Shown piece after piece: positions 1 through 21,008 of a stretch of DNA of 21,008 nt. Position 1 is the first letter of the stretch, and each line of letters opens with the position of its first letter. The notes beneath the pieces are model-generated. The model was not told where the DNA came from. It worked only from the letters and a program-made list of their open reading frames with translations, and searched no databases. The translations under genes were made by a program, and so were the position numbers. The DNA comes from Candidatus Thorarchaeota archaeon (lineage in GTDB: Archaea > Asgardarchaeota > Thorarchaeia > Thorarchaeales > Thorarchaeaceae). The DNA is taken from the NCBI GenBank assembly GCA_020348985.1, contig CP070761.1, positions 1,252,639-1,273,646 of the forward strand, in the 5' to 3' direction.

Positions 1-591
1 CGCAAGCCATCGCTCATTGAGTGTCATCGTTGGAAACCAGGGCATGAGGTAGAAACCGGCCTCTCCTGCCAAGAACTCCCTCCAGTCGACTCTCCAATCA
101 CCTACGAACGGATCCCTTGATAGGGTTCTTTCCATGATATTGGTCCAACTGTCCCAGCGCCTGAAGAACCTGTCAACGGATCGACTCAATTTGTCTTGCC
201 ATGTGCCCTTTTCATCACTGCGGGCTGCAAATGTAAGCAACAGTCTAGTCAAATCATGGATTCTATTTATGGCCGCTCCCTCCAGATGGTGGTCAGAATT
301 GGAGACCATGAGGGCTACGGCTGGTACAAGTCCAAAGATGTCAGATGTTTGAAAATTGCCGTTAGAATCGTTGTACTGCTTAGCGAACTCATCCAGTATA
401 CTGCTTCGAAGACCAAGATGCATGTGAATGACAGCGCTGTCGTTCGACTCATCTGCTACAATCTCGACGTTTGTGACTGTTCTGTCCTTACAGGTGATCA
501 TCACTTGAAAGGCCGATGTCAAATCACGACATTCGCCAGAACCCTTGGAATCTTCAAGGGAAGTAAACATCTTCTCCAATGTGGGCTTCAT
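1..591 (-). CDS. Hypothetical protein, 3'-truncated by the window edge (>=197 aa, MKPTLEKMFTSLEDSKG...WRVDWREFLAGEAGFYLMPWFP...)
   Basis: My manual translation of the reverse strand is open from ATG at 591 to base 1 with no stop. It is absent from the ORF track because it runs off the edge. A TATA-like CTTATAAC lies upstream on the - strand (about 648-655). No family recognised. Confidence 0.75.
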   Translation of the reverse strand, partial: MKPTLEKMFTSLEDSKGSGECRDLTSAFQVMITCKDRTVTNVEIVADESNDSAVIHMHLGLRSSILDEFAKQYNDSNGNFQTSDIFGLVPAVALMVSNSDHHLEGAAINRIHDLTRLLLTFAARSDEKGTWQDKLSRSVDRFFRRWDSWTNIMERTLSRDPFVGDWRVDWREFLAGEAGFYLMPWFPTMTLNERWLA

Positions 592-1049
592 TGTGTCATA
601 CCTGTCAACTTACAGGCACTCAGAGTTAGTTCAGTCTTCGTACACGTGTTATAAGGATTCAATTATGCTTCAGCTGGCTTTAGGTAGTCAAGAAGGCGTT
701 AGATTTCTATCTGGGCATTTAGAAAGCAGAAAGATATGATTAAACTCTTAATAGCACCCTTCTGACCAAGACGCTGTGACGATTTGCAGAAGTCAATGAG
801 AACAGTTCCGGTTCCATAAGAATTGAGCACGGAATCTAATATACTCCCACAAAACAGTGCCATCTAAACGCACAGTTTGACGTCATTTTGCCATTCTTGT
901 GTCGAGATTCCAGTGTGTAGAGACGCGGCTAGCTCAGATACAGCCGGGATGATAGATACTTGAAAGAAAATGAACGGATCCAAGCTTGACCCGGATGTGC
1001 CTGACCCGACCCCATGGTAATCTAGACCGTGGAAAATGCCTCGACGCGC

Positions 1050-1102
1050 AGTTTGCGGCACAAACTAAGTTGTGCTCCAAAGATAGTCCACTTGTTATAT
1101 AC
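1050..1102 (+). promoter_or_regulatory. Promoter module copy 1: GTTTG-N5-CAAAC palindrome, CCAAAGATAGTCCAC box, TATA (TTATATAC)
   Basis: TATA 1095-1102 ends 30 nt before the ATG at 1132. The module aligns without gaps to 4352-4404 (38/53 identical by manual count). Confidence 0.8.
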
Positions 1103-1131
1103 AAATTATTCACTCTCAAACTAGAACAACA

Positions 1132-1878
1132 ATGAGTGAAACTGCAATAACGATTAGTAACTTGGTCAAGAGATTCGATGATGTCGTAGCAGTCGACGGA
1201 CTTGATCTTGAAATCAAGTGGGGAGAGCTGTTCGGCCTCCTTGGCCCGAACGGTGCAGGAAAGACTACTACACTCAATATCCTGAACACGCTCCTAGAAA
1301 TGACTGAAGGTTCGGCGTCTGTCGGAGGATACGATGTCGTTGAGGATGCGGACAAGGTGCGCGAGCTGATAGGCGTATGCCCCCAAGAGCCATCTTACTA
1401 CGGGTTCTTGTCTGGCCGCGAAAACATCGAGCTTTTTGGCGACTTGCACGGCGTACCAAAGGATGTGCTTGACGAGCGCATTGATGATCTTATCAGAAAG
1501 ATAGGATTAGAGGATCACATCAACAGACGAGCCAAAGAGTATAGTGGCGGAATGATTCGTCGCGTTAGCACACTAATGGCGCTCGTCCACGATCCCAAAG
1601 TTGCCTTGCTCGACGAGCCAACGGTCGCCATGGATCCTGTCTCAAGACGAGCAGTCTGGGATTTCATCAGGGAGCTGAAGGACAACGGCATGGCGATAAT
1701 CCTCACAACCCACTATATGGAGGAAGCTGAGGTGCTTTGCGACAGAGTTGGCATAATCGATGAGGGTAGGCTGATTGCACTTGGTTCTCCTAAGGAACTT
1801 ATGGATAAGTACGAGGCAGAAGACCTTGAAGAGGTCTTCATCAAGCTTACCGGAAAGAAGCTGACGGAGGGGGTCTAG
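1132..1878 (+). CDS. ABC-2 type exporter ATP-binding subunit (DrrA/NodI/CcmA-like)
   Basis: Walker A GPNGAGKT, Q-loop CPQE, signature YSGGM, Walker B LLDEPT, H-loop TTHYMEEAE. Confidence 0.95.
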   Translation: MSETAITISNLVKRFDDVVAVDGLDLEIKWGELFGLLGPNGAGKTTTLNILNTLLEMTEGSASVGGYDVVEDADKVRELIGVCPQEPSYYGFLSGRENIELFGDLHGVPKDVLDERIDDLIRKIGLEDHINRRAKEYSGGMIRRVSTLMALVHDPKVALLDEPTVAMDPVSRRAVWDFIRELKDNGMAIILTTHYMEEAEVLCDRVGIIDEGRLIALGSPKELMDKYEAEDLEEVFIKLTGKKLTEGV

Positions 1879-1879
1879 C

Positions 1880-3040
1880 ATGAAAACACGAACTGTCATG
1901 GCTCTTGTAAAGAAGAACTTGAAAGGCACAACAAGAGAGCCGGCGGCTCTGTTTCTTGTGATACTGTTCCCTCTGCTTACGACGGTGGCCTTTGGACTCG
2001 CTTTTGGTGGAATGGATAGTGGTGGCACTTCTGAGTTCACAATTGGTGTTGTGAACATGGACTCAGGCCCCTATGATTCTGTATGGGCCGAGAGCTTTGT
2101 GGGCAACTTGACGGAGGTGAACGGAACGATTGTCACTCACTATGATGACAACACAACAGGCCAAGACGACCTTCTCAATGGAAACTTGGATGCACTTGTC
2201 GTCATCCCTGAGGGCTTCAGCGAGAGCTGCGATTCTTACTGGCAAACACCAGGCGATAGCGGCAGCTGGATCAACTCAACCGTAGAGCTCTATGTTGACA
2301 GTGGTTCAATGATTGCGGGAGGCGCGATACCACCACTTGTACAGCAAGTTCTGTTGAATACGCTCTTTGGTGAGCAGTCCATGTCCTTGGAGCTGCCAAT
2401 TGAGATTGGAAGTCCATCAAGCGTTGTAGTAAGCGACATGACTCAGTGGGACTTCATGGCGCCCGGAATGTTTGCGTTTGCCGGTGTGTTTCTCATCATG
2501 ACTGTGTCGCAAACTTTGGGTGTGGAAAGGGAAACAGGCCTACTAGGACGAATGGCAACAACGCCCGTGACTTCTTCGGAGTATATGGTCAGCCAGACTC
2601 TATCCAACATGATTCTGGCACTAGCACAGGTTGCAGTTATTTTCACATCTTCAATTCTAATCGGCTATCAGCCCGACACTAGCCTGGCGGGATTGGTTTT
2701 CGCATTTGGCATTGTCAGTCTGTTTGCTCTGACCTCAGTTGGGTTAGGCCTAATCACAGCGGTACTCTCCAAATCTCCAGATGTCGCCACAGGCATTGCA
2801 TTCATCTTCATCATGCCGCAAATGTTCTTTGGAACCTTCATGCCACTGGGTGCATTGTCTGAGAGCATCGGTAAGTTCATGCCTAGCGGCTATGTCACCC
2901 ATGCGTTAACCACGCTCTTCCTGAGGGGCGCGCCAATCACAACTTTCTCGGTCTGGATGGACCTGCTAATCCTTGCCGTTACTGGCATCGTGGTTCTTGT
3001 TGTGGGCATTGTCCTCTTCAAGAAACGAGGGATAAAGTAA
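1880..3040 (+). CDS. ABC-2 type exporter permease with large extracellular loop
   Basis: N-terminal TM helix, extracellular domain (IGVVNMD...DALVVIPEGFS), ERETGLLGRMATTP motif, then five further hydrophobic helices. Starts 1 nt after the ATPase stop. Confidence 0.92.
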   Translation: MKTRTVMALVKKNLKGTTREPAALFLVILFPLLTTVAFGLAFGGMDSGGTSEFTIGVVNMDSGPYDSVWAESFVGNLTEVNGTIVTHYDDNTTGQDDLLNGNLDALVVIPEGFSESCDSYWQTPGDSGSWINSTVELYVDSGSMIAGGAIPPLVQQVLLNTLFGEQSMSLELPIEIGSPSSVVVSDMTQWDFMAPGMFAFAGVFLIMTVSQTLGVERETGLLGRMATTPVTSSEYMVSQTLSNMILALAQVAVIFTSSILIGYQPDTSLAGLVFAFGIVSLFALTSVGLGLITAVLSKSPDVATGIAFIFIMPQMFFGTFMPLGALSESIGKFMPSGYVTHALTTLFLRGAPITTFSVWMDLLILAVTGIVVLVVGIVLFKKRGIK

Positions 3041-3052
3041 CTCCAATCCTAC

Positions 3053-3098
3053 TCTGTGCTGCCTGCATTGGAAAGGTGGCACAGACGTTCTTCTTTTT
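3053..3098 (+). terminator. Stem-loop plus T-rich tract after the ABC operon
   Basis: TCTGTGCTGCCT (3053-3064) pairs with AGGTGGCACAGA (3074-3085), 12 bp including 2 G-U pairs, followed by TTCTTCTTTTT. Confidence 0.6.
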
Positions 3099-3193
3099 CA
3101 ACAGTTCGCGTTTCTTGTGTTAGCTGAAAGCTATCTGTTTCGAAGGTATTTAATAGAGGACGGATTGCTTCAAGCAAATGGGAACGTGACACA

Positions 3194-3889
3194 ATGAGTC
3201 AAGAGTCGGGCAACTCTGATGAAGAGAATCCTCTTGAAGATGTGCGAGAGCAAGCTAGACAACTTCTTGAGTTGACATCACTAGTTGAGAAGTACCCAAT
3301 TGTTGTAGCACGAAGAGTTACAGGGCTGGTCTATATACTTGTAGCAGGAGCAATCTCGTTTGCTTCTTTGGTATTTGTAACTCTGTTCAACATCATCGAG
3401 GATATCTATCAGAGCCTAATTCCGGTGCTGCTTGTTGTGGGGACTAGCCTCTTCCTAGCATGGCTAATCGCATTCAGACTTATTGCTCCACTGTCAAGAT
3501 CCTATGTTGTTCCTTCTGCTGAGAGTGAGATGTCCACAGGGTGGAAACTGATATGGGGGATACTGGCCGTCCTGATTGTAATAGCAGCAGCGTATACCTT
3601 CGGGACTGGGCAAGACCTTCTCTTTGCACCAATACTGCAGTTCCTCATGACAATTGGTATCTTTGTCAACTACTGGGGTGCAACCAAGGTTCCAGAGACA
3701 GCTCCTTTTGCTCGTGAACTTCTTGTCTATGCGGTCTTGATTGGACTTAGCATGATCCCAATCCTTCTCTTTCCGTCGTTCTCTTATGTCTTCATAATGA
3801 TAGTCGACATGGGGGGCATCTATTTCCTTGGGGTCTATATGCTGATATCCGCCGAGAAGGCACTTCTTGTAGGATCGGGGCGGGAGTAG
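3194..3889 (+). CDS. Hypothetical integral membrane protein (about 6 TM helices)
   Basis: 231-aa ORF with an acidic N-terminus followed by repeated hydrophobic segments. TATA-like TTTAATAG at 3149-3156. Coupled to the downstream regulator. Confidence 0.8.
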   Translation: MSQESGNSDEENPLEDVREQARQLLELTSLVEKYPIVVARRVTGLVYILVAGAISFASLVFVTLFNIIEDIYQSLIPVLLVVGTSLFLAWLIAFRLIAPLSRSYVVPSAESEMSTGWKLIWGILAVLIVIAAAYTFGTGQDLLFAPILQFLMTIGIFVNYWGATKVPETAPFARELLVYAVLIGLSMIPILLFPSFSYVFIMIVDMGGIYFLGVYMLISAEKALLVGSGRE

Positions 3890-3890
3890 C

Positions 3891-4274
3891 TTGGGTCTAG
3901 ACGACAGCCTCATGCAGGCCCTTGTCGGGCTGTTAGAGGAGGACCGGGATACTTTCGTCCCTGCTAGGCTGTCGATTCTCGTCTATCTGTTCTTCACACA
4001 AAGCGCACGGTTCACAGACCTTCAGAAAACACTGAAGCTGACATCGGGCAACTTGTCGAGTCATCTAAGTAAACTTGAAAGCTTGGAGTTGATTCGAATC
4101 TCAAAGAGATTCGTCGAGCTGAAGCCAACAACAATCGTCTCCATAACACAAGAAGGATCTGAAAAAGTGCGCGGACAGCTCCTTCGGATGAGGGAGTTGG
4201 TGCTGATGGCTGTTGGACAAGATCTGGCCAAACCGGATACGTCATCCGAAGAGGCTCGGGCCACAACGGAGTAA
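3891..4274 (+). CDS. Winged-helix transcriptional regulator (HTH_34 / ArsR-MarR-like)
   Basis: RLSILVYL...FTDLQKTLKLTSGNLSSHLSKLE...KPTTIVSITQEG matches the family pattern. TTG start 1 nt after the previous stop. Confidence 0.88.
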   Translation: MGLDDSLMQALVGLLEEDRDTFVPARLSILVYLFFTQSARFTDLQKTLKLTSGNLSSHLSKLESLELIRISKRFVELKPTTIVSITQEGSEKVRGQLLRMRELVLMAVGQDLAKPDTSSEEARATTE

Positions 4275-4351
4275 ACTAATCGCCTTCGGACGTGGAGTGT
4301 ATCTCCTATTGTCAAGGTGTTGAGAATCCCGGAGAGAAAAGGAATTCTCGG

Positions 4352-4404
4352 AGTTTGCCTCGCAAACCAGTCCGCAAGCCAAAGATTGTCCACGTATTAT
4401 ATAC
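4352..4404 (+). promoter_or_regulatory. Promoter module copy 2: GTTTG-N5-CAAAC palindrome, CCAAAGATTGTCCAC box, TATA (TTATATAC)
   Basis: Same elements and spacing as 1050-1102. TATA 4397-4404 ends 32 nt before the ATG at 4436. Confidence 0.8.
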
Positions 4405-4435
4405 CTTCCATGAGTGGCAGTTCATGTGATAAAGA

Positions 4436-5074
4436 ATGTCTTTGATTGAAATCACAGAGAAATGGGCACACCCTATATTGAAGGCCGATAGAAGCACACT
4501 GAGTGGATATCTCTTCTTTATAGGCGGACTTCAGTGGTTCATTGGCTTGCTTGCCGCAGAATCATGGTATGCTGGATATAGCAGCCGAATCGATTACGTA
4601 AGCGAACTTGGTATAGGACCTACAGCGGTGTTGTACAACGCATCTGTGTTTATACTCGGAGCCCTCATAGTTGTGGGATCTTACTTCCTCAACGAGACTG
4701 GTGAACGAAAAGGGTTCTCGCTTCTGCTTGCGCTTGCAGGGGTAGGAGCTGCGGGTGTGGGAGTGTTTCCTGGTTATCAACAACCAATGCATAGCATTTT
4801 CACGTTGATTGCTATCCTATTTGGTTCGTTCGCTGCAATTGCCTCGTACAGACACCAGAGGAAGCCGATGTCACACATCTCTATGGTTTTGGGAATTGTC
4901 GCACTTGTATGTTCGTTTATGTTCATGCCATATTTGGGACTGCCAACTGGGTCCACCGAGACTTTTCTCGGATTGGCAAAGGGATCTATGGAACGCTGGG
5001 CTATCTACCCTATACTTGCGTGGATTATGAGCTACGGAAGCTATCTGGTTGGCTCAACTGATGCAACTCAATAA
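4436..5074 (+). CDS. DUF998-like integral membrane protein
   Basis: Family-typical motifs YSSRIDYVSELG, GVGVFP, a conserved His (PMH) and GSMERWAIYP; about 6 TM helices. Confidence 0.8.
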   Translation: MSLIEITEKWAHPILKADRSTLSGYLFFIGGLQWFIGLLAAESWYAGYSSRIDYVSELGIGPTAVLYNASVFILGALIVVGSYFLNETGERKGFSLLLALAGVGAAGVGVFPGYQQPMHSIFTLIAILFGSFAAIASYRHQRKPMSHISMVLGIVALVCSFMFMPYLGLPTGSTETFLGLAKGSMERWAIYPILAWIMSYGSYLVGSTDATQ

Positions 5075-5085
5075 GTCTCTCAATA

Positions 5086-5114
5086 GGAGTCCCTTGTGGG
5101 ACTCCACTCCTCTT
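5086..5114 (+). terminator. Hairpin terminator candidate after the DUF998 gene
   Basis: Perfect 8-bp stem GGAGTCCC-TTGT-GGGACTCC (5086-5105) followed by a pyrimidine-rich tract. Confidence 0.55.
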
Positions 5115-5251
5115 TGATTCCGTTTGAACAATAGACACATGACTATCAGGAAGTTACAAAATCAAAGGGAACATTCATATCTGGACATCTGAGGTCCGGG
5201 GCTCGCCTAAAGGATACTTCAGAATGAAATTGGATATTGGAGCTCACAAAC

Positions 5252-6610
5252 ATGTCTGATGACAAGACTGTCGAGGAACTAAAGAAGAAGGCCGAGAAGC
5301 CGAGCCATGACGCCTTGGTGCTTCATCCGCACTACAAGGGGAAAATAATGTCAATTGGCAAAGCCCCAGTGAGGAGCTTTGATGACTTTGCTATCTGGTA
5401 CACTCCCGGAGTTGCCGCTGCTTGCAGAGCAATTGAGAAGGACCCAGAACAGGCCTATGAGATGCTTAACAAAGGGAACATGGTCGCTGTCGTGAGTGAC
5501 GGGACCAGGGTACTAGGCCTTGGTGACATAGGACCTCTTGCCGCCGGTCCAGTCATGGAAGGGAAGGCGATTCTCTTCAAGTACTTGGGGGGCGTCGATG
5601 CGTGGCCCGTCTGTCTTGACACAAGAGACCCTGACAAGATTATCGAGACCGTCAAGCTGATTGCGCCGTCCTTTGGTGGAATCAATCTGGAGGACATATC
5701 AAAGCCCAAGTGCTACAAGGTCCTCGAGGAGTTGCGAAACGACAAAGACCTCGACATTCCTGTCTGGCACGATGACGCTCAGGGAACTGCCACAGTCGTT
5801 CTCGCTGGGGTCCTAGGTGGACTGAAGGTTGTGGGGAAGGACATTGAGAACTGCAAGGTGGCCTTGCTAGGTGTTGGATCCGCCAACACCCGAACCGCGT
5901 ATTTGATGTTCTCTGCTGGTGTTGACCCGAAGAATGTAGTCATGGTCGATAGCAAGGGTGCAATATATTCAGACAGAGAGGATATTGTAGCAGACAAGAA
6001 CGGTGACACTTTCAAGTATGATCTGGCACAGAAAACGAATCCTGACAGAATGACTGGAGATCTTGGCGAAGTCATTGAAGGAATGGACGTCCTGATATCA
6101 GCTTCCAGACCGGTGCCCGGTACTATCAAGAAGGAGTGGGTGTCGAAGATGGCAAGCGACTCGATCGTCTTTGCCTGCGCCAACCCAATTCCCGAAATCT
6201 GGCCGTGGGATGCAAAGGACGCAGGAGCCCGCATTGTTGGCACAGGACGCAGCGATTTTGACAACCAGATCAACAATAGCCTCGGATTCCCAGGGATTTT
6301 CAGAGGTACTCTTGACGTGAGGGCAACCACCATCTCCGATGAAATGTGCATTGCTGCTGCTGAGGCACTTGCAGATCTTGGCGCTAAAGAGGCCACTGAG
6401 AAGAAAGTGATACCCACGATGGATCGATGGGAGCTCTACCCACAAGAAGCCACTGCCGTGGGAATGAAAGCCATTGAGCAGGGCATCGCGAGAAAGCAGT
6501 GGGAAGAGAAAGAGCTCTACAAGCATGCTGAGCACATCATCAAAGTTGCTCGCGGCTCATCTGAGATGCTATATAAAGAGGGATGGATACCAAAGGCACC
6601 AAAGACCTGA
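5252..6610 (+). CDS. mae: NAD(P)-dependent malic enzyme (malate oxidoreductase, decarboxylating)
   Basis: YTPGVA, VSDGTRVLGLGDIG, PVMEGKA, GGINLEDI, WHDDAQGTA, ANPIPEI and GTGRSDFDNQINNSLGFPGIFRG motifs. ATG at 5252 preferred over TTG at 5237. Confidence 0.95.
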   Translation: MSDDKTVEELKKKAEKPSHDALVLHPHYKGKIMSIGKAPVRSFDDFAIWYTPGVAAACRAIEKDPEQAYEMLNKGNMVAVVSDGTRVLGLGDIGPLAAGPVMEGKAILFKYLGGVDAWPVCLDTRDPDKIIETVKLIAPSFGGINLEDISKPKCYKVLEELRNDKDLDIPVWHDDAQGTATVVLAGVLGGLKVVGKDIENCKVALLGVGSANTRTAYLMFSAGVDPKNVVMVDSKGAIYSDREDIVADKNGDTFKYDLAQKTNPDRMTGDLGEVIEGMDVLISASRPVPGTIKKEWVSKMASDSIVFACANPIPEIWPWDAKDAGARIVGTGRSDFDNQINNSLGFPGIFRGTLDVRATTISDEMCIAAAEALADLGAKEATEKKVIPTMDRWELYPQEATAVGMKAIEQGIARKQWEEKELYKHAEHIIKVARGSSEMLYKEGWIPKAPKT

Positions 6611-6647
6611 GCTCACAGGTGTCGATATCTTGCGCTGGATATCGTCA
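6605..6647. terminator. Two inverted repeats between the convergent mae and hdrB genes
   Basis: ACCTG-N6-CAGGT (6605-6620) and CGATATCT-N6-GGATATCG (6623-6644). Confidence 0.4.
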
Positions 6648-6673
6648 ATGCATTGCCTTTCTCTTCAGGCCAG

Positions 6674-7579
6674 CTAGTTCTTAGCCTCTACTGGACGGCC
6701 TTCGCCAGGCACGCCTGGTGCTGACGCGGTCACTGGGCCCTTGACCCTATGCGCTTTGATTATTGGCACCATTCCAGGGATCTCCAAGGCTACCGCTAGC
6801 AACTCAGTGTAGTAGTAGACAGGTAGTTTGAAGTCAGTACCAAATGTTTTGTTGACAATCCTCTGGCCTGACTCAAACGAAATGAAACAAGAGGGGCAGA
6901 ACACGACGGCGGCATCAGGATTCACCATTTTCATGCTTGTCATCTTCTCCCTGAGAATGGCGAATGATGCTTCCCGATTAGCTCTCCTCGTTCCGGTTCC
7001 ACAACACATAGTCTTATCCATGTACTCCAATGGCTCAATGCCTAGGACTTCCACGAGCCCGTCGAATTTCACGGGCGCTTCACAATCATCAATCTGCAGA
7101 ATCGCTTCTGGTCTCAGCATGTGACAGCCTGAGTGTGTGACAACTCTCAGCTCTAGAGGTCTCTTCACTTTCTCGGCAATCGCCTCTGGCCCAATGTCAT
7201 CAAAGAGGACTTGATGCATGTGCTTGACGGCTGAGACCCCAGTGTATTCCATTCCAATTTCGCCCAGGACTTCATTGACTGCATCTTTTCTATCAGGATG
7301 AGTGTCCAACTCGTGCTTTGCAGTCATGAAAGACTCGTGGCATCCTGTGCAAGCTGTTAGGACATCAAGCTTCGACTTCTCAGCAAGTGCCAAGTTTCTG
7401 GCAGCAAGAGCAAGCCATGTTTCATCCGAGAAAGATCTGACGCTGTTCGGTTCTGGGCAGCAAGTGAATGGCAAATCCACAAGCTCGATGTTAAAGTGGG
7501 GGGCCACTAACCGAATGGACTTCTCCACGAAGGGGAGCCTGTATGCCATTGTGCAACCTGGGAAGAATGCGTACTTCAA
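6674..7579 (-). CDS. hdrB: Heterodisulfide reductase subunit B
   Basis: Two CCG domains: FPGC...TCCP...CTGC and HSGCH...MCCG...CPSC. The TTG start overlaps the hdrC stop (TTGA). Confidence 0.93.
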   Translation of the reverse strand: MKYAFFPGCTMAYRLPFVEKSIRLVAPHFNIELVDLPFTCCPEPNSVRSFSDETWLALAARNLALAEKSKLDVLTACTGCHESFMTAKHELDTHPDRKDAVNEVLGEIGMEYTGVSAVKHMHQVLFDDIGPEAIAEKVKRPLELRVVTHSGCHMLRPEAILQIDDCEAPVKFDGLVEVLGIEPLEYMDKTMCCGTGTRRANREASFAILREKMTSMKMVNPDAAVVFCPSCFISFESGQRIVNKTFGTDFKLPVYYYTELLAVALEIPGMVPIIKAHRVKGPVTASAPGVPGEGRPVEAKN

Positions 7580-8067
7580 TCCGAACCGACCCCCTTGCTC
7601 TGATAGAGCTCAAGCAAATCTGTTGCACCAGTGAGCTCCAGAACCTTTCTTACTTCCTTTGCAGTCGGCCTCTTCAACGGAGGCAAGTCGTATTTCTCAC
7701 GCATCTTGTCGAGATCCGAGTCTTGTGCGATAACGCCTGTCGAGAGAATAGAATGGATGATTTCTGGCAGACCCTCAGGCGCATTACCCTTCTCGGTTGA
7801 GATATTCTTAACCGCGACAAGAAGATGAGCAAGTGACACGCCCATCGGGCATCTCTGCTCGCACATCAGACAATAGGCGCAGGACCATTCGGTTCCATCG
7901 GGTTCAATCACTCCGGTCTTTACAATCTCATCGATAGCGTGGCGCGGATTGATCTCAGGGGCAACACGGAAGACTGGGCATGATGATGCGCAAATGCCAC
8001 ACTGGAAACAAGGCCTAATCGACTCGATGATGCTCTCAATCTCTTCGGGTGTCTTCGTGTCTGTCAT
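7576..8067 (-). CDS. hdrC: Heterodisulfide reductase subunit C (2x[4Fe-4S])
   Basis: CFQCGICASSCP and CAYCLMCEQRCP; lies between hdrA and hdrB. ATG at 8067 has AGGTGG just upstream; GTG at 8076 is an alternative start. Confidence 0.92.
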   Translation of the reverse strand: MTDTKTPEEIESIIESIRPCFQCGICASSCPVFRVAPEINPRHAIDEIVKTGVIEPDGTEWSCAYCLMCEQRCPMGVSLAHLLVAVKNISTEKGNAPEGLPEIIHSILSTGVIAQDSDLDKMREKYDLPPLKRPTAKEVRKVLELTGATDLLELYQSKGVGSD

Positions 8068-8076
8068 TGTGGCCAC

Positions 8077-10629
8077 CTACGATCTTGTCTTCTTGACTGC
8101 AGCTTTTTGCGGTGCCTTCTTCCTGGTCTTGGTGGCTGCTTTCTTCTTCGGAGTGGTCTTCTTGGCAGCAGGGGCCTTCTTCTTGGCAGGCTTCTTCTTT
8201 GGAGGTGCTACCTTTCTTGAGGCCAATTCCTCCTTGTGACGTTCAACAACCTTTGACATTTCTGTCATGATGCCTTGCCATTTCTTACCTTCTCCAGCCG
8301 AGACCCATTCGACTCTGAATCGGTCATCAGCTATACCATGGCGCTCCATCCACTTGCGAATTCTGGGCTCTCGTTTTGCCATGAAGTGATTCCCTGTCTG
8401 GAAGTGACAGTCAGCAGGCAAGTGACATCCTGAGTAGAGTACGGCACCGGCATCCTGCTCGAATGCCTTCTGAGCGAACTTCGTCGCAAACCTTCCAGAG
8501 CACATTGCACGAATGATCCTTGCATTGGTTGGATACTGCATTCTCGAGACACCAGCTAGATCTGACCCCCTGTAAGAACAGAAAGCACATGCAAAGGCGA
8601 CAATCTTCTCCTCTGGATTATCACCTAGTGCAATGTCAATCTGGGAGAATATCTGTTCGTCGGTGAAGTTGGGCATATAGATCGCACCTTTAGGACAATC
8701 ACCTGCGCAGGTTCCACATGCTCTGCACAATGCCGAAACAACCGTGAATTTTCCGGTGCCATCCTGTGAGATTGCTCCATAGGGACAACGCTCAACGCAA
8801 CTTCCACATCTTGAGCAGAGATCTTGCATTATCTTGGCGCTCAACGCCTCGATGGGGTAGCGCCCCTTTTGGAGTATGACAGAAGCACGACCGGCTGCCG
8901 CGCTCGCCTGTATCACTGAATCACGAATGTCTTTCGGGGATTCTGCTCCGCCACATATGAAGATTCCAGCCGTGCTTGTGTCAACAGGTGCCAGCTTTGG
9001 ATGGGACTCGATATAGAACGAATCCTCTGTTGTGGAGATGGGTATTGGCAGTTCTCCTGCAGTTCCTTCAGCACCCATCGAAAGCAAGACGAGCTCTGCT
9101 TCCTGCATAATCAACTCATTATGAGTTGTATCCTCTACGCTCAGACGAAGATTCTGGGTGTCTGGGAACTGCTGTATTTCTCCTACTCTTCCTCGTACAA
9201 ACTTCACTCCCTGTTCTCTCGCCTTGCGGTATACATCTTCGAAGTACTTCCCGTGCATTCGCAAGTCTTGATAGAAGATGGTGATATCTGTGTCAGGGTA
9301 GTGTTCCTTTACCAATAGTGCACACTTGACAGATTCGGCGCAACAGTAGTTAGAGCAGCCTGAACGGGTTGATATATCCCGTGACCCTACACACTGAACA
9401 ACTGAGACTGACTTTGGTTCCTGATAGTCTGAAGGTCTCACTAATTGACCCTCAGTGGGCCCAGCAGCGTTAATCAATCGCTCGAACTCAAGCGTCGTAA
9501 TCACGTTGGGATACCTGCCCCACCCTAGTCTTGGGGTCTTTCTCGGATCTGCAGGATTGAAGCCGGTTGCCAGGATGATAACTCCGATATCAAACTCGAT
9601 GACTTGCTCGGTGTCTTCAGGCTTGATTGCCTCTTGTTCACATTTGTCTATGCACTTTCCGCATCTTATCAGATCCATACCAAGACAAGTATCTACGTCG
9701 ATGTAATATGCCGAGGGAACCGCTTGGGGGAATGGGATTGATATGGCCTTTCGCCAGCTCAGGTTTTGATCTGTTCTATCAGGGACATCGATGGGACAGA
9801 CCTCAACGCAATCATTACACGCTGTGCACTTGTCAGTGTCCACGAACCTTGGGCGTTGCTTGACCTTCACGTGGAAGTTCCCTACGTATCCATCAACTGA
9901 CTCGAGCTCGGCCATCGTGTAGAGCCTTATGTTTGGATGTTGGTAGATATCAACCATCTTCGGGCCCAAGATGCAGATAGAACAGTCATTCTGCGGGAAT
10001 ACTTTGTCTAGTATCGCCATGTTGCCCCCGATGGTTGGCTGCTTCTCGATGAGGTATACAAGATACCCCATTTCAGCAAGGTCATACGCCGCTTGCATAC
10101 CAGCCACTCCAGCTCCGACAACCATTGCGGCCTGGGTTACATTGACGTCTTGTTCCGGTTGTGCCTCAAGAGTTGCCGCCTTTGAGACGGCCATAGCTAT
10201 GAGTTCCTTTGCCTTCAAAGTTGCCAGTTCTGGTTCTGATTGGTGAACCCAAGAAACGTGTTCTCTAATGTTGGCCATAATACAGAGGTATGGATTCAAG
10301 CCAGCCGCCTTCACTGCCTTTCTGAAGGTGGCCTCATGCATTGTCGGACTGCAAGACGCGACAACAACTCGATTAAGGCTGTGCTCATTGATAGCGACTT
10401 GGATTTCTTTTTGCCCGGGATCAGCACATGTGTATCGATTGTCTTGCACAAAAACCACGCCGGGTAGATCCCTTGAAAACTCGGCAACTTCATCTATGTC
10501 GACAACTGCACCAATGTTCTTTCCGCATCTGCATGGGAAGACTCCAATTCGAACCTCCTCGCCTGCATGATGGATTTCCCTCTTTGTCGATTCTACTTCG
10601 CTCTCGGGATTCGATTCGCTCTTGGTCAT
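8077..10629 (-). CDS. hdrA: Heterodisulfide reductase subunit A fused to an MvhD [2Fe-2S] domain, with a basic low-complexity C-terminal tail
   Basis: GVFPCRCG, ASCSP, NIREH, FAD motif GAGVAG, DCSICIL, an inserted ferredoxin, TLEFERL, CVGSR..CSNYCCAESVK and a C-terminal ferredoxin. The MvhD motifs follow: FACAFCSY.GSDLAG, MCSGR, GCHLPADCHF. Start placed at ATG 10629 because the track's extension to 10758 has no HdrA character. Confidence 0.95.
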   Translation of the reverse strand: MTKSESNPESEVESTKREIHHAGEEVRIGVFPCRCGKNIGAVVDIDEVAEFSRDLPGVVFVQDNRYTCADPGQKEIQVAINEHSLNRVVVASCSPTMHEATFRKAVKAAGLNPYLCIMANIREHVSWVHQSEPELATLKAKELIAMAVSKAATLEAQPEQDVNVTQAAMVVGAGVAGMQAAYDLAEMGYLVYLIEKQPTIGGNMAILDKVFPQNDCSICILGPKMVDIYQHPNIRLYTMAELESVDGYVGNFHVKVKQRPRFVDTDKCTACNDCVEVCPIDVPDRTDQNLSWRKAISIPFPQAVPSAYYIDVDTCLGMDLIRCGKCIDKCEQEAIKPEDTEQVIEFDIGVIILATGFNPADPRKTPRLGWGRYPNVITTLEFERLINAAGPTEGQLVRPSDYQEPKSVSVVQCVGSRDISTRSGCSNYCCAESVKCALLVKEHYPDTDITIFYQDLRMHGKYFEDVYRKAREQGVKFVRGRVGEIQQFPDTQNLRLSVEDTTHNELIMQEAELVLLSMGAEGTAGELPIPISTTEDSFYIESHPKLAPVDTSTAGIFICGGAESPKDIRDSVIQASAAAGRASVILQKGRYPIEALSAKIMQDLCSRCGSCVERCPYGAISQDGTGKFTVVSALCRACGTCAGDCPKGAIYMPNFTDEQIFSQIDIALGDNPEEKIVAFACAFCSYRGSDLAGVSRMQYPTNARIIRAMCSGRFATKFAQKAFEQDAGAVLYSGCHLPADCHFQTGNHFMAKREPRIRKWMERHGIADDRFRVEWVSAGEGKKWQGIMTEMSKVVERHKEELASRKVAPPKKKPAKKKAPAAKKTTPKKKAATKTRKKAPQKAAVKKTRS

Positions 10630-10754
10630 CGATACACATTCCGATTCAGATGCGAGTCCTCTTCCGAACACTAGCTGGACTTGGCAAAACTGAACAATCG
10701 AGTAATAAAGGTTCACAATCCCGAACAATATAGAAGATGGAGCTCGGCTGACTG

Positions 10755-12734
10755 TCACTTGCGAATTCTTCGCCAGAAGAGAATCGTACCTATTGCAACG
10801 GGCACCACTGTGATAAGACCAATGACAAGTAGTGTGTTGATTCTTGGGTTATGGTCATAACCGTCCAATGCTAGGTCAAAGTCGTAGTCAGGAATCAGCG
10901 GATCCAGACCCTCAATAATCTCAAGTCCATCGCGCAGTCCATCAGAATCCGAGTCATCTGAAAGTGGATTCATTCCACGAGACACTTCATCGGCATCTTT
11001 GACGCCATCCAAGTCACCATCTTCAGAATGTGGGTCGGCGCCATACATGAATTCCTCCAAATTGGTCAGATTGTCATTGTCTGGGTCGAGGTGACTGTCG
11101 TCAACAAGAGGGTTCGTCTGATAGGTAATCTCCCACATATCATCCATCAAATCCTGATCTGAGTCTGTGGAATTGGGGAACGTTCCCAGCTGGAACTCAC
11201 GAAGATTCGTCAGACCATCGTTGTCAAGGTCTTCCAACGTATCATCCTTCAATGGATTAGTCTCAAACTGTACCTCAAGGCCATCTAGAATGCCGTCCAT
11301 ATCGGTGTCAGACACGAAGATGTCCGTGTTGGCACCCAGCTCCTCAGTATCGGAGAGACCGTCACCGTCCCAATCCAGTGGCGGATCGGGTTCAGACCAC
11401 GAAAACTGGTCTGAATCCATCACACCATTACCGTCAGTGTCCGATTCATAGTCTAGATAAAGTTCCAAATCTGCAGTACTCTCACCCACGTTGGTAATCG
11501 TCATAGTCACAGGACCTAAAGCTACTTCTCTGACTGTCGTCAGTGAGATGTCTGTAATGTTGTCAGCTGTTGTCATCAGCGCGAGACCATTCTGATCGAT
11601 GATGTTGATCTGTATCGTTCCATTCACACCAAGATTACCATGTATGGCAAGAGTCTGTGGTACGGTCATTACCGTGTTGATTGAAACAGCTGCATCAGGT
11701 TCAAGATTCTCCTGAATCTTGTATGATGTGACCTCTCCGTTTCCCTGTTCTCCCAGATATACTGCAACTGCGGCAGCAGCCTTGGCCAATAGCCTTCCTT
11801 GTGTTGTGTTATACGAGGCACTATCTAACGAGTCACTTGGCGGGCTTTCTGGATTCATGAGATGACCGCTAATCACATTGACAGCGGGAATCCCTTCATC
11901 CCAAAACTTCCAATGATCTGACTGGGTTCTCCATTCCTCTTTTGCAGTGATTATGTCGAGTCCTGAGAGCTGCATCATTGACACAAGTAAGTCAGCCAAG
12001 TACTTCGTCTTGTGATATCCGTGAATGTCTTCGCGTTCGTGTTCAGCATATAGTCTTCGCTCCGACGGCTGATCATGATCAGAGAACAGCACTTCATCGA
12101 AATTGTACATGGCAATAACGTTCACATTGTTCTGAACAAGTTCATCTGCGATCTCGGCGGCTCCGAAGAGTGCCCTAGTCTTTCTTCGTTGATCCAGAAA
12201 GACCGTATTATATGAGAAGAATCCATAGTATACATCGATTGGTAGCCGGAAGTTAGACAAGATTGTTGCGATCATCATGACGACGGCTGAACCCCCGGCG
12301 TTCTGGTGGACCCCCGAGCCGAATTCTTCTGAGTCAAGATGAGCCCCGAAAACAATAGCGCGGTTATCAGTACCATAGCCCTCCTGGTGTCCAAGTACAG
12401 CATCGTGAGGTTTCACTAGGCTGGAAGTAATTCCAAGTTCTTCCAAGGACTCCATGAGATAGTCCGCTGCTACATAGTAACCGCTTTCTGGGTACTCGAT
12501 GTATCTATTCCCGACACCAACAATCGATGCGAGAGGTGTAAGATAGTCCTGACTCAGGCCAAGATCCCATGCAATCTCCCACCAGTTTAGACTGTTGTAC
12601 GGATGCGGCTCAATAATATCTATTTCATCAGGGGGCTCTGGAGTATATGGTGGGAATAGCAGAACATATGCAACAGTCGCTGAAGCTATGACTAGGGCCA
12701 AGAGTGCCAATGCTTCAAGTCTTCTCCGAGACAT
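10755..12734 (-). CDS. Membrane-anchored M28 peptidase-like protein with DxDxDG (thrombospondin type 3-like) Ca-binding repeats; active site appears degenerate
   Basis: N-terminal signal/TM segment (MSRRRLEALALLALVIA), FGAHLDS, YNFDE, QSDHWKFW..GIPA, nine DxDxDG-like units, and a C-terminal TM followed by WRRIRK. Confidence 0.8.
   Translation of the reverse strand: MSRRRLEALALLALVIASATVAYVLLFPPYTPEPPDEIDIIEPHPYNSLNWWEIAWDLGLSQDYLTPLASIVGVGNRYIEYPESGYYVAADYLMESLEELGITSSLVKPHDAVLGHQEGYGTDNRAIVFGAHLDSEEFGSGVHQNAGGSAVVMMIATILSNFRLPIDVYYGFFSYNTVFLDQRRKTRALFGAAEIADELVQNNVNVIAMYNFDEVLFSDHDQPSERRLYAEHEREDIHGYHKTKYLADLLVSMMQLSGLDIITAKEEWRTQSDHWKFWDEGIPAVNVISGHLMNPESPPSDSLDSASYNTTQGRLLAKAAAAVAVYLGEQGNGEVTSYKIQENLEPDAAVSINTVMTVPQTLAIHGNLGVNGTIQINIIDQNGLALMTTADNITDISLTTVREVALGPVTMTITNVGESTADLELYLDYESDTDGNGVMDSDQFSWSEPDPPLDWDGDGLSDTEELGANTDIFVSDTDMDGILDGLEVQFETNPLKDDTLEDLDNDGLTNLREFQLGTFPNSTDSDQDLMDDMWEITYQTNPLVDDSHLDPDNDNLTNLEEFMYGADPHSEDGDLDGVKDADEVSRGMNPLSDDSDSDGLRDGLEIIEGLDPLIPDYDFDLALDGYDHNPRINTLLVIGLITVVPVAIGTILFWRRIRK
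10865..11445 (-). repeat. Protein-level tandem DxDxDG-x-x-D-x-x-E repeats (about 9 units)
   Basis: DTDGNGVMD, DWDGDGLSD, DTDMDGILD, DLDNDGLTN, DSDQDLMDD, DPDNDNLTN, DGDLDGVKD, DSDSDGLRD, DYDFDLALD. Boundaries are approximate. Confidence 0.8.
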
Positions 12735-12867
12735 GGCGTTTGAGTCCCCAATTGACGGGACCTTAACTAAAATGATGGACATAAAAACGGTCCGAAAAGA
12801 GCATAGTATCAATTACATACCGTTACTGCTTTTAACACGAATTCCACTCCGCATCTCGGCGCGACTA

Positions 12868-13977
12868 ATGAGCGAGATAGATAGATGCGTAAGATGCGGG
12901 TCATGCCTCCAGTTCTGCCCATTGTTCAATGTGACAGGTGAAGAGCAGTTCAGCCCTAGAGGCAAGCTCTACTTACTTCAGGTAATGGACCTCATCGAGA
13001 ACGACGAAGAGTTGGGTCGTGACTTCAGGAGACTGCTTTTCCAGTGCACAATGTGTGGTAGATGCAAAGATGTGTGCTCATCAGACGTTGACCTTCTCAA
13101 AATCTGGCACGAACAGAGAGCCAAGGCGGTTGGCGCAGCTCCGTTTGAATTCGAGTATCTTGATTCGCTCAGAGATTCTTTGGCCAATGTGTATAACATC
13201 TACGGACTTGACCCCGACGACCGCGCAATCTACTGGCTTGATGAGGTGGAGGACGAGATTCCGAACATCCACGATAGAGTCTACACCAACGGGAAGACTG
13301 CGGAGATTATGGTCTTTCTCGGTTGCCTGATGTCATTCAGAAGCAGCCAGCTCGATGTAGTCAAGTCATTTCTCAAGGCACTGGAAATTGTAGATGCGGA
13401 CTACCTTGTGATGGGAGCTGAGGAGTTTTGCTGTGGACATCCGCTTCATCTTACAGGCGATGAGTCAGGAGCAGACAATCTCAGAAAGCACAACCGCAGT
13501 GTGATTGAAGCGGCCGGAGCAAAGAAAGTGATTACTGGATGCCCTGGGTGCCTAATTCAGCTCAGGAAGTATCACAATTTCGAGAGTGCAGTGGCGATGC
13601 ATCACACCGAGTTCTTTGATCATTTGCTGGAAGTCATGCCAGCAACCAAGCGAACGGAAACTTTCGCATATCACGATCCATGTGAGCTTGGAAGGATACT
13701 AGATGTCAAGGAGGAACCACGATCTGTTCTCAACAAACTGGGAGTCAAATACAGGGAAATGGATCTAAGCTGCTGCGGTGGTGGAGGACTGCTTCGAATG
13801 ACTGACCCCAATCTCAGTGACAAGATTATCCAACTGAAGAGAGCTACTGAGAGACTGAGCGAGACAACCGTCGTCACTGCTTGCCCCTCATGCCGCGAGG
13901 TGTTCCTCTCAAATGAGATACAAACGGTAGACATCGTTGAACTTATGGCTGAGGCTTTTGAAGGGGGTGGAGGATAG
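12868..13977 (+). CDS. HdrD/GlpC/GlcF-like Fe-S oxidoreductase (2x[4Fe-4S] plus two CCG domains)
   Basis: CVRCGSCLQFCP, CTMCGRCKDVC, FLGC...CCG...CPGC and HDPC...CCGGGG...CPSC. Start set at ATG 12868 (MSEIDRC) so that it does not overlap the divergent gene. Confidence 0.9.
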   Translation: MSEIDRCVRCGSCLQFCPLFNVTGEEQFSPRGKLYLLQVMDLIENDEELGRDFRRLLFQCTMCGRCKDVCSSDVDLLKIWHEQRAKAVGAAPFEFEYLDSLRDSLANVYNIYGLDPDDRAIYWLDEVEDEIPNIHDRVYTNGKTAEIMVFLGCLMSFRSSQLDVVKSFLKALEIVDADYLVMGAEEFCCGHPLHLTGDESGADNLRKHNRSVIEAAGAKKVITGCPGCLIQLRKYHNFESAVAMHHTEFFDHLLEVMPATKRTETFAYHDPCELGRILDVKEEPRSVLNKLGVKYREMDLSCCGGGGLLRMTDPNLSDKIIQLKRATERLSETTVVTACPSCREVFLSNEIQTVDIVELMAEAFEGGGG

Positions 13978-15318
13978 ATGAAGCTCAGAGATGTTGTTGC
14001 TGGTGCTAACGCCTCAATGTATCACCGACTTGACTTCCAGAAGATCCGGGGAGTCTACTATCCGCGCTCAGAAGCAGAAGTTGTAGAAGCCATCGAGCAA
14101 GCCAGAGCAAAGGGTTACGAGATTACGCCCAAGGGCGGAGGCTCGGGTCTAAGCGGAGCGTGTACTGGAGGAAACCGTGATCGTTTCATAGTCAGCACAC
14201 TTCAAATGAAAGAACTCCTCACAATCTCGAAAGACCAAGGTTACGTCGATGTTCAGCCTGGAGCTACTCCGGATGAGATAAACGAGGTTCTCGAACCAAT
14301 GGGAATGAAGCTCTATGTATCTCCAAGCTCTAGGGACATTGCTACTTTGGGAGGGCTGCTCGCAACAGACGGTGGCGGTAACGACACGTGGGCTAATGGA
14401 ACAATGCGTGACAACACTGTGCGAGTTAAGATGGTCCTTTATGATGGCAGACGTCTGATAGTTGACTGGGAAGGAGTCAGAAGTGATGACGCAGAACTCG
14501 CACTCGAGCTCAACAAGAAAGACATGACAATCCACGACGTCGCCAGCGCACATGGAACGCTAGGATTCGTGACTGAGCTCAGGGTCACAATCAGACCTCT
14601 TGTTGAGGAACACCTGATGGGAGCCATTGCTGTATACGAGGACTTCGATGCGTTAGGGTCCGCGCTTGATAGGATGATCAAATCTGAGACCCCTATCAGA
14701 TACGGAGAAGCGATTGTAGAAGCTCACAAGGACGTGAGAGATGATCTGACACCGCCAATCCTTATTCTCGAGTTTCCTGAAAAGGAGAAGGCAAGCATAG
14801 CCGAGACAACTGACTTTGAAGAGGTTGATTCTGGGGAGCTGGAACGCCTGAAGGACATCAGGATAAAGCTCCCGAAACGAAATCCCAATGAAGGCGTTCA
14901 AGCGGCGCTCTTTGAGGGTTATGGATTCTTTGAGGACAGCTTGAGAGGTATGCAATCGAGGATGGAAGCTATCAATGGTCTTCTCATAGAGGATGGATTC
15001 GAACCCTTCGCGAAATATGGCCACGGTCCGAGTAAGTGGTATCTCGGCGATAATACGCCAGCATTTGGATTGATTATGCACTCGCGAGAAATCAGGCCGA
15101 CGGACAAGACTGGAAAGGAGTTGTTCGAGACTGTTCTGAAGATTGTGGATCTGTGCGATGACATGGGAATAACGCCGAAACCAGAGCACAAGTGGCCTTT
15201 CAGCGACAAGGCGAAGAAGACGCGTATTGAAGAACTTAGGACAATAATCGGAGAAGGATTCAATGCGTTCATCTTCGAGCCAGAGTGCGCTTCCGAGACT
15301 CTTTCCTCAATGGTCTGA
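13978..15318 (+). CDS. FAD-binding oxidoreductase, GlcD / D-lactate dehydrogenase (FAD_binding_4) family, with divergent C-terminus
   Basis: YPRSEAEV..., PKGGGSGLSGAC, VQPG, ATLGGLLATDGGG, HGTLGFVTE, and C-terminal PEHK (family consensus GEHG). Abuts the Fe-S subunit gene. Confidence 0.85.
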   Translation: MKLRDVVAGANASMYHRLDFQKIRGVYYPRSEAEVVEAIEQARAKGYEITPKGGGSGLSGACTGGNRDRFIVSTLQMKELLTISKDQGYVDVQPGATPDEINEVLEPMGMKLYVSPSSRDIATLGGLLATDGGGNDTWANGTMRDNTVRVKMVLYDGRRLIVDWEGVRSDDAELALELNKKDMTIHDVASAHGTLGFVTELRVTIRPLVEEHLMGAIAVYEDFDALGSALDRMIKSETPIRYGEAIVEAHKDVRDDLTPPILILEFPEKEKASIAETTDFEEVDSGELERLKDIRIKLPKRNPNEGVQAALFEGYGFFEDSLRGMQSRMEAINGLLIEDGFEPFAKYGHGPSKWYLGDNTPAFGLIMHSREIRPTDKTGKELFETVLKIVDLCDDMGITPKPEHKWPFSDKAKKTRIEELRTIIGEGFNAFIFEPECASETLSSMV

Positions 15319-15383
15319 AAGGACCGAATACTTTCGGCCATCTCCGAGGGGTGCTTAAAAGGACCTCTAGACACCAACCTTTG

Positions 15384-16523
15384 ATGAGAATGGTAAGACC
15401 CAGCCGCAGCCCCAGGGGCCTCTTTGACCCCTATTATGTGCCATCGAAACTTCTGCATCGCGATAGAGAGCTGGATACGATAAACGGCGTGTATCGCGAC
15501 TCCTACGAGGACAATTACGGCATCAACTGTCTCGTCCATGGGATATCCGGCGTCGGACGGACTGTCTTCTCACGATACTTTCTCACCAAGATAGTCCCGG
15601 AGAATTTCGACGCCAGGACCGTATATGTGGATGCAAGGAGCAAAGGCTACGCTGAGATTGTGACAGAACTCAACGACAAGATTGCGGGGATGTCCGAGGC
15701 TGTTACTGTTGCCTTTGACCTTGACCAGTTGTGGATTCAGTTCAAGAGAACAGCAGCATCTTCTCCAAAGAGGACCGTCTTTGTGATTGACAACATCGAC
15801 GACACGAACGAGGAGGTCTACGCCAAGCTCGCAAGACTGTCTAAGGAAATCAACGCAAGCACAATTGGAATACTCAACAGCCATGACTACAGGTTCCTGA
15901 CCAAGGTTCCCGCAACCTCCATGGCGTATGACTTCGAGTTACCACTAGATACCTACACTCAGGCACAGCTATACGAGATCATAAGGATGCGAGTTGAAGA
16001 CACGTTTCCCCTCGGCCTGACCGAGGAAGTGCTTCGTTATATCACCGATATTGTGTGCGAGTTCGACGCATCTAAGCCGAAGACCTCAATCGAGGCTTTG
16101 AAGGTCCTTTGGCCACTCGCCCAAAGGGGCCAAGAGATTGACTCGGACTCGGTAAGAGCAGCAACTTCAAGGATAACAACGTTTGGACACGACCAGGACT
16201 ATATGGACATCATTGATACTATCAGCATGAATGACTTCATGACATTGCTTGTTCTGGAAGCGATGACTGAACATCTGATGCGCTACAAGACAGAGACCTA
16301 CATTGACAGGCAGACTCTGAGTGAACTTGTTATGATCAAATGCGAGGAACTTGATGTCAAATACTCTGACAACGACATTGAGAGAAGTCTGCAGACTCTG
16401 ATTTTCCAGAGCGTGGTGTTTGAATCAGGATACTCTCGAAGTCTACTCTATACTCTAGTGCCGCCTGAGATACTCCATGATACAGCCCTCAGCCTTAGGA
16501 GAGAACTAGTAAGAAGGAAGTAG
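15384..16523 (+). CDS. Cdc6/Orc1-family AAA+ paralogue with degenerate ATPase motifs
   Basis: FDPYYVPSKLLHRDRELDTI N-terminus, GISGVGRT, VFVIDNID, YTQAQLYEIIRMR and a C-terminal winged-helix-like region. TATA-like CTTAAAAG about 30 nt before ATG 15384; ATG 15390 is an alternative start. Confidence 0.85.
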   Translation: MRMVRPSRSPRGLFDPYYVPSKLLHRDRELDTINGVYRDSYEDNYGINCLVHGISGVGRTVFSRYFLTKIVPENFDARTVYVDARSKGYAEIVTELNDKIAGMSEAVTVAFDLDQLWIQFKRTAASSPKRTVFVIDNIDDTNEEVYAKLARLSKEINASTIGILNSHDYRFLTKVPATSMAYDFELPLDTYTQAQLYEIIRMRVEDTFPLGLTEEVLRYITDIVCEFDASKPKTSIEALKVLWPLAQRGQEIDSDSVRAATSRITTFGHDQDYMDIIDTISMNDFMTLLVLEAMTEHLMRYKTETYIDRQTLSELVMIKCEELDVKYSDNDIERSLQTLIFQSVVFESGYSRSLLYTLVPPEILHDTALSLRRELVRRK

Positions 16524-16577
16524 AATGCTGGAGAGCACAAAGACTTAACTCTGAGGTTTCCACATTCATCGCTTCAA

Positions 16578-17345
16578 ATGGGAGCTGCTGAATTCAACAG
16601 GAAGCTGTACGAAGAACGACTGGAAGAAGACCCACCAGACTACCAGTTTGAGTTCTTCCGGGTCAAGCGATTGATGATGCTATCAATGATAGACAATGAA
16701 CCGGAGAAGATCCTCGAACTCGGTTGCGCAGGGGGCTGGCTTGGAGAGAAATTGAAGAGGAAGTTCAAAGCCGAGGTTCACGGAGTCGACATTTCTCCAA
16801 ATGCATTGAGATTGGCAGAGAATAGAGGGCTCATTGCAAAGGAGTTCGATCTCGATGGCAACAGATGGCCGTATGAAGACAATACGTTTGACGTTGTCAT
16901 CGCAGGTGACCTTCTCGAACATTTGTTTGACACGGAAACTGTAGTTGCGGAAGCCTACAGAGTCCTGAGGCAGGGAGGGCTCTTTATTGTCTCTGCGCCA
17001 AACATCAACTGTTACTACAATAGGCTGTGGGTACTCTTCGGTAAACTGCCCTATTGGATTGAGAGCGCTCCGAATCTCGTATTCGTGCCCCTGGCAAAGG
17101 ACTTCGGAGACACGTTCTTCAATCCCGGTCATATCAGAGTCTTCAACAAGGAGTCACTCACGAAGCTGCTTGAGCATTTCGAATTCGAAGTCGAACTGAT
17201 CAGAGGTGTGCCTCTGGGGTTCACAGAAGAGGAGACCCCGAAACGATTCAGATTCCTCCGCCGGATGGCACAGGGAGTTGAGAACTACTTCTCGCGGATA
17301 CCCACTCTCTCTTCACTAATCCTTGCAAAGGCTGTAAAAAGGTAG
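16578..17345 (+). CDS. Class I SAM-dependent methyltransferase (Methyltransf_11/23-like)
   Basis: ILELGCAGG motif I, GVDIS, FDVV...LEHL, RVLRQGG and HIRVFN. Confidence 0.92.
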   Translation: MGAAEFNRKLYEERLEEDPPDYQFEFFRVKRLMMLSMIDNEPEKILELGCAGGWLGEKLKRKFKAEVHGVDISPNALRLAENRGLIAKEFDLDGNRWPYEDNTFDVVIAGDLLEHLFDTETVVAEAYRVLRQGGLFIVSAPNINCYYNRLWVLFGKLPYWIESAPNLVFVPLAKDFGDTFFNPGHIRVFNKESLTKLLEHFEFEVELIRGVPLGFTEEETPKRFRFLRRMAQGVENYFSRIPTLSSLILAKAVKR

Positions 17346-17420
17346 TCGACGACTGCTACCAGAGTTCTCGATACAGGCTGAGCAGCGCCTTCGCTGACTA
17401 TTAAATTCTCAAACGATTAT

Positions 17421-17457
17421 GAAACAAAGAAGTAATGATGGCCGGATTGACCGGCCA
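17421..17457 (-). terminator. Hairpin plus T-rich tract downstream of the gcvH-like gene
   Basis: TGGCCGG-N5-CCGGCCA (17439-17457), followed on the - strand by TCATTACTTCTTTGTTTC. Confidence 0.55.
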
Positions 17458-17470
17458 CACGAGTCTTCGT

Positions 17471-17896
17471 CTAGGAGGGTTTCTTCTCGGCAATCTGAGC
17501 CTTGATCCAACCCTCTAGTCCAGCGGCGCCTTGAAGCTCTGCAGCATCGCCGTCGTAGTTCTCAGGTTCGACGACAGCTATCCAGCCTGCACCGAATGGA
17601 TCATCATTAAGAAGACCGGGGTTGTTCTTCAGCTCATCATTGACTTCTGCAAGTACGCCTGCAAATGGGGTCTTGATCGGACCAGTCCACTTGCCGCTTT
17701 CCATTGTTCCGATACTCTTGCCCGCCTTGACATCCTTGCCGGCGGGTCGAAGTCTAACGAACTTGATCTTACCAGCGAGGTCGGCGCCAAACGCAGTAAG
17801 GCCAATACGGACCTTGCCGTCCTCCTTCTTTACCCAGATCTGATCATCAGTATACAATAGGTCATCAGGAAAATCAAAGCCTTCCACTGTAACCAT
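17471..17896 (-). CDS. gcvH: Glycine cleavage H-like lipoyl-carrier protein (ESGKW type, LbpA-like)
   Basis: FPDDLLY...WV...RIGLT, MESGKW (lipoyl Lys), VNDEL..NPGLLNDDPFGAGWI. ATG 17896 has a GGTGA RBS upstream. Confidence 0.9.
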   Translation of the reverse strand: MVTVEGFDFPDDLLYTDDQIWVKKEDGKVRIGLTAFGADLAGKIKFVRLRPAGKDVKAGKSIGTMESGKWTGPIKTPFAGVLAEVNDELKNNPGLLNDDPFGAGWIAVVEPENYDGDAAELQGAAGLEGWIKAQIAEKKPS

Positions 17897-17964
17897 AACA
17901 GAGTCACCTGCGATGGGCAATGGCGGGTTCCTTAAGTCAGTTTCGGACCGAGGGTCAAAATCCA

Positions 17965-18183
17965 TTATAAACCGGCTTTTTCTGGTTCCGGTTCCGCATT
18001 GATTACGCGCATAGCTTTTTCGACATCGGCTGTCTCGAGCTCTGCAAAAACCGTCCCTGAATAGCCGCATCCTTCCTTTAGACAAGCATAGGACGGTGGC
18101 ACCTTCCATCCATTCTGAATATTCTTGGTCTCAGCTATCTCAGAGCTGAAACACTTGGGGCAGACTCTAATCCGCTTGGTCAC
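17965..18183 (-). CDS. Small zinc-finger/zinc-ribbon protein (72 aa)
   Basis: CPKC...CLKEGCGYSG. GGAGG RBS before the GTG start and a TATA-like TTTAATAG upstream on the - strand. Confidence 0.75.
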   Translation of the reverse strand: MTKRIRVCPKCFSSEIAETKNIQNGWKVPPSYACLKEGCGYSGTVFAELETADVEKAMRVINAEPEPEKAGL

Positions 18184-18277
18184 CTTCTATCCTCCCGGCA
18201 AAGGCAGCAGTTGGTACGACCAGCCACTATTAAAGTGATTGTTCCTCTTCGCGATTGAGCGCGTTGGTCGATTGGTG

Positions 18278-18302
18278 CTTATTACTGCTGAACAAAACAG
18301 TA
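18278..18302 (+). promoter_or_regulatory. TATA-like box overlapped by the palindrome TACTG-N10-CAGTA (candidate repressor operator)
   Basis: CTTATTAC 18278-18285, TACTG 18283-18287, CAGTA 18298-18302, ATG at 18310. Confidence 0.45.
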
Positions 18303-18309
18303 CTTTGGA

Positions 18310-19080
18310 ATGAAAGATTCGAGACCTCTGTTGAGACCAGGCTTCAGGACTGCGGACGAGGTCATTCGCCAGACCGCCAAGACCGGAACTCCCGAGCTAG
18401 ATGACCTACTTGGAGGCGGTCTGGAGTCAGGAATGACCCATCTTTTCTACGGCGACCGAGGTCTCCATGGCGACCTGCTCAAGACAGCGGTGCACTTCCA
18501 GCGCCCAAAGGAGGAAGGGGGGCTGCTCAGTCCAGCAATAGTTATCGACAGTGCGAATATGATTAAGATTGAGCAGATAAGCGACTACTCAGATGAGTTT
18601 GGGCTCGAGCCTGAGGAGGTCATGGACCAGATCTACATCTCGCGTGCCTTCAACTCTTCGCAGACATATGACCTAGTGATGAACCAGCTAGACAGCTTCT
18701 TCGACAAGATACCTGCCAGGATGTTGATAGTCTCAGGCCTGCCCGACTTGTATATGTCAGAGGGAGTGACCAGCGATGGACTGCAGGAACTCACTCACAT
18801 GGCCACGAGACTAATGACCTTCACTTTGAAGAGAGGCGTCTTCACATTGGTCTCTGCACCACGTTCTGAGAAGAGTCCCAAGCATCCAGCTGGGGGGAAG
18901 GCTCTCGCAAGTTGTGCACAGATACATGTCTTTGTGGAGGAGTCCAAGTCCTACTTCAAGTACACTTTGGCGAAACACCCTCAATATCCGGTGAGACGCT
19001 CTTCACGGGTGAAACCGGTGAGGTTCGGAACAACTCTTCCACTCTCTCACTTCCTCGGCAGGGAGGAGAAAGAGGAGTAG
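18310..19080 (+). CDS. RadA/Rad51-like paralogue lacking Walker A/B (inactive RecA fold)
   Basis: TGTPELDDLLGGGLESG.THLFYG, MDQIYISRAFNSSQ and PAGGKAL match the RadA core. The P-loop reads GDRGLHGD and Walker B reads LIVSG. No N-terminal HhH domain. Confidence 0.85.
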   Translation: MKDSRPLLRPGFRTADEVIRQTAKTGTPELDDLLGGGLESGMTHLFYGDRGLHGDLLKTAVHFQRPKEEGGLLSPAIVIDSANMIKIEQISDYSDEFGLEPEEVMDQIYISRAFNSSQTYDLVMNQLDSFFDKIPARMLIVSGLPDLYMSEGVTSDGLQELTHMATRLMTFTLKRGVFTLVSAPRSEKSPKHPAGGKALASCAQIHVFVEESKSYFKYTLAKHPQYPVRRSSRVKPVRFGTTLPLSHFLGREEKEE

Positions 19081-19092
19081 CAGGCCGCCACT

Positions 19093-21006
19093 CTATTCTC
19101 TATCTCCCAAGCTCTTCACGAGCTCTTCTACAAGATCACGAGGTAGCTCTCTGGCCTGTTCCATGATCGTCTCAATCTCGTGTGCGGGAACACCGCGACC
19201 TTCGAGGTCTTTTCTCAGCTCCTCGAGCTCGAACTGGCTCAATTTGTCTGAGGGAGTTGCTGCCTCTTCGAAGTCTCGGATTATCTCATCCGAGATGTCC
19301 TCTTCAGGTGGTCGCTCCACTTCTTCTTCTTCGGGCAGAAGAATGACTCTTTCCTCAACGGGGATAACTTCCAGACCAGTTATGTCTATGATCTCTTCGC
19401 CAGCCACGCGTCGAGAAGCCTCAGCTTGAATCTCCTCTAGAACCTCCTCGACGGTCTTGCCATCCCGTCGAGCCGCTCGAATGGCCTCCTGATTGATGAC
19501 TTCTTTCACGAATGCAGCTTGTTCGCTCGGGCGCATCTTGGATATGTCGGCCTTGAACTCATCTAGTTCCTCAGGACTCAGATGAGTGAGGATTGATAGC
19601 TGTATCAGAAGGTCACCAATTTCTGGAACCTCTACAGGAACTGACTCTTCCGGCATCTGTGCTGCGACTCTTGTGACTTCAATCTCAAGTCCCTGATACG
19701 TATCGTTGAACAGCTCTGCGAGGAGTTCTTGTCTAGTCTTTGCTTCAGTGATGGGTTTGGGCACTCTTCCCTTTCGGAGGGCACTAATCTGACCATTGAT
19801 CTGCCTGAGCCTCTTCGGTATGCTAAAGTAACGAGTCCAAGAAACTATCAGGATTATAGCAATAAAGAGCGCAGGAGTCCCAAATGAGATTATGTTTCCA
19901 GTGAGTGTCTGCTGTTCAGTTGGATATATGTTGATTCTTAGTTCCAGTACTTGGGTTTCATAGTCTGATCGCTCTATGATCAAGTCAACTCGAACTACCT
20001 CTTGGTCAAGTCCAACGGGAATTAGTGGCGCCGCAACAAGTATTTTGATTTTATATACGCCGGCCTCTTCTGTTGGTCCTATCTCAAGAATCTGGACGAT
20101 GACTTCTTCACGCTCGTAGCTTAAGTTCGCACCAGTAATGGGATTGCCGCGTGTCGTTATCCAATCCTCTGTGTATCTGACATAAACATCCAGCACTTGA
20201 CCGTAGGTAATGTTCATCTCACCATTGATTACATAGCTGGTTCTAAATTCGAAATTCGTTGGCCTTTCGATTATAGTCACTAGAATCGAAAGATCCGATT
20301 GAGTTTCGTGATTAAGTAGTGAGAACTCTGCTCGAAGTGTGAAGGGCGCCTGAGGTAGAGCTCTAGGATCGTTTCCGTATATCTCGAAGAGCCATCCCGC
20401 TGTAGAATCAAATACGAAGGAGTACGTACCATTGCCTAGGTCCAGAATCTCAAACTCTGTGCTGGTTGAGATGCCACCCCCGTATATTGACGTCTCTAGA
20501 GTGGCACCAGACAACCCTCCGACATAACCGCTGGTCAAATCAGCATTGATGGTTGGATCGACGCCGTAATAGAACAGGATTGAGATTGTGTCACCAAATG
20601 GCACAATCAGTTCGTCTATTTCATTATCAACCTGGTTTGCGGCGGGAGTAATCAGCTGAAGCTCCGTTGCGACTTCGTCAACCTTCAACGAGATGCCACC
20701 ACTGCTAACCTCGTAATTGTCCTTGTCAAAGAAGATCGTCACAGGATGTCGTAGTCCTGGCGTCAAGTACGCCGTGTCTACCATGACGACGTAAGTGCCA
20801 TTTCCAAGATCTATGGCGGGTCCAGAGAAATTACCCCAATTGAAAGTTGCAGAGGCATTCGACACACCTTCATTGAAGTACGTGTCATTGTACGTGAAAC
20901 TGATGTTTCCTGCCCATCCCCAATATACTGTCTCTGCTATTGGACTTACGACTTCGGTTCTAATCTTGGTAATAGTAATCGTCAAGGTCACTACATCTTG
21001 TGCAAG
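19093..21006 (-). CDS. Large single-pass membrane/surface protein, 5'-truncated by the window edge
   Basis: The frame stays open past the track start to the edge (..LAQDVVTLT). Beta-rich repeats with DLGNGTY twice and many NxS/T sequons, a TM segment (FGTPALFIAIILIVSW) and an acidic cytoplasmic tail of about 245 aa. Confidence 0.88.
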   Translation of the reverse strand, partial: LAQDVVTLTITITKIRTEVVSPIAETVYWGWAGNISFTYNDTYFNEGVSNASATFNWGNFSGPAIDLGNGTYVVMVDTAYLTPGLRHPVTIFFDKDNYEVSSGGISLKVDEVATELQLITPAANQVDNEIDELIVPFGDTISILFYYGVDPTINADLTSGYVGGLSGATLETSIYGGGISTSTEFEILDLGNGTYSFVFDSTAGWLFEIYGNDPRALPQAPFTLRAEFSLLNHETQSDLSILVTIIERPTNFEFRTSYVINGEMNITYGQVLDVYVRYTEDWITTRGNPITGANLSYEREEVIVQILEIGPTEEAGVYKIKILVAAPLIPVGLDQEVVRVDLIIERSDYETQVLELRINIYPTEQQTLTGNIISFGTPALFIAIILIVSWTRYFSIPKRLRQINGQISALRKGRVPKPITEAKTRQELLAELFNDTYQGLEIEVTRVAAQMPEESVPVEVPEIGDLLIQLSILTHLSPEELDEFKADISKMRPSEQAAFVKEVINQEAIRAARRDGKTVEEVLEEIQAEASRRVAGEEIIDITGLEVIPVEERVILLPEEEEVERPPEEDISDEIIRDFEEAATPSDKLSQFELEELRKDLEGRGVPAHEIETIMEQARELPRDLVEELVKSLGDRE

Positions 21007-21008
21007 AT

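Follow-up and report, generated by a model that had tools for sequence, protein, structure and literature searches.

An Orc1/Cdc6 paralogue conserved in Asgard archaea, predicted to lack ATP hydrolysis and preceded by a DDRE-like promoter box

In eukaryotic ORC, catalytic AAA+ subunits stand beside non-catalytic ones, and the origin of this division is an open question. A gene from the genome of a thorarchaeon, a member of the Asgard archaea, raises a related one: what does an Orc1/Cdc6 protein with substituted ATPase motifs do in an archaeon that also encodes canonical paralogues? The gene lies in a stretch of 21,008 nucleotides (hereafter the window), which corresponds to 1.253-1.274 Mb of a single 3.16-Mb contig, and it had been singled out in an earlier note made from the sequence alone. 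Our analysis indicates that Asgard archaea stably keep an apparently ATPase-dead Orc1/Cdc6 lineage beside the active ones, under selection as strong as that on core metabolic enzymes, and that the protein (the dead paralogue below) probably works as a regulator without enzyme activity, not as an initiator. We found no description of this dead clade in the literature searched, and a 2025 survey of the Asgard replisome left the expansions of Cdc6 copies unresolved (PMC12680538). New here are the extension of the dead clade to other Asgard lineages, the finding that its promoter is conserved beyond Thorarchaeota, and its Roadblock, RagA and SMC neighbourhoods.

Sequence motifs and predicted fold

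The open reading frame is intact, as the earlier note had stated (Table 1). A second in-frame ATG at 15390 is an equally possible start; a longer GTG start at 15285 would overlap the upstream gene and lies 5′ of the TATA box. Search of the PDB with phmmer retrieved Orc1-1 of Sulfolobus solfataricus (2qby_A, E 6e-12) together with other archaeal Cdc6/Orc1 proteins. The HMMER alignment with 2qby_A pairs GISGVGRT with GLTGTGKT, VIDNID with VLDEID, P-ATSMAY with PRVKSSL and SKPKTSIEAL with GDARRALDLL; because this pairing is residue by residue, the substitutions listed in the earlier note are real. Its wording that every ATPase motif is substituted went too far, as the sensor-1 Asn165, the Walker A Thr60 and the Walker B Asp136 are kept and are invariant across 20 orthologues. 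With these residues and the P-loop glycines invariant, the protein may still bind a nucleotide or another ligand.

Table 1. Features of the dead paralogue and its promoter, in window coordinates
Feature	Position	Strand	Remarks and basis
DDRE-like promoter box GAATACTTTCGG	15326-15337	+	12 nt, contains the ANTTTC core; orthologue promoter conservation
TATA-like box TTAAAA	15355-15360	+	24-29 nt before the ATG; sequence position
CDS, ATPase-dead Orc1/Cdc6 paralogue	15384-16523	+	intact ORF, 379 aa
Degenerate Walker A GISGVGRT	15540-15563	+	Lys to Arg (Met/Ser in orthologues); HMMER alignment
Degenerate Walker B VIDNID	15783-15800	+	DE to DN, invariant in Thor orthologues; HMMER alignment
Box VII region PATSMAY	15909-15929	+	without arginine finger
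Sensor-2 region SKPKTSIEAL	16071-16100	+	replaces GDARRALDLL
Winged-helix domain	16230-16520	+	without basic wing or basic recognition helix; wing FESGYSRSLLY at 16419-16451

Pfam recognises only the generic AAA_22 and AAA_16 domains, and the orc1/cdc6 model TIGR02928 aligns over positions 6-326 of 366 with a score of 73.6 bits, far below the curated cut-off of 181.3 bits. The structure predicted by AF2 from an alignment of 46 sequences (pLDDT 89.3, pTM 0.86) consists of an AAA+ base, a lid and a winged helix. Its best Foldseek match is Cdc6 of Pyrobaculum aerophilum (1fnn_A, TM 0.76), and the top matches are all Orc1, Cdc6 or ORC proteins. The winged helix is acidic and has lost its basic wing, in agreement with the earlier note: the wing reads FESGYSRSLLY versus SKGRYGRTKK in Orc1-1 of the same genome, and the C-terminal 95 residues carry a net charge of -3 versus +3 in that Orc1-1. 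The pI of the whole protein is 5.09.

With the archaeal Orc1/Cdc6 proteins (TIGR02928; 1fnn of P. aerophilum, 2qby_A of S. solfataricus, 2v1u, the ORC1 of Aeropyrum pernix) the dead paralogue shares three domains and full-length homology, including the N-terminal LFDPxYVPxxLLxR, the P-loop glycines, the Walker B Asp and the sensor-1 Asn. Unlike them, it lacks the Walker A Lys, the Walker B Glu, the arginine finger and the sensor-2 Arg, is acidic with no basic wing or recognition helix, and has no ORB or origin nearby. It clearly descends from the canonical family despite missing most of its defining features. The initiator fold is predicted to be kept and ATP hydrolysis to be lost, and in Thorarchaeota the Walker A lysine is gone too. 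Membership in a non-initiator AAA+ family (STAND, TniB-like) was also considered and was rejected in view of the selection described below, the full-length Orc1/Cdc6 homology and the fold.

Host genome, canonical paralogues and origin

The closest relatives of the gene are annotated as Candidatus Thorarchaeota. Two canonical Orc1/Cdc6 genes are encoded in the same genome. One, orc1-1 at 15 kb, scores 416 bits with TIGR02928, has the motifs GKTGTGKT, VLDEVD and GDARRALDLL, and has the ORBs and the gene for the small subunit of PolD beside it; the other, orc1-2 at 55 kb, scores 290 bits. The dead paralogue is located 1.2 Mb from both. Two copies of the ORB core of this genome, TCCAGTGGAA, are found just upstream of orc1-1. 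No copy was found near the dead paralogue, and the one match with a single mismatch in the window falls inside gcvH, which is at chance level. The intergenic gaps around the gene measure 65 nt on the 5′ side and 54 nt on the 3′ side, and the earlier statement that the flanks are too short for an origin and show no ORB stands. A weak, multiphasic curve of cumulative GC skew allowed no origin call near the gene. The dead paralogue is probably not an origin-bound initiator.

A wider Asgard clade of hydrolysis-dead proteins

An exhaustive search of 1.84 billion representatives recovered a sister group of 45 % identity and many full-length relatives at 20-31 % identity. Most of the latter keep GxxGxGK[TS] or variants of it with the final Thr/Ser replaced. 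All dead relatives lack the Walker B Glu (the pair reads DD, DN, DS or NN), the arginine finger and the sensor-2 Arg. Their shared motif is xRPxT or xVPG, in which the proline never varies, and xRPxT stands in place of GDAR; in our protein this proline, a hallmark of the dead clade, is Pro232 in the sensor-2 region. The named members come from Thorarchaeota, Lokiarchaeia/Promethearchaeota, Baldrarchaeota, Ranarchaeia and Asgardarchaeia, and one more from a bin labelled Bathyarchaeota. A profile built from the Thorarchaeota (Thor) sequences gave matches below 1e-10 in 227 out of 400 Asgard genomes, distributed over 10 of about 33 families; the canonical Orc1/Cdc6 copies of our genome miss this level.

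In a tree of 157 sequences (IQ-TREE quick search, LG+C20 PMSF), the 55 dead sequences are split from the canonical Orc1-1-type and Orc1-2-type proteins with an SH-aLRT of 100. The dead sequences probably form a well-separated clade; its branch is long, which leaves some chance of long-branch attraction, and its monophyly rests on the quick search. Throughout the clade, the wing is without the GRxGRT-type arginines and the recognition helix without the canonical RR(V)S signature, and the median pI is 5.6 versus 8.2 in canonical proteins. Proteins that appear both hydrolysis-dead and stripped of the canonical DNA contacts would fit a role exerted via protein contacts.

A DDRE-like box at the promoter

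The gene has its own TATA-like box, as the earlier note had seen, and the short distance to the ATG implies an mRNA that is leaderless or has a short leader. Orthologues carry TTTATATA or TTTAAATA at this position. The second promoter element, the box GAATACTTTCGG, has a chance expectation of 0.04 in the window. It is located 17 nt upstream of the TATA box, and about 12-17 nt upstream among the Thor orthologues. The box was found in all 78 Thor loci inspected (52 distinct promoters), whatever the upstream gene, with its positions at least 80 % conserved; the consensus drawn from the aligned upstream regions reads aGAATACTTTCGGtcAtgtCtct.aGGtG.TTatata.

To our knowledge, Orc1-2 of Sulfolobales is the only characterised DNA-damage regulator of archaea. 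Its target in S. islandicus is the DNA-damage-responsive element (DDRE) AATAGTTTCRGWDTACTCWS with an ANTTTC core. The element was derived from 21 promoters that depend on Orc1-2, which footprints it, and induction requires it (PMC6061795). The Thor box matches the DDRE core AATAGTTTCRG at 10 out of 11 positions (PMC6061795), the sole mismatch being the N of ANTTTC; some Thor promoters read AATAGTTTCGG. Positions 12-20 of the DDRE are matched weakly (about 5/9 versus 3.5 expected), and for this reason we limit the claim to the core.

Within the genome, the exact 12-mer GAATACTTTCGG is unique. Its 10-mer core occurs in five copies, one of them about 83-92 nt upstream of the start of orc1-2. Every one of 22 Thor orc1-2 promoters has the core A[AT]TACTTTCGG at about -93, a few of them with a single base changed, and the box-to-TATA spacing is there about 55 nt (to the proximal TATA) versus the 17 nt of the dead paralogue. 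The box is absent from all six canonical Orc1-1 promoters inspected. A genome-wide search with the strict box did not find a large regulon, as about four intergenic copies were recovered, roughly the chance expectation. None of the five TFB genes carries the box, the nearest sequence being GGAATTTCGA at -80 of the gene at 2999520-3000485, and the promoter of the RadB-like neighbour shows no consistent box.

Beyond Thorarchaeota, the box was recovered upstream of the dead paralogue in three other Asgard families, as AATACTTTCGGA (f2), AATACTTTCGGT and ATTAGTTTCGGT (f16) and AATACTTTCAGT (f14). The promoters in Baldrarchaeota have a degenerate box, GATAGTTTCAAT, and 12 Loki-type promoters have the degenerate form TTTTACTTttAaTgACCtCTCT...GGGGTTTAAATA in the same layout of box, CTCT, GGGG and TATA. 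The box links the dead paralogue to the Orc1-2 of Sulfolobales and suggests an operator conserved across archaeal phyla; that an Asgard Orc1-2 would bind GAATACTTTCGG is an extrapolation from the Sulfolobales.

Proposed role

The dead paralogue resembles Sulfolobales Orc1-2 in being a non-initiator member of the Orc1/Cdc6 family (PMC6061795, PMC9738581), and its promoter carries the core of the element that Orc1-2 footprints, which is also found upstream of Thor orc1-2. Unlike the dead paralogue, Sulfolobales Orc1-2 is an active ATPase in which both the ATP switch and DNA binding are essential. Specific binding by the S. islandicus protein needs its initiator-specific motif (ISM) and two wing arginines, and a version unable to hydrolyse ATP stays locked on and kills the cell if DNA binding is not removed as well (PMC9738581). 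Because both sets of residues are missing, the dead paralogue looks like a target or partner of an Orc1-2-type regulator and not like its equivalent.

The reading that we favour, to which we give about an even chance, is that the protein, without catalysis, acts as an effector or modulator in a circuit of the Orc1-2 type. It is an Orc1/Cdc6 paralogue that is predicted to be non-catalytic and that lacks an arginine finger and the basic winged-helix residues with which canonical proteins read ORB DNA. Its transcription would be under the control of the conserved DDRE-like box, the core of which it has in common with the Thor orc1-2 promoter. Since the core lies upstream of orc1-2 and matches the operator of the DNA-damage response bound by Sulfolobus Orc1-2, the dead paralogue could be the output of an Orc1-2-type stress or cell-cycle circuit. 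More speculatively, the expressed protein, having no ATP switch, might be an adaptor or a decoy that works through protein-protein contacts. Candidate partners could be MCM, canonical Orc1, SMC or the Roadblock/Rag-GTPase modules (the last two adjacent to the gene in other Asgard lineages), and the protein might modulate replication initiation or chromosome handling without binding the origin.

A bolder version, which we consider improbable, would see in the dead clade the conserved output of a checkpoint circuit built on Orc1-2 and the DDRE and older than the split of Thermoproteota and Asgard archaea. The protein would be induced by damage or cell-cycle signals, and would block or redirect helicase loading or SMC-dependent chromosome handling with no ATP switch. 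If true, both replication checkpoints and non-catalytic subunits of the ORC family would have a precedent in prokaryotes.

Gene neighbourhoods

In at least 50 Thor loci the gene order is malic enzyme, in some cases an M28 peptidase, CCG/Fe-S protein, FAD-binding dehydrogenase, dead paralogue, gcvH on the opposite strand, a RadB-like gene and a membrane protein. It has the look of synteny kept by descent, not of an operon. A methyltransferase gene at 16578-17345 stands beside the dead paralogue in our genome and in none of the other loci.

The neighbours are different in other lineages. In 12 of the 13 Loki-type genomes sampled, smc directly follows the dead paralogue on the same strand, and this arrangement is present in cultured Loki isolates; in seven of the 12, a gene for a Gtr1/RagA-like GTPase is found on the other side of the dead paralogue. 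In Baldrarchaeota and in families f14, f16 and f17 the divergent neighbour is a Roadblock/LC7 gene, and Endo_dU is close to the dead paralogue in the Baldr and f14 loci. Such associations could mean that the protein is an adaptor of chromosome organisation or signalling, tied to SMC and to Roadblock/Rag-type GTPase modules, in which the initiator fold would have been turned into a platform, one that might for instance load or regulate SMC. We regard this as rather unlikely, as the Thor gene, including the one in the window, is beside neither: smc is about 56 kb away in our genome, which has only short Roadblock paralogues, located elsewhere. Neighbourhood by itself is also weak evidence, and since the neighbours differ between lineages they provide no single functional pointer. 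Taken together with the common promoter, they support the common descent of the dead clade independently of the tree.

Relationship to eukaryotic ORC subunits

ORC2, ORC3 and ORC5 of eukaryotes are non-catalytic or weakly catalytic subunits of ORC. The dead paralogue is like them in concept, as an AAA+ protein of the initiator fold that is without catalysis and is kept beside active paralogues. It could accordingly be imagined as a structural, non-catalytic subunit of a heteromeric ORC-like complex with Orc1-1, Orc1-2 or both. The conserved pseudo-ATPase coexists with canonical paralogues in nearly every genome checked: canonical genes were detected in 10 of 11 genomes, typically two or three beside the dead paralogue, and in the remaining one, a 220-contig assembly, none was detected. 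The surfaces of the AAA+ core and of the winged helix are highly conserved, and eukaryotic ORC1, ORC4 and Cdc6 are among the fold matches.

However, the likeness to ORC2/3/5 proposed in the earlier note was not borne out. When family profiles were compared with PDB sequences, the matches were archaeal Orc1-1 (5e-26), human Cdc6 (8e-15), ORC1 (2e-11), ORC5 (2e-6) and ORC4 (1e-3), with no match to ORC2 or ORC3. Foldseek ranked the archaeal Cdc6/Orc1 proteins first and then eukaryotic ORC1, ORC4 and Cdc6; ORC2, ORC3 and ORC5 were not among the matches listed. Thus, neither sequence nor fold shows a specific affinity to these three subunits. The protein also has no arginine finger to offer to the ATP site of a neighbour, and its gene is away from the origin and the other orc genes. 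With a wide profile, five genomes from the four largest Asgard families that had no match to the Thor profile gave only canonical-type proteins among the matches examined. A promoter of the damage-element type suggests conditional and not stoichiometric expression, and points away from a constitutive ORC subunit and towards a regulated protein that acts as effector in an Orc1-2-type response. On these grounds, we consider an ORC-like subunit unlikely. A complex prediction for the dead paralogue and Orc1-1 of the same genome, both supplied as alignments, gave a score of 0.00 in a run without controls, a value that speaks neither for nor against a complex.

Possible autoregulation

The box is found at the promoter of the dead paralogue itself in many lineages, and Orc1-2 of Sulfolobus is an Orc1-type protein that acts as a transcription factor. 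The dead paralogue could then be a nucleotide-independent transcription factor derived from Orc1/Cdc6 that binds the box and regulates its own gene. This seems very unlikely to us, because the basic residues of the wing and of the recognition helix are lost throughout the clade, the ISM region and the whole protein are acidic, and the ISM and wing arginines are the very elements that specific binding by S. islandicus Orc1-2 requires (PMC9738581). We retain the reading of an effector of the Orc1-2-type circuit, in which another protein would bind the box.

Conservation and selection

The earlier note had inferred a maintained non-catalytic paralogue, and the comparison of orthologues agrees with it. 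The dead paralogue matches 112 clusters formed at 90 % identity, whose members are 62-94 % identical to it and about 378 aa long. Mean column identity among 20 aligned orthologues is 79 %. The position of the Walker A Lys is occupied by R in five of them, by M in 14 and by S in one, and the Walker B Asp-Asn, ASKPK and the MAYDFE box are all conserved. The simultaneous loss of several catalytic motifs might by itself suggest that the gene is a pseudogene in decay or what remains of an initiator duplication, but the chance of this is practically nil and decay is excluded by the frame, intact in all genomes, the conserved promoter, the identity retained across the clusters and a dN/dS of 0.035 (Nei-Gojobori, 33 unsaturated pairs), which indicates strong purifying selection. 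Among the neighbouring genes, malic enzyme has a dN/dS of 0.030, three others have 0.063-0.068 and the membrane protein has 0.118. The dead paralogue is single-copy in 73 of the 85 genomes of its family.

Genes next to the ATPase-dead Orc1/Cdc6 paralogue

The RadA/RadB-family paralogue encoded about 1.8 kb from the ATPase-dead Orc1/Cdc6 paralogue (dead Orc) is a second conserved pseudo-ATPase from a DNA-transaction family, and its synteny with dead Orc is fixed. The protein carries HLFYGxRxLHDD in place of Walker A, a substitution kept across 37 Thorarchaeota orthologues, and the dN/dS of the gene is 0.068. The gene of the 632-aa protein likewise keeps its synteny in Thorarchaeota, yet it evolves rapidly (median dN 0.60, dN/dS 0.118). 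Comparison of this protein with Pfam returned no family; its N-terminal part is rich in beta structure, a single transmembrane helix is present, and the C-terminal tail is highly acidic. Regarding the methyltransferase, the gene was absent from the equivalent position in all 54 other Thorarchaeota loci (0/54) and is therefore a lineage-specific insertion.

Features in the window, elsewhere in the same genome and at other Asgard loci
Feature	Position	Strand	Remark
Class I SAM methyltransferase	window 16578-17345	+	between dead orc gene and gcvH
RadA/RadB-family paralogue	window 18310-19080	+	Pfam match (Rad51)
632-aa protein	window 19093-20991	-	without Pfam family
ORB core TCCAGTGGAA (two copies) and TTCCATTGGAAA variant	L001:1373-1413 (own genome 15151-15191)		immediately upstream of orc1-1
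tRNA gene and ~95-nt element	L132:2780-3010 (own genome ~56.07-56.29 kb)	-	upstream of orc1-2
Cys-rich 112-aa protein gene (MSAKLIAYCGLDCAECP...)	own genome 2896335-2896727	-	outside window
Nitrilase-like, Gtr1/RagA-like GTPase, dead Orc1/Cdc6, SMC array	L166:2067-7802		example locus
Roadblock/LC7 proteins	L094:7264-7848; L163:5256-5957; L162:5001-5678; L164:4941-6023		beside dead Orc paralogue

Promoters and upstream elements in the same genome

The promoter of the Cys-rich protein gene reads TACTTTCGG, 13 nt, TTTTATAG, about 25 nt and ATG. Because this layout is shared with the dead orc promoter, the Cys-rich protein gene may belong to the same small regulon as the dead orc gene.

Upstream of orc1-2, one of the two canonical Orc1/Cdc6 genes, the tRNA gene is 99 nt long and probably contains an intron. 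The element that follows it is conserved across 22 Thorarchaeota genomes and found no match in Rfam. Its motifs GUGAUGA and GAUGAU are C/D-box-like, and its terminal stem is GGCGAG/CTCGCC. This element runs directly up to the DDRE-like promoter box of orc1-2. At orc1-1, the other canonical gene, the start codon is probably the TTG at L001:1444 rather than the start of the longest ORF; a third copy of the ORB core was found at 18896.

Neighbours of dead Orc in other Asgard lineages

In Loki-type genomes (L166-L178) the conserved order is a nitrilase-like gene, a Gtr1/RagA-like GTPase, dead Orc1/Cdc6 and SMC. The dead Orc1/Cdc6-SMC order was recovered in 12/13 genomes from several genera, and the GTPase gene adjoins in 7 of these 12. 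In Baldr and the genome families f14, f16 and f17, the Roadblock/LC7 genes listed above always stand divergently next to the dead Orc paralogue. Their products combine a linker rich in proline with a short motif conserved at the C-terminus, EALKALG or EALRALG. Two of these lineages also have Endo_dU genes close to the pair.

Follow-up and report, generated by a model that had tools for sequence, protein, structure and literature searches.

The closest described system is the PolB2 module, in which a single operon, often with an orc1/cdc6 neighbour, encodes the polymerase PolB2, the arCOG07300 protein and an inactivated RadA (Makarova, Krupovic and Koonin, 2014, PMC4104785). The names PolB2, PPB2 and iRadA, together with an in silico model of a PolB2-iRadA-PPB2(3) assembly, are those of Timinskas, Timinskas and Venclovas (2025, PMC11791011), who describe the iRadA family as distributed over archaea and bacteria. 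In their model, a loop of PolB2 mimics the RadA oligomerisation motif and occupies the iRadA socket (PMC11791011). The C-termini of many iRadAs bear a clamp motif, for PCNA in archaea and for the beta clamp in bacteria, seldom alongside such a motif in PolB2, and the PIP-like motifs of archaeal iRadAs, a Lokiarchaeota pair included, dock on PCNA in the published models (PMC11791011). The Pol V Mut of E. coli (UmuD'2C-RecA-ATP) offers a parallel, since it also has a RecA-family accessory of a damage-bypass polymerase, and since its RecA, like the modelled iRadA, is held by a mimic of the motif through which filaments oligomerise (PMC11791011). The RecA of Pol V Mut differs in being an active recombinase borrowed from the filament and in having no clamp motif, whereas iRadA is a dedicated dead paralogue. 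Archaeal RadB and bacterial ImuA (of the ImuA-ImuB-DnaE2 system) are likewise short RecA-fold proteins without an N-terminal domain; ImuA accompanies an error-prone polymerase, as iRadA would, but in a different system (DnaE2).

The gene described here lies in a 21,008-nt stretch of the genome of a Candidatus Thorarchaeota archaeon (assembly GCA_020348985.1, contig CP070761.1, positions 1,252,639 to 1,273,646), which we call the window. Its product resembles the iRadA of the PolB2 mutasome in consisting of a RadA core without the N-terminal domain, in its dead Walker A and B motifs, in the YGD, VSGL and KHPxxP signatures and in a clamp-like tail; the genome also encodes PPB2 and an IVD-type PolB2, and an orc1/cdc6 paralogue lies nearby. 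Unlike operon-encoded iRadAs, the gene is far from PPB2-PolB2 throughout its family and sits in a block with an orc1/cdc6-like gene, gcvH and a Zn-ribbon gene. It also departs from the published iRadA description, in the parts of that source available to us, in its canonical and invariant FxTAD motif and in a Gln-less tail motif with an acidic end behind it. The relevant features of the window are the following.

15285..16523, plus strand: divergent third Orc1/Cdc6 paralogue (PDB Cdc6 2qby, E 6.6e-12)
17471..17896, minus strand: gcvH, glycine-cleavage H protein (Pfam GCV_H, E 9.4e-33)
17965..18183, minus strand: Zn-ribbon gene, 71 aa, divergently transcribed from iRadA
18310..19080, plus strand: iRadA gene (inactivated RadA paralogue), 256 aa, without the N-terminal HhH domain
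18343..18357, plus strand: FRTAD (F12-D16), RadA-type polymerisation "plug" in the disordered N-terminal tail
18451..18474, plus strand: degenerate Walker A GDRGLHGD (G48-D55), without Lys/Thr (1pzn alignment, orthologues)
18538..18654, plus strand: segments I77-I90 and M105-N115 (…IYISRAFN), corresponding to the RadA/RAD51 strands and helix of the FxxA "socket"
18721..18738, plus strand: degenerate Walker B MLIVSG, with the Asp replaced by invariant G143 (1pzn alignment, orthologues)
19033..19056, plus strand: TLPLSHFL (T242-L249), PIP-like motif without Gln in the disordered C-terminal tail, conserved in orthologues
19057..19077, plus strand: short acidic end GREEKEE after the tail motif (translation, orthologues)

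The 256-aa product matched the Pfam Rad51 family (PF08423, E 3.6e-15), and its best solved relative was the RadA of P. furiosus (1pzn, E 1.4e-19), with residues 12-214 of iRadA lying on RadA 97-320. Because this alignment covers only RadA residues 97-320, the N-terminal HhH domain is entirely missing. The RadA P-loop GEFGSGKT stands opposite GDRGLHGD and the Walker B motif LLIVDS opposite MLIVSG, and neither the P-loop Lys/Thr nor the Walker B Asp occurs in any of 43 aligned orthologues, which bears out the loss of both motifs that the earlier note had read from the single sequence. The protein is evidently non-catalytic, its ATPase having been lost. In an AF2 model (pLDDT 86.9, pTM 0.82), confidence is high over a core of roughly residues 20-235, for which Foldseek placed RAD51/RadA protomers nearest (TM ~0.8), and low in the disordered tails, which hold both FRTAD and TLPLSHFL, as is usual for short linear motifs. 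The profiles of active relatives separate the protein from RadA proper, with scores far below the equivalog cut-offs (TIGR02236, 75.5 bits versus 361; NF003301, 74.8 versus 259), and from RadB (TIGR02237, 27.4 bits versus a cut-off of 172.4); the RadB-like protein of the same genome, unlike iRadA, keeps its Walker A motif (GSASAGKT) and thus an intact P-loop. Beyond the fold, we found no specific sequence similarity to RAD51 paralogues (RAD51C/RAD51 homolog 3, E 0.2-0.55, versus 1e-19 for RadA). Matches to Elp4 (PAXNEB, E 0.01 over 35 residues), to KaiC (E 0.18) and to the eukaryotic RAD51 paralogues were confined to the generic LDxLLGGG region, and kinship with these proteins was rejected.

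Of 224 relatives retrieved in a large protein search, the best 120 have lengths of about 255 residues and identities of 57-71% to the query; those with names among these 120 are nearly all from Thorarchaeota. Conservation was judged on an alignment of 43 orthologues (56-71% identity). F12, T14, A15, D16, G48, L52, D55, G143, P244, L245 and S246 are invariant in 43/43, as are R112, A113, F114 and N115, and F248 is kept in 42/43. A pseudogene or decaying copy is ruled out by the intact frame and the invariance of the motifs across these orthologues. The earlier note had placed FRTA at 18343-18354 and TTLPLSHFL at 19030-19056, which is exact, and had proposed an orthologue alignment for its FxxA and LxxFL motifs; both turned out to be conserved (F12 and A15 in 43/43, L245 in 43/43, F248 in 42/43). 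This conservation carries the argument, since a single PIP-like match is uninformative: 269 of the 2738 crude ORFs of the genome (~10%) match the loose pattern [LIVM]xx[FYW][FLMIYW] within their last 16 residues.

An exhaustive HMMER/phmmer search extended the family to remoter relatives that lack the P-loop (25-36% identity, E 1e-31 to 1e-14), the named ones being from other Asgard lineages. They share with the Thorarchaeota protein the derived features KHPxxP, YGD where the P-loop would be and VSG[LI] at the Walker B position, and they also carry the C-terminal motif x-x-[TSP]-L-[DP]-x-[FYW]-[FLM]. All four of the remoter relatives examined on their contigs lie directly upstream of a small DUF8156/PPB2 gene, followed in three of the four by a family-B polymerase. 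Among eight further Asgard loci, six have the set of iRadA, PPB2 (MGRTVPSFR…) and PolB, and one has iRadA alone. In a maximum-likelihood tree of 51 sequences, all dead proteins formed one clade (SH-aLRT 95), separate from RadA (93), and the Thorarchaeota proteins formed one group (SH-aLRT 99) nested among operon-encoded iRadAs; the deep branching of the iRadA clade is not firm, since an intein-bearing polymerase (L014) was left out and a quick tree search was used. By descent, then, as judged from sequence, the gene is a member of the already described iRadA family. The earlier note had proposed a possible RadA-PCNA adaptor. As a new kind of adaptor it falls, because the relatives are encoded in iRadA-PPB2-PolB2 operons and the module has been published. 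The RadA-like genes linked to polB2, which the same note had cited as an analogy, proved relevant, though not as an analogy: they are the gene's own family. The parts of the text and supplements of PMC11791011 available to us name Loki- and Heimdallarchaeota operons, and we did not see Thorarchaeota in them.

The partner genes are present in the same genome, a single contig of 3.16 Mb. A PPB2 homologue (P0307, …LGRTV arm), which probably starts at a TTG codon giving MGRTV, lies directly upstream of a 759-aa PolB (P0308), 1.24 Mb from the window. P0308 carries an IVDS motif, in which the first Asp of DxD is lost, as in operon-type PolB2s, and a DRGG motif. The earlier remark that no polymerase gene is adjacent thus holds for the window but not for the genome. 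A true RadA is encoded at 64 kb (G000; GSFRSGKT, LLVVDS, GFETAD). A search of the genome, which also contains a very remote dead RecA-like gene, found no second close iRadA. Within the family to which this genome belongs, iRadA was found in 55/59 genomes and PPB2 in 55/59 (251-genome Asgard sample), and PolB2 in 54/60 (second sample), counts that describe a lineage trait and not independent events, since the sampled genomes are related. PolB2 lay beside PPB2 wherever coordinates were compared in the second sample, with one exception (G242). iRadA and PPB2 share a contig in five genomes of the family, 40 kb to 1.24 Mb apart, and lie on different contigs in the others; adjacency of the two was found in none of the family's genomes searched. 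The Thorarchaeota gene therefore lacks the usual iRadA context of adjoining PPB2 and PolB2, and an unlinked iRadA is the rule in this Thorarchaeota family. In one genome (G230), a weak PPB2-like match and a broken second iRadA copy stand 8 kb apart. In other Asgard families, iRadA and PPB2 are adjacent or within 10 kb in ~30 genomes, and strong iRadA-like matches are confined to families that also have PPB2 (251-genome Asgard sample). A second clade of iRadA paralogues, also with FxTAD, occurs in several genomes of the Thorarchaeota family; its neighbours (arrestin-like, TPR and transporter genes) gave no functional lead.

The gene block around the unlinked iRadA is itself conserved. The Zn-ribbon gene had no family match, and its orthologues, 65-81 aa long, are divergently paired with iRadA and followed by gcvH in 11 of the 12 main-clade loci. 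The gcvH product probably starts at MVTVEGF, which gives 141 aa, the length of its orthologues. On the far side of the block, a divergent Orc1/Cdc6 copy (64-75% identical) occurs in 10 of the 12 orthologous loci; the copy in the window scored 73 bits against TIGR02928, versus a cut-off of 181, and two bona fide Orc1/Cdc6 copies are encoded elsewhere in the genome. For PolB2 loci, neighbouring orc1/cdc6 genes have been described before (PMC4104785; PMC11791011); with such a gene conserved beside the unlinked iRadA, this association has stayed with iRadA in the Thorarchaeota lineage. A palindrome resembling an SOS box, TACTG-N10-CAGTA (18278-18302), was considered as a shared operator and rejected, being absent from the 12 orthologous iRadA promoters; it occurs five times in the genome, none of them upstream of PPB2. 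The sole element that recurs in the 12 promoters is a TATA-like GGTTATTA about 30 nt 5' of the start.

The N-terminal FRTADE aligns with the RadA polymerisation motif FMRADE of 1pzn and is nearly identical to the GFETAD motif of the host RadA. Relative to the LDxLL core motif, FxTAD stands at -18 in the Thorarchaeota iRadAs and FxxA at -23 in RadA. Weaker remnants of the plug occur in several other Asgard iRadAs (FIQAS, FKTAE, FINAY and [ILM]xTA at -23, the operon-encoded L027 included), and Loki-type iRadAs have G[FY]xx at -19. Such remnants make it probable that the plug is ancestral and has survived in this lineage in canonical form. The best conserved parts of iRadA are the segments …IVIDSANMIKIEQI… and …IYISRAFN…. 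We take segments I77-I90 and M105-N115 to be the socket on the strength of the RAD51-BRC4 and HumRadA structures. In Thorarchaeota PolB2, the predicted docking loop is conserved as LIPP[VI]K[RK]NPE[FY]LK[ST]…IDRGG; the Phe comes one position later in the loop of other Asgard PolB2s (E-x-F-[KRQ]-[TS]-[GAV]). We found no discussion of an FxTAD plug in the portions of the text of PMC4104785 and PMC11791011 available to us.

The C-terminal tail was compared with the five canonical PIP boxes of the same genome (two Fen1 proteins, NreA, PolD DP2 and a DUF2797 protein), all of which have the form Q[ST]xLxDF[FIM] at the extreme C-terminus. The iRadA tail has L4, F7 and a hydrophobic L8 but neither Gln-1 (Thr stands there, and the earlier note had recognised the lack of Gln) nor Asp-6; and seven mostly acidic residues follow it, whereas the other motifs end the protein. 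In contrast to the conserved iRadA tail, the C-termini of aligned Thorarchaeota PolB2s showed no conservation, which fits the published pattern of a clamp motif in one or the other subunit. Loki-type operons encode a PolB2 with a canonical PIP box and an iRadA with the tail motif as well. In a complex prediction, PCNA and iRadA residues 224-256 scored 0.40, and the best of three controls 0.01, with at least 77% contact agreement between runs and a partner pLDDT of at least 49. The mark was reached by 58/80 solved complexes and 2/110 mismatched pairs, counts that hold roughly for the PCNA-tail fold because it was run with alignments of our own; both of the mismatched pairs that reached it scored 0.60 or lower, as did just 7 of those 80 solved complexes. 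As PIP-PCNA complexes have already been solved, the pass may reflect likeness to these and not binding. For the PCNA adaptor of the earlier note, the prediction lends weak support: the tail appears compatible with clamp binding, which falls short of proof.

Taken together, these observations make it likely that the gene product, iRadA, is the RadA-fold and catalytically dead member of an archaeal translesion complex of the PolB2 (Dpo2) type that comprises PolB2, iRadA and a PPB2 trimer. A link to the sliding clamp and to a translesion-type polymerase is the best reading of the gene. Following the published in silico model, PolB2 would insert its own FxxA-like loop into the socket of iRadA, and the iRadA tail would tether the polymerase complex to PCNA; iRadA would be the clamp-binding subunit, since the PolB2 of this lineage has no conserved C-terminal clamp motif. 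More speculatively, the free FxTAD plug might dock on a protomer of RadA or on a further iRadA molecule. Counting against membership in the complex are the position of the gene outside the hallmark operon of its family, 1.24 Mb from PPB2-PolB2, the fact that the architecture of the PolB2 mutasome is itself an in silico model, the tail without Gln or Asp-6, and the Thorarchaeota PolB2 loop with its Phe shifted by one position.

The tail may not be a clamp box at all, its partner being PolB2, PPB2, the Zn-ribbon protein or another RecA-fold socket, a possibility that we consider somewhat unlikely. The missing Gln and Asp-6 set the motif apart from every canonical PIP box of its genome, the PCNA fold gives weak support, and, because Loki-type PolB2s have a canonical PIP box of their own while their iRadAs still keep the tail, the tail could serve some other partner. 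Yet bacterial iRadAs carry beta-clamp motifs in this position and the archaeal PIP-like ones dock on PCNA in models (PMC11791011), PIP boxes without Gln are known, for example in Dpo4 (PMC3504372), and the PCNA-tail score lies 0.39 above the controls. The plug, for its part, may serve self-assembly into rings or short filaments, or, in genomes with two copies, pairing with the second paralogue, and not the binding of RadA. This would accord with the joint conservation of plug and socket-forming segments and with the second FxTAD-bearing clade in several family genomes, but in the published model the socket of iRadA is already occupied by a loop of PolB2 (PMC11791011) and the genome studied here has a single copy, so that we regard it as unlikely.

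Another reading, which follows the capping idea of the earlier note, is a stand-alone RadA mediator or cap that, like RAD51 paralogues or BRC repeats, places its FxTAD in a filament end and binds PCNA independently of PolB2. The BRC repeats of BRCA2 and RAD51-capping paralogue complexes (for example PDB 9svx, 9q29, 9zzr) use an FxxA-type plug or a RAD51-fold subunit at a filament interface, as iRadA would. FxTAD is invariant and almost equals the host RadA motif, the gene is unlinked from PolB2, and filament-capping RAD51 paralogue complexes are among the structural neighbours, although the chains matched there are RAD51 itself. We nevertheless think it decidedly unlikely, given the descent from operon-encoded iRadAs, the retention of PPB2-PolB2 in 54-55 of about 60 family genomes that have no other iRadA candidate, the conserved docking loop of PolB2 and the lack of specific similarity to RAD51 paralogues (RAD51C E 0.2-0.5, versus 1e-19 for RadA). 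Human RAD51 paralogues keep their nucleotide-binding sites. To BRC repeats and RAD51 paralogues iRadA has no sequence relationship beyond the RAD51 fold. It is very improbable that the protein represents an Asgard forerunner of the eukaryotic paralogues (XRCC2, RAD51B/C/D, Shu-type): its Asgard origin, dead ATPase and RAD51 fold would suit that idea, but it groups with prokaryotic iRadAs in the 51-sequence tree, its matches to RAD51C and other paralogues are at chance level (E 0.2-0.5), and iRadA is spread over archaea and bacteria (PMC11791011).

Returning to iRadA as a subunit of the PolB2 complex, a tentative and rather unlikely extension is that the complex docks through FxTAD on the exposed socket at the end of a RadA-ssDNA filament, the socket of iRadA being taken by PolB2 and its tail holding PCNA. 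If true, such docking would parallel, in archaea, the activation of Pol V at the tip of a RecA filament and would couple recombination filaments, translesion polymerase and clamp; the plug remnants of other iRadAs ([FILM]xTA, and G[FY]xx in Loki-type proteins) would then make filament docking an overlooked general property of iRadA.

What is new here is modest: the family-wide unlinking, the conserved orc1/cdc6-gcvH-Zn-ribbon block, the canonical plug and the clamp-like tail without Gln. The PolB2 mutasome has so far been a model built on operon context and structure prediction, and since a whole lineage keeps its iRadA outside the operon, surveys based on gene vicinity miss members. The iRadA of this lineage has kept the socket, has gained or retained a perfect RadA plug, and is the one subunit of the complex with a conserved clamp-like tail, so that F12/A15, the socket and L245/F248 offer three mutable peptide handles on assembly and recruitment of the complex. 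Should the plug not bind RadA, the gene would be an ordinary iRadA found at an odd position in the genome; should it do so, translesion synthesis and recombination filaments would be connected in archaea that are the nearest prokaryotic kin of eukaryotes.

Genes and sites around the inactivated RadA paralogue (iRadA), in window coordinates:
15285-16523, plus strand: third, strongly diverged Orc1/Cdc6 paralogue
17471-18109, minus strand: gcvH, longest ORF (212 aa)
17965-18183, minus strand: Zn-ribbon protein of 71 aa (…RVCP.CGS…C..C.YSG…)
18278-18302: palindrome TACTG-N10-CAGTA, 5′ of iRadA
19093-20991, minus strand: convergent gene downstream of iRadA, running off the window (product >632 aa)

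The Zn-ribbon gene and iRadA form a divergent pair in 11 of 12 main-clade loci. At 10 of 12 orthologous loci the Orc1/Cdc6 paralogue, conserved with 64-75% identity, flanks the gcvH-Zn-ribbon-iRadA block. A family search with the 71-aa protein returned no match; it is possibly a partner or regulator so far unrecognised. The longest gcvH ORF runs into the Zn-ribbon gene, and because its orthologues are 141-146 aa long, translation probably starts at the Met of MVTVEGF (position 17896). The Orc1/Cdc6 product scores 73 bits against TIGR02928, whose cut-off is 181. Sulfolobus Orc1-2 is of the damage-response regulator type, and by analogy the third paralogue could be such a regulator. Genes downstream of iRadA vary among the orthologous loci. 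In the window, the product of the convergent gene has an outer part rich in Thr and Asn, a single transmembrane helix and, on the cytoplasmic side, a long acidic tail; the part inside the window matched no family.

The palindrome was not conserved among the 12 orthologous iRadA promoters, nor was it found upstream of PPB2. The feature that recurs in these promoters is a TATA-like GGTTATTA about 30 nt ahead of the start, and TTTTGGGGG often stands in front of it.

A second clade of iRadA paralogues occurs in some genomes of the family (loci L064, L066 and L067; genomes G027, G103 and G087). Its members retain FxTAD and have the tail TLPL[DE][YH]F[FM]; these genes lie outside the orc1/cdc6-gcvH-Zn-ribbon block, among unrelated neighbours.

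Loki-type PolB2 genes, in local coordinates:
L023:3147-5540
L024:4875-7283
L025:1712-4126, minus strand
L027:1374-3965, minus strand

These polymerases end in canonical PIP boxes (QETLLNFV, QKDMSCFI, QGALDKFM), and their same-operon iRadAs likewise have terminal LDxW/YF motifs, placing a motif on both subunits, an arrangement described as rare (Timinskas, Timinskas and Venclovas, 2025; PMC11791011).

Further genes of the window's own genome:
L018:6205-6489: PPB2 ORF, called from an ATG (MKALGRTV)
L008 (C1 2253085-2254011): DUF2797 protein
L004 (C1 84329-87847):1375-2103, minus strand: RecA-like gene lacking a P-loop, product 242 aa (Rad51 match, E 0.007)
L004:375-1364, minus strand: XPG/FEN1-like nuclease gene
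L004:3028-3504, minus strand: RecA-like fragment, 158 aa

Since an N-terminal MGRT arm is conserved in the PPB2 family, the sequence suggests a TTG three codons downstream of the called ATG as the real start. The last residues of the DUF2797 protein (…TQSGLDDFI) form a canonical PIP box resembling those of the same genome's Fen1, NreA and PolD DP2; this protein is a possible PCNA client so far unrecognised. The 242-aa gene, the genome's second P-loop-less RecA-like one and very remote, retains a Walker B motif (LVVVDN); it lies directly upstream of the XPG/FEN1-like gene and near the 158-aa fragment. Together, the RecA-like and XPG/FEN1-like genes may represent another accessory recombination module.
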